Sequence record: NZ_CP142098.1 | Length of the DNA stretch: 64,000 nt | Direction: 5' to 3' (one strand) | Source of the DNA: a plasmid | Shown here: in pieces, positions 1 to 64,000 of the stretch | Layout: every line of letters begins with the position of its first letter | Numbering within the stretch: the first letter of the stretch is position 1 | Notes under the pieces: model-generated | What the model saw: only the letters and a program-made list of their open reading frames with translations | Database searches by the model: none | What the model was told of the DNA's origin: nothing | Program-made: the position numbers and the translations under genes

Positions 1-174
1 CCGACGGATCGTTTCCTTCGGCTGCAACTGGTCAATGATCTTTTGGCCGCTTCCTTCCTCAATGTGCTCATCCCTACGGGAGATTTGGGAAATCGATTTA
101 TCCAACAGAGAGGAAGCGTACTCACTATTGAGCATATTTCCGTAATGCTGTCCGGGGAGATTAAAGAGCTGTGA
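1..174 (+). CDS. 3' end of a CDS running off the left edge (partial)
   Basis: Open frame from position 1 to a TGA at 172-174 (...IQQRGSVLTIEHISVMLSGEIKEL*); no start visible in the window. Confidence 0.25.
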   Translation, partial: PTDRFLRLQLVNDLLAASFLNVLIPTGDLGNRFIQQRGSVLTIEHISVMLSGEIKEL

Positions 175-209
175 GGCAGACAGGATTTTACACTCAATAA
201 GGAACACAC

Positions 210-860
210 ATGGGTGACTGGTTTATTGCCACCGAGGGCGTGAAGATCGTCAAAGACAGCCCCGGCCTGTGGCCGCAGATCATCACGGCGGTGGCGTCCA
301 TCGGGGCGGCGCTGGGTGGTGTGGGGCTGACGCACCGCTTTACCCGCAAACGGGAGCAGGCGGCCGCTGAGCAGAAACTCGCGGGGGAGCGTTATTTCAT
401 CGCCACGGAGCTGGTATTCAAGCTGGAAGACTTTGCGGAAATGTGTGCGGAAGTCTCGCAAGATGATGGCAGGCGGGATGAAGGAGATGAATTCCGGCCT
501 ACTGTCAGTGTGTACTCCCTTGAATTTGATGATGTGACCGGTGACTGGCGTGCCCTGCCTCCCCCGATCATGTACCGGGTGCGGGAAATGAGCGTTCTGC
601 AAGCTGAAGCGCGCGGTTCGATTAACTTCCGCGATGAAGTCGACACTTCCTCAAGGCATGACAGCTATTATCGAGAGAGGCAGTATCAGTATGCACGCCT
701 CGGCCTGCGGGCTCTCTTGCTGGCCAAACGTCTGCGCAAACTCACCGGCATGCCCTCTTCTCGCCTCGACAAGTACGACTGGTCGCCGCAGAAAATCCTG
801 TGGCAAAGCTGGCGTGAAGGGCGAAAGTTTAGAAATGAGGAACGACTGGATGAGGAATAA
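210..860 (+). CDS. hypothetical protein (216 aa) upstream of integrase
   Basis: Long ORF ending 4 nt before the integrase start; N-terminal hydrophobic segment; no recognisable motif. Confidence 0.4.
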   Translation: MGDWFIATEGVKIVKDSPGLWPQIITAVASIGAALGGVGLTHRFTRKREQAAAEQKLAGERYFIATELVFKLEDFAEMCAEVSQDDGRRDEGDEFRPTVSVYSLEFDDVTGDWRALPPPIMYRVREMSVLQAEARGSINFRDEVDTSSRHDSYYRERQYQYARLGLRALLLAKRLRKLTGMPSSRLDKYDWSPQKILWQSWREGRKFRNEERLDEE

Positions 861-863
861 TAC

Positions 864-1673
864 ATGAGCGGTTTAGTGGTGCCGGCATTCTACCCGGCGA
901 TGCCGGCGCAACCGTCGGTGGCTGGCGTTTCGTTGCCGGTCGCCATCGACTACCCGGCCGCGCTGGCGCTGCGCCAGATGGCTCTCGTCCATGACGAACT
1001 CCCGAAATACCTGCTGGCGCCGGAGATCAGCGCCCTGCTCCACTACGTGCCGGATCTGCACCGCAAACTGCTGCTGGCCACGCTGTGGAACAGCGGCGCC
1101 CGGATCAACGAGGCGCTGGCGCTGACGCGCGAGAATTTCGCGCTGGCGCCGCCCTACCCGTTCGTGCAGCTGGCCACCCTCAAGCAGCGCACGGAAAAGG
1201 CCACGCGCGGCGCCGGCCGGTTGCCGGCGGCCAGCACGCCGCCGCGCGTGGTGCCGCTGTCCGATCCGCAGTACGTCGCGCAGCTGCAGACGATGGTGGC
1301 CACGCTGAAAATTCCGCTCGAGCGCCGCAACGCGCGCACCGGCCGGATGGAAAAGGCGCGGCTGTGGACGATCACCGATCGGACGGTGCGCAGCTGGCTG
1401 GCGGAGGCGGTTGATGCCGCGGCGCGCGACGGCGTGACGTTCTCGGTGCCCGTCACCCCGCACACCTTCCGCCACAGCTACGCGATGCACATGCTGTATG
1501 CCGGCATTCCGCTCAAGGTGCTGCAGGCGCTGATGGGGCACAAGTCGGTAAGCTCGACCGAGGTGTATACGAAGGTGTTTGCGCTGGATGTGGCGGCGCG
1601 GCACCGGGTGCAGTTTCAGATGCCTGAGGCCGAAGCGGTCAGCATGCTGAAGGCCCTGAGTCCGGGGCAGTAA
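864..1673 (+). CDS. int: tyrosine site-specific recombinase (phage-integrase family, 269 aa)
   Basis: C-terminal catalytic region HTFRHSYAMHML...[14 protein letters not shown] (His/Arg box plus catalytic Tyr); SD GGAG upstream; about 65% GC. Confidence 0.85.
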   Translation: MSGLVVPAFYPAMPAQPSVAGVSLPVAIDYPAALALRQMALVHDELPKYLLAPEISALLHYVPDLHRKLLLATLWNSGARINEALALTRENFALAPPYPFVQLATLKQRTEKATRGAGRLPAASTPPRVVPLSDPQYVAQLQTMVATLKIPLERRNARTGRMEKARLWTITDRTVRSWLAEAVDAAARDGVTFSVPVTPHTFRHSYAMHMLYAGIPLKVLQALMGHKSVSSTEVYTKVFALDVAARHRVQFQMPEAEAVSMLKALSPGQ

Positions 1674-1947
1674 ACCCCTTCTGCATAAAGGCATCCTGTA
1701 CTGTTCCGGATTGTCGTTCTACCTCAACGAAAAAATACGATCAGCAAAAATTTTTGATGGACAATTTTTCCGAAAGTGCCGGAATGTCCAGGCTGGATAG
1801 CATTTTTTGTGCGTCCCCGGGGGGCGTCAGTGGAAGGTTTATCATTGAGGAACGCGAGCTGGACAGAATACCTGAATGTCTAACGGCGCGGGTAATTAAA
1901 CGAGAGCCGTAAAAAAGGCCGCTGGCGCGGCCTAAATGTATGACTGT

Positions 1948-2205
1948 TTACTCTAAAACCCACGTTATGCCACCATCGCGGCTTCTGTGGACAGTGTTAA
2001 ATGCTGGTATATTTTCGTGATATTGCTTTATGACAATTTCACTGTCCGAAATTATCTCAACATCAGCGGTCATCGTGCCGTAGTTGATTCTGCACTGGCC
2101 GATGCAATAAATGTGATAAAGCCCTGTTAATACATCACTTCTAAGCGGCTTATGCATACTCTCTCCTGTTTCCTTACTGAATGATTTTGGTACATAGATT
2201 TTCAC
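1948..2205 (-). CDS. small hypothetical protein (85 aa), downstream gene of a translationally coupled pair
   Basis: Low-GC ORF; its start overlaps the stop of the upstream 73-aa ORF by 4 nt (ATGA); candidate two-gene (TA-like) module. Confidence 0.35.
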   Translation of the reverse strand: MKIYVPKSFSKETGESMHKPLRSDVLTGLYHIYCIGQCRINYGTMTADVEIISDSEIVIKQYHENIPAFNTVHRSRDGGITWVLE

Positions 2206-2423
2206 GGGTTAATGCGTTTTTCGGTGTCATCCAGTAATCCCGGATTGTTGAACCAATTCCGCGCTTCTGCATAGTTACCAACATCGATTGCAGCCATGAC
2301 GTGAGCCAGCGAATTCATAGCGCTGTCACGCGACAAGGTTCCGTTCTTATAACCATCAAGAGCAGCATTGATCAGGTTTTCCATACCTTTATGGTCGGCG
2401 GTAGTTAAAGTTTTTTTAGTCAT
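2202..2423 (-). CDS. small hypothetical protein (73 aa), upstream gene of the coupled pair
   Basis: Low-GC ORF with 4-nt overlap to the 85-aa ORF; no recognisable family. Confidence 0.35.
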   Translation of the reverse strand: MTKKTLTTADHKGMENLINAALDGYKNGTLSRDSAMNSLAHVMAAIDVGNYAEARNWFNNPGLLDDTEKRINP

Positions 2424-2524
2424 ATAAAAGCCCAGAGCTATTGGTTAGTGGAATTGAGAATATGGGGATAAATCCGTGGGTTTCAAGGTGTTAGCCGCGT
2501 CAAAAAGTGCTAGATGCAACTGAG

Positions 2525-3003
2525 GGAACTGGACAGAATGACCTGTATGTCTAACTGCGCGGGGATTAACGAAGCGCTGGCCCTGACCAGGGGTGATTTT
2601 TCACTGGCACCACCCTATCCGTTTGTGCAGCTGGCGACACTCAAACAGCGTGCGGAGAAAGCGGGGAAACGGCCGGGAGGACTCCCGCCGGCAGTCAGGC
2701 GTACCGGCAGAACCGAGAAAGCGTGCATCTGGGAGATTACTGACCGCACCGCCCGCACCCGGCACACCTGCAGCAGACGGGGTGACCTTCTCTGTGCCGG
2801 TGACGCCGCACTCGTTTCGTCATTCCTACTCCATGCACATGCTGTATAACGGGATTCCGCTGAAAGTGCTGCAAAGTCTGATGGGACACAAGTCGAATCA
2901 GTTCGACGGAGGTGTATACCAAGGTGTTCGCCATGGATGTGGCGGCGCAGCAGCGCGTGCAATTCTCGATGCCGGGGGCAGAGGCGGTGGCGATCCTTAA
3001 AGG
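2525..3003 (+). pseudogene. degraded paralog of the tyrosine recombinase (frameshifted 3' two-thirds)
   Basis: Two overlapping frames encode [34 protein letters not shown]... and [39 protein letters not shown], homologous to int residues about 75-250 but frameshifted; a 45-bp imperfect copy of its 5' junction lies at 1856-1902. Confidence 0.7.
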
Positions 3004-3181
3004 TCGGCGCTGAATGGCCGATAGGTGAAACAGGCAGGCCGGTCAAATGACCGGCCTATTTTTTTCCCTGGTGTTTTCTGGCGTACTGCATGGTTGGTGT
3101 CTCAGATGTTTAGTAACTCTAAACAAGTTTGATGTTAAGTGATGCTAAACATGTCGTCAATCCCTTATCTGACGACTGCCT

Positions 3182-3460
3182 ATGGTTCCTCAACGACTGA
3201 AAGCCGCGCGCCGGCGAGCCGGACTCACCCAGGAAAAACTCGGTGTGCTGGCCGGTATCGATGAGTCCACCGCCCGCTCGCGGATCTCCCAGTACGAGAA
3301 CGGTACTTACACGCCGGCGTTCACGACGATGTGCGCCCTGGCACGCGTGCTCAACGTGCCGGAGTGCTATTTCTATATACTGGATGAGGGGTTTGCGGAG
3401 AAAGTTCTGGGATTATATGAGTCTGAGATTACATCATTACACGATGACAGGATTGTATAA
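3182..3460 (+). CDS. XRE-family helix-turn-helix transcriptional regulator (92 aa)
   Basis: LKAARRRAGLTQEKLGVLAGIDESTARSRISQYENG is a canonical HTH_XRE signature. Confidence 0.7.
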   Translation: MVPQRLKAARRRAGLTQEKLGVLAGIDESTARSRISQYENGTYTPAFTTMCALARVLNVPECYFYILDEGFAEKVLGLYESEITSLHDDRIV

Positions 3461-3487
3461 TCCTATAATTAAATAATTATAGGATTA
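3458..3487. promoter_or_regulatory. perfect 13-bp inverted repeat TAATCCTATAATT-AAAT-AATTATAGGATTA (candidate protein-binding site)
   Basis: Exact palindrome read directly; shares the TAATCCT core with the 8-bp iterons upstream of parA; lies between the convergent XRE and parG-like genes. Confidence 0.6.
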
Positions 3488-3492
3488 CATGA

Positions 3493-3696
3493 TTATTCAT
3501 TATCTTTCAGCCAATTACCAATCAACTCTATAGTGATCTCGGTCATTTCCTTATCTTGTTTCAGACAAGCTAGCTTAAATCTCTTATGCAGGTCTTCGTC
3601 GATATTCATCTGCAGTTTCTTCGTCAGCCCCTTAGGGGCCTGAATAGCCTGCAGAGCCGGGTTCAGCTGTTTATGTTGTCCCAGTTTCATCTTCAT
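3493..3696 (-). CDS. ribbon-helix-helix (ParG/CopG-like) centromere-binding protein partner of ParA
   Basis: 67 aa; [38 protein letters not shown] matches the RHH beta-alpha-alpha pattern; start overlaps the parA stop (operon). Confidence 0.55.
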
Positions 3697-4319
3697 TGGA
3701 TCAGCTCCAGGATTTCTTTGGTCATTACATCAATTTCTCCTTTCGCTTGGCTGTCTGTCGTATCATAGACGGTGCCGCCATCCAGCATGGTTCTGATGTA
3801 TGCCTGCCGCTGGCCTGTCCCGGTTTTTAATGCTGGGATGCCAGTATCGGCAATGGATTCTTTGAGGACTTCCAGCATTTTTGCAGACGACACTTTTTTG
3901 GTTATCAGGAACCTGGCTGTTATAGGTTGTAGATTTTGCCTCGCCTCTATAACTGCAATAATTGCGCTGCATGCTGCGAAATCTAGCGGGGAAGGTGTTA
4001 CCGGGATTAAAACGAGATCGCTAACCATAACTGCAGCCGATGAGATTGCCGAGATTGCCGCGGCGCCATCGATGATGATGAAGTCATAACCTGTGAGCTG
4101 TTTCCGAACGGTGTAAACCTCCTTCTCAGAAGACGCTTCCGCCAGGTCGAACTTGCATTTATCTTCCTCATACCAGTTGCCAATACTTGCCTGTGGATCT
4201 GTATCGACAACAACTACGCGGAAACCTTGTCTCGCCAGACAGGTTGCAACGTTGATAGACGTCGTTGTCTTCCCGACCCCCCCTTTACCATTCAAAAATG
4301 AAATAACGTTAGTTTTCAT
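3693..4319 (-). CDS. parA: ParA/Soj-family partition ATPase, short type Ib form (about 208 aa from MKTNVISF)
   Basis: Deviant Walker [11 protein letters not shown]; no N-terminal HTH extension; probable start is the ATG at 4319 (SD GAGGT). The ORF track begins at 4331. Confidence 0.9.
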
Positions 4320-4337
4320 ACATAACCTCACTGTAGA

Positions 4338-4520
4338 GTAATCCTGTAATCCTGTAATCCTGTAATCCTGTAATCCTGTAATCCTGTAATCCTTGGCGGA
4401 TCTCCGATTAGAATCACATAGTTATTTGATTATGTAAATATGTAATCACATGATTTTGTAATCCTGTAATCCTGTAATCCTGTAATTATGAAATCCTATG
4501 ATTTTATGATTCTGTAATCT
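4338..4520. repeat. iteron array: 7 tandem TGTAATCC repeats (4338-4394) plus 4 further copies (4441-4520), candidate centromere/operator for parA-parG
   Basis: Direct 8-bp tandem repeats read in the sequence immediately upstream of the parA start. Confidence 0.8.
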
Positions 4521-4593
4521 TTTAAGGCTATGGCCAAGAAACTCTGTGTTGCCGTTGTTTCCATTGCAGCGTCACCCATTAACTCGCCGCGCC

Positions 4594-4788
4594 TAACATA
4601 GCCTCGCCTTGGTCTGCGGCAAGTATTCGCTACCGCCGGCTGCTTTACCCGTTCGCACTCCCTCCACGTTGTTCCAGTCGCTTGCGCATGCGGCTTCAGC
4701 AGCCGTACCTGCCTCATCCCTTGCCGGCGTGGCTAGTTCTTGCGCTATGGCGAGAAATGGGTTCTCGCCTCCATAGGGAGACAACACC
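4594..4788 (+). repeat. GC-rich structured leading-region repeat, copy 1 (short form), immediately 5' of the 4789 ORF
   Basis: Shares the core ...CCGTTCGCACTCCCT...CGCTTGCGCATGCGGC... and a flanking CGGCAAG/CTTGCCG stem with the other copies. Confidence 0.75.
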
Positions 4789-5559
4789 GTGAACAACCAA
4801 CTTTCCTTCGATGCTTTGCTGACAACTGAAGCGCCAGTGAAAAATGAATCAAGAACCACGCCCAGTGAAGCCAGGAAACTATTTATCAAAACGTTCTCGT
4901 GCGTTGCTACTTACCATCGGCGCCTCGATGTTTTCCGTGACTTTATTCGGCTGGCTTCTAATGAACTTGACCTGGCACGCGTGCGATCGGAGGAGGGGAG
5001 GGAAGAGGCAATGCAGATTTGTAAACGGTATGAGGCTGCCGATTTAGAAAAGATGCACCATTTGTTCTGTTTCCTGGTTGATGCGTTGGAAGCTGGAATG
5101 CATGACCTGTTGGGGGGGGTATTCATGGAACTGGAATTCGGCGCCGCATCAATGGGGCAGTTTTTCACGCCGCTTGAACTTTCGCGCTTGATGGCAAGGC
5201 TGACAATCGGAGAACACGTTAACGAGCTGAAACAGCGACCGTTTATTACGTTGGATGAGCCGGCCAGCGGATCGGGAGGGATGGTGATCGCTGTGGCCGA
5301 GCACTTGTTAACGCAAGGCTATAACCCGCAGCAGCAGTTGTATATTCGTTGTACTGATATCGATCCGATGGCCGCCGATATGTGTTTTGTACAGCTCGCA
5401 TTATTGGGGTTGCCTGCAACAGTTTATACCGGCAATACCTTATCCATGAGTATGTCGAAGGTTCGCCATACGCCGATTTATTACATTAATGGATGGGGTG
5501 AGAAACTTCGCTTGCTTGATATCGCAACTCGATTCCAAAAAGTGCTGCAAGCGGTTTAG
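4789..5559 (+). CDS. N6-adenine methyltransferase-like protein lacking the catalytic NPPY-type motif (HsdM N-terminal-half homolog, 256 aa)
   Basis: Motif X GQFFTPLELSRLMARL and SAM motif I LDEPASGSGGM are present; the protein ends about 90 aa after motif I with no (D/N/S)PP(Y/F/W). Confidence 0.55.
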   Translation: MNNQLSFDALLTTEAPVKNESRTTPSEARKLFIKTFSCVATYHRRLDVFRDFIRLASNELDLARVRSEEGREEAMQICKRYEAADLEKMHHLFCFLVDALEAGMHDLLGGVFMELEFGAASMGQFFTPLELSRLMARLTIGEHVNELKQRPFITLDEPASGSGGMVIAVAEHLLTQGYNPQQQLYIRCTDIDPMAADMCFVQLALLGLPATVYTGNTLSMSMSKVRHTPIYYINGWGEKLRLLDIATRFQKVLQAV

Positions 5560-5568
5560 TTTTAGGGA

Positions 5569-5593
5569 AGGGGAGACAATTCTCCCCTTTTTG
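5569..5593 (+). terminator. rho-independent terminator (GGGGAGA-CAAT-TCTCCCC + TTTTT)
   Basis: Perfect 7-bp stem followed by a T5 run, 10 nt after the stop of the methylase-like gene. Confidence 0.7.
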
Positions 5594-5605
5594 CTATTGG
5601 TTTCC

Positions 5606-5999
5606 GGCGACGTTGAGTCGCCAAAAACCAACGATCGGTCGCTTGCAGCCGGCGATGCCGGCGCCGCTTTCACTGCCCGGCCGCTTGTGCGGCCGTTCGC
5701 TAAGGCAGCCAGGCTAAAGGCCTGGCACTTTCTGGTGCATCCCCTCAGGCCCGGCATCCGCGCAGAGAGACTGTCCCCGTGACAGACGCTGAGCCGGGGC
5801 GCCGCCGGCACAAGGGTAAGCGTTGCCGGCGTCCTCACCCGTTCGCACTCCCTTCCTCCCTGCGGTCGTTTGGTCGCTTGCGCTGCGGCCTGCGGCGCCG
5901 CCCTTGTACCGTCAGCTGATACCCCGTCTCGGTCTTGTTGTCACGGCGCCAGGCTCCCCGCGCCGGCGAAAGCCAAAAGGGGAATACACCAGAAAGAAG
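5606..5999 (+). repeat. GC-rich structured leading-region repeat, copy 2 (long form, about 395 bp)
   Basis: Near-identical to copies at 15071-15464 and 20666-21025; contains hairpins GGCGACGTTGAGTCGCC and GCCAGGC-TAAAG-GCCTGGC and the long-range ACAAGGG/CCCTTGT stem; ends 18 nt before the 6017 start. Confidence 0.8.
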
Positions 6000-6016
6000 T
6001 CGTAACGGGAGGGTTT

Positions 6017-6520
6017 ATGACGAAATCACTGAAAGAGATGTTGGCCGAGCTGGCTGTTAGCAAACAGGGCAATCCGCTGCAGGACGAGCGCACGGAGGAC
6101 AATTTGGCCCGCATTTCATTGGCAGCGGAGGCTGTGTTGGCTTTCTTGGCTAGATGTCCGGGTGATGAACGCGACGTCACGTCGATTTTCGCTGATTTAA
6201 TGGCCGATTTATTCCACTTGGGGCACCGCCTGCACATGGCTGGATTTTATGCCGATTTTCCATTATGGCGGCAGTCTGTATTACTCACCGCCATGGGCCA
6301 TTTTGACGCTGAAATTACCGAGTTTTCAGAGGAGGTGATTTGTCATCCTCATGCGGCCTTCGCACTGCTGTCGTTCCTAAACAGCCGTAAGCAACCTGAT
6401 CAACACATCAGCGTATCGGCACGCTTACTTGCGACTGAACTGGTCATGATGAATACCCGTCTTGAATCGTTACCGAAAGCTAATGCACTGGCCGCCGTCA
6501 TCGCCGAAATCTACAAGTAA
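6017..6520 (+). CDS. hypothetical protein (167 aa)
   Basis: ATG at 6017 with SD GGGAGGG, in frame with the 5870 track ORF; no recognised motif. Confidence 0.5.
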   Translation: MTKSLKEMLAELAVSKQGNPLQDERTEDNLARISLAAEAVLAFLARCPGDERDVTSIFADLMADLFHLGHRLHMAGFYADFPLWRQSVLLTAMGHFDAEITEFSEEVICHPHAAFALLSFLNSRKQPDQHISVSARLLATELVMMNTRLESLPKANALAAVIAEIYK

Positions 6521-6566
6521 TCATTAGGGCGGTGCGCCTGCCGCCCTATCTAATTATGGTATCAAT

Positions 6567-6908
6567 ATGAATAATAAGATTTATTTTAAGGGTAAAAAGA
6601 CAATTGAGGTGATCACACATGCGCGTCAACAGGGGAGTGATGTGCTGTTGGTCAAGGATGAGGGGGTGTATTTGATGGCGGCATCGCATGCCAAAGGAAA
6701 GCGGTTATTGGCCTATGCGGAAGGGTTGGATCCGACGACCCGTGACAGTAGAGACGTATTTGATGAAGCCTGCCGATTATGTGGCGGTGACGACTTTATG
6801 GAGCGTCTCCCGTCGGACGACCCGACCTTTGATCATCTGCTGGAGAAACAAGGTTATCTTGAGTTTCTCATTACACAAACCGAGTTCTGTATGACGTCTG
6901 TGGGTTAA
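6567..6908 (+). CDS. hypothetical protein (113 aa)
   Basis: ORF with plausible start; no recognised motif. Confidence 0.45.
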   Translation: MNNKIYFKGKKTIEVITHARQQGSDVLLVKDEGVYLMAASHAKGKRLLAYAEGLDPTTRDSRDVFDEACRLCGGDDFMERLPSDDPTFDHLLEKQGYLEFLITQTEFCMTSVG

Positions 6909-6963
6909 AAGCGACGCCCGGTTCGCATTGGTGATAGTTCCGCGGTGTGGCAAAGCCCCCTTG

Positions 6964-7152
6964 ATACTCATATTGAGCATCAAGGGGGCCTGTGGCGGGA
7001 ACTCTTCAATAATAAAGTGACTCAGTTTGATGCGTAACAACGAAAGTTAGCAACCAATAAACTCATATTGAGTTATTTAAATTACTCATTTTGAGAAACT
7101 ATAGCTTGATGCGCTCTCTGATTTACTTATAATGATACTCAAATTGAGTAAC
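6964..7152. repeat. parC-like centromere/operator: four copies of ACTCAwwTTGAG(T) at about 6966, 7061, 7084 and 7136, overlapping a TATAAT -10 element (7127-7132)
   Basis: Repeats read directly; each is itself a short palindrome (ACTCA/TGAGT); located immediately upstream of parM, as in R1 parC. Confidence 0.65.
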
Positions 7153-7166
7153 TAAAGGGTTGTGAA

Positions 7167-8141
7167 ATGCATATTTGCTGTGATGATGGTTCTACCAATG
7201 TGAAGCTGGCCTGGTATATGGCGGGGAATTTACATACGACCCTATCGCCTAATTCTTTCCGTCCAGGATGGAAAATCGACGGCATCGGCAGCCGTCGGAC
7301 GTACAACTATTCCGTTGATGGCCTGAAGTACACCTTTGACGATGTTAGCCAGCAGGCGATCAGCACGACCAATATTGAGTATCAGTACGGTGATACCAAT
7401 CTGCTCGCGGTTCACCATGCCTTGCTAAACAGTGGCATTGAGCCACAATCGGTTAAGCTGACTGTCACATTGCCAATCAGCGAGTTCTATACCGATGACT
7501 GTCAGAAAAACACAGTCAATATTCAGCGAAAAATCGACAACCTGCTTCGACCTGTGACGTTGAATAAAGGAGACGCTTTTACGGTGACAGCAGTTGAAGT
7601 GATGCCTGAATCCCTACCGGCGGTGTTTTCTCACTTGGTCCAGGAGAATGTTGGGCCGCTGGAAACGTCCCTGGTTATCGATTTGGGTGGCACAACGCTT
7701 GATGCCGGGGTGATCGTCGGGCAATTCGACGATGTGACGGCGATCCACGGTAATCCTACCCTGGGTGTTTCTATGGTGACGCAGGCCGCGCTGACGGCGC
7801 TGCGTATGGCGGACAGCGATACGAGCGCCTATGTGGCGGATACGGTGATCCAGCGTCGTCACGATCGGGCCTTTTTGTCACAGCTGATAAATGATGCTTC
7901 CCGTGTTGATGACGTTATCGCCGCGATAGAGCACGGTATCACCCGGCTTGGCGATCGTGTAGTGAACGAACTGGCGCGATTCCGCCACGTTAACCGGGTT
8001 TGGCTGGTCGGTGGGGGCGCTCCGCTGATAGAATCCGCCGTAAGAAAAGCCTGGAAACTGTCGGCGGAACGTATAACGTTGGTCGAAAACCCGCAAATGG
8101 CGCTGGCGAGTGAAATGGCATTGTATAAACAAGAGGGATAA
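7167..8141 (+). CDS. parM: actin-like plasmid segregation ATPase ParM/StbA (type II partition)
   Basis: N-terminus MHICCDDGSTNVKLAW and an internal VIDLGGTTLD block closely parallel R1 ParM (MLVFIDDGSTNIKLQW...IIDLGGTTLD), with extensive collinear similarity over 324 aa. Confidence 0.9.
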   Translation: MHICCDDGSTNVKLAWYMAGNLHTTLSPNSFRPGWKIDGIGSRRTYNYSVDGLKYTFDDVSQQAISTTNIEYQYGDTNLLAVHHALLNSGIEPQSVKLTVTLPISEFYTDDCQKNTVNIQRKIDNLLRPVTLNKGDAFTVTAVEVMPESLPAVFSHLVQENVGPLETSLVIDLGGTTLDAGVIVGQFDDVTAIHGNPTLGVSMVTQAALTALRMADSDTSAYVADTVIQRRHDRAFLSQLINDASRVDDVIAAIEHGITRLGDRVVNELARFRHVNRVWLVGGGAPLIESAVRKAWKLSAERITLVENPQMALASEMALYKQEG

Positions 8142-8143
8142 CC

Positions 8144-8548
8144 GTGAGCGAAAACAGCAGTGATACCCGCCGAAAATTTACCAGCTATTTGCAGCTGGAC
8201 TGCGAGGCAGATCGCCAAGCTCTGAATGTGGTTGAATCCATTTCGCAGCGAGTGCGCGGGGATTTTCTGCGTAATGCCATCATCACAACGGCGGCATTAC
8301 ATCAGCTCGATTCACGATTACCAGTATTGTTGGCCACGATGTATAACGGCCAGTTGACCAGCGAGCAGCTGGTCAACCTGGTCAGTCAAACAACAGGCTG
8401 GAGACCCGAAATGGCCGCGATCCGCGACGTGGTTATGGCGTTGTCTGGTGATAATTGTCGATTGGTGGATCCGGTTGAACCTGTACAGCAGCGTAGCGAA
8501 TTGGGGCCCCTGGATGAGGCTCGCAAGAAATTGGATAAATTGCTCTAA
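8144..8548 (+). CDS. parR: ParR/StbB-like centromere-binding adaptor (134 aa)
   Basis: Small gene 3 nt after parM, as in parMRC operons; size and charged N-terminus are consistent; direct sequence similarity is weak. Confidence 0.5.
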   Translation: MSENSSDTRRKFTSYLQLDCEADRQALNVVESISQRVRGDFLRNAIITTAALHQLDSRLPVLLATMYNGQLTSEQLVNLVSQTTGWRPEMAAIRDVVMALSGDNCRLVDPVEPVQQRSELGPLDEARKKLDKLL

Positions 8549-8627
8549 GGGGCAATTATTGCCGGTTTGTCTGCATTTTTGTCTCGTTTAGGGTGCAAAA
8601 ATTGCCTGTTTTTTAAGGGGGCAATGC

Positions 8628-18880: not shown

Positions 18881-19110
18881 ATGTCAGGCAGACCACGGAT
18901 GCTGGAGCTTCCTCCGGTGGCAGGCCGCTCGCGACCCGCCATCAGCCCTACTCGACTAGCAGTCCGCACGCGGTCAGCAAGTCTCGCCGAACCCGCGTTG
19001 CGGTTTCGGGCCAGTAGGCTAAGGTCTGAAAGCCAAAATCAAGATCGACAACCTACGCTTGCAGCCGGCTATGCCGGCGCCGCTCCCACTGATCGCCCCT
19101 AGGGCGGCGA
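18881..19110 (+). repeat. GC-rich structured leading-region repeat, copy 6 (variant 5' module shared with 20520-20665; related sequence continues to about 19330)
   Basis: GCTTCCTCCGGTG...CTCGACTAGC...GTCTCGCCGAACCCGCGTTGCGGTTTCGGGCCAGT...CGCTTGCAGCCGGC is shared with copy 7; a downstream AAAACAAGG/CCTTGTTTT stem (about 19228-19275) precedes the 19351 ORF. Confidence 0.7.
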
Positions 19111-19350
19111 TCGCTAAGGGCGACCCGTCGTTCCGCCGTGCCGAGGGTGTTCATCCTCATCAATTCCCTGTGGCCATCTCTCTGAGAGTTTTTGCGGAGG
19201 GCTATTCGTAGCGCCATTCCGTTCAAAAAACAAGGTTCTGGCAAGCCACGCCGCAAGCGGCGCCCTTGTTTTTCTCCGGGCCTGTCGCAACTCGGCCCTA
19301 CGCCGCAAAGAACTCGCTGAGATATGGAATCACAAGAGGAATAGACCAGA

Positions 19351-19791
19351 ATGAACCCCGATAACGTCAACGTCAAAACCGCCGCTGCAGAATCTGCCGA
19401 GATATGTGAAAAGGCAGGAATGTGCGAACCAGAGGCCCCAGAGCCGTGGGAAAAGCCCGGCGTGCAATATCCTGCCGCCGTTCGAGCGTTGGAAATGGAG
19501 TTTTGCTATTTAGACGATCTGAATGACCTGTATGCGCAAAGCAGCACGTCACCCGACGAGCTGGAGCAGGCGCTCTATGTGATTTTCGGCCGGATGACTG
19601 AGCTTGTCCAAAGCTGTGGTGCTGATTATAAGCAGCCGGACAAACCGCGAGTTGCCTACGAAATGATCCAATATTGGGTCAGAGCGCAACGGGTCGCACA
19701 GCGTGACTACGGGGAGATCGGTCAGCGCGCCTGGGAGCATGCACGTTACAGACTGGCGCAAGAGATGGCAGTGGAGTATTCGTACAACTGA
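19351..19791 (+). CDS. hypothetical acidic protein (146 aa)
   Basis: ORF with SD AGGAATAG; no recognised motif. Confidence 0.45.
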   Translation: MNPDNVNVKTAAAESAEICEKAGMCEPEAPEPWEKPGVQYPAAVRALEMEFCYLDDLNDLYAQSSTSPDELEQALYVIFGRMTELVQSCGADYKQPDKPRVAYEMIQYWVRAQRVAQRDYGEIGQRAWEHARYRLAQEMAVEYSYN

Positions 19792-19812
19792 CAAGCTGGA
19801 CGATTTTTATCA

Positions 19813-19872
19813 AAAAGACCTGTTAACAGGTCTTTTTGGTGGTATAATAAGACCACTTAACAGGTCTTATTA
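19813..19872 (+). promoter_or_regulatory. promoter/operator of the TA operon: perfect palindrome AAAAGACCTGTTAACAGGTCTTTT, -10 TATAAT (19842-19847), second imperfect palindrome TAAGACCACTTAACAGGTCTTA
   Basis: Palindromes and the -10 element read directly; a typical Phd/YefM autoregulatory layout. Confidence 0.6.
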
Positions 19873-19885
19873 AGTCGAGGATACC

Positions 19886-20137
19886 ATGCCAAATATCATT
19901 CTGAGTGACACAAGTGCGAGCATCAGCGAGCTGAAGAAAAACCCAATGGAAACCGTTGGCGCCGGCGCCGGGTTTCCGGTGGCCATACTGAACCGCAATA
20001 AGCCAGAATTTTATTGCGTGCCGGCGGCGCTCTACGAGCAAATGCTCGATGCCCTCGATGATCAGGAGCTGGTGAAATTGGTCAATGAGCGTCGTAGCGA
20101 AGCGCTGGTTGATATCGATCTGGATCAGTTCGCATGA
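19886..20137 (+). CDS. Phd/YefM-family antitoxin
   Basis: 83 aa; N-terminal ...ISELKKNPMETV...VAILNRNKPEFYCVPAALYEQMLDALDD fits the Phd/YefM fold pattern; 4-nt ATGA overlap with the toxin gene. Confidence 0.7.
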   Translation: MPNIILSDTSASISELKKNPMETVGAGAGFPVAILNRNKPEFYCVPAALYEQMLDALDDQELVKLVNERRSEALVDIDLDQFA

Positions 20138-20421
20138 CGTATACGGTCAAATTTCGTGAGTCGGCGCTGAAAGAGTGGGGCAAGCTGGACAAATCGCTGC
20201 AGCAGCAGTTCGCCAAAAAGCTGAAAAAATGCTGCGAGAACCCGCATATTCCGTCAGCAAAACTGCGGGGGATGCCGGGATGTTACAAAATCAAGCTGCG
20301 CGCCTCGGGGTTTCGTCTGGTTTACGAAGTGATCGACGATTGCCTGATTATCGCGGTGGTTGCCGTCGGCAAACGTGAGCGCGGCGATGTGTACCAGCTG
20401 GCCAGTGAACGTCTTAAATAA
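20134..20421 (+). CDS. relE: RelE/ParE-superfamily toxin
   Basis: 95 aa; MTYTVKFRESALKEWGKLDKSLQQQFAKKLKKCCENPH...LRGMPGCYKIKLRASGFRLVYEVIDDCLIIAVVAVGKRER matches the RelE/StbE pattern. Confidence 0.75.
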   Translation: MTYTVKFRESALKEWGKLDKSLQQQFAKKLKKCCENPHIPSAKLRGMPGCYKIKLRASGFRLVYEVIDDCLIIAVVAVGKRERGDVYQLASERLK

Positions 20422-20519
20422 AAAACCATGCAGGCAATTGGCCTGCATTAATCTCACTGCGGATAATAACGAGAATTTACTGTCGTACAGGCAGATGCAT
20501 TAAAATTAAGCTATGAGCT

Positions 20520-21025
20520 TCCTCCGGTGTCTGGCCGCACGCGTCCAGCCATCAGCCCAACTCGACTAGCCGCCCGCCTGCGGTCGTCAAGTCTCGCCGA
20601 ACCCGCGTTGCGGTTTCGGGCCAGTCGGCTATGGTCTGAAAGCCAACTGCAACATCAAAGACTAGCGCTTGCAGCCGGCGATGCCGGCGCCGCTTTGACT
20701 GCCCGCCCGCTAATGCGGCCGTTCGCTAAGGCAGCCAGGCTAAAGGCCTGGCACTTTCTGGTGTATCCCCTCATGCCCGGCATCCGCGCAGAGAGACTGT
20801 CCCCGTGACAGACGCTGAGCCGGGGCGCCGCCGGCACAAGGGTACGCGTTGCCGGCGTCCTCACCCGTTCGCACTCCCTTCCTCCCTGCGGTCGTTTGGT
20901 CGCTTGCGCTGCGGCCTGCGGCGCCGCCCTTGTACCGTCAGCTGATACCCCGTCTCGGTCTTGTTGTCACGGCGCCAGGCTCCCCGCGCCGGCGAAAGCC
21001 AAAAGGGGAATACACCAGAAAGAAG
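20520..21025 (+). repeat. GC-rich structured leading-region repeat, copy 7 (composite: copy-6-type 5' module plus long form)
   Basis: 20520-20665 matches 18881-19050; 20666-21025 matches copies 2 and 5; ends about 35 nt before the 21059 ORF. Confidence 0.8.
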
Positions 21026-21058
21026 CCGTTGCGGCTTCTGAGTTACTGACTAACGGGA

Positions 21059-21523
21059 GTGGTTATGTCAACGATCGAGCAACAGCAGCAACAACAAATG
21101 GTTTTTTATATTCCGGGAACAACGTGGCCACTGGATGTCGCAATCTGGCTGGAAGATCGCTTTGTCACGTCGTCAGGCAAAACGCTTGAACAGCTACAGC
21201 AGCGTAATCCTGCATGTGTTCTGGTGTCGTATGAAGAAGCGAAGCGCGGGATGTATGAGGCCGCAAGTCTGCCTGTCCGTCGTATCAGCAAAGATGAGTA
21301 CATGGACAAGTTGGAGATGTTGCCGCCGCTCGATTGGAAGTATTTTGATGGCCAAGAATCTTTCAAGATGATGGAAATGTATTGCGGGAATATTACCGAT
21401 ATTTTCGCCCAGCTTGGCAATAGCTATTTTGCGATGCGCGATCATGTTTCGTTACCACATGCTGAGATCATGCAGCGTGTGCGTACATTTATAGATGCCG
21501 AGTCTGCGGCCGTAGCAGCCTGA
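21059..21523 (+). CDS. hypothetical protein (154 aa)
   Basis: ORF immediately after repeat copy 7; no recognised motif. Confidence 0.45.
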   Translation: MVMSTIEQQQQQQMVFYIPGTTWPLDVAIWLEDRFVTSSGKTLEQLQQRNPACVLVSYEEAKRGMYEAASLPVRRISKDEYMDKLEMLPPLDWKYFDGQESFKMMEMYCGNITDIFAQLGNSYFAMRDHVSLPHAEIMQRVRTFIDAESAAVAA

Positions 21524-21580
21524 ATAGTTTCCCTCGGTGTTAGCAACACCGGGGGATCCTCGATAAGAAGGAAATCGACA

Positions 21581-21730
21581 ATGATTATTGATGACTATAT
21601 CGCGGCAATCGGTCGTAAAATTTGGGAACAATGGCAAGAAAATAAACCGGTAATTATTCCAGCTCTTAAAGGTTTTGAGTGGGCACAGTTGCTCCGCTAC
21701 TTAGAACTAAAACGGGGCTATGCGTGTTGA
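21581..21730 (+). CDS. possible small protein (49 aa, below the ORF-track cutoff)
   Basis: ATG at 21581 preceded by AGAAGGAAA; ends TGA at 21728-21730; followed by a strong terminator. Confidence 0.3.
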   Translation: MIIDDYIAAIGRKIWEQWQENKPVIIPALKGFEWAQLLRYLELKRGYAC

Positions 21731-21746
21731 CTCATGATATGAACTG

Positions 21747-21775
21747 AGCCACCCAATTGGGTGGCTTTTTATTTC
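21747..21775 (+). terminator. rho-independent terminator (AGCCACCCAATTGGGTGGCT + TTTTTATTT)
   Basis: Perfect 8-bp stem with a 4-nt loop followed by a T-run. Confidence 0.8.
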
Positions 21776-22185
21776 GGCTGTCGCCTGTCTGCGGCGTCGA
21801 GCCGCTGACAGGCGAACAAAGCGCTTGCAGCGGGCTGAGCCCGCGCCGCTTTTGCAGTTTCCATCAAGATGAAAACTGTAAGGCTATCAGGCTCCGCCTG
21901 ATGTTACGTTTTGGTGTTTCCATTTCCTCTGCGGTGCTTAGCGGCATGTCTTTTGCTGTGACAGACCTTGTGCCGGGGCACCTACATCGCAAGGGTTCGC
22001 TACCGCCGTCCATCCTCGCCCGTTCGCACTCACTCAACGCAGTTTCGTTCGCTTGCGCATGCGGCCTGCGGTGTCGCCCATGCGTTGCAGGTTTATACCC
22101 CGTCACGGTCATTGCGTCACAGCACAAGACGCGCCGCTCCGGCAAAACCGGAATAAATGGCAACACCGAAAACAGACTGAAGGGG
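21776..22185 (+). repeat. GC-rich structured leading-region repeat, copy 8, ending at the SD/start of the DUF932-like gene
   Basis: Core CCTCGCCCGTTCGCACTCACTC...CGCTTGCGCATGCGGCCTGCGG flanked by a CGCAAGGG/CCCATGCG stem. Confidence 0.75.
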
Positions 22186-23013
22186 ATGAATATGAAGCGA
22201 CTGTATAGCGGATTTCGCCAGGCAAATGTGATCCGCCAAACTCGACCATTGACAAATGATGAGTTATTCCGTCACGTACCAAGTGTTTTCTCTGAAGAAA
22301 AACATGCATCACGTAGTGAGCGTTATACCTACATACCAACGATTAATTTGTTGGATAGACTCCGCGAAGAAGGTTTCCATCCATTTTATGCTTGCCAAAC
22401 AAAAGTTCGCGATGATGATAAACGTGGTCACACGCGGCACATGCTAAGGCTTCGTAGAAATGGTTTCGGTCAAAATGATGAGGTTCCTGAGATTATTTTA
22501 CTTAATAGTCACGATGGGAGTAGCAGCTATCAAATGATTCCGGGCATATTTAGATTTGTTTGTAACAACGGTTTAGTGTGCGGCGACACGTTCGGGGAAG
22601 TCCGTGTTCCACACAAAGGGGATGTTGTTGGAAGAGTGATTGATGGTGCTTATGAAGTGCTAAGTTTTTTTGAAAAAGTAACGGATTCTCGTGATGAAAT
22701 GAAGGCGGTTATTCTTGATAAGAACGAGCAACATGTGTTTGCTGATGCCGCATTAGGGTACAAATATTTTGGAGAGCATCAACCAATAACAGCAGAACAG
22801 GTGCTGAGTCCACGACGCTGGCAGGATAAGAAAGATGATTTGTGGACAACGTTTCAAAGGGTGCAAGAAAACATAATAAAAGGTGAAATACCTGGAATCA
22901 GCGCCAACGGAAAGCGAAACAGAACTCGTGCAGTCAATAGCATAACTGGCGATGTAAAGCTCAATAATGCGTTGTGGAAAATGGCAGAAACCATGAAAAA
23001 CCTGAAGTCGTAA
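22186..23013 (+). CDS. DUF932-family protein (YfjQ-like), about 274 aa
   Basis: ILLNSHDGSSSYQMIPGIFRFVCNNGLV matches the conserved LLNSHDGSS block of DUF932 proteins from island/plasmid leading regions; start is the ATG at 22186 or 22192 after AAGGGGA. Confidence 0.65.
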   Translation: MNMKRLYSGFRQANVIRQTRPLTNDELFRHVPSVFSEEKHASRSERYTYIPTINLLDRLREEGFHPFYACQTKVRDDDKRGHTRHMLRLRRNGFGQNDEVPEIILLNSHDGSSSYQMIPGIFRFVCNNGLVCGDTFGEVRVPHKGDVVGRVIDGAYEVLSFFEKVTDSRDEMKAVILDKNEQHVFADAALGYKYFGEHQPITAEQVLSPRRWQDKKDDLWTTFQRVQENIIKGEIPGISANGKRNRTRAVNSITGDVKLNNALWKMAETMKNLKS

Positions 23014-23035
23014 TGATAGGGTTCTGGCGGTTTAA

Positions 23036-23362
23036 ATGCCGCCAGAAATTAAAAATATGAAAAGACAAATTGAATTTAAACGATGCCTTGTTTGCAGTAC
23101 AGAACACTTGACTTATGAAGATAACTTGCTTTTAAGTAAAGCAACAAGTGAAAACTGGGTTTTTGGTTATGACTACGGGTTTGTTATTGATTTATGGAAA
23201 AGACATCATTTTGTTTTGCATGCAAAACGATTCGGATTATCTAAAGATTTCAGAAAATTGATTTTTACTCTTATAAAAAAGTATGAAATAGAAATGATAC
23301 AGTTCGATTGTGATGCTGATATTATAGAAGGAGTTAAGTTGCATAAATCTGACTACTGGTGA
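23036..23362 (+). CDS. hypothetical low-GC protein (108 aa)
   Basis: AT-rich ORF; no recognised motif. Confidence 0.4.
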   Translation: MPPEIKNMKRQIEFKRCLVCSTEHLTYEDNLLLSKATSENWVFGYDYGFVIDLWKRHHFVLHAKRFGLSKDFRKLIFTLIKKYEIEMIQFDCDADIIEGVKLHKSDYW

Positions 23363-23433
23363 CCCGTTTTATCCGGTATCGGCATTGAACCGATACCGGA
23401 TAATCTGTCGTCATTGTGCATTAAAAAAGAAAT

Positions 23434-23748
23434 TCATACCTGTGATGATTCTGTTTTGTTTTTATCTTTGATATGACTATTTCTCTTCTTTCCTGATTTG
23501 ATTGTGCTTGTGTTTTTTATAATTTCATTTATGGCTCTCTCACTGACAACGATTTCACAGCTTTCAAGTGCAGATTTGATATCTTTTGCTGTGTAACCTT
23601 TTTGCGTTGCTAGCGATATGATCTGTCCCTTAAGTTCATCCAAAACTTCCTTGGAACTTAATCTCTCTTTGCTCAAGTCCGGCAACTCTGTTAGAGCTAC
23701 TTTTGCCAACTCAACTTGTTCTTGACTGTATTGGTTCTTAGCCGCCAT
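23434..23748 (-). CDS. hypothetical low-GC protein (104 aa)
   Basis: AT-rich ORF, the only minus-strand gene in the leading block; no recognised motif. Confidence 0.4.
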   Translation of the reverse strand: MAAKNQYSQEQVELAKVALTELPDLSKERLSSKEVLDELKGQIISLATQKGYTAKDIKSALESCEIVVSERAINEIIKNTSTIKSGKKRNSHIKDKNKTESSQV

Positions 23749-23894
23749 TTCTCTTTCCTGTGTTAGTCATCAATCAACATTGTGTATCAATGATATACGT
23801 CAGCGTCATCATGACACAACAGGCAAATTTGTTCTCCCATGGTGTAATGACAATCCAGGCAAAGTAGGCCATAATACGCTAGTCCGGTCTCAAA

Positions 23895-23950
23895 CACGGG
23901 ACAGGATATGTTTTGTAGCACCGCCTGCACGCAGTCGGCTCTACAAAACG
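23895..23950 (-). other. candidate origin of transfer: 9-bp inverted repeat GTTTTGTAG (23910-23918) / CTACAAAAC (23941-23949), and on the minus strand 5'-...CTACAAAAC-ATATCCTG|TCCCG-3'
   Basis: The YATCCTG|Y nick-region core of MOBP-type oriTs lies immediately 3' of an inverted repeat, 70-120 nt upstream of the mobC/nikA-like gene; the predicted nick is between + coordinates 23901 and 23902. Confidence 0.55.
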
Positions 23951-24021
23951 TCCTGGTCAGGGCAGAGCCCCGACACCCCACGAGACTGTAAACTGACGAG
24001 ACTGATAGGGATAACATCACC

Positions 24022-24363
24022 ATGAGTAAAAGCGAGCGCCGGAACAGAACAGCCCTGCTGCCCAGCATTCGTTGCTTCCCAGAGGAAAAGTCAGTGATCC
24101 AGGAAAAGGCGACCGCGGCCGGTTTAAGTATCGGGGCGTACATGCTTAAGTGTGGCCTCGGTCGCCGAATCGATGCTCGTTGTGACGTTGAGCTCATCAA
24201 TGAACTACGCCGTTTAGGTGGCCTTCAAAAACACCTCTTCAACGAGGGGAAGGGAAATGTAAGTGATGCTTTCAGCAAGCAGTATTCGGATGTGCTTGTT
24301 GCGATAAAAAAAGCCATCATCGCAATCGATATGGGCATGACCAATGAAGGTGATAAGGCATGA
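24022..24363 (+). CDS. relaxosome accessory protein (MobC/NikA-like, RHH)
   Basis: 113 aa; ...ALLPSIRCFPEEKSVIQEKATAAGLSIGAYML fits the MobC-family RxxxxxRxTPEE...A...G.S.s.Y.R pattern; 4-nt overlap with the relaxase. Confidence 0.7.
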   Translation: MSKSERRNRTALLPSIRCFPEEKSVIQEKATAAGLSIGAYMLKCGLGRRIDARCDVELINELRRLGGLQKHLFNEGKGNVSDAFSKQYSDVLVAIKKAIIAIDMGMTNEGDKA

Positions 24364-26288
24364 TTCCTATCGTTCCTGAGAAGCGAAGAGATGGCCGCTC
24401 CAGCTTCATTCAGTTGGTCAGTTATCTGACTCTGCGCGATGAGGATAAGCCTGATTTGCCTATCTCTCCTGAGAATCCCTATGTTCGTCCATCGCGTTCA
24501 AAGGCTGCAATCTTTGACCGCCTGGTAGGGTATCTTGATCGTAATGCTGGGGGGGGTCAGCAGACCCTTTTGGCTATGTTTGCAGACGGTACGCAGCAGG
24601 TTAAATCAGGCGAAGTGGTGTGTGAAACGAACTGCTTCAGTCTGGAAACTGCATCGGCGGAGATGAACGCCGTGGCTATGCAGAACACTCGCTGCGTCGA
24701 CCCGGTTTATCACTGTATTCTTTCGTGGCGTGAAGAGGACACTCCGACCGATCAGCAAATTTTCGAGAGTGCGCGTTATTGCATTAATCAGCTGGGAATG
24801 GCTGATCATCAGTACGTGTTTGCTGTCCATCGAGACACCGATAACGTCCATTGCCATATCGCGGTTAATCGTATCCATCCCGAGTCCTATCGTGCGGCTA
24901 ACATGTATAAAGATGTCGACACACTTCACAAAGCCTGTCGTCATCTTGAGTTGAAGCATGGGTTTACACCTGATAATGGTGCATGGAAAGTAAATGAACA
25001 TCAGCAGGTTGTTCGTAGCCAAAATGAATTCAAATGTATCCCACGTAAGGCTCGGCAGCTGGAGTATTATGCCGACTCAGAAAGCCTCTTTAGTTATGCT
25101 GTAGGTGAATGCCGTCAAGCGATTGGCGACATCATGGCAGATCCTGAACGCCTATCCTGGCAGAACCTCCATAATGAATTGAATCGTGCAGGCCTTGTAT
25201 TGAAACAAAAGGGGGAAGGGTTAGCCATCTACTCGATTCAGGATTCGAGCTTGCCTCCTATTAAGGCAAGCGGCTTGCATCCTGATCTTACACGTTCCTG
25301 CATGGAACCGTATTTGGGGGAGTTCACTTCCGCGCTTGATGTTGACGCTGTGGCATCTCCTAAGCATCCAGAATACGTATATGACCCGCGTTTCCACGCA
25401 CGCGATCTGATGGCTCGGGTTGAACGTCGCCAGGCTAGGGCTGAAGCAAGAGCAGATCTTAAAGCCCGTTATCAGGCGTACAAATCGGCATGGGTTCGTC
25501 CAAAATTGGATGCTGATGAAATCAAAGCCAGGTATAAAAACATGTCCAAACGTTTTGCCTGGCGTAAGGCTAAAGCACGCGTTGAATTACGCGATCCCCT
25601 TTTGAGAAAACTGACTTATCACATTATTGAAGTTGAGCGGATGAAGGCTATGGCCGCATTGCGATTGGCCATCAAGGAAGAACGACAGGCGTTCAAAGCT
25701 GCTCCGGAAAACCGACGTCTGTCATATAGAGGTTGGGTTGAACAACAGGCGTTGATGCACGATCAGGCCGCAATTGCTCAGTTGCGTGGATGGTCCTATA
25801 GATTGAAACGCTCATCCCTGACTCCTAGCGTTTCTTTGAACGGGATCCGTTTCGCGGTATCGGATGACAGCAAACCATTAGCCATAGACGGTTACCAGAC
25901 CCGAATCATGCGAGACGGTGTTGTTCAGTATGTTCAGAATGGGGTTGTTCAATTGCAGGATCGTGGTGAGCGCATTGAGGTTGCCGATTCACAGGTTATG
26001 GATGGGCAGCACATTATTACCGGGCTGGTGATAGCGCAGAGTAAATCGGGTGAGGAGATGGTACTGGAGGGCGATCGTCAATATGTCCAACAATCTTGCG
26101 AACTTGTCTCTTGGTTTAATGAAGAGTCAGGAACCTCCCTGCCATTAACAGAAACCAGTCAAAGAACGCTTGCAGGGTATGGATCATTGCCAACCGAAAA
26201 TTCTCACGGAGCAACTGATTCTAGTGTTAACGAGCAGCGTGAACTGGATGGTTATATCCAGCGGCCAAATGGTCCTCGTCCACACTAA
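24360..26288 (+). CDS. conjugative relaxase, MOBP-type (642 aa)
   Basis: Relaxase motif III VHRDTDNVHCHIAVNRIHPE (HxDxxxxHxHxxxN) in the N-terminal domain; gene order accessory-relaxase next to the oriT candidate. Confidence 0.85.
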   Translation: MIPIVPEKRRDGRSSFIQLVSYLTLRDEDKPDLPISPENPYVRPSRSKAAIFDRLVGYLDRNAGGGQQTLLAMFADGTQQVKSGEVVCETNCFSLETASAEMNAVAMQNTRCVDPVYHCILSWREEDTPTDQQIFESARYCINQLGMADHQYVFAVHRDTDNVHCHIAVNRIHPESYRAANMYKDVDTLHKACRHLELKHGFTPDNGAWKVNEHQQVVRSQNEFKCIPRKARQLEYYADSESLFSYAVGECRQAIGDIMADPERLSWQNLHNELNRAGLVLKQKGEGLAIYSIQDSSLPPIKASGLHPDLTRSCMEPYLGEFTSALDVDAVASPKHPEYVYDPRFHARDLMARVERRQARAEARADLKARYQAYKSAWVRPKLDADEIKARYKNMSKRFAWRKAKARVELRDPLLRKLTYHIIEVERMKAMAALRLAIKEERQAFKAAPENRRLSYRGWVEQQALMHDQAAIAQLRGWSYRLKRSSLTPSVSLNGIRFAVSDDSKPLAIDGYQTRIMRDGVVQYVQNGVVQLQDRGERIEVADSQVMDGQHIITGLVIAQSKSGEEMVLEGDRQYVQQSCELVSWFNEESGTSLPLTETSQRTLAGYGSLPTENSHGATDSSVNEQRELDGYIQRPNGPRPH

Positions 26289-26295
26289 TTTTTTG

Positions 26296-26339
26296 AAAAA
26301 AAAACCGACTGCAGGCCTGATAACCTGAGTCGGCTTTTC
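26296..26339. terminator. bidirectional rho-independent terminator (A-run, CCGACTGCAGG...CCTGAGTCGG hairpin, T-run) between convergent genes
   Basis: Hairpin with flanking A9 and T4 runs, read directly. Confidence 0.65.
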
Positions 26340-26340
26340 A

Positions 26341-26658
26341 TTAATGGAGGCGTGAGTATAACGTCTTCAGCATGGGTTGATAGGCTTGCCAACCCTCGTC
26401 ATCGTTCCCTTCCAGCTCTGTGAACATATCAATAAGACGGTGAAAAACATTGTCATGCTTTTCTTCAGTAAGTACATCGGGAGCTGGAAAATGGTTGAGT
26501 AGCCTGGCAGCTTCGTCATGCAACGTTTCGATGTGAGTTTGTGATTTTTGATCTTCCGTATTCTTTAATTTTTTCTCTGCCAGGACTATCAACAGGGTGG
26601 CGCATAGTCGAACCATCTCAATGTACCCGCGTTGATAGTCCATGGTGTCTTCACTCAT
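26341..26658 (-). CDS. hypothetical protein (105 aa)
   Basis: ORF overlapping the next gene by 4 nt; no recognised motif. Confidence 0.4.
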   Translation of the reverse strand: MSEDTMDYQRGYIEMVRLCATLLIVLAEKKLKNTEDQKSQTHIETLHDEAARLLNHFPAPDVLTEEKHDNVFHRLIDMFTELEGNDDEGWQAYQPMLKTLYSRLH

Positions 26659-26948
26659 TTTTGTGCCTCAATATCCTGGGGGTTACGGTTGGCTTTCACG
26701 CCAAAGCCGTTCGAATTCTTTCTGGTATATTGCAACCAGATTAGGTTGATTGTGAATGACCAAGACGTACTCAGCATTTTTACGGCGGCAGCTGAATAGT
26801 TATAGCTTCCCAGCTGCACAGTATTATCAACGTTCAACATCAGCTTATTGTGCATGATGACGTATTGGCCATTGCTACGTACAAAGATACCTTTGTTGGT
26901 AAGGCAAGTGGCAACGATATATTTTGCGTTAGCCTTGGCTTCTACCAC
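26655..26948 (-). CDS. phospholipase-D/HKD-family nuclease-like protein, probably N-terminally truncated (Nuc-like, 97 aa)
   Basis: HNKLMLNVDNTVQLGSYNYS carries the HxK...D...GSxN motif; the ORF is about 60 aa shorter than Nuc-type nucleases and lacks a signal peptide; the upstream region is occupied by the coupling-protein gene. Confidence 0.45.
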   Translation of the reverse strand: MVEAKANAKYIVATCLTNKGIFVRSNGQYVIMHNKLMLNVDNTVQLGSYNYSAAAVKMLSTSWSFTINLIWLQYTRKNSNGFGVKANRNPQDIEAQK

Positions 26949-27016
26949 AATGCGGAATTTTACTCCTCGGCGTTTTGCTGCAACAAGGCGCAGCTATTGC
27001 GGCAGCCGTTTGGCAT

Positions 27017-29197
27017 TTACCCATATCGCTCCTCTCGATGGTGTTCGGACGTAGCGAGAGCCTTCGCTATGTCCTTTGACACTCTTATTGGTTTTGGCGC
27101 CGTAGGTTGTTGTTTCCAACGTCGCTTGTGCAGCTTCAATGCCACCCTGGCGGCTTCAAACAGTAAAATACCGCGTTGTGCTGGCGTATAACTGACGTCT
27201 GCCCGGTGATTAAGATCCAGAGATAGCGCCACTACGCTTTGCAATACAGGGTCCATCAGGCCGTTGCAGGTTGTTTGAGATGGTGGCGATTCCAGGCGTG
27301 TAAGGATGGTTTCGACTTCTTGTGCGGACGGCGGCAGCTTTTTCTTGAGTGTGGGGTTTGCATCCAACAGTTCAGCCTCTGTTGGCATATCTAGGTTCAC
27401 AAACCGGTTGATACGCATTGGCAGTGCTGAAGTCATCTTATCGTCATCTTGGATATAGATGGCATTACTTGGGATCAGTGCGCTTTTGAAAGAGATCATA
27501 CCTTCGCCAGGGTTCATATCTTTCAAATCCCCCAAATCGAGACGGTCCTTTTCCCTAATGACGTTACTGCCAGCATCCTCGAAGTGTGGGGTGATCAGCC
27601 CGCCCTGTTGCTCTACGGCTCCGAGCTCAGAATAGTACCCTTTACCGCCGGTAATCCGTGCAAGTTCGAAGGTATCCTTCTCGTCCTGCAACGTCATGAA
27701 CCACTTTGTCAGTAGGTTGGCGTTTACGGTCATGTACTCGCCCTTGTGCTCGGCGATGAAACGTTGAATGTCCTGTGCAGATACGATGAGCATATAGCCC
27801 AGACTGCGCATCTGGCTTGCCAGATTATCCATGCCAGGACCGAAATAGGCGCCCAGCTCGTCCATGGCGATCGGGAACGGGAAATTTCCTTTGTATTTTT
27901 TGACGATCAACACATCGTTCATCATGCCCTCAAGCTCAAACCCCAAATCTCTGGCCATGGTCATGCGTATCGCCGAAATGTAGAGTTTGCCAATATTGGC
28001 AGCTTCGCCTTTAGATAACTCCAACGCAGGAATTGTGGTGCAGAGGATGCGGTCGTTATGCAGAACGTCCTCAATATCGACGTCGCCGGCGTCAGTAGAA
28101 AAAATATGGCCGTAGAGATCGTTAAACATGGTCAGCATGCGGTTGAATTGCTGAATGAGGTAGCCATGCTGGTCGTAAACCCCTTGTTCCCACTCAGAGG
28201 GGCGGCTGATCAGTTCGATTCTAAAGCCTGCCAGAGTGTTGAAGTAGTTCTCCAGCGGGTTATAAGCCTCCTGATGCCAACCATCTCTTTTAGCTTCCAG
28301 ATAAAGCTCCGCCAGTTTTCTCAGCGGTAAGTATTCCTGAATGACCCTTTGCGAGATCCGCCGCTTTTCGCGTTTGCACTTGTAGTAAACGGCATATACC
28401 AAAGCGGCAAGCATTGATTTGGCCTTGTCTTGCCAGCCTTGGTCGCCGCTGCCGGCAGGCGGCAACATGGATTCCATCAACTGAATGATGAACGTTGTGT
28501 TGGCAGTACCGAATAGATTTATGGTGTTCGAGGGCTGTCGCTTTTTGTCATTGAGCAGCAGCTGCAGCAGCTTGTCGGAACCGCCTGTCATGAAGTTGAG
28601 GACGTAGAAATCATCCTCACGCCCAAAACGGCGTGCGAGTGACCACATGGCAAATGCCAAGGTATTCTGCCCCTTACCATCGGAATAACAGATCCCCCGT
28701 CCCCAACAGATGGCATTGAGGAAGACAGATAACAGCGCTTCTGTTTTTCCGGAACCTGTTGTTGCCAATAGCAACATGTGCCTCAGTGCATCATCGAGTG
28801 TCAACCACAGCTCGCGTGCAAGGGCTTTGCCCCTGGCAAATCCCAGGCACATCACACCGGCCGCGCGCTGGTATTTACGGGTTCGCACCACATAACGGAA
28901 AAATCCGCCAATGCCGTTACGATATTTTGGCATTTCACGTTCTGTAGTCAGATCCATGCCACCTATATCAGTAGGTAAACGGAGCGGCATGCGAAAAGGC
29001 TGATCGCCGAATAGCATCAACTGAAGTAACGCCGCCGGCGTTGTGAGCAGCAATGAAGCAGGTGAATGTATAGCGAGTCCAATGGCGCCGGCGAGAGAAA
29101 GCTGAACGCCTATCGGTGAAAGTAATGCATCTTGAATGATGGTTTGGCCAAGGGGGCGTCGAACTCGACGGACATCGACTTCTACAGGCTGAGACAT
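27017..29197 (-). CDS. type IV coupling protein (VirD4/TrbC-type T4CP, 726 aa)
   Basis: Walker A LLATTGSGKTEAL; N-terminal TM segments; size typical of T4CPs; last gene of the minus-strand transfer operon (trbA-trbB-trbC-like order). Confidence 0.85.
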   Translation of the reverse strand: MSQPVEVDVRRVRRPLGQTIIQDALLSPIGVQLSLAGAIGLAIHSPASLLLTTPAALLQLMLFGDQPFRMPLRLPTDIGGMDLTTEREMPKYRNGIGGFFRYVVRTRKYQRAAGVMCLGFARGKALARELWLTLDDALRHMLLLATTGSGKTEALLSVFLNAICWGRGICYSDGKGQNTLAFAMWSLARRFGREDDFYVLNFMTGGSDKLLQLLLNDKKRQPSNTINLFGTANTTFIIQLMESMLPPAGSGDQGWQDKAKSMLAALVYAVYYKCKREKRRISQRVIQEYLPLRKLAELYLEAKRDGWHQEAYNPLENYFNTLAGFRIELISRPSEWEQGVYDQHGYLIQQFNRMLTMFNDLYGHIFSTDAGDVDIEDVLHNDRILCTTIPALELSKGEAANIGKLYISAIRMTMARDLGFELEGMMNDVLIVKKYKGNFPFPIAMDELGAYFGPGMDNLASQMRSLGYMLIVSAQDIQRFIAEHKGEYMTVNANLLTKWFMTLQDEKDTFELARITGGKGYYSELGAVEQQGGLITPHFEDAGSNVIREKDRLDLGDLKDMNPGEGMISFKSALIPSNAIYIQDDDKMTSALPMRINRFVNLDMPTEAELLDANPTLKKKLPPSAQEVETILTRLESPPSQTTCNGLMDPVLQSVVALSLDLNHRADVSYTPAQRGILLFEAARVALKLHKRRWKQQPTAPKPIRVSKDIAKALATSEHHREERYG

Positions 29198-29253
29198 AGG
29201 TGTTCCTGGTGATCTAACGGGGATTGGGCCCGGAGCTGAGTCCAGGCGAACAA

Positions 29254-30198
29254 TTATGGAGTGACGATGGTTTGGCTGAGGAATGTATCTAGAGCTTCAT
29301 CGCTTTTCAGGGATGACAGCGGGATATAGCGCCCATCATCAGCGATCAGTGAGGGGGTGCCCGGCAAATTGTAGATGTCGAAGGCCTGATCGTTTTTGGC
29401 GATCGCCTGGTTACCGGCATCACAGATTTTATTTGATACAGTGTTCTCACCAGGTGAAATGCCTGCGTCGGCCTGGAAAAGTTGTTTCCATAATTGGCGC
29501 CGATATTGCGGTGCCTGGCAAAGCACAGGGCTCACTTGGTCGACGGTTTGCTGTTTTCCGACGAGAGTGACCGGGAAGATCTCAATATTAAATCTTTCGG
29601 AGAGCGCTTCCAGGGCCGGCTCAATAATTTGGCAGTTGTGACATAACGGATCGGCAAAAACGTAGAGGGTACGCTGATGCCCACTGGATAGGGGAATGGT
29701 GTACTGCCCTGTTTTTGCCGCATTACGTAGTGCCTTGGCAACGGCCTGGTACTGATCTGCTGTTACTTTCAATTCAGGCTGTGAGGTTGCGGCAACGGTG
29801 TTCGAAAGCGTGTTTGGCGTAACTTGCTGCGTTAGTGTTGCTGACATATCCTCCGGTTGATTTGAATACCAGAAGCCTGCTATAGCCAAGCTGAGGGCTA
29901 TGGCGCTCATCATGTAACCTAATCGTTTCCAACAGCGGCGATATGCTTGGCGTCGGTGTAGTAACGCTGCATTAATCGCGTGAAGCATCTCAGCAGCATC
30001 CTTCGTTCCAGAGCCCTGTACGATTGCCGCTGGGCCAAGATCACGATTATCGTGCCAAATGGCGTCATCTTTTAGGTAGAAACGAGGATACGGGCCGGGA
30101 TCGAGTATGGCGACCACCTGGTCGTTTTCTTGTTTGTGATTAAATACGGACAAGGTTCTGCCCTGCAGTGAAGCAGTATAGTTCGATTTCATTGTCAT
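29254..30198 (-). CDS. thioredoxin-fold disulfide isomerase (DsbC/TrbB-like), periplasmic
   Basis: CxxC active site in FADPLCHNCQ; one N-terminal TM/signal anchor. Confidence 0.65.
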   Translation of the reverse strand: MTMKSNYTASLQGRTLSVFNHKQENDQVVAILDPGPYPRFYLKDDAIWHDNRDLGPAAIVQGSGTKDAAEMLHAINAALLHRRQAYRRCWKRLGYMMSAIALSLAIAGFWYSNQPEDMSATLTQQVTPNTLSNTVAATSQPELKVTADQYQAVAKALRNAAKTGQYTIPLSSGHQRTLYVFADPLCHNCQIIEPALEALSERFNIEIFPVTLVGKQQTVDQVSPVLCQAPQYRRQLWKQLFQADAGISPGENTVSNKICDAGNQAIAKNDQAFDIYNLPGTPSLIADDGRYIPLSSLKSDEALDTFLSQTIVTP

Positions 30199-30216
30199 TG
30201 ACTCTATGGTGTGGGC

Positions 30217-31542
30217 TTATCTCGCCCGAGGGATGAAGTGGGCGCGGCCAGGTTTTTGGGGGGAGGTATTCGCTCCAGGGATGGTGGCTTTCGTCTGCAG
30301 CGGTGCTGTTTCGCTGGTAGTCTTCTCCGTAGTGTCCATTAGAGGCTGCAATATCACGATTGGAGCATCTTCATCCTCATCGAAGACTGGTTCACTGAGG
30401 ACAGAGGTATTCGTTGTGCGATTATCGATGATCAACCCGACGCTGCGGAGTTCGTCCTCGAGGCCTTTAATGGCTTTATCCATCCTGTTTTCCGGCACGG
30501 GGATTGATGTGTGAAGGCGTTCCTCCATCTGAGCTACAACGGTTTCCCAATTAGCGACAGCAATGACTCCTGCACCTTCAATAAAAGCCTTCGGGCGTCC
30601 CGTTGATGCCAGGGTGTACCAAAGTGGCCGATCGAGACCTTTGAGCCAACGGAATCGAGCGCATGGCAGGCGCATATCCAGGTTATGTAAGGCATAAAGC
30701 GCTGTACGTGTTGTTGAATGGTGTTTAAGCCAATCTTGAGCAGCTGGTGTCTGCGTTACTTTTTCGAATGCCTTGCTGGCGAGCTGAAGTACGGGATATC
30801 CCATTTGTCCTTTGTCCCGCCTGCTTTTGATAAGGCATGAACGGTTCAGGCTATCGAGCAGAGCTTCAGCGGCTTTACGATCGTTTAGAAATGCGACTAG
30901 GCCAAATATGGCAACCAGAGCTCGCTCATGGGCGCTAAAACTTGAAAAGCTTTCTAACGGAGTGCCAAGTTGGCATTCGAACGCAGTTTGGGTTCTATGG
31001 GTATCAAGGCGATCACCAATAATCAGCTTGTGTTCAACTGCAAATTCTTCCGGCCACTGGGCGCTGCGATGTTCAGGCGGGTCAACGTTCAGCAACTGTG
31101 TCTTTTTATCGCCATAGCAGAGTGCCGGTATTATGCTTGGAGAAAAGCGCGCCATGATATGGGGTAGGGTATAGACATCAATATGGCGCCGGGTCTGGTT
31201 CCGCGGATGGTTGCGCACCATGAGCAGCCCACCCATAACAATCAGGACCATCGGCGCCAATAAGATCCCCGCAGTATGATTCATAACGTCGATAAACTGA
31301 CCCCATGACAGTTGATTAACTTGACTGCCTGCCCAGGCAAGGAGGTTGAGCTTTTCTGCGACCTGGTTATGGACACGGGGAAAGTCGCATAATGACCACA
31401 GTTGGTAAAGTAGCCAACAGCATCCGTACATTACAGGGGGTTGATAGATCCAAAGCAGAAATGCTGCCAAAGCGGCAACGAGTAGCAACATAAGACCTTG
31501 CTCGTTACCGGCTCTGGGCTGCAGGTGACTTTTGGCATTCAT
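30217..31542 (-). CDS. integral membrane conjugal-transfer protein (441 aa)
   Basis: Several N-terminal TM helices; position equivalent to trbA in an IncI-like trbABC arrangement. Synteny argument only. Confidence 0.5.
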   Translation of the reverse strand: MNAKSHLQPRAGNEQGLMLLLVAALAAFLLWIYQPPVMYGCCWLLYQLWSLCDFPRVHNQVAEKLNLLAWAGSQVNQLSWGQFIDVMNHTAGILLAPMVLIVMGGLLMVRNHPRNQTRRHIDVYTLPHIMARFSPSIIPALCYGDKKTQLLNVDPPEHRSAQWPEEFAVEHKLIIGDRLDTHRTQTAFECQLGTPLESFSSFSAHERALVAIFGLVAFLNDRKAAEALLDSLNRSCLIKSRRDKGQMGYPVLQLASKAFEKVTQTPAAQDWLKHHSTTRTALYALHNLDMRLPCARFRWLKGLDRPLWYTLASTGRPKAFIEGAGVIAVANWETVVAQMEERLHTSIPVPENRMDKAIKGLEDELRSVGLIIDNRTTNTSVLSEPVFDEDEDAPIVILQPLMDTTEKTTSETAPLQTKATIPGANTSPQKPGRAHFIPRAR

Positions 31543-31688
31543 GAATTACTCCAATATGTTTAAACCCAGTCATAAGGAAAATGACTGGGTTTAAACAAGA
31601 GGTTGCACCAAATAGGGATGTTGGAAAAGAAAGAGCGCCTAGAAAGGCGCTCGATAATATGAACTGAGTTGAAAAAATTAAAAATGAG

Positions 31689-32267
31689 TTAATAAGCCAA
31701 AGATTTTTGTTTCACGAACTTGTTGAAAGTGTTGCCTGAGTCTTTTTCTGGTCGATAAGATGATGACAGTAAAGCATCCAACTTGCGACCAAAGTTCATG
31801 CATTTACTTTCCGTTCCTGCACTGATACGGAAGTAGGGGAAATAAACGTCATTAAACTTCAGTGTTAGCATATTTCCATTGCACTCATACCCTGAAAGTT
31901 CGAGTGTCGTCTTTCCTTGGTAAATGGACTCAGTAGTTGACACCAACAACATGGTTCCACTTCTAACGTCAATGCCTAAATATTTACCTGCATCCAAGGT
32001 TTTGAGTTCATACTCATCGGTTGGAGAAAACTCATTGCACTTGAATACCTCGATTACGTTACGTGTTTTTGATTTTGATTTTTCTTGCACTTTCGAAAAT
32101 GCATAAATGAACGTTGCGCCAATTACCAGGAAGATGTAAGGCCACGATGGGTTGCTTCTTGCGTCTGATACGTAAAAAAGAACCATTGAAAAGAGTAGGC
32201 AGCCTACACCAGAGGTTAATGCAAAAAGTAAAAAGAGAGTCCTTAAGTGATTTTGGTATTTCGTCAT
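31689..32267 (-). CDS. small inner-membrane protein (192 aa), candidate entry-exclusion determinant
   Basis: Two N-terminal TM helices; markedly lower GC than neighbours; start overlaps the stop of the DotA/TraY-like gene by 4 nt. The traY-excA / traG-eex synteny argument is inference. Confidence 0.4.
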   Translation of the reverse strand: MTKYQNHLRTLFLLFALTSGVGCLLFSMVLFYVSDARSNPSWPYIFLVIGATFIYAFSKVQEKSKSKTRNVIEVFKCNEFSPTDEYELKTLDAGKYLGIDVRSGTMLLVSTTESIYQGKTTLELSGYECNGNMLTLKFNDVYFPYFRISAGTESKCMNFGRKLDALLSSSYRPEKDSGNTFNKFVKQKSLAY

Positions 32268-34408
32268 TTTATACCATCTCCATTTCCATTGTTGTTACTT
32301 CTCATATTAGATCTTACACCAGGAGATCTTTGTAGTCCATTTGAAAAGCCGGCAAAGATACTTTTTGTTGATTCAACCATACCACCAAGAATGCTTGCAG
32401 CTTCACGACCGCCGAGCCATGAGATGATGTAGTCAGGCATGGTCACTTGCAACCCGAATACACGGGTAACTGTAGTAGTGCATATGCGGGCATAAAGAGT
32501 AAGAATGCCAATTAAAGAGAATATTCCGGTAATAGAGTTTGCTTGAACGTTCGCAATGGCAGGCCCTAGCATGAGGTTGAGTAGTGTACCCATTACGATC
32601 AACGTTATGCTTGCGAAGATAAATCCGAAAACCATTAACATTGGCCTAATCATAACGTCAATGAGAAAGATATATCCATATGCAGAACGATGGCCTCTAT
32701 CTCCTTCTGTTCCGATATGAGTTGCCGCCCATAAGGTACCACCAGTGACGCCAACAAACACACTGACTATCCAGTTCGCAGCCGCTGTTAACCAATAGAT
32801 AAATGGTATAAATGGTAGATAGATTGACAGGCTAAAACCAATACCAAACAACATGAAAAGAATAAAGTAAACAATCGGAGAGAGGGCATCCAATCCAGCC
32901 GCGATACCTTGAGTAGCATTACCAGAAAAGGCGCTGGCTACTTGCCCCCAAAAACCTTCAGTGGAAACCGCAGCAAGAATTTTCGCACCAGTGAATATGC
33001 CTAGCGCAGCTTCTGCACCACCTAACGTAATATCACCGACATATTTCATTTTCAGCATTGGATTCATTTGGTTTCCAGTTCCAAAGTCACTGCCTAACTC
33101 TGATGTCGCGATAGCGTTCGCTAATTTCTGCATGGGGGAGTTCAAGAAACCGACAAATACTGCACTGGCCTCAGATGCATCTAAGGATTGCTGGGTATCT
33201 TTAGCGCTTTCGGTCCCGAGTGGAGGTACAAAAGAAGTATTTTGCTTTTGGGATCGATATACGGTGAATACATTATTAAATAGATCGCTTACGCCAACTT
33301 CACCAATTCCAGAGCGACCAGTAATCACGGGTTTTAGCTGTACGGCATCGTTAATTTTATTATTTGCAGTGGCAAATGTTTGATACCACGATCCGAGGGC
33401 AAGCCACCCGCTTCTCTTCAACTGAGCGGCCAATACCTCAGCCAGTTCGCTGGTTTGGCCTTGAGCGTTTAGGGTTTGATCGATGCGATTTTCGTAGGCC
33501 TGTGCGGCCCTTTGGATGTCAGTTTCGGCGTCCGGAAGCGCGCCAGCCCCACTGTTCTGCTTGTTGACTAATGCCGTTACAAACTGAGCGGCGGCTGTCG
33601 ACAGGTTATTTTGCATTTCATTCATGGCGCTCCGTTGCGCGCTGATAATGCTTTCCGTGTTTACAGGGGCAGGGAACAACCAGCCTGTGGTTTTGTCGGC
33701 GAGGCTTTCCGGCAGTCGAGCTGCGCCGCACAAAGCGCTTCCGTTGCCGATTTCAAAACCATCGCTCAGGGCCTTGATGCCCATTAGTGGTGTGCCGGCC
33801 TGGCCGTATTGCTGATACATGTCACGCAGTTCGGTGTTGGTACTGTACATGCACAGGTTCATTTCATAGATGGCTCTCGCGGCACTGACCGTTTGTGGTG
33901 CCACGGGTTGTACGACCAGGCTGTAGCCGTCCTTGAGCAGATCGACCGTGCGGTCGGTGACAACGTTCGCGCTGCCAATGCCCATAACGGATGCCGCCCA
34001 CAAAAATATCAGTTGAGCGATAGACCAGCCTGACACAGTTGGCACCAAGGTCATGAACCCAGCGGCTGTGCTGACGGGACCGACCATTGAGCTCCCTTGG
34101 CTGAATACTTTGCCGCGCTGTCCGGCCTTGACCAGGTGCGTGAGGGTTACCACCAAGAACCACACCACGGCGATCGCCATGACGATGCCGTTAAAAACGA
34201 AGAAAAGTTCACCGACCATGCTGGTTTCGGTAGATAACGGATTGGTGACAACGTCACCAAATATCATAACCAATGCCTGACGAGACAGATCATCGGTGCG
34301 TTTAGCTGCCTGCTCGATCGTGCTGAAGCTGACTGCGGAATCCGCGTGCGCGCAAAGGCAGAACAGGCCCAACAACAGGCCTGTGGCGAGTTTTCGAAAG
34401 GCATTCAT
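32264..34408 (-). CDS. large polytopic membrane protein (714 aa), DotA/TraY-like
   Basis: Signal peptide, about 400-aa periplasmic domain, then a cluster of at least 6 TM helices; size and topology as in IncI1 TraY/DotA (from memory). Confidence 0.55.
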   Translation of the reverse strand: MNAFRKLATGLLLGLFCLCAHADSAVSFSTIEQAAKRTDDLSRQALVMIFGDVVTNPLSTETSMVGELFFVFNGIVMAIAVVWFLVVTLTHLVKAGQRGKVFSQGSSMVGPVSTAAGFMTLVPTVSGWSIAQLIFLWAASVMGIGSANVVTDRTVDLLKDGYSLVVQPVAPQTVSAARAIYEMNLCMYSTNTELRDMYQQYGQAGTPLMGIKALSDGFEIGNGSALCGAARLPESLADKTTGWLFPAPVNTESIISAQRSAMNEMQNNLSTAAAQFVTALVNKQNSGAGALPDAETDIQRAAQAYENRIDQTLNAQGQTSELAEVLAAQLKRSGWLALGSWYQTFATANNKINDAVQLKPVITGRSGIGEVGVSDLFNNVFTVYRSQKQNTSFVPPLGTESAKDTQQSLDASEASAVFVGFLNSPMQKLANAIATSELGSDFGTGNQMNPMLKMKYVGDITLGGAEAALGIFTGAKILAAVSTEGFWGQVASAFSGNATQGIAAGLDALSPIVYFILFMLFGIGFSLSIYLPFIPFIYWLTAAANWIVSVFVGVTGGTLWAATHIGTEGDRGHRSAYGYIFLIDVMIRPMLMVFGFIFASITLIVMGTLLNLMLGPAIANVQANSITGIFSLIGILTLYARICTTTVTRVFGLQVTMPDYIISWLGGREAASILGGMVESTKSIFAGFSNGLQRSPGVRSNMRSNNNGNGDGIK

Positions 34409-34454
34409 AAGATTTCACCAGTCGGAGTGCCTGACGTAAACAGGCAAGAGGGAG

Positions 34455-35024
34455 TTATTGAGTTGGGCGTTCGTACCGTAGAAGAACTTTCCACCAGGTG
34501 TTTTCCCGAAGAAAGTCGGGCAGGCTACCGGCCTCCTCCTGGGAAAGGCGTTGATTGCGTAATTGCCATAGCCGCCAGGTGGAAATAAACGCTTGTAGTA
34601 ATGGTATCGCTGCCATAGCGAACAGTGTCAAACACAGTGTTGCGGTCCGGATCAGCAGAGCCGGGGTAAATACCTCGCCGGCCAGAACCAGCAGAATGAT
34701 CGACAGAGCGATCAGTATTGGTACTGCCCCCAAAACGAGACACAGATGCTTGCGCCGCCGGAATCTGTCTATCAAGGTGCTCACAGACTCGCCGCTTGCG
34801 ATCACTGCTTCCTCAAACTGTAGCGTGGGGAGTGTTTGTTGATGTTCAATCCGGTAGCCGTAAGCAAGCATCAGACTGCGCTTCAAGTTGTTGGCGAGTG
34901 AAGGGCCAATTTTTGTCGCTGCGTAACGCAGTTCCGATAACGGTAGGAACAGATTTGCAGTGAAATACAGTCCCTTGCTGGCGCGCTTCCAAGACGTTTT
35001 AGATTTCGGGGATTGGTCAGTCAT
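34455..35024 (-). CDS. membrane protein (about 189 aa; TraX-like position)
   Basis: Three TM helices; probable start at internal Met (MTDQSPKS), avoiding a 77-nt overlap. Confidence 0.45.
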   Translation of the reverse strand: MTDQSPKSKTSWKRASKGLYFTANLFLPLSELRYAATKIGPSLANNLKRSLMLAYGYRIEHQQTLPTLQFEEAVIASGESVSTLIDRFRRRKHLCLVLGAVPILIALSIILLVLAGEVFTPALLIRTATLCLTLFAMAAIPLLQAFISTWRLWQLRNQRLSQEEAGSLPDFLRENTWWKVLLRYERPTQ

Positions 35025-36237
35025 TACGAGCCCCTCCGGCGCTGAGTTCGTGCAGCTTGGCCTGCAGTTGTGGACGATAAACCTCGTTGGCATTTAGGCC
35101 CAGTTGTTGGCCTTGCAGGACGTTGCCTTTTTGCAGCTGCTGCTTTATCCCCAACAGCAACCAGTTTTGTTGCGCTTGCACACGGATAGATTCACGCGCC
35201 AGGTTGTCTCCGTCCATCGCCTGCAGGTCGGTTTGATAGTCGGTGTTGGCATAGCGCCGACCGACGTCGAACTGCTCAAATTCCCGCTCCGACATCATCC
35301 CGGTACGCCGGGCTTCATCAGATGCTGTCTGGTTGAAGTAGGCGGCAGCTGATGGGATCTGCATCACTTCTTTCAGTACATCGCGTGTTGCTTCACTGGG
35401 TTGACTGGAGGCCACCATGGCCAACATGGGTTCGCGTGCCGCTGTGTTCACTGCTTCGTACTGCGTCATCAGGCCGATATATTGGCGGCCGGAGGCGCTT
35501 TTTACTTCGCCTTTACTGAGCTGTTTCCCGGCCGAGGCTGGAGCACTGTTAAGTGCGTAAGCCATTGCTGCGTCGGTCTGTTTCTGATCGAAGGTTAAAT
35601 CAGGCGCTTTGCCTTCAGCGCCGGCGCCATCGAGTAGGGACGTAAACCGCTTATCACCCCCCGGCAATTCAGAGAGGCGGGTGCATACCCCCGTGCCGCC
35701 GTAAGCAGCCATATCGGTGGCATCGCAGTAATCGGCATGCACGCCTGCGGCCCGAAAGGCTGTCTGTTCAGGTGCTGGAGCCGGGGCGGTCCATCCTTGG
35801 CGGATCATGGCATTGCTGATTCCCTGGCCCCGCGACAGCGCACTTTGTCGCGCGCGAGCGCGACTTTGAACTTGTGTAGCCATACCCGAACCAGATTCAG
35901 TACACAGGCTATCCGGTATGGTATAGGTTCGGCGCGATCGCTCGAGGCGTTCGGTTTGACGAGCAAAAATATCTTGATCGCGTTGTGCTTGTGCTGCTTG
36001 TTCGATTTGCGTGGCGATCTTGCCGCCGTTTTGGTTAATGGCGGCGCCGATCTGCTGCTGTGTAGCGGCCATCCCTGTCAATGTACCGCTCATCTGCCCA
36101 AGGACCGGAGCGACCTGTGTCTCAATGGGAACGCTAGAGGTTACGACAACGGAGACAGCGTGCACTGGAGAAGCTAATGCGGAGAGTACCAGCACGACCA
36201 GAGGGGAGAGCCTCATGGTAGGAGGGTATGATTTCAT
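35017..36237 (-). CDS. secreted/periplasmic transfer protein (406 aa; TraW/IcmX-like position)
   Basis: N-terminal signal peptide MKSYPPTMRLSPLVVLVLSALASPVHA; Gln/Ala-rich. Confidence 0.5.
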   Translation of the reverse strand: MKSYPPTMRLSPLVVLVLSALASPVHAVSVVVTSSVPIETQVAPVLGQMSGTLTGMAATQQQIGAAINQNGGKIATQIEQAAQAQRDQDIFARQTERLERSRRTYTIPDSLCTESGSGMATQVQSRARARQSALSRGQGISNAMIRQGWTAPAPAPEQTAFRAAGVHADYCDATDMAAYGGTGVCTRLSELPGGDKRFTSLLDGAGAEGKAPDLTFDQKQTDAAMAYALNSAPASAGKQLSKGEVKSASGRQYIGLMTQYEAVNTAAREPMLAMVASSQPSEATRDVLKEVMQIPSAAAYFNQTASDEARRTGMMSEREFEQFDVGRRYANTDYQTDLQAMDGDNLARESIRVQAQQNWLLLGIKQQLQKGNVLQGQQLGLNANEVYRPQLQAKLHELSAGGARND

Positions 36238-36367
36238 TTCAAAGCGTCCTCAAGAAAATACCGGCAAATAGCGCGGCCCAAAAAATAGTGTTGTAAGCGA
36301 GGATGTGGAGGTTAGGTCTGCGGAGGAAAGCACGGATATACCAGTGATAAAGGCGCATGGTTGCTCC

Positions 36368-39300
36368 TTATGCTGCATCCCCCTGCACATAGCCGAGGCT
36401 TGCCAGCATGTCGTTGGCCAGTTGACGAATGGCGCCGCTTTCATCGTCATTGCCGGCGCGCTTTTTCATCATCGCAATATGTTTTTCTGCTGAACCGCCT
36501 GGGAAGGTTTTGGCCAATAAACGTCGGGCCGTTTGGCCATCCAACGCGTCATACAGCATGTTGCGTAGAGCGCGGTTTACCGGGGTCGAGTTTAATGCCC
36601 AGAGCCGCAGTGGCCCTGCGGTGTTTTTGAGCAGCTGAGCCACGTTGCCATTGGTGGTTTGGAAAACGGCCAGAAACGTGACGCCACTTCCATCCGGCGC
36701 GGCGCCGCGGGTTGTGTTGAGCAACCTATTTAGTGTGGTACGCGGCACCTTGAAAGTTTCCTGCAGAATAGGGAAGTCCTTAGTCCTTACCCGCATCAGA
36801 TACAGGGAGTTGGCGGACTCCAGGATTGTCTGCGGGTAATCATCCAAATATTGCGAAGCGAACACCGTGCGGATACCGAATTTTCGTTTCTCGCGATCTT
36901 CGGTTTCGAGTGCATCCCATAAAATGTCGATACCTCTGATGTTATGCAGCTCATCGATAAAGATGAGTTTGACCTCCTGATCCAGTTGTTCGATGCGTTT
37001 TCGATGCAGTGGTACATAACGTGGATCCAGATGATTGTAGAGTTCATCCTGGTACTGTGGCAGATAGAAGTCGTTAGCGCCGGCCAGATGGCGGGCGAAC
37101 TGATACATGATACCTGTCTTGATTTTACCTTCCGGAGTTTGATTGCCGGCTACGTTGTTAACGTCGACGATACGAATGCGCGTATTTGGGTTGATGGAGT
37201 ACCGCGTGCGTCCCGATATCAACGGGTAATCGAACAGCGCCTGTGTCAGACAGCGTGACACATAATGCAGTAATGACTCATCCGATCCGGGACGGTTGAC
37301 GTTAGCGAAGACATTGCGCATTTCCTCGCTGTTTAGCGCCCCCTGCAGGTCGTTGAGCTCAGGTACAGCTTGAGCCTGTGCTAACGCAGCCTCGGCAACG
37401 CAGCCGGCAGTGAACAGCATATCGCGGACTTCGTACCAGGTAGCGATCTCCCACCAAGCGGCATCATAGCGACTCAGACAGCCGCTTGTTTCCAGCGCGG
37501 CATCAACCTCCGGAACCAATGACGCTCCATAACGCACCGGTTCAATGTCGCTGTTCTTGCGGTACACCATCTCAATAGCGCGTGTCAGGATCTGCCTGCA
37601 TGATGGGGCATCAGGTGCAGTGCCCAGCTGTGGATCGATACACAGGCTGGTCAACAGGCCGAGCAAGTAGTCACGTTCAGTGCTGATGGGCGCTTTAAGC
37701 CCAAGTTGGATATCGAACGGATTGCGGCAGAAATCTGCTGTATTACGCAGAATAATACTGGCAATTTTGTCCTTTTGTCCGTGGGGTAGGCTGTCATAGA
37801 CCAGATCGTAAAAGCCCTGAGCGGTAAAGCCTTTGTCAATGAAAGCCATAAACGGCAGATCAGTATTACCGTTAGTGAGAGCATCGAGGTGAAGGCTGTT
37901 CGCTAACAGGGATTTTCCCGATCCTGGAGGACCTGCGAGCAGCTCGGTGTGCTTTTCCTGCAACGAACTGCCCAAGCCGATCGGATAAGGTTTGCCGTCG
38001 ACGGTCTGGAAAATTGCGTTACCTTCGTTGCCCCAGGGGCTCGCTGGCCGTTGCAGCGGCATCAGTTTTAACGCTTCAGACAAAGGGGGGTACATCAGCG
38101 TTGGCGCGCTGAAACTAGACACCATAGGTAGAGTGTTGACCCAGGCACGAATGGGATCGCCGAAAGTACGGGTCACTGTTGTAACACCCCAGCTCTGGAT
38201 TGCTTTTTGCAGTAACGTCAGATTGCGTTTCAAACGGCTTTTGTCTGCGTCCCAGGTACTGGCGGTGATACTCATCATACAAACAGGCTCTTTCTTGTGC
38301 TGCGCCATCAACCATGAAATGGAGTCGTAAATATCTCGTAGTTTAGGGACGAAGGCGGCAAACGACAGTAGCTGCTGCTTTTTTTCCAAAGCCTCACCGC
38401 CGCCGGGCATCAAGTCCAGACGTAAGCGCCAGGGTAACTGCCGTGGTACTTTGGTGAACAGCTGGGCAAAGGATTCGGGGCGCTGAGGTGCCAGCGTCAT
38501 GGCCAACTGACCGTGATAGAGTCCGTCGACCTCGATCAGACTGCCGTGGGTGTCGACCTCGGTGTCGCAGAACTGGAAATTCAAGTGCGGCGCCAGGGCT
38601 GCGCTGATATCGTCGCCGCGCAATTTTCCTTGAGGGATCACGCGATCGCCTGGCAGCAGGGGGCGCCACTCTTCATGGGTACTTAGCCGCTCTATTTCAT
38701 CGCGGATCACATGGCCAGCTTCATGCGCGTCAAGCAATCGAACCATCACGCCGTCGTTGCCGTCGGCCAAATCAGTGGCCAGCTTATCGATAAATGCGTC
38801 GTGGCGCAGCTTAAGGCCTTCAAACTCGGCGTAAATCGGGTTTTGCCCGAAACGGGCTTCAGGCAGATCTTTGAATTGAGTATTCTGCCGCTGTATTTCT
38901 TCTCTTCGTTCACTGAGCGGCAGGGCGCCAATGGCGGAATACACGGTAAGCCAGACTCGTTCGCGGGCGACATACGGCGTGAGTTTGACGATTTGCTCAT
39001 CGACCAGGTCATCGAGAGCCAGACCAAGCTTGCGGTAGGCGCGGCGTTGCGGTTCGACGAGACGAGTGATTTCTTCGGCGCTGCGCGTTGGATCGCGTTC
39101 AAACACGATGCTGATTTTATGACCCAGGCTTTTGAAATCGCCGGTCAATGCATCGCGTAATTTCAGAACGAAGCGCAGGAAGCTGTCCGGCGTCGGTGTT
39201 TCATTTTCGTGCTGGGGAACTGCCTCACTGAACTCGCGAAAAGCGCCTAGGATCTCAAAAGTGCTGGCATAGTCGTTAGTTTTAGTGACGTGTATGTAGG

Positions 39301-39484
39301 GAGCATCAAGTGAGGGGTGTCGGATTTTGTCGTCTGGTGTCAGGCCTATGACGGTACGCAGGTCACAATACTGAGCGAAATCGCGGCCTAGGACATAACG
39401 GGAAAAATAGGCAAAGAGATCTTCGATTTTATCGATAATCACAGTTAACTCCGGGACAGATAGTCGTGATAGAAAGCGCGCCAC
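36368..39484 (-). CDS. conjugative transfer ATPase, about 1000-aa class (DotO/IcmB / TraU / VirB4-family)
   Basis: Walker A LLAGPPGSGKSLLAN in the C-terminal half; 1038 aa. Confidence 0.8.
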   Translation of the reverse strand: MARFLSRLSVPELTVIIDKIEDLFAYFSRYVLGRDFAQYCDLRTVIGLTPDDKIRHPSLDAPYIHVTKTNDYASTFEILGAFREFSEAVPQHENETPTPDSFLRFVLKLRDALTGDFKSLGHKISIVFERDPTRSAEEITRLVEPQRRAYRKLGLALDDLVDEQIVKLTPYVARERVWLTVYSAIGALPLSERREEIQRQNTQFKDLPEARFGQNPIYAEFEGLKLRHDAFIDKLATDLADGNDGVMVRLLDAHEAGHVIRDEIERLSTHEEWRPLLPGDRVIPQGKLRGDDISAALAPHLNFQFCDTEVDTHGSLIEVDGLYHGQLAMTLAPQRPESFAQLFTKVPRQLPWRLRLDLMPGGGEALEKKQQLLSFAAFVPKLRDIYDSISWLMAQHKKEPVCMMSITASTWDADKSRLKRNLTLLQKAIQSWGVTTVTRTFGDPIRAWVNTLPMVSSFSAPTLMYPPLSEALKLMPLQRPASPWGNEGNAIFQTVDGKPYPIGLGSSLQEKHTELLAGPPGSGKSLLANSLHLDALTNGNTDLPFMAFIDKGFTAQGFYDLVYDSLPHGQKDKIASIILRNTADFCRNPFDIQLGLKAPISTERDYLLGLLTSLCIDPQLGTAPDAPSCRQILTRAIEMVYRKNSDIEPVRYGASLVPEVDAALETSGCLSRYDAAWWEIATWYEVRDMLFTAGCVAEAALAQAQAVPELNDLQGALNSEEMRNVFANVNRPGSDESLLHYVSRCLTQALFDYPLISGRTRYSINPNTRIRIVDVNNVAGNQTPEGKIKTGIMYQFARHLAGANDFYLPQYQDELYNHLDPRYVPLHRKRIEQLDQEVKLIFIDELHNIRGIDILWDALETEDREKRKFGIRTVFASQYLDDYPQTILESANSLYLMRVRTKDFPILQETFKVPRTTLNRLLNTTRGAAPDGSGVTFLAVFQTTNGNVAQLLKNTAGPLRLWALNSTPVNRALRNMLYDALDGQTARRLLAKTFPGGSAEKHIAMMKKRAGNDDESGAIRQLANDMLASLGYVQGDAA

Positions 39485-40110
39485 CAGGTTGTTCCAGCTT
39501 CAAGACCGTCAGTGGCCAGCTGGCCTTTTATACGTGCGGGATGTAACACCAACGCGAGATGTTGCCAGCGCTCCGCTGCAGTTTGTCGACCTTCCTCATC
39601 CAGTTTGCTCAGAGCCTGGGCGAACGCTTGCGGGTGTGTGGTGCCCCAAGCTTGTTTGACGGGACTGTCGTGGGTTGTCAGCCAGTCCAGTAACGCTTGT
39701 GCGTCGCTGCGATATTCATCGTCGGTGGAAGATAACGCCTGCACGATAGCTCGCTGCAGATGATTTGCATCTTCCGGAGCCAAAGCAGGCAGATAAACCA
39801 TCACACCCGCTTCGGCAGAAACAGAGTCGAGTTTTTGCCAGGCTTCGCAAATTGGATCTGCGACCCCCAGGTTGTCTTGGGCAGTATTCAATGGATTGGT
39901 GTCCCTAAACACGACCCTGTTATGTGGGGATGAATAACCGCAATAGTCACAACTATGACCGCCACGGCGAGCCTGATCATCCAATATGCCGCGCTGCGCA
40001 GGCGTGAGAGCATGCCCGGTAACTCGCCGGGAGATGGAGAAAATAAGCATGAATTTTTCCAGAGATCCTGGTAGCAGGAAGGCCATCCCGAATGGGATGG
40101 CCTGGTACAA
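39445..40110 (-). CDS. hypothetical transfer-operon protein (221 aa)
   Basis: ORF overlapping the ATPase start by 40 nt; no TM segments; Cys pair HSCDYCGY. Confidence 0.4.
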   Translation of the reverse strand: MYQAIPFGMAFLLPGSLEKFMLIFSISRRVTGHALTPAQRGILDDQARRGGHSCDYCGYSSPHNRVVFRDTNPLNTAQDNLGVADPICEAWQKLDSVSAEAGVMVYLPALAPEDANHLQRAIVQALSSTDDEYRSDAQALLDWLTTHDSPVKQAWGTTHPQAFAQALSKLDEEGRQTAAERWQHLALVLHPARIKGQLATDGLEAGTTWWRAFYHDYLSRS

Positions 40111-40515
40111 TTAACCAGCAGTTACTGGCTGCATTCCCAACTGTTTCTGACTGCGGTTTGCGACCTGGTCAAGTGCCAATAATGCAGCGCCGGCTATAAT
40201 TGCAATCATGATGTGAGAAACTTTAATCTGAGGGTTATTCTTCTTAGATATCATCATGATAATTCCGGAAGCTATTAAAATAAGGCCGATCACACCGCTA
40301 GATTTAACAAAGGGGTCTTTCAGTGAAATTATCCCGTTAAGGACGTTTGTGATTGAGTCGGCAATATCATCGTCTGCATGAGCCAGCGGGGCAACGACCA
40401 TGCTAACCACAGCGGCCAGAATACTGGCGATATGTCGACGAATGGCATCGGCCACCATATAGATTTTGACTGCCGCGTGCAGGGGAGCATTTTTCAGGGT
40501 TTTCAGAACGTTCAT
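40111..40515 (-). CDS. small membrane protein (134 aa), pilin-like or IcmM/DotJ-like
   Basis: Long leader then two hydrophobic segments. Confidence 0.4.
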   Translation of the reverse strand: MNVLKTLKNAPLHAAVKIYMVADAIRRHIASILAAVVSMVVAPLAHADDDIADSITNVLNGIISLKDPFVKSSGVIGLILIASGIIMMISKKNNPQIKVSHIMIAIIAGAALLALDQVANRSQKQLGMQPVTAG

Positions 40516-40530
40516 TTCTACCTCGTAGTT

Positions 40531-41061
40531 TTACCAATGGATATTAAGAGTGTTTTGCAGTGCATCGAGTACACGCGGATTGGCGGCGAGCATAGTGCCG
40601 ATGATCAGGCGCTTTGCGCCGCTAACAACGTCATCACCGGCACTGAGCCCGGTGTGGCCGTCTTTCTGTGAACGCCGCAGGCGCAAAAGCCCCTGAAGCG
40701 CGTAAATCACGCCGACCAGTTGTAACAAGGTCAGGGTTGCGTTGATGGCCGTGGCGGCCGGGCCGTATTTTCCTTCGGAGACATAGGCGATGGCGCCAAA
40801 GGTCACGCTACCGAGTGCCATCTGGTTCGATGTAGCGTTCATCACCTGGTGAAGGGCGATAGTGGCTCCGCACATCACGACAACGGTGACAATTTTGCCG
40901 GCGCCGTCCTGTACCTGCCCGCGTCGGGCTTTGCCGGCGATGCTGCTCAAGTGCATGGCCATCATGACCAACCCACCAACTAAACCGATCGCCAGCACCA
41001 GGCGAATACCGACGTCTGTCACATTGTTGACTGCGTTGGCCAGCATCTGGACCAAATCCAT
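40531..41061 (-). CDS. integral membrane protein (176 aa; TraQ-like position)
   Basis: Four predicted TM helices. Confidence 0.45.
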   Translation of the reverse strand: MDLVQMLANAVNNVTDVGIRLVLAIGLVGGLVMMAMHLSSIAGKARRGQVQDGAGKIVTVVVMCGATIALHQVMNATSNQMALGSVTFGAIAYVSEGKYGPAATAINATLTLLQLVGVIYALQGLLRLRRSQKDGHTGLSAGDDVVSGAKRLIIGTMLAANPRVLDALQNTLNIHW

Positions 41062-41069
41062 AGCGTTCC

Positions 41070-41840
41070 TTACCGAATGGTTCCGGCGGAGGTGATCACC
41101 TCACGTTTTTCAGTATCGATACGCAGTACTGTTGCGCGCCCCAGGGCATCGCCTGGTCGTAATGCCCAACTACTCCCCTGATAAGTCACCCAAGCCAGGT
41201 CCGGATACAGACTGGTTATCGAGGCTCCTTTGAGGCTGTGGTTCGCGTTTGAGCGACGTGAGGCAGTATTTCCGGTTGGCTTAGCGGTAGGCATAACCGC
41301 AGCAGGTTGGGGCTGTCTTACAGCTTGTGCAGCAACTTGCTGCTCAAGAGCACGCAAGCGCTGATCCAGTGATTTGAGACCTTCTCGATTATCGCGAGCG
41401 TATACCCACACGTTGTCTAAAGCTTGTGCCGTTGCCTGCTGCGCATTGTCCTCGACGTTAGTTAGCGATGAGGTTTCACCGACAGGTTCAAGTTCGCGAT
41501 CTGCTGATTCGATATGCACTCCTGCTTGGGGGGACCGGGGTGCTGCTGGCGCTGGAGTTGGAGCTGGCGTGGGCTGTATTGGTGTCTCTTGAGTCACGAA
41601 TTGGGTGCTGCCGCTACTACCACTGGACTGTGGTGTGTTGCGTAGCACACCATAGGTGATGATGGCTAACAGCGTGATTATTAGGGCGATCATCTGAAGA
41701 CGTGTAACTTTTAAGCCTAAGGGCAATGTGATCAGCCGTGGTTCTGATGGCTTACGAACGATCGAAGTCTCTGCCTCGATTGGTTCATCCAGTTGCTCGT
41801 CCGGGGGGGGGTTATTCAGGTCGAAATGAGACTTAGACAT
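41070..41840 (-). CDS. bitopic membrane protein with Pro-rich linker (256 aa; TraP/DotF-like)
   Basis: Single TM (ITLLAIITYGVL) followed by PTPAPTPAPAAP and a C-terminal beta-rich domain. Confidence 0.45.
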   Translation of the reverse strand: MSKSHFDLNNPPPDEQLDEPIEAETSIVRKPSEPRLITLPLGLKVTRLQMIALIITLLAIITYGVLRNTPQSSGSSGSTQFVTQETPIQPTPAPTPAPAAPRSPQAGVHIESADRELEPVGETSSLTNVEDNAQQATAQALDNVWVYARDNREGLKSLDQRLRALEQQVAAQAVRQPQPAAVMPTAKPTGNTASRRSNANHSLKGASITSLYPDLAWVTYQGSSWALRPGDALGRATVLRIDTEKREVITSAGTIR

Positions 41841-43054
41841 TAACGCTCTCCTGCGAGGGATGTGGTAATAGCATCCCGATTGATGCGATCGCTGGCGTAT
41901 ACGCCTTTCATGAAATGAATCGCGATGGTTTGGTTTTTGAAGACTTTCACCTGTTTGACCGGTAGCCGTGCCGCGTCGGCCGCCATCACCTGCCCGGCTT
42001 GAGTACCGATACCGCCGGCGACGGTGCCCGCGAGGGCTGAACCTTTCACCTGTCCTGTACCGCCGCTGATGGTGCCGGCATTGGTGGCAAGGATTTGGGT
42101 ATTTTGCTGTTCGTACAGCTGACCGGCTTTCCCTATGCCCATGGCCAATGCAGGCAGCAAGATGCGACTGACGTACCGATTATTGACGTCGCTGGCGACG
42201 GTAGATTGCAGGGTGTCGTCCTGCAGCGCGTAGGCATCAACCTGGTAGTCGACGCCATTAAGCGTCATACGAGTGAAGTGGATCACGACACCATCGCCAG
42301 CCAACTGTATGCCCTTAGCGGTGAATTCTGCGCCGGCAAACTGACCGGCGGGTATGTGGGCCAGCACCAGTGAGTTGAGGTTGTCAGAATCGATGGCATT
42401 GTCGACCACCGCCGGGCGGCGAGTGTTTGGCGGCACAATGACGGCATCACCAGATGTACGAGCTGAGGAAGGGATTTCCGCGGATACAGTTGCCTCTCTT
42501 CCTGGCAGGCTCTGTGACCACTGACTGAAAGCGTTATTGCCGTTCCCTGGTTCGTGTTCCCCTGCAGCTGGTGCCTGCCCAAAGGTGCCAGCTAACTGCA
42601 TGTTTCCCGGTCGCCAGCGATCATTGAGTAGCTTCAGATAGCTTTTTAACGCTGCTTTTTGATCCTCTTGGATGGCTCCGCCAGACTGCGGAACTGAGGT
42701 AGTGTCGGTTTCCGCGGTTGTTTTAAGGGCTACCGGCGGAGGCGGCTCATTTGGTGTTTCGATTTGCACATCACTCATGCGTAATGAAGCGATAAAACTA
42801 CCATCGCTGGCAGCTGCCGCTTCTGAACCAATACGGTTACCCGTTTTGATCAACTGCTGATATTGCGCAGTTTCCTGAGAGGTAACCGGCGCGCTATTGG
42901 CCAGGTTGTTAATAGCGTATTGCGATGGGGTCGGCGCCGGTTGGTGCAAATAGCCCCAGCCCACAAATAACAGCGCGAGCAGGCCGATACCTCCGGATAA
43001 CAGCAGGAGCAGGCTTTTTTTGCCGTCACTCGCCGCATCTTTTTCGATGGCCAT
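41840..43054 (-). CDS. bitopic membrane protein (404 aa; TraO/DotG-like, VirB10 analogue)
   Basis: N-terminal TM, Pro-rich region, C-terminal domain; start overlaps the previous stop. Confidence 0.45.
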   Translation of the reverse strand: MAIEKDAASDGKKSLLLLLSGGIGLLALLFVGWGYLHQPAPTPSQYAINNLANSAPVTSQETAQYQQLIKTGNRIGSEAAAASDGSFIASLRMSDVQIETPNEPPPPVALKTTAETDTTSVPQSGGAIQEDQKAALKSYLKLLNDRWRPGNMQLAGTFGQAPAAGEHEPGNGNNAFSQWSQSLPGREATVSAEIPSSARTSGDAVIVPPNTRRPAVVDNAIDSDNLNSLVLAHIPAGQFAGAEFTAKGIQLAGDGVVIHFTRMTLNGVDYQVDAYALQDDTLQSTVASDVNNRYVSRILLPALAMGIGKAGQLYEQQNTQILATNAGTISGGTGQVKGSALAGTVAGGIGTQAGQVMAADAARLPVKQVKVFKNQTIAIHFMKGVYASDRINRDAITTSLAGER

Positions 43055-43058
43055 AAGG

Positions 43059-44048
43059 TTACTCCAGATTGATGGTCAGTGGTGTATTGCGGCCCTGCAC
43101 AGAGAACACCACCTCCGGAGTGAGCGGCAGTTTCCACACATGGGTGCCGTCAGCCGCGGAAGAGGTTTCAACAAATGCATCGCGTAATTCGCTTCGTGAG
43201 CGGATATAGAGGTCGTCTCCCATCTGCCAAACGGCAGTCAACGGAACTCCACCGCCAGTTTTGAGATGACGGGCGCCATCGGGCGGGACGCCGTCCAGAA
43301 ACGCCTGCAGCGTAGGATTATCGAGGCTGATTTTCTCGCGTGCGATCGGCAGGGCTTTTGCCGATGGTCCGCGAAGAGGGATCCTCAGGTTTAGACTGCT
43401 GTCGGTGATCTGGGCCCTGCCGGCGTTGTCCGGTTCGCCACTGGTCAGTGCTATGACGACGGGAACCGGTAATCCCTTCAGGTAGACCGTTACGCTGCCG
43501 GTGTCGTAAGCGCGCCGGGCCTGAACGGACATAGCTGGGCTGTCGGGAATGTAATTCACTTCAAAACCAGCGTTGTTGCCATTAAGAGGTGGTGCTGCAA
43601 TCGGCCACGGCGCCCCGGTTTCGTCTGTAAACGAAACAGAGCTCGGGAAATTCGGTAGGGCGCGGAGCATCGGCAATGAGGCACCTGGCGACAGGTTGAC
43701 TGTCAGAGAGCTAACCCGTGGTACCGCTGTTACCGGTGAACGGCTTTCACTGCGTTGAAGTTGGTCAAAAGTATTACGTAGGCTGTCCACCTCGCGTGGT
43801 GAGAGCGGCGCCATTTGCTTTTGGGCATAATCCAGCGCCGGCAAAGGCAGCGGTGGCGAGCCATCCTCCGGTAAGGACGTTGTTGGCTCAGGTGTTGTTG
43901 TTACGGGGACATGTTGCGGGGCATTGACAGGTGCCTCGCTCAACGTTTGTGCCGGTTTCCAGGCGGGGGCAGGCGCAACTTCGGTTGTAGCCGCGCCTGC
44001 TGCTTGCGCCAGGGTCAGCAGAAGCAAACCGGTCAGAGGGGTTTTCAT
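43059..44048 (-). CDS. secreted protein (329 aa; TraN/DotH-like, VirB9 analogue)
   Basis: Signal peptide MKTPLTGLLLLTLAQAAGAATTEV; size matches the R64 TraN class (from memory). Confidence 0.45.
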   Translation of the reverse strand: MKTPLTGLLLLTLAQAAGAATTEVAPAPAWKPAQTLSEAPVNAPQHVPVTTTPEPTTSLPEDGSPPLPLPALDYAQKQMAPLSPREVDSLRNTFDQLQRSESRSPVTAVPRVSSLTVNLSPGASLPMLRALPNFPSSVSFTDETGAPWPIAAPPLNGNNAGFEVNYIPDSPAMSVQARRAYDTGSVTVYLKGLPVPVVIALTSGEPDNAGRAQITDSSLNLRIPLRGPSAKALPIAREKISLDNPTLQAFLDGVPPDGARHLKTGGGVPLTAVWQMGDDLYIRSRSELRDAFVETSSAADGTHVWKLPLTPEVVFSVQGRNTPLTINLE

Positions 44049-44049
44049 G

Positions 44050-44721
44050 TTATTTAGCCTCGAAAGTAATGAGCTGGGACACTTCCATGCCGGTGTGTTT
44101 AAGACGGGGGTCGGTACGCTGGATAAGCAGTGACATCACAAATGACTGTTCGGGCAACGATGTCACTTGGCCGGTGAGCTTGAGTTTTATCGGATATTGG
44201 ATCTTCCAGGCATAAATGCCGTTCTCGAGCGTTCCTTTGCTAACCACTACGCCGGGGGAGGTCATAATCGACATGTTCATCTTTTTGTCTTTCACTGCAG
44301 TCAAAACGTTGGAGGTGGTCAGGGCGGTGTAATAACTGCGGAATCCATCGTCTGAGAAACGTGCCTGTAGCGCATTCATCTGGCTGCGATAATGCACAAA
44401 ATCGAGCGTAAATGCCTCACGCAATACCTGTGCGCCAAAGTCGGTCACGTTGATATCGCTATAGGCCGGTTGATCAGTGGGATAAAGCGGCGTGATCTGC
44501 CCATCCTGTGTGGCGAAATACTTCACTGGAGGGTGTAAGGCGACATACGCCAGTATGGCGATAATAAACGCACATACGACGAGAGTGACGCTTTGCCACA
44601 AGTTAACCGCCAGAGAACGACGGGCAAAATCGGCGTTGAGCTGACTGGCAATATGCTGCGCCACGGCAGCTGCGTAGGGCGCTTCACCTGCAGAAGCAGG
44701 CGGGGTAACTGGCTTTTTCAT
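44050..44721 (-). CDS. bitopic inner-membrane protein (223 aa; TraM/DotI-like, VirB8 analogue)
   Basis: Single TM about 40 aa from the N-terminus, periplasmic C-terminal domain. Confidence 0.45.
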   Translation of the reverse strand: MKKPVTPPASAGEAPYAAAVAQHIASQLNADFARRSLAVNLWQSVTLVVCAFIIAILAYVALHPPVKYFATQDGQITPLYPTDQPAYSDINVTDFGAQVLREAFTLDFVHYRSQMNALQARFSDDGFRSYYTALTTSNVLTAVKDKKMNMSIMTSPGVVVSKGTLENGIYAWKIQYPIKLKLTGQVTSLPEQSFVMSLLIQRTDPRLKHTGMEVSQLITFEAK

Positions 44722-44808
44722 GGTGACTGTCCACGGGTGAACCCCGTCGCAGGTGAACTGGACGGGGGATCGCGTTTATGGCTGAACATCGCGCGAATGC
44801 GCGGTGGA

Positions 44809-45288
44809 TTATCGGGAGAAAATATACCCATCGGAATTGCCGCTGTTGCCGGCCGATGTTGGCGCGACAGTAGCAGACTGGCTGTAGGTGGTTGGCGTGT
44901 AGGTTGGCGCCGCGTTCATCGAACGGGTTGTCACCAAACCGCCAGTTTGGGACGACAGGTCACCCCATGGGTCTATTTTACTGGGTATATAAGATTGGAT
45001 CTTGTCACGTACCGCGCGGCAAACTTTGTCCTTGATGCCATTGAGGATCCCACTGAGATCACCAAATGTCGGTACTGTTATGGCCGTGCTGATACTACCC
45101 AGGCATTGCTGCAAGCCACCGGATACCTGGTTTTCACGCTGCGACCAGGCCTCGGCAGCTTTACGATCTCTTTCATAGCCCGCTTGCGCACCCACCTGCG
45201 CGGCAGATACCGCCCGACAGTTGGCGGCGTGCGCCGATAGAGAAACATTGCCAATTAATAATGCGACCAGGAAAAGTTGACGGATCAT
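44809..45288 (-). CDS. secreted protein (159 aa)
   Basis: Signal peptide MIRQLFLVALLIGNVSLSAHA. Confidence 0.45.
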   Translation of the reverse strand: MIRQLFLVALLIGNVSLSAHAANCRAVSAAQVGAQAGYERDRKAAEAWSQRENQVSGGLQQCLGSISTAITVPTFGDLSGILNGIKDKVCRAVRDKIQSYIPSKIDPWGDLSSQTGGLVTTRSMNAAPTYTPTTYSQSATVAPTSAGNSGNSDGYIFSR

Positions 45289-45296
45289 GAGAGCTC

Positions 45297-48200
45297 CTAT
45301 GCCCCTGGGCGAGGGAATGCGGTTGCGGGTTTGACTGTATTCTCCGGCACGTCGTCCCGGCGCTGCGGGGTGTGCGCCGGAGGCGTGTACTCGCGCGTGA
45401 ACCCCAATTGTTTATGCAGCGCCGGCGGGCACTTTGCCGGCTCAACGAGAGGGGCATACAACCGCTCTTTTTCGCCTTTGAGATTGAACACAAAAGCGTT
45501 GCTAGCACCTTCCTCATTGTTGATGGCATTACCATGACCGATCGGTGTTAGGCCTTCAGGAGTGATAATGTTGAGCGTCAAATAGCGATGACCATTGGTA
45601 TGAGTACAAAGTTTGCCGAGTACTGGGTGATATGCATCCTGATATTTCACCATTCCCTGTACATAGTCGCCGAGCCCTTTGATCAGAAGCAATTTGAGTT
45701 GTTTCTCCGCATCCAGTGTTTTAATTAGCGCGGTGCCTGCATCCTGGGTGTGGGCCGGTAGAGGTGTAACTGCAGGACGTGTTGACGGAGGTTCGGTACC
45801 TTCCCCATTAGGTTTTAACCAGACCAGTCCGTGCTGCAGTGTTGGCATTGGAGGAATAGGCAGTTTTGCCTCGGTTGCCAGCTGGATCACCTGTTGCTGC
45901 AGTGCGTGATAATGCGTCATATCATAAGCATGCAGCGCCGCCGGCGGCGCCAACTGCTGTTCGTTCCGAACTAATAATGAGGGGTCGATAGCCGGCTTTA
46001 TTTCCCAATGGTTGCGGTGCGTGGTGATCTGCTCCGTTTGTTCTACGCCGTGTTTGTCTACCACTACCTTCCCTTGTGGGTCTCGCATTTTTGCCTCTAC
46101 GGTGACCTCTTTGCGGCCGAGCCAGGTTAGCGTGACGATATCGCCTTTGGTCAAGCCACTCTCCGGTACTACCCGAGACAGTTCTTTGCCCCAGACAAAC
46201 TTCTCTCCGTCTGCTGTACGCAGTTTGATGTAGTAACTATTACTCTCAGAGTTATCGAAGTTGTACTTGGCCTGTCCATGATCGAGTAATGTGCCGGTCA
46301 ATCCCGCTTCGCCTTCAGCACGACTGGCATTTTGCGCCGCCTCTTGTGGCAGCGATACCGGTTGAAGCTCTGGCGGCAAGGCGTTTGCTGATTGCATCGA
46401 AACGGAGGATTTATTGGGTTCCGCTGCTTCAGGGACAATCGCGGATATCGGTGATCCCGCCGGTGACGGTTTGTCAGCGGGGGCGGGTTCGTCGGTGAGG
46501 CGCTGCCTTGCTTCCTCAAGCATCACCTGCTGCTGGGCGTTCTTCATTTTGAGGTCGAGGTTGTATTCCGCAATCAATGTGATGGCACGTTGTTTGAATT
46601 CGTCGCTGCCGGTGAGTTCAATACGACCACGGTACTGCTCTCGCGCAACCAACAGAGCACTCAGGATCATGGCGTCGTTCTGGCTGGCTTGGGCAGTCGC
46701 CATCAACAAGCGATCACCGTGGTCAACAAACGCCGCTTCGCCGGCAAAAAGATATTTCACTGAACGACCGTCTGCTGCCATTTCATGAGTGATCTGTTGC
46801 ATTAAGGCATCCAGATCTAATGGTTTCGCCGCGCGCGTCTGGCTACCAATAGGCGTCTCAATGTGGATACCGTCGACTTCTGCAGAAGATGAAGTTGGAT
46901 CAGCCTGTTCTTTTTCTACTGCAGGTCGCGGCGCCAGCCGACTGGCAAAAGAAACGGGTTTCTCCGGTACGGAGTCTTCTGCCTCCGAGCTGGAAATAGG
47001 TGCAAAAGCTGTCGGATTTACAGGTTCTTTGTGATCTCTAGATGCGGGCTGCTCATCTACAGAAGGAGGAGATGGAATAACGATAGGGGCAATTTCTGCC
47101 GTTTTTGATTTTTCTATAAGAGCCTCATTCTCCATGACGGCGTCTGCTATATGGCTGTAGTCGGTGAACTCGTTTGGCACATTGGCAGTGACGTGATCGG
47201 GCAATACCTGATCTGATGCTGATTCAACGACGTTAGGTGTAGGTTCAGAAGGTTCATCGGTAAGCACTGGCGGAATAGCTACGATTTCTGTGTCGTTAGC
47301 CACATGATCTGGTTCCGGGTTGGTCATCTCTGGTACGACCGGAGTATTTGGCATGGTTGCCTCTTGTTGATGAGTTGGTTTTAGCATTGCCTGCACCGGG
47401 GATAGCTGTTCGCTCAGTGCCGCCAGTCCGTGAGTAATATGTAGATCATTGAAGTCCGTTAGCTCCTGCCGGCGTTCCTCCGGGCTGAACGTTGGTAATA
47501 GAACCATGCCACCGGTTAGTGCCGCGGCTTCTTCTGCTTTTTCTTTTCCTGGATTTCCCGGACGTTTCGGCTTAGGCAAGTCGTCATCTGCTAAAAAAAT
47601 CATGGGACTATCGGGGTATTTATTTTTCAGCGCGCCAGCGACTTTAACCAAGTTGCCGGAGTCGACGGTCATTACCACTGGGTGATGCAGTGCCATTGCG
47701 CCGCTGGCTGCGGTGGCGTATCCCTCTGCCATAACAATGGGGGAGCCATTCTTAAGCGTACCGCCGACGACGAAGAAACATTCCTCTTTCTGACCGTTTT
47801 TGGTCAACATCTTGGCGCCGTCCGGCTTTATGGTTTGAAGAGAACGAATCTCACCGTCGACGTTGCACAGGGGAATTTTCAGGTTACCTTGGCGATCGAG
47901 GCGCACTCCCGAAGATGCTTTGACCATTTTTCGTTGAAGATAAGGGTGATCATGGCTGGCCTGTGAGAGTTGTGCGTAAATGCGACTCTGGGTTTTAGCG
48001 ACAACATTTTGTTCGTTTTTTATTTCTTCGTTACGCTTGTAGCGTTCTTGTGCTGCCAGCGCTTTTTGATGCGCCAGAACGGCCGGATCGGGTTTTTCCG
48101 TAGCCAATGACCAAGTGTGCCTCATTCCTCCGTCTCTGTGGTCGGCGAACCATCCGTTAATAAAACCGTTGAGGTGACCAACGTACACACCGGATTTTTT

Positions 48201-48527
48201 TCCCGGCTTGTCGTCCTGCATAGCAATTCGGTGTGTCTTGCCATCCATTTCCAGCATGTTTCGTCTATCAAAGACGCCGCCTAGAGACTCAATAAAATCT
48301 TGGAACTCCCTTTTTGCATCACCTTGCTTTTCAGGTTTGGCCAGTGTGGGATCGATGCGCCACTTAGCGAGTTTGCTGAGGTCAGCCCCAGGGTTGGCAT
48401 ACCAGGATTTAGCTTCGTTATCGAAGGTGAGGGCGTTGCCCCCATCCGGAAGTTTTCCCGCTGCGCGAAACGCTTCTTTGCGTTGTTCAACGGGGATCAC
48501 CAAATAGGTGGGTTCGGTAGCTATCAT
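45297..48527 (-). CDS. conjugative DNA primase of the TraC(RP4)/Sog type (1076 aa)
   Basis: EGYATA motif (VMAEGYATAASGAM) and Toprim-like acidic cluster IFLADDDLP; long Pro/Glu-rich linker; C-terminal domain. Confidence 0.75.
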   Translation of the reverse strand: MIATEPTYLVIPVEQRKEAFRAAGKLPDGGNALTFDNEAKSWYANPGADLSKLAKWRIDPTLAKPEKQGDAKREFQDFIESLGGVFDRRNMLEMDGKTHRIAMQDDKPGKKSGVYVGHLNGFINGWFADHRDGGMRHTWSLATEKPDPAVLAHQKALAAQERYKRNEEIKNEQNVVAKTQSRIYAQLSQASHDHPYLQRKMVKASSGVRLDRQGNLKIPLCNVDGEIRSLQTIKPDGAKMLTKNGQKEECFFVVGGTLKNGSPIVMAEGYATAASGAMALHHPVVMTVDSGNLVKVAGALKNKYPDSPMIFLADDDLPKPKRPGNPGKEKAEEAAALTGGMVLLPTFSPEERRQELTDFNDLHITHGLAALSEQLSPVQAMLKPTHQQEATMPNTPVVPEMTNPEPDHVANDTEIVAIPPVLTDEPSEPTPNVVESASDQVLPDHVTANVPNEFTDYSHIADAVMENEALIEKSKTAEIAPIVIPSPPSVDEQPASRDHKEPVNPTAFAPISSSEAEDSVPEKPVSFASRLAPRPAVEKEQADPTSSSAEVDGIHIETPIGSQTRAAKPLDLDALMQQITHEMAADGRSVKYLFAGEAAFVDHGDRLLMATAQASQNDAMILSALLVAREQYRGRIELTGSDEFKQRAITLIAEYNLDLKMKNAQQQVMLEEARQRLTDEPAPADKPSPAGSPISAIVPEAAEPNKSSVSMQSANALPPELQPVSLPQEAAQNASRAEGEAGLTGTLLDHGQAKYNFDNSESNSYYIKLRTADGEKFVWGKELSRVVPESGLTKGDIVTLTWLGRKEVTVEAKMRDPQGKVVVDKHGVEQTEQITTHRNHWEIKPAIDPSLLVRNEQQLAPPAALHAYDMTHYHALQQQVIQLATEAKLPIPPMPTLQHGLVWLKPNGEGTEPPSTRPAVTPLPAHTQDAGTALIKTLDAEKQLKLLLIKGLGDYVQGMVKYQDAYHPVLGKLCTHTNGHRYLTLNIITPEGLTPIGHGNAINNEEGASNAFVFNLKGEKERLYAPLVEPAKCPPALHKQLGFTREYTPPAHTPQRRDDVPENTVKPATAFPRPGA

Positions 48528-48540
48528 GAGGTTTCCTTAC

Positions 48541-48840
48541 TTATTCGAAAAACTTGCGATACCACCAGGGACGGCCGGTAACTGAGGTTCCGCGGAGTAG
48601 GTGGTGGAGACGCTGAAACAACACCGTTGGGGTTAATCCGAACAGGGACAAAATTTTGTAAATGCCGAGTGCGAGCAGGCAGAACATGAAAGTCATCATG
48701 GATGGCCAAATGGCGCAAAGCAGGAACAACAGGTACACCAGAACGGGAATACCGAGGATCGTTGCCGGCCGACCGCTGTCGAGCCAGGGTGAGTAGTCTT
48801 TCCCACCGCTGTCGATCCAGGGGGAATTGTTTTTGCTCAT
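48541..48840 (-). CDS. small membrane protein (99 aa; TraK/IcmT-like)
   Basis: Two TM helices; 4-nt overlap with the upstream ATPase gene. Confidence 0.4.
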   Translation of the reverse strand: MSKNNSPWIDSGGKDYSPWLDSGRPATILGIPVLVYLLFLLCAIWPSMMTFMFCLLALGIYKILSLFGLTPTVLFQRLHHLLRGTSVTGRPWWYRKFFE

Positions 48841-49997
48841 GAACCCTCCTTGTTTCTCGCAGTAAACAGCGGATAGCCCATGACCTGTTTCGCGGTCTCT
48901 TCATCAACACGCCCGGCGGTAAACAGTCGCCATGTGTGGTCAACAATGCGATGTTCCCGCGCAGCAAGTTCACCGTTAATCATTTCTGGCCAGCGCGAGT
49001 AGTGAACTTCACCCAATTTTCGGCGCCATGCTTCATCAAGCAGAACGTATTCCCGAACCGCTTGGCGTTTACCGTCGGTGGTCGGCAGCAAACGCTGAAC
49101 GATCAGGAAACGTAATGCATCGAGAAGGTCGAAGGCGACTTGCTCGCGAGCATCGGCCGGCGCCATTAGGATGCATCGAGAAAATGCATGGCCAGGAGAA
49201 AATGCGTGCAAAGTGCTGAGTGTCAGGTGACCGGACTGGGCGCACGCTACTGCTGCTTGCAAAGTCTCCAGGTCACGAATTTCACCAACCCCGATAAGGG
49301 TCGGTGCCTGGCGTAATGAGAGACGGAGCCCGTGGGCAAAACTTGGAACGTCCCGGCCGATTTCCGACTGCTGGGGTCGTAGCTGCCAGGTAGGCCCACC
49401 GAAAAGGTATTCGACCGGATCTTCGTAGGTCACCAATTTCCCGTGCGGGTGAGTTTCTCCGTAGTGCTGATATATCGACGCCAACAGGGTTGATTTACCT
49501 GAGCCGGTCACGCCACAAACCAAACCGAGGCCATCGAGGGGCAACAGGTTTTGGCGCAGGTCGTCTTCCAATCCCAGGCTGTCCAATGGGGGGATGGCGG
49601 TTGGAATGACACGCAGCGTCACTGCCATAGCGGTATTAAGCGCGCCAATCGAAGCCTGAATGAAGTTGCTGCGAAAACGGACGCGCTCCCCGCGCGCCAG
49701 CCCGTACCGGCCAGTATTGTCACCTTCGAGCTGTAATGGCCGATCTGCGCCTTGGCCGCTTTGCACCATGGCCTTGATATCAGGTGTATAGATACTGTCG
49801 ATCAGGTGTAACAGTTTGGCGTGATCCAGCGGGAACTGACTGGCGGTAACCTTACGGCCATGATGATCCACGACGATTTTGCTGCCGCTTTGCAGATGGA
49901 TATCGGAAACTTTATGGCGGTAACAATGGATGAAAAATTCACGGAGTCTGTCGGGGGTAAGCCCCCCGCTGAAGTCAAAATCGGTGAGGGCTATCAT
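48837..49997 (-). CDS. DotB/TraJ/VirB11-like secretion ATPase (about 386 aa)
   Basis: Walker A VCGVTGSGKSTLLAS, His box SGHLTLSTLHA; probable start at MIALTDFDF (49997) rather than 50096. Confidence 0.8.
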   Translation of the reverse strand: MIALTDFDFSGGLTPDRLREFFIHCYRHKVSDIHLQSGSKIVVDHHGRKVTASQFPLDHAKLLHLIDSIYTPDIKAMVQSGQGADRPLQLEGDNTGRYGLARGERVRFRSNFIQASIGALNTAMAVTLRVIPTAIPPLDSLGLEDDLRQNLLPLDGLGLVCGVTGSGKSTLLASIYQHYGETHPHGKLVTYEDPVEYLFGGPTWQLRPQQSEIGRDVPSFAHGLRLSLRQAPTLIGVGEIRDLETLQAAVACAQSGHLTLSTLHAFSPGHAFSRCILMAPADAREQVAFDLLDALRFLIVQRLLPTTDGKRQAVREYVLLDEAWRRKLGEVHYSRWPEMINGELAAREHRIVDHTWRLFTAGRVDEETAKQVMGYPLFTARNKEGS

Positions 49998-50010
49998 CAA
50001 TGCTCCTGTT

Positions 50011-50799
50011 TTATTGTCGGGTGTTAACCGTTGGCTTCCAGCGCTTTTTATCCAGCTCGAATCCAGCGTGCTGTTTGAGCTCACGGGTACGATCACCGAT
50101 CGTCACCTTGTCGCGGGAACCCGTGACTGTCTGCAGCTGTTCACTGACGACCGGCGGGGTAATGATCCCTTGCTGTAGCAGCGTGGTGTAACGCAACATG
50201 CCGGTGTAATCGCGCGTCAGGCGGTTGAAATTGCTCTCGAGCGTGCGATCAGCGCTCTCGCGCCCGTCCTGCCAACCTTTTTCTACCGCCGCGCGCCACA
50301 CCGCTTCTTCATTTCCGTTCTTTGGGCGGATGTCAGTGGGAATATCAGTATTGATAGTCAACCCAGCCAGCAAATACTGTCGCCAGGTGGGCGGATTACT
50401 GACGAACCTTTCAGGGAGCAGGATGCTGTAAGTCTTATTTGCTGTGCGAATCTGCCTGTCAGTAATGTGTGCCAACGATTCTGAAGCAACTATGACCGGC
50501 GGTAACCAACCCTGACGGCTAATCAGTGGTGCGAAGGTGTACATTCTGTTCAGTGCGTCGTTTTGGGCGTTTAAAGCTTGCTGCAGCTCCCAGGCGCGCT
50601 GCGCTTTGCCGCCGCGGAACCCCACGGTCTGCCCAGCTTCGTTCATCAGCTGCCAGAGAGTGTCGTTCAATCCATGTTTATCCGGTGCCTTTGGCGACAA
50701 GTAAGCCCCGATATCTGGGGGCGGGCCCCCTTCCAGAACGGCCGCACCGGCCGCCGTGCTGAGCAACCCCAGCCCGAGGGCAAGAGCGAGTTTTTTCAT
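50011..50799 (-). CDS. periplasmic protein (262 aa; DotC/TraI-like position)
   Basis: Signal peptide MKKLALALGLGLLSTAAGAA. Confidence 0.45.
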   Translation of the reverse strand: MKKLALALGLGLLSTAAGAAVLEGGPPPDIGAYLSPKAPDKHGLNDTLWQLMNEAGQTVGFRGGKAQRAWELQQALNAQNDALNRMYTFAPLISRQGWLPPVIVASESLAHITDRQIRTANKTYSILLPERFVSNPPTWRQYLLAGLTINTDIPTDIRPKNGNEEAVWRAAVEKGWQDGRESADRTLESNFNRLTRDYTGMLRYTTLLQQGIITPPVVSEQLQTVTGSRDKVTIGDRTRELKQHAGFELDKKRWKPTVNTRQ

Positions 50800-51254
50800 G
50801 CTGGCATTCCTTTTTTAAGGGGCAACATAAAGAACAGACGCAGCTCATGCGATTGCTGTTCAAGCTGTGCCCGCCAGTCTATTTGCGTTCGCACAAGGCG
50901 GAGTACTTGTTCGAAGGTGACGTCGCTGGCATGCAATGTGAGTGGCAACGGAAGTCGCACGCCGGTATAGGCGAATGACAAGCCGCGCATGTGAGCCAGT
51001 TGGCTGAGCAGTTCGATGGCATCACCATCCCAATCGACAGTAATGCGTTGTGAATTGGCGGTGATCTTGGGTGTGAATAAAACTGGGCGCACTTGGTTCA
51101 GCGCCTCAGATTGATAGAGCGTCGCTGTGATGTTCTGGATTGACTGCGCCGCGGGAGTGACGGCCGCTGTTGGAGTGACAATAGAGTGCGGCGCTGGCGT
51201 ACAGACGCAGCCGCTTAAACCGAACAGGGCGGCGATCATAGGTAAACGTTTCAT
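50796..51254 (-). CDS. lipoprotein (152 aa; DotD/TraH-like position)
   Basis: Lipobox LSGC after a signal peptide. Confidence 0.5.
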   Translation of the reverse strand: MKRLPMIAALFGLSGCVCTPAPHSIVTPTAAVTPAAQSIQNITATLYQSEALNQVRPVLFTPKITANSQRITVDWDGDAIELLSQLAHMRGLSFAYTGVRLPLPLTLHASDVTFEQVLRLVRTQIDWRAQLEQQSHELRLFFMLPLKKGMPA

Positions 51255-51279
51255 GAGAGGATGTCCTGCGAGATATGAA

Positions 51280-52680
51280 TTATTGATAGCTGAGAACGTT
51301 AAACTGGCCCGGCCCGCAGCTATGAGCTGGTAAAGGGTTGGAGATCACGTTGTAGCTTGCACCCGCCGGAACGGCGAAGGTAATGGAAGTTTGTTTCGCC
51401 CATTGGACGTTATTGTTAATGCTGCTGGCAACATTCATGCCGTTTACGGTTGCCTCTAAAGCATAAGTGTTAATGCAACTGCCATCCTCAACATCCCATC
51501 GTTTGGGCGATTGGCCCCCGCTCGCGATGATCCAAAGCGTCGATGCCCCTTGGTTCGAGCCAGAGAAAATACCTTCGTGATAGCCCAGACTTTGATAAGC
51601 ACCGTTGCTTTTCCCTGTGCCGCGCCAGACACCGTTTTGACAGACAAGCAGACCTCCGTCAGGCATGCGGCCAACCAAGCCATTTGGCCAACAACCGGTG
51701 TTCTCTTGTGCTTGGCCATCAAGCTGTAGATATTCGCCTACTGAGGCTCGTCCATCGGCTCGAACCGTTCCGCCTTTGAGCTGGCCACCGGTGTAGATCC
51801 CTTTATTGTTGACTGATCTGATCCAGTCGTTGTCGTCCATATAAAGGCCACCGCCGTGGTCTTCGTTGAGCCAACCTTTTCCGTGTTTTGTGATAAGCCA
51901 GCCCCCGTTAGAGCGGACATCCCCGTTGGCGCCAATCCAGCCGTCTGACCAGACGTTTTCCCGTGCTATCAGGCTTTTCCCGTTAACGTTATTGGCACTG
52001 TTTAGATCGTTCCCCCCCATATCTATAGCGGTGTGCATTTTATTTAGGTCTGGTCGCCCGTTGACTTGATAGCGGTATAGACGGTCACTCTCTTCAGTGC
52101 CTCCGTCTAATATATCCGACGTCAGATACGCAACCAGATGGCCACTTTGGCCATTCAGTCCCATATTAGACAGGTTGACCTGCCAGCCTCCGCCGGCGCC
52201 GTTGGCAACATTGACGGGTTCGATATACCCCCCCAAGCCAGACGTGTTCTGAGCGATATAGCGTTGGCCCTTGAACGTAATATTTTGACCGCCGGCAGTC
52301 AGTACAAAGGCGACCAGTTTGTCGGTTTGCGAAGGATTGCGTGTCACGGCAAGAATATAGGTTTGGGCGTTGTTGTTGGTCAGAGAAAACCCTGCCGGCA
52401 AATATCCTTTGTCGCGTAGGGTTTGACCGGTTAGCGTGACGTTGCCGCCCCCTTTGACCTGATTCAGCAAGGTGTCGTAGTTATCTTTCACGTATCGACG
52501 AGCTCCTTGGCTCACTGTGCTCAGGTGCGTCGCGGTGACGACCCATGTTTGTTCTTCTATATAGTTCGAATATCTTTCCAGCCCAATAGGAGCGGCAATC
52601 AACACGATCGCCAGAACGATGGCCATAGAAACCAGCGCACCCCCACGGTTGATACGATGAGTGGCAATTTCAGCAGTCAT
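51280..52680 (-). CDS. pilV: type IVb thin-pilus minor pilin / tip adhesin PilV (466 aa)
   Basis: Prepilin-like N-terminus (RGGALVSMAIVLAIVLIAAPIGL), large Gly/Asn-rich C-terminal domain, last gene of the pil cluster. Confidence 0.7.
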   Translation of the reverse strand: MTAEIATHRINRGGALVSMAIVLAIVLIAAPIGLERYSNYIEEQTWVVTATHLSTVSQGARRYVKDNYDTLLNQVKGGGNVTLTGQTLRDKGYLPAGFSLTNNNAQTYILAVTRNPSQTDKLVAFVLTAGGQNITFKGQRYIAQNTSGLGGYIEPVNVANGAGGGWQVNLSNMGLNGQSGHLVAYLTSDILDGGTEESDRLYRYQVNGRPDLNKMHTAIDMGGNDLNSANNVNGKSLIARENVWSDGWIGANGDVRSNGGWLITKHGKGWLNEDHGGGLYMDDNDWIRSVNNKGIYTGGQLKGGTVRADGRASVGEYLQLDGQAQENTGCWPNGLVGRMPDGGLLVCQNGVWRGTGKSNGAYQSLGYHEGIFSGSNQGASTLWIIASGGQSPKRWDVEDGSCINTYALEATVNGMNVASSINNNVQWAKQTSITFAVPAGASYNVISNPLPAHSCGPGQFNVLSYQ

Positions 52681-53345
52681 AGGGCACCTGAAGAGAGCAA
52701 TTGAGGGGAGCTACCGGCTACAACCGCCAGTAACATGAATAGCCAGGGAGCATAAGGTTGAGTCTTTTTGTTCATCAGTAATGCCCCTGCGATAAACAGC
52801 AATAATGCACATCCGCTCAGCACGCTGGCGAGCTGCCAGGGAAACCAGGCGCTCAGCGCGGCGATCAAATGCACATCGCCCATGCCGAACCCTTCTTCAC
52901 CCCGCAGATGCTTGGCGCCGTAGTGAAAGGCATAGAGGAACAAAAACATGCCGATACTGCCTGTAAGTGCCTCAGTCAGGGTAAGTGCACTTCCTGGCAT
53001 CACGGTAAACAGCAGACCTGTCAGCCAAAAACCCGAGGTATATCGCAGCGGTAGCCAGTAATTGCGTAAATCGAGCAGTACCATGGGAATGCCCCAGGCC
53101 AGCAGCCCCAGAATTTTGACGGTACCTAACCAGGGATGGCCCACAAGGGCCGTTGTTGCGATCAGTGCAGTACCGGTGCCGACGAAAACTATTGTGACGC
53201 CTCTGATCTGCAGCCGAGTGAGGGGCGGACCATCATGTTCAAGCAAGAATTTTTTCGCTCGATGAACCAACGGCAGGGTGCCAATAAACAGAGTGGCGCT
53301 GGCGCATACCATCAGCAAAGAGAACTTCAGGAGATACAAAGCCAT
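52677..53345 (-). CDS. pilU: prepilin peptidase PilU (A24 family)
   Basis: Polytopic 222-aa protein with the MVLLDLRNYWLP aspartyl-protease motif. Confidence 0.75.
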   Translation of the reverse strand: MALYLLKFSLLMVCASATLFIGTLPLVHRAKKFLLEHDGPPLTRLQIRGVTIVFVGTGTALIATTALVGHPWLGTVKILGLLAWGIPMVLLDLRNYWLPLRYTSGFWLTGLLFTVMPGSALTLTEALTGSIGMFLFLYAFHYGAKHLRGEEGFGMGDVHLIAALSAWFPWQLASVLSGCALLLFIAGALLMNKKTQPYAPWLFMLLAVVAGSSPQLLSSGAL

Positions 53346-53830
53346 CAGGCAGCACCTCCTTTCAGTTTCATGTACATCGCATACACTTTCCGCGCGTAAA
53401 TCATACGCCTCGGACCGTTGTTATCTGCGAATCCGGCGTTATAGGAGCCGAGGCATTGCCAATTTACCCCGCATTGTTTGAGGTGCTTTGCCAATATCCA
53501 GGCCCCGATCTGCACGTTGAGACAGCTGTTGGTCAGCAAATCCTGCTCACTGCGGATGAGGCCCAGCGCACGCAGCTGGGGAATATGTCGGTCATTGATT
53601 TGCATCAGCCCGAAGTCACGGCTGGTAACTCGTCCTGCTTTATCGCGATTTTTTCCAATGGCTTGAGGATTTAGGCTGCTTTCGACAGTCGCCATTGAGC
53701 GAAGTAATAAAGGATCAACTTTATAGCGCGCACCCGCCTCGTTAAAACAGAACGCCTGTGCCGGCAACGAGAAAAATAGTGCCCAGCCCAGCGCCAGACA
53801 GGCCAGGGCTCGTTGAAAGGAAGACAACAT
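53345..53830 (-). CDS. pilT: lytic transglycosylase PilT (SLT domain)
   Basis: Signal peptide; SLT motifs ...ESS..., GLMQIN, ...Y(A/N)...; 161 aa. Confidence 0.7.
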   Translation of the reverse strand: MLSSFQRALACLALGWALFFSLPAQAFCFNEAGARYKVDPLLLRSMATVESSLNPQAIGKNRDKAGRVTSRDFGLMQINDRHIPQLRALGLIRSEQDLLTNSCLNVQIGAWILAKHLKQCGVNWQCLGSYNAGFADNNGPRRMIYARKVYAMYMKLKGGAA

Positions 53831-53884
53831 GAGAATGCACTCCAGATGAAGGCCGGCAACAGAACGTTGCCGGCAGGATGGGCA

Positions 53885-54475
53885 TCAGGTGTTGCTGGTA
53901 AAGGTAAGGGTGTTCTGACCAACAGATCCTTTATCGGCAGTACACTGCGCCCCCACGGCGCTGGCAGCGATCGCGCCATTCGTCGATGTGCCGTTTACCA
54001 TGGTGGTAACAACACTCGGCGCTGCACTCAGTTTGGTGGCCAGAGTAATGCACGCCTCTTGAGGAACGGCCGCGTAAGTCAGAGAGAAGGAGGATTTCTG
54101 CCCACCGGCCGTTGCCACGGGTTGCACGGTGACAGCGCCCCCCCACAGGTTTTGCAACTTGGCGCTACCCGAGGATTTGGTACCGACAACCGACATGTTG
54201 GCCGGCGCCCCCCCGAACTGGATCAGCGCACCGGTCATGGCGTCAGCGGCGGCAAAATTATAGATGCCGGATGTTTTCAACATGGCGCGGGTATTGGTCA
54301 TGAGCTCCGCAGCATTACTGTACTCTGTGTTGCCATCGTTACGATTAAACAGACCGCCACCTTGTGTGATAGCGACAGCCAATACAGCAAGGACAATAAC
54401 AAACCAGATCATTGCTTCAATCATAGTTATTGCACCACGGTTGACAGCCGAGCGAGTGTTTTGCGTGAGTTCCAT
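53885..54475 (-). CDS. pilS: type IVb prepilin PilS (major thin-pilus subunit)
   Basis: Leader MELTQNTRSAVNRG|AITMIEAMIWFVIVLAVLAV with Glu at +5/+6, followed by a hydrophobic helix. Confidence 0.75.
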   Translation of the reverse strand: MELTQNTRSAVNRGAITMIEAMIWFVIVLAVLAVAITQGGGLFNRNDGNTEYSNAAELMTNTRAMLKTSGIYNFAAADAMTGALIQFGGAPANMSVVGTKSSGSAKLQNLWGGAVTVQPVATAGGQKSSFSLTYAAVPQEACITLATKLSAAPSVVTTMVNGTSTNGAIAASAVGAQCTADKGSVGQNTLTFTSNT

Positions 54476-54511
54476 TACTATTTCCTTTAGGTATCGTAGA
54501 GAGTGGACGGT

Positions 54512-55627
54512 CTAGCGTGTGCCCACGAGGTCGTTGAGGTTTTGTGTGGCCAGAAGGATCAGGATCATGTAGCCAGCGTTGGTGCCCAATGCGATGTAAG
54601 AAAGCAAAGACGCCGTCCGCTTGATCCGGGCTACAGTTTGCACAAGCCAGGCACGTGCAAAATTTTCAATAATGATTTCAGCATTATCGCCGTCGGTCAG
54701 CAGGACCAGTTTGTCGATAGCACGCGGGGAGGGGAATCCGTAGCCGGCATTGCGCAACGCCAACCCGAGGTGGTCACCTTGCCTAACCTGACGCTGGGTA
54801 GCGGCCAATCGCTCATACAACCAGGGCGGTGCATAACGGCTCAGCATGTCGATGGCATCCTCCGTCTTCACCTGAGCACGCATCAACGCACTGAAATTAA
54901 GTAAAAAACCCACTCCCAGCACGTCGCGATACACGCTCCACGGCAATAGACGATCTAAAACATGCTGCCGCATCGTTCCAGTCAAGTTCGGCATCGACCA
55001 AACGACGAAGCCAATCAGCAGGAGTATCAACCCACCAAGAATAATTGCATGATTGGCAAAGAATTCTGAGATGGTGCTGAGCCACCACAACGCCCCAGTC
55101 CAATTATCTCGGCCAGACAATGACTCCAGGCGGGGAAGGAAATAGACTGTGACCATCTTCATCATGGCAAACGAGATTGCCAGCAACAGCATCGGGTAGG
55201 CCAACGTGGACACCAATGCTGATTTCATATTCGCCATGCCCTGCACCACGGTGATCGCCCGGTATAAGGCAGCAGCCAGGTTGCCGTCCTGAACGCCGGA
55301 ACTGAGGATGGCGGCCTCCTGCCTGGGTATCCAGGACGCCAATCCCTGGTCGACTGACCGACCCTGACGCAGGGCACTGAGCATATCCTCCAGACAATAG
55401 ACCACCGGCGGGCGTTTCTTGCCGAAGCTCCCTATCATTGAATTGATGGCTTTCTCAACTTTGAGGTTGTTGTCGAGCAGGAAAGCCAGATCCTCGTAGA
55501 GCGTCAGGCGGTCAGCGGTTGAGAACGTCTTTTGCGCCAACCAGCGCCCTACCGCTTCATTCATTGTTTCCGATGACGGCATCCTGTCCCGTAGCGCCGT
55601 CAACCGTTCGCGCAAACGGGAAATCAT
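54512..55627 (-). CDS. pilR: pilus platform inner-membrane protein PilR (GspF/PilC family)
   Basis: 371 aa, polytopic, two-repeat GspF-like organisation. Confidence 0.7.
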   Translation of the reverse strand: MISRLRERLTALRDRMPSSETMNEAVGRWLAQKTFSTADRLTLYEDLAFLLDNNLKVEKAINSMIGSFGKKRPPVVYCLEDMLSALRQGRSVDQGLASWIPRQEAAILSSGVQDGNLAAALYRAITVVQGMANMKSALVSTLAYPMLLLAISFAMMKMVTVYFLPRLESLSGRDNWTGALWWLSTISEFFANHAIILGGLILLLIGFVVWSMPNLTGTMRQHVLDRLLPWSVYRDVLGVGFLLNFSALMRAQVKTEDAIDMLSRYAPPWLYERLAATQRQVRQGDHLGLALRNAGYGFPSPRAIDKLVLLTDGDNAEIIIENFARAWLVQTVARIKRTASLLSYIALGTNAGYMILILLATQNLNDLVGTR

Positions 55628-57114
55628 GATGCAGCCTCCGGGGGTAATAATGTCAGGCTGTCCTCGTCCAGCGGGCTGATATAGTCCGCATCAATCGGGT
55701 CGACCAATCCTTCATTGAGATAACGCATCAGGTGCTGACCGCGCGTGATACCGCCCAGCTTGTTCACCCAATAACTGCGCGCAGCCAGTTTGCCCTCATG
55801 GCGAAACAGCTCCATGAATCTGGCATCGGGACGAATGACTTCAGCAATGACCCGCCGGCCGATTACGCCTTTGTAACAGTGCTCACATCCCGCAGGATGG
55901 CGAAAAGCCAGCTTTTCGACCTGACAAAAGCGTTCAAGCAGCGCTCTTTTCTCCTCTCCCAGACTTGCTCTGACCGCCTCCCAGCGTTTCTTGCAGTGAG
56001 GGCACAACAGCTGCACCAGCCGCTGCGCGATTAAGCCAATCATGACTTGAGGGTCGGCCACCTGGCCCATGGGGATACCCAGAGTATCGGTCAGGCGATC
56101 AAGAATGCCGACCGCATCATTCGCATGCAGCGTGGTTTCCACCAGGTGTCCTGACTTGGCCGCCGTCAACGCAGACTTAACCGAGTTGGCATCACGAATT
56201 TCGCCGACAACCATGGCATCAGGATCTAGCCGTAATGCGGCAGAAATAGACCTGACCCAGGCACGGCTAACAGCATCCGGATCGTTTTTATCGGCAATGA
56301 TGGGGGTTTGTACCGCCCCGATAATCAACCCTTCCGGAGGATCTTCCAGTGTCATCAGTCGTTTTCGATGCCCGGTAAACGACAGGTACATTTCGCTGAA
56401 TGTACGTAGGGAGGTACTTTTCCCGGAACCGGTTGGGCCGGACAGGGTGATGACGCCTTCAGGGCGCGCCAGCATACGGCGAATAAGGGTTTGCTGTTCC
56501 GGTAGAAAACCCAGTTCGTCCAGCGTAGGCGGCGTTTTACCCTCATCGGGTAAAATGCGCATGACCACATACAGACCGAATTCTGCCGGCGTATGTGCAT
56601 AACGCGCGCCGAAGAGCTGAAGCCCTTGCAGAAACTCTTTACGCACCCGCCCATCCTGAGCGCGATTGGGGTTAAAACTCTTCTCGGCCACATCGCACAT
56701 CGACATCACAATCGTTGACGCCAGCGTCATCCCTTCCGCGCAATCCAGCGTTGTCACCGTTTCAAGATCGCCATGAACACGAAACTGCACCACCGTCACA
56801 TCATTCATCCCGATCAGCAGATGAATATCACTGGCGCCTTTCATCTTGGCATCCTTGAAGAAGCTAATAATCTTCGCCTGTTGAACGGAATATTCGCTAG
56901 CGTTGGGGTTCTCAGTGAGCTGGCTTTGCTGCAACTCTTTCAGCTTGTCGAGCTGAACCCGCTTAACCTGCAGTCTGGGGTATTTTTTAAACGCGCCGGC
57001 AATCTCTGACGTGACGGCCAGACTATTATTGTGTGCGTCAGATACATACAGCGTTGGGGCATCGGTATTGGCCAGATCTAAATGGATATAGGTTGAACCA
57101 CGTTTCTCATACAT
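55624..57114 (-). CDS. pilQ: pilus assembly ATPase PilQ (GspE/PilB family)
   Basis: Walker A LSGPTGSGKSTSL, Asp box, His box TLHANDA, tetracysteine CPHC...CEHC. Confidence 0.85.
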   Translation of the reverse strand: MYEKRGSTYIHLDLANTDAPTLYVSDAHNNSLAVTSEIAGAFKKYPRLQVKRVQLDKLKELQQSQLTENPNASEYSVQQAKIISFFKDAKMKGASDIHLLIGMNDVTVVQFRVHGDLETVTTLDCAEGMTLASTIVMSMCDVAEKSFNPNRAQDGRVRKEFLQGLQLFGARYAHTPAEFGLYVVMRILPDEGKTPPTLDELGFLPEQQTLIRRMLARPEGVITLSGPTGSGKSTSLRTFSEMYLSFTGHRKRLMTLEDPPEGLIIGAVQTPIIADKNDPDAVSRAWVRSISAALRLDPDAMVVGEIRDANSVKSALTAAKSGHLVETTLHANDAVGILDRLTDTLGIPMGQVADPQVMIGLIAQRLVQLLCPHCKKRWEAVRASLGEEKRALLERFCQVEKLAFRHPAGCEHCYKGVIGRRVIAEVIRPDARFMELFRHEGKLAARSYWVNKLGGITRGQHLMRYLNEGLVDPIDADYISPLDEDSLTLLPPEAAS

Positions 57115-57119
57115 ATGGG

Positions 57120-57707
57120 TTACCCCGCAAAGGAAAGAGAGACCAGTGTTTGGTTCTTCCCGGAGACCACGACTTCATTGATGTTGATCCGTTTAACAAC
57201 GAACTCCGTACCCGGGATACGATTCCCCACCTGCACCGTAACCTGATTGCCGTTGCTGAGTGCCAGCACGGCCGTGAATCCTTTACCCGCTCCGGTGATC
57301 TCCACAATCTGCGGTGGAGCAGCATCTTGCACCGCGCCCTTGACCTCGGATTTGTTGTCCTGAGAAGGTGGCGCCGGGTTGAAAGGCTGATCCAGTGCAC
57401 GGTCATACCCGTTCTTTTGCAGTTCATTCAGCGCCTTGGCCCTGGCCAGCTGGAGCTCGTACAGCACTGTCTCTGCCTGGATGACCTCCAGTTGCCCAAG
57501 ATTTAACGCAAGCCCAGCCTCCGCGCGCGCGAACGTGGTCGGCAGAGGAAGATCCGCTGTCGTGGGTGGCTTCACCGTCGGTGAAGCGGGCGGGGCCGCC
57601 GGTATGTCAGCGACCGGTGCGGCGAAGACACTAGGTGCAATCAGCACTAGGCACAACGCCCAGGGCGTTACTCTGGATTTAGCGGTTGGCATACAGAAGT
57701 CCCTCAA
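57120..57707 (-). CDS. pilP: PilP (periplasmic pilus biogenesis protein)
   Basis: Signal peptide, Pro/Ala-rich linker; position and size. Confidence 0.6.
   Translation of the reverse strand: MRDFCMPTAKSRVTPWALCLVLIAPSVFAAPVADIPAAPPASPTVKPPTTADLPLPTTFARAEAGLALNLGQLEVIQAETVLYELQLARAKALNELQKNGYDRALDQPFNPAPPSQDNKSEVKGAVQDAAPPQIVEITGAGKGFTAVLALSNGNQVTVQVGNRIPGTEFVVKRININEVVVSGKNQTLVSLSFAG

Positions 57708-64000: not shown

Follow-up and report, generated by a model that had tools for sequence, protein, structure and literature searches.

RNA polymerase reads hairpins in single-stranded DNA as promoters at the single-strand origins of rolling-circle plasmids and at the minus-strand origin of M13/f1, which yield short primers for DNA synthesis and drive no mRNAs. 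In the leading regions of conjugative plasmids, such elements include Frpo of F and ssi1-3 of ColIb-P9 (class 1; Masai and Arai 1997; Bates et al. 1999). ColIb-P9 carries three ssi repeats, and in pESBL every leading operon has its own hairpin promoter, six in all (Wen et al. 2025, PMC12672017); the same authors present class 3 as unlike the other classes. 'Frpo* 1' and 'Frpo* 3' (OFEI01000013.1, insect metagenome) appear in Samuel et al. (2024) as low-certainty candidates of limited similarity to Frpo, with no structure or promoter analysis of the family. The CUP repeats of IncN pKM101/R46 (Delver and Belogurov 1997) are also conserved and also stand before leading-region antirestriction genes, and have been described as ArdK operator/promoter elements in double-stranded DNA (PMC6289460).

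Here, we studied a 64-kb window (the whole stretch of DNA analyzed) of an IncI1-like (NikA/MOBP) Serratia plasmid, for which an earlier note had proposed a family of structured repeats of a type not previously known. The ssi repeats of ColIb-P9, the pESBL promoters, and the homologues of Samuel et al. contradict that last point, and the elements belong to a known kind. The repeats themselves are real: a repeat search of the window returned 300-nt families at 94% and 86% identity, and further families of 92, 88, and 45 nt, at the places the earlier note had listed and far beyond chance. The 15-mer CACCCGTTCGCACTC, with at most one mismatch, occurs seven times, always on the + strand and within 4646-22031, and nowhere else in the 64 kb. 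A core said to be shared by eight copies is thus present in seven; the eighth element (copy 6, 18881-19350) lacks it and forms a different hairpin, of a second family in which a conserved G(G/C)TGCTAC resembling a -10 is followed by AGCCCTCCGC. As proposed, a + strand start codon follows each copy at a distance of 5-45 nt, although the unit that comes next is an operon and not, as had been claimed, every single gene; ordinary promoters stand solely before the parM/stbB and Phd/ParE (toxin-antitoxin) modules. Copy 4, previously placed at 14268-14493, is longer, its short upstream hairpin starting at 14147.

The upstream parts of the elements are modular. A small hairpin, GCTTGCAGC-stem-GCGCCGC, lies upstream of six of the window elements. 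The extension of copy 2 lies beyond the terminator (5565-5592) of the methylase-like gene and is repeated at 15062-15192 and partly at 20655-20753. Copies 6 and 7 share just two upstream modules, one of 194 nt (85% identity to 20515-20708 of copy 7) and the short hairpin GCTTGCAGCCGGC..GCCGGCGCCGC. The oriT core (Table 1) holds a NikA-type repeat, GGGGTGTCGGGGC..GCCCTGACCAGG, and its region aligns with the IncI1 oriT of pESBL. The nick predicted earlier, 23901/23902, fits the minus-strand nick motif, and the oriT core marks the minus strand as the transferred one, entering towards lower coordinates.

Table 1. Leading-region elements, their predicted promoter hexamers, and the transfer genes in the window
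Feature	Position	Strand	-35	Spacer (nt)	-10	Downstream gene or remark
Copy 1, hairpin (T strand)	4569..4776	-	TTGCCG 4622-4617	16	TATGTT 4600-4595	N6_Mtase-like gene, GTG 4789
Copy 1, head core	4660-4643	-				
Copy 2, upstream extension ('long form')	5597..5727	-				Short-hairpin chain including GCTTGCAGC-stem-GCGCCGC at 5641-5667
Copy 2, hairpin	5728..5996	-	TTGTGC 5813-5808	16	CAGCGT 5791-5786, A bulged	orf167 (ATG 6017) and DUF3085; predicted start about + strand 5943-5945
Copy 2, head core	5850-5833	-				
Copy 3, hairpin	13217..13444	-	TTGCAG 13278-13273	15	TACGTT 13257-13252	DUF1281_C gene, ATG 13449
Copy 4	14141..14493	-	TTGTTG 14308-14303		CAGCGT 14286-14281	Short upstream hairpin 14147-14175, main hairpin 14234-14493; KlcA/ArdB-type antirestriction gene, ATG 14494
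Copy 5, hairpin	15193..15461	-	15278-15273		CAGCGT 15256-15251	ParB-like / psiB / psiA operon, ATG 15501
Copy 6, upstream modules	18881..19099	-				194-nt module and short GCTTGCAGC hairpin at 19057; no core
Copy 6, second-family hairpin	19100..19350	-				orf146, ATG 19351; related to Samuel 'Frpo* 5'
Copy 7	20515..21022	-	20839-20834		CAGCGT 20817-20812	Upstream modules 20515-20753, main hairpin 20754-21022; orf152, ATG 21065
Copy 8	21776..22173	-	TTGCGA 21992-21987		CAAGGT 21970-21965, AA bulged	Upstream hairpins (short GCTTGCAGC hairpin at 21823), main hairpin 21908-22173; DUF932, ATG 22192
oriT core	23895..23985	-				Nick region ATCCTG|T, between 23902 and 23901
NikA-like gene	24022-24363					
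MOBP relaxase	24360-26288					

On the minus strand the elements fold into hairpins of 210-270 nt that are more stable than shuffled sequence (z -2.2 to -7.8; -2.2 for copy 3, -6.6 for copy 7, -7.2 for copy 8) and, in all eight, more stable than the plus-strand fold. Copy 1 (-49.6 kcal/mol, z -4.4; nhmmer E 5.8e-38) and copy 3 have modest folds of -48 to -50 kcal/mol and lie above the cut-off of -75 kcal/mol applied by Wen et al. (PMC12672017). Covariation was assessed in 25 sequences from seven plasmids. Paired cells made up 94.8% of those observed, against 80% in shuffled and 34-48% in slid alignments, and 16 of the 25 pairs of alignment A1 changed on both sides, values reached by none of 500 shuffles; the set includes paralogues and close relatives, and these counts are not of independent events. 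The bracketing stem for which compensatory changes had been noted corresponds to helix 4 of this alignment, and the changes support the hairpin. Read in the minus-strand orientation, the stems hold more G·T than A·C pairs (31:7 and 38:14).

The folded strand also carries a promoter signal. TTGnnn-N15/16-xAxxxT is found on the non-template arm of 69 of 70 distinct family members; in a direct comparison, it was present in the folded arm in 38 of 38 cases and in the double-stranded sense-strand mirror in none. A covarying helix encloses the -35; the -10 falls between helices, its A bulged in copies 2, 5, and 8. No sigma-70-like site was found on the + strand within the main hairpins; a single weak + strand match (9/12) falls at 20438-20467, on the upstream margin of the intergenic region of copy 7. 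Predicted starts are near + strand 4746, 5943, 13407, 14423, 15408, 20969, and 22119.

A profile HMM built from the seven window copies only and run with nhmmer gave hits, all on the transferred strand, in pESBL before klcA (E 3e-7) and before ardA (E 1e-5) and in F before an ardB-like gene (E 1.6e-5). These E-values are modest. The sites hit are class 2/ssp2 promoters for which firing from single-stranded DNA has been demonstrated (PMC12672017), with starts mapped by 5' RACE in transconjugants (PMC12672017; PMC13478746; Fraikin et al. 2026 preprint, bioRxiv 10.64898/2026.01.09.698686), and the window family is homologous to them. Identity between the two groups is too low for blastn. Like the window copies, ssp2, which stands before klcA/ardB and ardA, is a long GC-rich hairpin of the transferred strand, and the two share the blocks GCCGTG, A(A/G)GCCGCA, G(A/C)CGGGTGA, CGGCGAAGCGTACCCTTG, CCCGGCT, and CACGGC. 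By our own assignment of the -35, -10, and start positions, class 2 has TTGCAT, N15, and TAAGAT on the 3' arm. The window copies differ in a much shorter apex, that of F and pESBL having an insert of ~60 nt, in a weak -10 of CAGCGT or CAAGGT in five of seven against TAnnnT, in number (seven on this plasmid against one or two), and, in about half of them, in a 50-bp lower stem and an upstream chain of small hairpins 130-240 nt long.

Before the DUF1281 / orf / M.EcoGIX cluster, pESBL and F have a hairpin (nhmmer E 2e-7), probably Wen's class 3 or ssp3, with the short apex of the window copies and the sequences AAGCCGCAGCGC, GACCGGGTGAGGA, and CACTTGCAT-N15-TAACGT-..GGCACGG; the profile places it in the window superfamily, whereas Wen et al. 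set class 3 apart from the other classes. 'Frpo* 1' and 'Frpo* 3' are direct homologues that share the core GCGAACGGGTGAGGA (copy 3 against 'Frpo* 1', 72% identity over 191 nt, E 1e-19). Class 1 agrees with the window elements in logic, strand, position, and the presence of several dispersed repeats per leading region, and the small GCTTGCAGC-stem-GCGCCGC hairpin also precedes Frpo1 and Frpo2 of F, but no similarity of the main hairpins to Frpo/ssi was detectable and the class 1 apex is A/T-rich (AAAAGTTTTT) where the window has a GC-rich head. With the rolling-circle and M13 origins, the likeness is one of function. More widely, a database search with the core recovered relatives on plasmid-size contigs before anti-defence genes: in 185,579 species genomes, the core 19-mer turned up in 46 stretches, whose contigs are all at most 400 kb long and in many cases named plasmids. 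The plasmids that bear it have very different backbones and hosts. Distant members lie upstream of ArdA, KlcA, methylase, ArdC-N/DUF3560, and CbeA genes.

The computational checks suggested in the earlier note all came out in favor of single-strand promoters, and we consider it likely that the window elements belong to the ssp2/ssp3 type (class 2/3) of such promoters. In conjugation, the minus strand would enter the recipient from the nick with its 5' end leading, so that the region from 22 kb to 4.5 kb would arrive first, and each element would form a long imperfect hairpin. The arm nearer the 3' end would serve as the non-template strand of a sigma-70 promoter, with a base-paired TTGnnn -35 and, after 15-16 nt, a partly unpaired xAxxxT -10. 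RNA polymerase would start near the conserved CACGG and, with the 5' arm as template, leave the hairpin at its base and run into the + strand operon 5-45 nt beyond. Complementary-strand synthesis would then iron out the hairpin and turn the promoter off, because the sense strand has no -10 and, owing to G·T pairs in the stem, often no TTG. Anti-defence and establishment genes would in this way be switched on early.

The hairpins might instead act mainly in DNA synthesis, as ssi priming sites and/or as roadblocks that delay double-stranding of the leading region, a role that could coexist with promoter activity. Frpo transcripts do prime DNA synthesis, and in F, synthesis of the complementary strand halts where the ssp2 stem ends, pending resolution by UvrD (bioRxiv 10.64898/2026.01.09.698686). 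The hairpins of the window are likewise long and rich in GC, and promoter function does not account for their near-invariant head and GCGAAGC-type mini-hairpin. The sequence of that mini-hairpin was first described in the complementary-strand origin of phage G4. We nevertheless regard this as unlikely to be their main role, since the near-universal hexamers and the strand asymmetry are promoter-specific, and a position directly before each operon would be needless for a pure priming or roadblock signal. Less likely still is that the head is a double-stranded operator through which a plasmid repressor co-regulates all leading operons. The CUP repeats, as ArdK binding sites, offer a precedent (PMC6289460), the head is conserved in sequence beyond pairing, and an HTH gene lies within the second operon (8628-9035). 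However, the HMM has no match in R46, one common repressor is improbable for a 19-mer on such different backbones and hosts, the elements have no accompanying + strand sigma-70 promoter, and the G·T bias and covariation indicate a folded single strand.

Ordinary promoters with a structured 5' UTR acting as a + strand RNA element are very improbable. The elements do lie 5' of genes and the + strand RNA folds below shuffles, but its z of -3.9 is weaker than that of minus-strand DNA, + strand folding would turn many G·T pairs into A·C mismatches, and the start predicted inside the hairpin would leave most of it outside the RNA. Rfam gives no family at gathering threshold in the region, and the main hairpins hold no + strand sigma-70 site. 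We give least credence of all to selfish interspersed repeats (REP/ERIC/MITE-like) with no part in conjugation. Being multi-copy, intergenic, and palindromic suits such repeats, and the 86-100% mutual identity of copies 2, 5, and 7 suggests recent spread or gene conversion. Against this, all copies have one orientation and are confined to the leading region, orthologous genes in pADAP and pYR6 are preceded by orthologous copies, a search of 2.9 million viral contigs found none, and the plasmid-size contigs described above take the place of the random chromosomal scatter that the earlier note had named as refuting.

Within the single-strand promoters that we favor, conservation is highest in the apical head, above the promoter hexamers, and the promoter model gives no account of this. 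The head is kept in sequence and not in pairing alone, with non-Watson-Crick positions and a GCGAAGC-type mini-hairpin. Three features may be new: the near-invariant head (identical over 19 nt in members from across Proteobacteria, and exchangeable between promoter classes), a -10 that in five of seven copies lacks the T normally found at its first position, and the mini-hairpin beside the -35.

The repeats of the leading region are a seven-copy family of the ssp2/ssp3 kind, that is, of the single-stranded DNA (ssDNA) hairpin promoters grouped as class 2 (ssp2) and class 3 (ssp3) beside class 1 (Frpo/ssi), and they are a new member of this kind. The type of element is not: the earlier note knew of nothing like it, but several dispersed ssDNA promoters per leading region were already described in 1999, homologs of these very repeats were given as candidates in 2024 (Samuel et al.), and hairpins of three classes, one to each leading operon, were reported in 2025 (PMC12672017). 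The mechanism that the note proposed, promoters that fire on the incoming single strand, is well supported in silico. By this mechanism, a −35 and a −10 would be reconstituted in the stem of the folded transferred strand, pointing to the downstream gene.

The geometry of transfer was established by comparison with known plasmids. The closest match of the window is S. marcescens AP028474.1 (99% identity), and the plasmid is a member of the pADAP group. Its 4.5–23 kb region shares synteny with the F leading region and with that of pESBL (IncI1), whose oriT aligns with the window across both the block CGGGACAGGAT and the NikA-type repeat. Going by R64 and RP4, we take the nick to be ATCCTG|T, and this sequence is found on the minus strand exactly where the nick had been predicted, within the region that aligns with the pESBL oriT. 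A nick there sends the minus strand into the recipient first, towards lower coordinates, as the template for all these + strand genes. The claimed geometry is thus upheld by the nick strand, by the NikA/MOBP relaxase, and by the position of 7/7 copies before + strand genes. All seven copies (4.5–22.2 kb) have the leading-region location on the transferred strand that characterizes class 2 and class 3 promoters.

A repeat search of the window confirmed that the repeats are real, with a 15-mer of their core occurring seven times, on the + strand only. Of the eight copies said to share this core (numbered 1–8 along the region), seven do; the core is absent from copy 6, which shares two upstream modules with copy 7 yet has a different hairpin. 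Nor is there one element before every gene, as had been thought: the elements precede transcription units, and parM and the Phd/ParE pair have promoters of their own, an ordinary one for parM (TTGATG-16-TATAAT) and, for Phd/ParE, a classical extended −10 promoter (TGGTATAAT) between operator-like AAGACCTGTTAACAGGTCTT-type palindromes. Maintenance modules therefore keep ordinary double-strand promoters, whereas establishment genes use hairpins. Six window elements are accompanied by a small upstream hairpin of the form GCTTGCAGC-stem-loop-stem-GCGCCGC, the stem of which varies compensatorily (CCGGC/GCCGG vs. CGACCG/CGGTCG), and the GCTTGCAGC-GCGCCGC motif also lies upstream of Frpo1 and Frpo2 of F (about 10200 and 15560). 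Three copies with unrelated downstream genes are 86%–100% identical across ~400 nt, and their pADAP orthologs are more diverged from one another; this suggests that promoters within the plasmid have recently undergone gene conversion or recombination with one another.

Features of the window, with positions and strands where assigned
Feature	Position	Strand	Remark
ParA gene (ParA-type ATPase)	3693-4331	minus	divergent from leading genes
GTAATCCT tandem repeats	4338-4520		between ParA gene and first hairpin promoter
Leading genes after ParA, first part		plus	N6-methylase-like, orf167, DUF3085, parM/stbB, HTH gene, IS66 insertion, pectate lyase
Leading genes, second part		plus	DUF1281_C, KlcA/ArdB-type antirestriction, ParB-like, psiB, psiA, orf146, Phd/ParE, orf152, DUF932, DUF5983
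Core 15-mer, seven occurrences	4646-22031	plus	
Three near-identical copies	5597-5999, 15062-15464, 20623-21025		
Small GCTTGCAGC hairpins	5641-5667, 14147-14175, 15106-15132, 19057-19083, 20667-20693, 21823-21849		
parM promoter	7106-7133		
IS66-family element	9032-11665	as leading genes	three ORFs
Pectate lyase gene	11881-12819	as leading genes	
Copy 6	18881-19350		lacks core
Second-family hairpin	19100-19350		hairpin of copy 6
Phd/ParE promoter region with palindromes	19800-19885		operator-like
Phd/ParE promoter	19840-19848		extended −10
Weak sigma-70 match (9/12)	20438-20467	plus	upstream edge of copy 7 intergenic region
Region aligned with pESBL oriT	23890-23990		
Predicted nick	23901/23902	minus	
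NikA-like gene, then MOBP relaxase			beyond DUF5983 and oriT
PK-repBA pseudoknot	63756-63879		far end of window

Membership of the family in classes 2 and 3 was recognized by profile search. A "distant" blastn search with a long copy as query, covering 72,556 plasmids, gave matches in Serratia, Yersinia, Enterobacter, and Erwinia and none in F or IncI1, so that homology to ssp2 emerged only with a profile. An nhmmer profile built from the seven window hairpins alone matched, on the minus strand, the sites immediately upstream of klcA (E 3e-7) and ardA (E 1e-5) in pESBL and the site upstream of the ardB-like gene in F (NC_002483; E 1.6e-5). These matches are class 2 (ssp2) single-strand promoters, the start sites of which have been mapped by 5′ RACE in transconjugants (Wen et al., PMC12672017); ssp2 was also found independently by a third group, through folding (PMC13478746), and complementary-strand synthesis is stalled at it until UvrD acts (Fraikin et al., bioRxiv 10.64898/2026.01.09.698686). 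In both F and pESBL, the profile further matched the hairpin that precedes the DUF1281 / orf / M.EcoGIX cluster (E 2e-7), which is probably class 3 (ssp3), because folding of the DNA upstream of DUF1281 reaches −80 kcal/mol and the gap just before the methylase gene contains only a small hairpin (−17.7 kcal/mol). The family member before this DUF1281 / orf / methylase cluster (pESBL, 3277–3406; F, 4661–4791) reads TTGCAT-N15-TAACGT; at the same place in F, no promoter had been found for “the next cluster of genes” (PMC13478746). Invariant blocks are common to the window copies and to the class 2 and DUF1281-site elements in a 25-copy alignment, and classes 2 and 3 are apparently one unit. Among the sequences of Samuel et al. 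(2024), which are given in transferred-strand orientation, “Frpo* 1” aligns with copy 3 over 191 nt (72%, E 1e-19), “Frpo* 3” is a match as well, and “Frpo* 5” matches the second-family hairpin, the type found in copy 6. No match to class 1 was obtained when every copy and the whole window were compared by blastn with F ssiD, ColIb Frpo1, and Frpo' 1, and the family differs in sequence from the IncN CUP repeats of R46/pKM101 (best E for the nhmmer family profile on R46, 7.4, no match).

The fold provides a constraint of a different kind. Each main element folds as a single long imperfect hairpin of 210–270 nt, with the conserved core at its apex and its base adjoining the ribosome-binding site of the next gene; the minimum-energy folds of copies 3, 4, and 7 were branched in the windows chosen. 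The minus strand was more stable than the plus strand in 8/8 intergenic regions and 8/8 hairpins (for the copy 2 region as ssDNA, −134 kcal/mol, z −7.8, vs. −118.5 kcal/mol, z −6.2), and all eight minus-strand hairpins folded better than shuffled sequences (z −2.2 to −7.2), in line with the claim of the earlier note. Taken alone, the hairpins of copies 2, 5, and 7 fold at −78 to −80 kcal/mol, copy 8 at −72.6, copy 4 at −63, copy 1 at −50, and copy 3 at −48 kcal/mol, so that three to four of them miss the cut-off for large stem-loops of Wen et al. (below −75 kcal/mol; PMC12672017); whole intergenic regions fold at −56 to −170 kcal/mol. Structure was supported by a sequence profile together with pair counts in the 25-copy alignment, which was made in transferred-strand orientation from the window, pADAP, Yersinia pYR6, an Erwinia plasmid, an Enterobacter IncF plasmid, pESBL, and F. 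Here, 94.8% of alignment cells at 25 consensus pairs were paired, compared with 80% in shuffled and 34%–48% in slid alignments; 16 pairs had changes on both sides, and the observed values were reached by 0/500 shuffles. The excess of G·T over A·C (31:7, and 38:14 in a second alignment of 35 heads), together with a column of the most conserved stem that is A·T in 11 sequences and G·T in 10 (T·A and C·A if read on the other strand), shows that the folded molecule is the minus strand and not the + strand or a + RNA.

Within a covarying helix of the alignment, an invariant CTTG supplies the TTG with which a −35-like hexamer starts. On the 3′ arm, 15–16 nt past this hexamer, xAxxxT occurs in 69/70 distinct family members, including 7/7 window copies; its A and T are the −10 positions of greatest weight for sigma-70. 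The fuller TAxxxT is found in 45 of the 69 and, among window copies, in copies 1 and 3 only. The −10 lies between two conserved helices, with its A bulged in copies 2, 5, and 8, and in F ssp2 it lies in a 3×3 internal loop. A conserved CACGG seven nucleotides beyond the −10 faces a conserved GCCGTG of the template arm, and from its position we predict start sites at about 4746, 5943, 13407, 14423, 15408, 20969, and 22119 of the + strand, with leaders of about 40–95 nt.

The promoter was present on the folded arm in 38/38 members tested and on the sense-strand mirror (the complement of the 5′ arm, as in double-stranded DNA) in 0/38, which bears out the suggestion that hexamers are created only in the folded minus strand; the sense strand lacks a promoter for two reasons: the template arm has bulges, and the G·T pairs of the −35 stem make the TTG a CTG on the sense strand. 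A sigma-70 consensus scan of the + strand found no site in the main hairpins, and its lone weak match lies outside them (table). A promoter on the 5′ arm of copy 2, GTGACA-N17-TATCAG, was considered and rejected, since it lacks conservation and faces the spacer of the conserved 3′-arm promoter. That the family might be an interspersed repeat of REP, ERIC, or MITE type was also rejected, given its single orientation, its restriction to the leading region and to plasmid-size contigs, and its absence from viral contigs.

By blastn, the main family was found on 158 plasmid records, at three to six places each, where it is unannotated, and by profile search pADAP has seven copies, pYR6 eight, and the Erwinia plasmid five, with orthologous genes preceded by orthologous copies. 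The 19-mer GAGTGCGAACGGGTGAGGA is found without mismatch in 46 stretches of a species-genome collection (~4 expected by chance), all on contigs of ≤400 kb, and in none of 2.9 million viral contigs. Its hosts include Pantoea, Rahnella, Yersinia, Aeromonas, Xanthomonas, Pseudoxanthomonas, Pseudomonas, Hydrogenophaga, Thiobacillus, Methylomonas, and several metagenome bins, and the genes just downstream in distant hosts encode ArdA, KlcA-type proteins, N6/N4 methylases, ArdC-N/DUF3560 polyvalent proteins, and CbeA.

Conservation is strongest not in the hexamers but in the head, the near-invariant apical part of the hairpin, and this is not explained by the promoter model. Its blocks are A(A/G)GCCGCA(N)GCGCAA on the 5′ arm and the 19-mer GAGTGCGAACGGGTGAGGA on the 3′ arm. 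Because RNAalifold recovered only the −35 stem and GCC/GGC from the head alignment, head helices were proposed from base-pair probabilities and then counted. The counts fit a continuous irregular duplex comprising a variable helix with 6/6 pairs covarying, CCG·CGG (G·C replaced by A·T in two sequences), and CGCA·TGCG, with a variable terminal hairpin beyond it; mismatches occupy several of the invariant positions, and there are conserved purine–purine mismatches. Just 5′ of the −35, GC-N3-4-GC can form in 58/62 distinct sequences, most commonly as GCGAAGC (21/62; GC-GAA-GC, 2–3 nt before the −35), and six variants lengthen the stem to GGC..GCC. Hirao and colleagues are said to have called d(GCGAAGC) and d(GCGAAAGC) “extraordinarily stable mini-hairpins,” first noticed in the complementary-strand origin of phage G4, and the likeness to that origin may serve as a lead.

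A second family of transferred-strand hairpins, represented in the window by copy 6, has relatives in other sequences compared (L003, L006, L023, L024, L028, and L041) and conserves GGTGCTAC...AGCCCTCCGCG. Its members have a lower stem in common, topped in each case by one of three apexes: a short apex, the Frpo apex AAAAGTTTTT of class 1, which is A/T-rich, or the GC-rich head of the main family. The head thus behaves as a swappable module, and the variety of apexes suggests that promoter classes have traded hairpin tips as modules. A broader possibility, which we regard as rather unlikely, is that the head, taken together with the GC-GAA-GC mini-hairpin, is an autonomous module specific to the single-stranded form and recognized by a conserved host factor (RNA polymerase, primase, or helicase), that it unites ssp2 and ssp3 as one superfamily across Proteobacteria and can be swapped onto other promoter stems, and that it sets polymerase recruitment, priming, or a replication roadblock.

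The choice of plasmid genes expressed in the first minutes after transfer (antirestriction, SOS inhibition, methylation) falls to single-strand promoters, which thereby affect plasmid survival in the face of recipient defenses. In the Serratia pADAP-like group, one promoter family wires nearly the whole leading region, which makes it a compact natural test bed of seven paralogous promoters graded both in the quality of the −10 and in the strength of the hairpin. Follow-up is warranted for the weak −10 of five copies, for the apparent unity of classes 2 and 3, and for the head, which the promoter model leaves unexplained. Testable rules for spotting such promoters in unannotated plasmids are a paired TTG, a conserved head, a −10 with an A and a T six and one positions before its spacer end, and G·T pairs through which the sense strand loses the promoter.

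Other features were observed around the repeats. The IS66-family element and the pectate lyase gene are inserted in the second leading operon, between the HTH gene and copy 3. Next to the ParA gene, the 8-bp unit GTAATCCT is repeated in two clusters, with seven and four perfect copies and some degenerate ones; the array probably serves a partition system as centromere or operator. ATCCTG, the hexamer of the oriT nick region, recurs at each unit junction. An Rfam 15 scan of the whole window at gathering score gave no match in the repeat region; its sole match, at 88.8 bits, is the PK-repBA pseudoknot, the mark of a repA control region of IncFII/IncI type.

Follow-up and report, generated by a model that had tools for sequence, protein, structure and literature searches.

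A probable R64/pCTX-M3-type origin of transfer beside the nikAB genes of a Serratia MPF_I plasmid

The origins of transfer (oriT) of R64 (IncI1) and ColIb-P9 are built of three parts, in which a long inverted repeat is preceded by an 8-bp hairpin block (GGGGTGTCGGGGC-N3-GCCCTGACCAG) and followed, after 8 nt, by the nick. Initiation requires the inner arm of the R64 repeat and termination requires the repeat in full, according to the passage of a later paper that cites the original work (PMC5863519, citing Furuya & Komano 2000). R64-type oriTs are also found on small plasmids, for example pEC156, which are mobilised by R64 (PMC4743918). In pCTX-M3, an IncM plasmid grouped here with the IncL pOXA-48-like plasmids, a cloned 106-bp segment named pOriT (nucleotides 31,616-31,721) suffices for mobilisation (PMC6112013), and mutation of the nick nonamer abolishes self-transfer (PMC7440800). 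The nic site of this plasmid is ACATCTTG|T, as in IncI1, and two pairs of inverted repeats have been described (PMC8125031). In pCTX-M3, which has no pil genes, the tra operon begins with the oriT and nikAB (PMC6112013, PMC8125031), and the deletion of orf35 derepresses nikA, nikB, and traH 23- to 80-fold (PMC6112013). A wider likeness, which the first-pass annotation of the DNA analysed here had named, is the ATCCTG|Y motif common to IncP, IncI, and Ti oriTs, and it is found in the literature in the part of PMC6414798 that cites Pansegrau and Lanka (1991).

The window, meaning the whole 64-kb stretch of plasmid DNA that was analysed, is a close variant of p14BL03_1, a plasmid of Serratia marcescens; the two share segments that cover about 60.1 of the 64 kb and are 99.2-99.9% identical. 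The annotation of p14BL03_1 lists a complete MPF_I tra/trb/pil set (traH-traY, trbA/B/C, pilL-V) and one relaxase only; no second oriT or relaxase is annotated elsewhere on it. An intergenic site of the window (Table 1) is very probably the cis-acting oriT of a self-transmissible Serratia MPF_I plasmid of the R64 (IncI1) / pCTX-M3 (IncL/M) type. The first-pass annotation had placed a candidate oriT at 23895-23950, and this interpretation is supported by homology, neighbouring genes, orientation, spacing, and covariation. The location stands, while the extent was too small, as the alignment reaches about 23997 and takes in the block at 23956-23979. Judged by alignment, the site is a homologue of both the R64 oriT and the pCTX-M3 oriT, the latter defined by function, beyond a mere likeness of motif. 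The RefSeq versions of the comparison records AF550415, AP005147, and CP032236 were used.

Table 1. Features of the putative oriT and its surroundings, in window coordinates.
Feature	Position	Strand	Remarks
Predicted leading region proper	13356..23362	+	All listed genes on + strand
DUF1281_C gene	within 13356..23362	+	Leading region
Anti-restriction gene	14494-14997	+	Leading region
ParB_N gene	15501-17564	+	Leading region
PsiB gene	17607-18071	+	Leading region
PsiA gene	18062-18832	+	Leading region
Phd/RelE toxin-antitoxin	19886-20421	+	Leading region
DUF932 gene	22159-23013	+	Leading region
DUF5983 gene	23036-23362	+	Leading region
YggA/Orf35 homologue, 104 aa, first leading-side gene	23434..23748	-	41% identity to R64 YggA (3e-22); 39% to pCTX-M3 Orf35 (1e-14)
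Promoter-like hexamers	23817-23790	-	Same pattern scan as next row
Promoter-like site ATGACA-17-CATAAT	23847..23875	+	Pattern match only, weak; would read across nick and repeat into nikA
Approximate full oriT	23895..23997	-	Alignment to the 106-bp pCTX-M3 fragment sufficient for mobilisation
Nick-region core ATATCCTG|T	23901..23909	-	Column-for-column alignment with R64 ACATCCTG|T and pCTX-M3 ACATCTTG|T; predicted nic G23902/T23901
Nick-proximal repeat arm	23910..23928	-	Equivalent of R64 'repeat A', presumed NikA site; perfect part CTACAAAAC 23910-23918
Nick-distal repeat arm	23931..23949	-	Perfect part GTTTTGTAG 23941-23949; covaries with proximal arm
Second hairpin block GGGGTGTCGGGGC-TCT-GCCCTGAC	23956..23979	-	8-bp inverted repeat, invariant G.T
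nikA-like accessory gene, ribbon-helix-helix, 113 aa	24022..24363	+	PF21983 NikA-like 3.4e-20; 42% identity to R64 NikA, E 3e-22
nikB-like MOBP relaxase gene, 642 aa	24360..26288	+	PF03432 4e-33 (MobA/VirD2-type); TraI_middle 3e-12
trbC-like gene, first of trbC-trbB-trbA cluster	27017..29197	-	Convergent with nikAB, as in R64

On the minus strand the elements follow one another as GTTTTGTAG (23949-23941), AGCCGACTGCGTGCAGGCGGTG (22 nt), CTACAAAAC (23918-23910), ATATCCTG (23909-23902), and TCCCG (23901-23897). This direct read-out is exactly the arrangement that had been claimed (GTTTTGTAG-22 nt-CTACAAAAC-ATATCCTG|TCCCG, 23949-23896), and the nick proposed there at 23902/23901 agrees with the mapped coordinates of ATATCCTG and TCCCG. 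The inverted repeat is longer than had been noted, since a repeat search extended it to 19-nt arms with 84% complementarity and a gap of 2 nt; inverted repeats of at least 14 nt with a 9-nt seed number only 16 across the 64-kb window. Folding of the 111-nt strand gave a z-score of -4.9. The conserved GGCGGT falls within the proximal arm, and the second hairpin block, GGGGTGTCGGGGCTCTGCCCTGAC at 23979-23956, is the same as that of R64 and pCTX-M3 except in the loop and falls inside the 106-bp functional oriT of pCTX-M3. The start of nikA lies 120 nt from the predicted nick and 72 nt from the outer edge of the repeat, which makes the earlier figure of about 100 nt upstream of the accessory gene a fair one.

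The short motif is not informative by itself. YATCCTGY is not enriched in the 64-kb window (11 matches against 7.4 +/- 2.6 expected), and as it occurs at chance frequency it was discarded as evidence. The conserved block GGTGTCGGGGCNNNGCCCTGAC, which adjoins the repeat, is present in a single copy in the window where none is expected even with 3 mismatches. The composite site is far beyond chance, given the unique block, the fold z-score, and the homology of the segment to 2,299 plasmid records.

The nick region A(C/T)ATCCTG|TCCCG is common to R64 and this site. The position of the R64 nick is that of a secondary statement in PMC8125031. With pCTX-M3, the window aligns along the whole 106-bp functional fragment, and ATATCCTGT is the stretch corresponding to the pCTX-M3 site given the CGAACTAGT-type mutation. 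The core reads ACATCTTG|T in pCTX-M3 and ATATCCTG|T here, and 6 nt 5' of the nick there is T here against C in R64. The repeat arms diverge further; those of pCTX-M3 are the nearer, with a GTTTT(T)G... core, whereas those of R64 (GCAATTGTAATA / TATTACAATTGC) are unrelated to GTTTTGTAG / CTACAAAAC. As the arms are wholly different, the R64 proteins would probably be inactive on this site, and a specificity different from that of R64 is to be expected. The site appears to work like the R64 oriT but to stand outside the R64 (IncI1 sensu stricto) specificity group, because its arms are unrelated and its NikA is only 42% identical.

The surroundings follow the R64 plan. The gene order is yggA, oriT, nikA nikB, convergent with trbC trbB trbA, and both the R64 oriT and this site are accompanied by an MPF_I T4SS and a thin-pilus pil cluster. 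The accessory gene and relaxase that had been named beside the site, a MobC/NikA-like protein and a MOBP relaxase with HxDxxxxHxHxxxN, are borne out by PF21983, PF03432, and the motif HRDTDNVHCHIAVN. This motif III fits HxDxxxxHxHxxxN and aligns with HTDTDNLHVHVAVN of R64, and the N-terminal LVSY21 tyrosine (motif I) is aligned to LVSY of R64 NikB. Identities to the R64 proteins are 42% for NikA, 35% for NikB (3e-58), and 41% for YggA; the relaxase is also 50% identical to that of pYR4. It differs from R64 NikB in length (642 versus 899 aa) and in having a single middle domain, of which R64 NikB has about three copies. The pCTX-M3 relaxase, at 659 aa, is of similar size and is collinear with it from end to end (35% identity, E 7e-107), and an Orf35 homologue adjoins the oriT in both plasmids. 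The plasmid follows R64 and departs from pCTX-M3 in that nikAB converges with trb and in having pil genes. A comparison of the NikA-like protein with solved structures gave no match at E <= 0.01, which is uninformative as the deposited NikA fragment is short. The YggA/Orf35-like protein is likely a repressor of the nikAB operon; an orthologue of its gene carries the PGAP label 'MobC'.

The conservation of the site could be followed in 29 distinct relatives, which were picked solely by the hairpin block and the nick core, so that the repeat played no part in their selection. The 18-base conserved-block pattern is expected to match about 50 times by chance in 596 Gb, and therefore a nick core was required 30-60 nt downstream of the block in the scan of genome contigs. 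Numerous GC-rich matches (Actinomycetota, Methylobacterium, and others) were removed by this filter. In every one of the 29 relatives, R64 included, the proximal arm stops exactly 8 nt short of the predicted nick, on its 5' side. Changes on both sides were seen in 12 of the 17 repeat pairs. Paired cells made up 90%, compared with 77% after shuffling and 36-48% in slid controls; there were 88 compensatory cells against 30.6 in shuffles, and none of 500 shuffles reached the observed covariation score, a control that overstates significance as the sequences share descent, while the slid-partner control is fairer and still supports the structure. On the ATCCTG strand, G.T wobbles outnumber A.C (55 versus 10), which hints, if weakly, at a role of the hairpin on that strand. 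The second hairpin block is invariant in 29/29 relatives, but the same pattern served to retrieve them; pYR4, found independently of the pattern, has a compensatory variant of it. Likewise, no variation was seen among the 29 sequences in the flanking columns of the nick region (C, A, T, C, G, T, and C), bases which the degenerate motif filter itself fixes.

The working of the site may be proposed after its characterised relatives, from which nicking at this exact bond, the choice of strand, protein binding, action in cis, and a part in termination are all predicted by homology. The NikA-like ribbon-helix-helix protein would bind the nick-proximal arm and place the NikB-like relaxase on the adjoining nick region. 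The relaxase tyrosine would then cleave the G23902/T23901 bond of the minus strand, staying joined to the 5' T. The predicted nicked strand is the template strand of the nikA-nikB operon in the same orientation as in R64 and pCTX-M3, from which the strand and the nick position follow. As the minus strand would be exported 5' to 3', decreasing + coordinates would enter the recipient first. The order of entry would be the YggA-like gene, DUF5983, DUF932, the toxin-antitoxin, PsiA/PsiB, the ParB-like gene, and the anti-restriction gene, with the nikAB operon last. On arrival as single-stranded DNA, the whole of the inverted repeat may refold together with the 8-bp hairpin upstream of it, and so form the signal for termination and rejoining.

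Relaxosome genes are known to lie on the lagging side, and leading-region genes to share one orientation (PMC11541004). The content of the leading side and its uniform + orientation support the proposed polarity. Of the earlier prediction that a block of 4.6-23.9 kb enters first and the relaxase operon last, the direction is upheld by the leading-side genes, whereas the bound at 4.6 kb has no special basis. The leading region also holds repeat copies in direct orientation, upstream of + strand genes, with a long hairpin (z = -3.8). In a blastn comparison with the R64, pOXA-48-like, and other loci, this repeat had no similarity to the R64 leading region, and its homologues were confined to Serratia and Yersinia relatives; hence no link to known Frpo/ssi elements (single-strand promoters) is established.

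The closest clade comprises Yersinia ruckeri pYR3/pYR4 and the pADAP-type Serratia MPF_I plasmids. For example, Y. ruckeri p17Y0412.1 has identical arms and core (84% identity over 191 bp), and pYR4 has a near-identical repeat (GTTTTGTGG...CTACAAAAC-ATACCCTG|TCCC), along with the compensatory variant of the first hairpin and C for T in the core. The two papers on pYR4 make no mention of an oriT or relaxase, and so no oriT is described for this clade in that literature. In PLSDB/MOB-suite, p14BL03_1, pCUVET18-1371.2, and p17Y0412.1 are labelled 'non-mobilizable' with no relaxase or oriT type. This label, together with a nick core one base off that of R64, would suit a decayed or orphaned oriT, a relic on a plasmid no longer transmissible. 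Such decay is very unlikely. The reading frames are unbroken in nikA, in nikB (whose catalytic Tyr and His-triad motifs are in place), and in trbABC, traH-Y, and the pil genes; plasmids typed as conjugative, such as Klebsiella L008, also have the T variant of the core; Serratia, Yersinia, Rahnella, Hafnia, and Xenorhabdus have all kept the module, with compensatory changes; and conjugation of the relative pYR4 has been demonstrated qualitatively (PMC11429247). The label is given to 103 of the 197 plasmids that match an oriT-nikA-nikB query (23700-26300), and it most likely reflects a relaxase too divergent for the MOB-suite reference set. It is tentatively proposed that the Serratia/Yersinia MPF_I plasmids (p14BL03_1, pYR3/pYR4, pADAP-like) may form a third specificity group of R64/IncL-M oriTs, with their own NikA-repeat pairing and a core with T 6 nt 5' of the nick. 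Current typing tools appear to miss such a group, so that on the order of 100 or more complete plasmids would be labelled 'non-mobilizable' though self-transmissible.

A true oriT that is nicked elsewhere, on the + strand, in the loop of the repeat, or at another copy of YATCCTGY, is just as improbable as a relic. Ten further matches to the motif exist in the window and some relaxase families do nick in hairpin loops, but the repeat and the conserved block are absent from all ten other copies, and this MOBP family cuts 8 nt 3' of the repeat on the ATCYTG|T strand (PMC8125031). The spacing is invariant among the 29 relatives, the orientation to nikA is that of R64 and pCTX-M3, and the leading-region genes lie on the side which cutting at G23902/T23901 predicts.

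The site is also intergenic between divergent genes, has promoter-like hexamers at 23847-23875 (+) and 23817-23790 (-), and neighbours a homologue of Orf35, which represses nikA, nikB, and traH in pCTX-M3 (PMC6112013). It could accordingly be read as a transcriptional control region only, in which nikA and the YggA/Orf35-like gene have divergent promoters and an operator, and the repeat is the repressor site. The probability of this reading is slighter still. The pattern scan found promoter-like sites at background (2 versus 1.0 expected), and the same oriT module occurs on plasmids of 1.7-2.7 kb without nikA, nikB, or yggA to regulate. Moreover, the homologous 106-bp segment of pCTX-M3 alone gives mobilisation, and the nick nonamer is needed for self-transfer (PMC6112013, PMC7440800). 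Regulation and oriT function are compatible, and a dual role is likely. A chance meeting of a short inverted repeat with a common heptamer, for which the background rate of YATCCTGY (11 against 7.4) and the sixteen comparable inverted repeats might speak, has a negligible probability and is refuted by the extended homology to 2,299 plasmids, the R64/pCTX-M3 alignment and matching R64 synteny, the conserved core, the block unique in the window, and the covariation of the repeat.

The evidence supports an oriT that is a new, previously unannotated member of a known family and biologically ordinary, with nothing new in mechanism beyond R64 and pCTX-M3. With the oriT and the polarity pinned, this family of Serratia plasmids can be annotated correctly as conjugative. 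The genes predicted to enter first can be named, which include anti-restriction, PsiB/PsiA, and ParB-like genes as well as repeat-preceded genes without known function. A fragment of about 100 bp could serve for mobilisation vectors or for blocking transfer. The 'non-mobilizable' label of PLSDB/MOB-suite is a blind spot that would skew plasmid mobility surveys of Serratia and Yersinia, clinical S. marcescens among them.

Beyond this family, the likeness becomes partial. [quoted passage not shown] The ColE1/pBR322-type bom (MOBP5/HEN) starts with the same block, GGGTGTCGGGGC-N3-GCC(C/A)TGACCCAG, while beyond it the repeat and the nick region are unrelated to those here and the relaxase is a different one (MbeA/MobA). 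Many block matches in the genome scan continue as ...TCACGTAGCGATAGCGGAGTGTATACTGGCTTA, and these we take to be bom from the sequence of pBR322. When nine foreign loci that carry the block were compared with Rfam, no RNA family matched there. The invariant GGGGTGTCGGGGC-N3-GCCCTGAC hairpin with its G.T is common to ColE1-type bom sites and is seen as multi-copy families in distant phyla, and as a bolder conjecture it could be a broadly reused module for the recognition of single-stranded DNA.

The minus strand from 23949 to 23897 reads GTTTTGTAG-AGCCGACTGCGTGCAGGCGGTG-CTACAAAAC-ATATCCTG-TCCCG, which bears out the sequence described in the first-pass annotation, and the scissile bond proposed there, between G23902 and T23901, agrees in position with this reading. 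The near-palindrome is longer than the repeat noted earlier, with 19-nt arms of 84% complementarity separated by 2 nt. Folded as single-stranded DNA, the 111-nt stretch reaches -26.9 kcal/mol (z = -4.9), and none of 200 shuffles folds as well. The motif YATCCTGY by itself has no evidential weight, because the window holds 11 copies against 7.4 +/- 2.6 expected; it is the context that distinguishes the copy at the site.

Searching with a 191-bp query that has the site in its middle yields 2,299 plasmid records, which include IncL pOXA-48-like, IncI-gamma/K and IncB/O/K/Z plasmids, MPF_I plasmids of Klebsiella, Yersinia and Pseudomonas amygdali, and plasmids of 1.7-2.7 kb without an encoded relaxase. 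Alignment reveals a three-part anatomy common to the window, R64, pCTX-M3/pOXA-48 and others, namely an invariant block GGGGTGTCGGGGC-N3-GCCCTGACCAG, a variable inverted repeat, and the nick region CA(C/T)(A/T)TC(C/T)TG^TCC (caret, nick). Nucleotides 31,616-31,721 of pCTX-M3 suffice for mobilisation (PMC6112013), and their aligned counterpart is window ~23,997-23,895. pCTX-M3 loses self-transfer when four bases of its nick nonamer are exchanged, turning ACATCTTGT into CGAACTAGT (PMC7440800). Its nic, ACATCTTG^T, is 'similar to that of the IncI1 plasmids' (PMC8125031), and ATATCCTG^T of the window sits in the same alignment columns.

The invariant block was searched in 185,579 species genomes, and matches followed at 30-60 nt by a motif resembling the nick core were retained; pooled with previously fetched plasmid loci and deduplicated, they gave 29 distinct sequences, the repeat not being a selection criterion. 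In all 29 the proximal arm abuts the 8-nt A(C/T)(A/T)TC(C/T)TG and so lies 8 nt from the nick, a spacing likewise described for R64. The arms are highly diverse (GTTTTGTAG, GTTTTTGGA, GCAATTGTAATA, GTAATCGTATA, TGCATTGTCATTA and others) but still complementary. In the MAFFT alignment of the 29 (A2), fitted to no structure, 90.3% of cells are paired, against 77.3% in shuffles and 36-48% with partners slid 1-3 columns, and 12 of 17 repeat pairs have changes on both sides. Compensatory cells number 88 (shuffles, 30.6 +/- 4.1; slid controls, 14-25) and a covariation score of 0.289 compares with 0.097, with 0/500 shuffles attaining it; as the sequences are related, the shuffle test overstates significance, but the slid controls keep kinship and agree. 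The first hairpin is unvarying in the 29, a set itself selected on that hairpin. In the independently fetched Yersinia ruckeri plasmid pYR4 (L137 15148-15175; NZ_CP032236.1 ~60,150), it reads GTCGGGAC-GGA-GTCCTGAC, a double compensatory change that keeps the G.T, where GTCGGGGC/GCCCTGAC is otherwise unvarying; the nick core of pYR4 is ATACCCTG^T. The strand reading ATCCTG has 55 G.T wobbles against 10 A.C juxtapositions (24 against 10 for the long repeat alone), a modest asymmetry of the kind expected if the hairpins matter on this strand as single-stranded DNA.

The genes around the site are arranged as in R64, where yggA, oriT and nikA nikB are convergent with trbC trbB trbA. The relaxase shares 35% identity with R64 NikB across the nuclease and C-terminal parts (E 3e-58), 35% with pCTX-M3 NikB over the full length (E 7e-107) and 50% with the pYR4 relaxase; its LVSY N-terminal tyrosine and histidine triad HRDTDNVHCHIAVN align with their NikB counterparts. 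The earlier oriT call was correct and precise, as judged from site homology, repeat covariation and the NikA/NikB neighbours. By sequence, the site has every feature of the R64/IncL-M oriT family and should work like the R64 oriT, although it appears to fall outside R64's own specificity group because its repeat arms show no sequence relationship to those of R64 and its NikA shares just 42% identity. The plasmid resembles R64 in its pil genes and in nikAB being convergent with trb, and IncL/M in relaxase size. In the window relaxase, the TraI_middle domain (residues 228-311) matches three stretches of R64 NikB, ~225-341, 344-420 and 472-590 (R64 locus L013 7392-10091 against 24360-26288); the 257 additional residues of NikB therefore look like an internal triplication of this domain, present as about three copies in NikB and a single copy here.

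By analogy with R64 and pCTX-M3, NikA would bind the nick-proximal arm and recruit NikB, which would cut the minus strand between G23902 and T23901. In R64, as summarised in PMC5863519 (citing Furuya & Komano 2000), the inner arm alone is enough for initiation and the whole repeat is required for termination. The repeat covariation and wobble asymmetry fit a similar single-strand hairpin role, which, like the preceding steps, is drawn from these relatives. A nick at another position or on the other strand is improbable, in view of the invariant spacing and the synteny.

A decayed origin is just as hard to sustain. Its sole hint is the 'non-mobilizable' label of PLSDB/MOB-suite, against which every transfer gene is intact, the T core variant is also found in plasmids typed conjugative, and the relative pYR4 conjugates (PMC11429247). 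This label, with no relaxase type, is carried by AP028474.1, NZ_CP115011.1 and NZ_CP084638.1 (loci L002, L001, L005), MPF_I plasmids with an intact NikB-like relaxase and R64-type oriT, and by 103/197 plasmids matching an oriT-nikA-nikB query (23700-26300); pYR4 is typed 'mobilizable' though reported conjugative. The label most likely arises because the typing tool has no such relaxase among its references.

Slightly less probable still is a purely regulatory site, since the homologous pCTX-M3 fragment suffices for mobilisation and the module also occurs on tiny plasmids without the nikA/nikB/yggA genes. An additional regulatory role, compatible with oriT function, is plausible; a weak promoter-like site would read across the nick into nikA. 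The divergent 104-aa gene is homologous to R64 yggA (41%) and pCTX-M3 orf35 (39%). When orf35 is deleted, transcripts of nikA, nikB and traH rise 23- to 80-fold, as does mobilisation by >200-fold (PMC6112013), and the 104-aa gene is therefore probably a local repressor; 'MobC', given in RefSeq to its Serratia nevei orthologue, is a mere name. Chance co-occurrence of repeat and motif is excluded.

The ATCCTG^T strand is the template strand of nikAB in the window, as in R64 and pCTX-M3. Because the relaxase remains attached to the 5' end and the strand leaves 5' to 3' (PMC8125031), decreasing + coordinates should enter first and nikAB last. The genes on the predicted leading side have hallmark leading-region functions and are all on the + strand except the YggA-like gene. 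A leading-region survey likewise places relaxosome genes on the lagging side, adjoining oriT, and finds anti-defence, SOS-inhibition and toxin-antitoxin genes co-oriented, compatible with entering-strand transcription (PMC11541004). The first-pass annotation had the 4.6-23.9 kb block entering first and the relaxase operon last; gene content and orientation support this direction, while the 4.6 kb limit has no particular support.

Features of the window, including those around the candidate oriT and on its predicted leading side
Feature	Position	Strand	Remarks
Octamer GTAATCCT array	4338-4401		~8 copies
Octamer GTAATCCT array	4458-4489		~4 copies
Long repeat copies	5640-5974, 15105-15439, 20515-21000
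Partial repeat copies	13257-13361, 14305-14387, 18905-19119, 21958-22147
Insertion	9019-12917		absent from p14BL03_1
HTH_Tnp_1 ORF	9032-9736		IS66-family element
TnpB_IS66	9733-10080		IS66-family element
DDE_Tnp_IS66	10100-11665		IS66-family element
Pectate lyase gene	11881-12819		PF00544, 5e-61
Anti-restriction protein	14494-14997	+	predicted leading side
ParB_N protein	15501-17564	+	predicted leading side
PsiB	17607-18071	+	predicted leading side
PsiA	18062-18832	+	predicted leading side
Phd/RelE	19886-20421	+	predicted leading side
DUF932	22159-23013	+	predicted leading side
DUF5983	23036-23362	+	predicted leading side
104-aa gene	23434-23748	-	borders candidate site, divergent
Promoter-like site	23847-23875	+
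Repeat arms	23910-23928 / 23931-23949
Invariant block	23979-23953
nikA-like gene	24022-24363	+	Pfam NikA-like, 3e-20; next after candidate site
Relaxase gene	24360-26288	+	MobA/VirD2 nuclease domain, 4e-33
Small reverse ORF			between relaxase gene and trbC
trbC, trbB, trbA			beyond small reverse ORF; convergent with relaxase operon

The window closely matches the Serratia marcescens plasmid p14BL03_1 (AP028474.1), with 99.9% identity across the oriT-relaxase region and 99.2-99.9% in three long common segments (~60.1 of 64 kb); it differs by a 3.9-kb insertion and a ~0.9-kb deletion. p14BL03_1 has exactly one relaxase and a complete MPF_I (type IVB) set of traH-traY, trbA/B/C and an R64-type thin-pilus pil cluster. 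The nearest relatives are the Serratia and Yersinia MPF_I plasmids pCUVET18-1371.2, p17Y0412.1, pYR4 and pADAP-like plasmids; no mention of an oriT or relaxase was found in two published descriptions of pYR4. The site is thus an ordinary finding, a previously unannotated, very probable oriT of a well-known family, and its chief practical value lies in helping to annotate this Serratia/Yersinia clade and to type its mobility more accurately.

The predicted leading region also carries a family of direct repeats, all in the same orientation, with long copies 95-98% alike. Most precede a + strand gene (e.g. ParB-like, 154-aa ORF, DUF932, 146-aa ORF), and one copy forms a long hairpin as single-stranded DNA (z = -3.8). 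These repeats may be single-strand promoters of the Frpo/ssi kind; blastn found no similarity to the R64 leading region. The ~0.9 kb of p14BL03_1 (AP028474.1 46251-47147) is missing at window ~20457-20465, and since the gap sits at a repeat edge, loss by recombination between repeat copies is suggested.

The block GGGGTGTCGGGGC-N3-GCCCTGAC presumably also starts ColE1/pBR322-type bom sites (ColE1-like loci L019, L028, L048, L102, L108 and others). Distant phyla also have it, in families of several copies whose flanks are conserved within each family, at loci of Planctomycetota (L026, L047, L049, L082, L084, L094), Methylobacterium (L015, L018, L023, L052, L062) and Clostridia MAGs (L041, L043, L054, L124). 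Some single matches are expected by chance, at ~50 per 596 Gb. An Rfam search of nine foreign loci with the block found no family at its position. Within the insertion, the pectate lyase accompanying the IS66-family element is an unexpected cargo on a plasmid of clinical-type Serratia. The octamer arrays adjoin a resolvase-like ORF and could be an iteron, centromere or res-type binding array.
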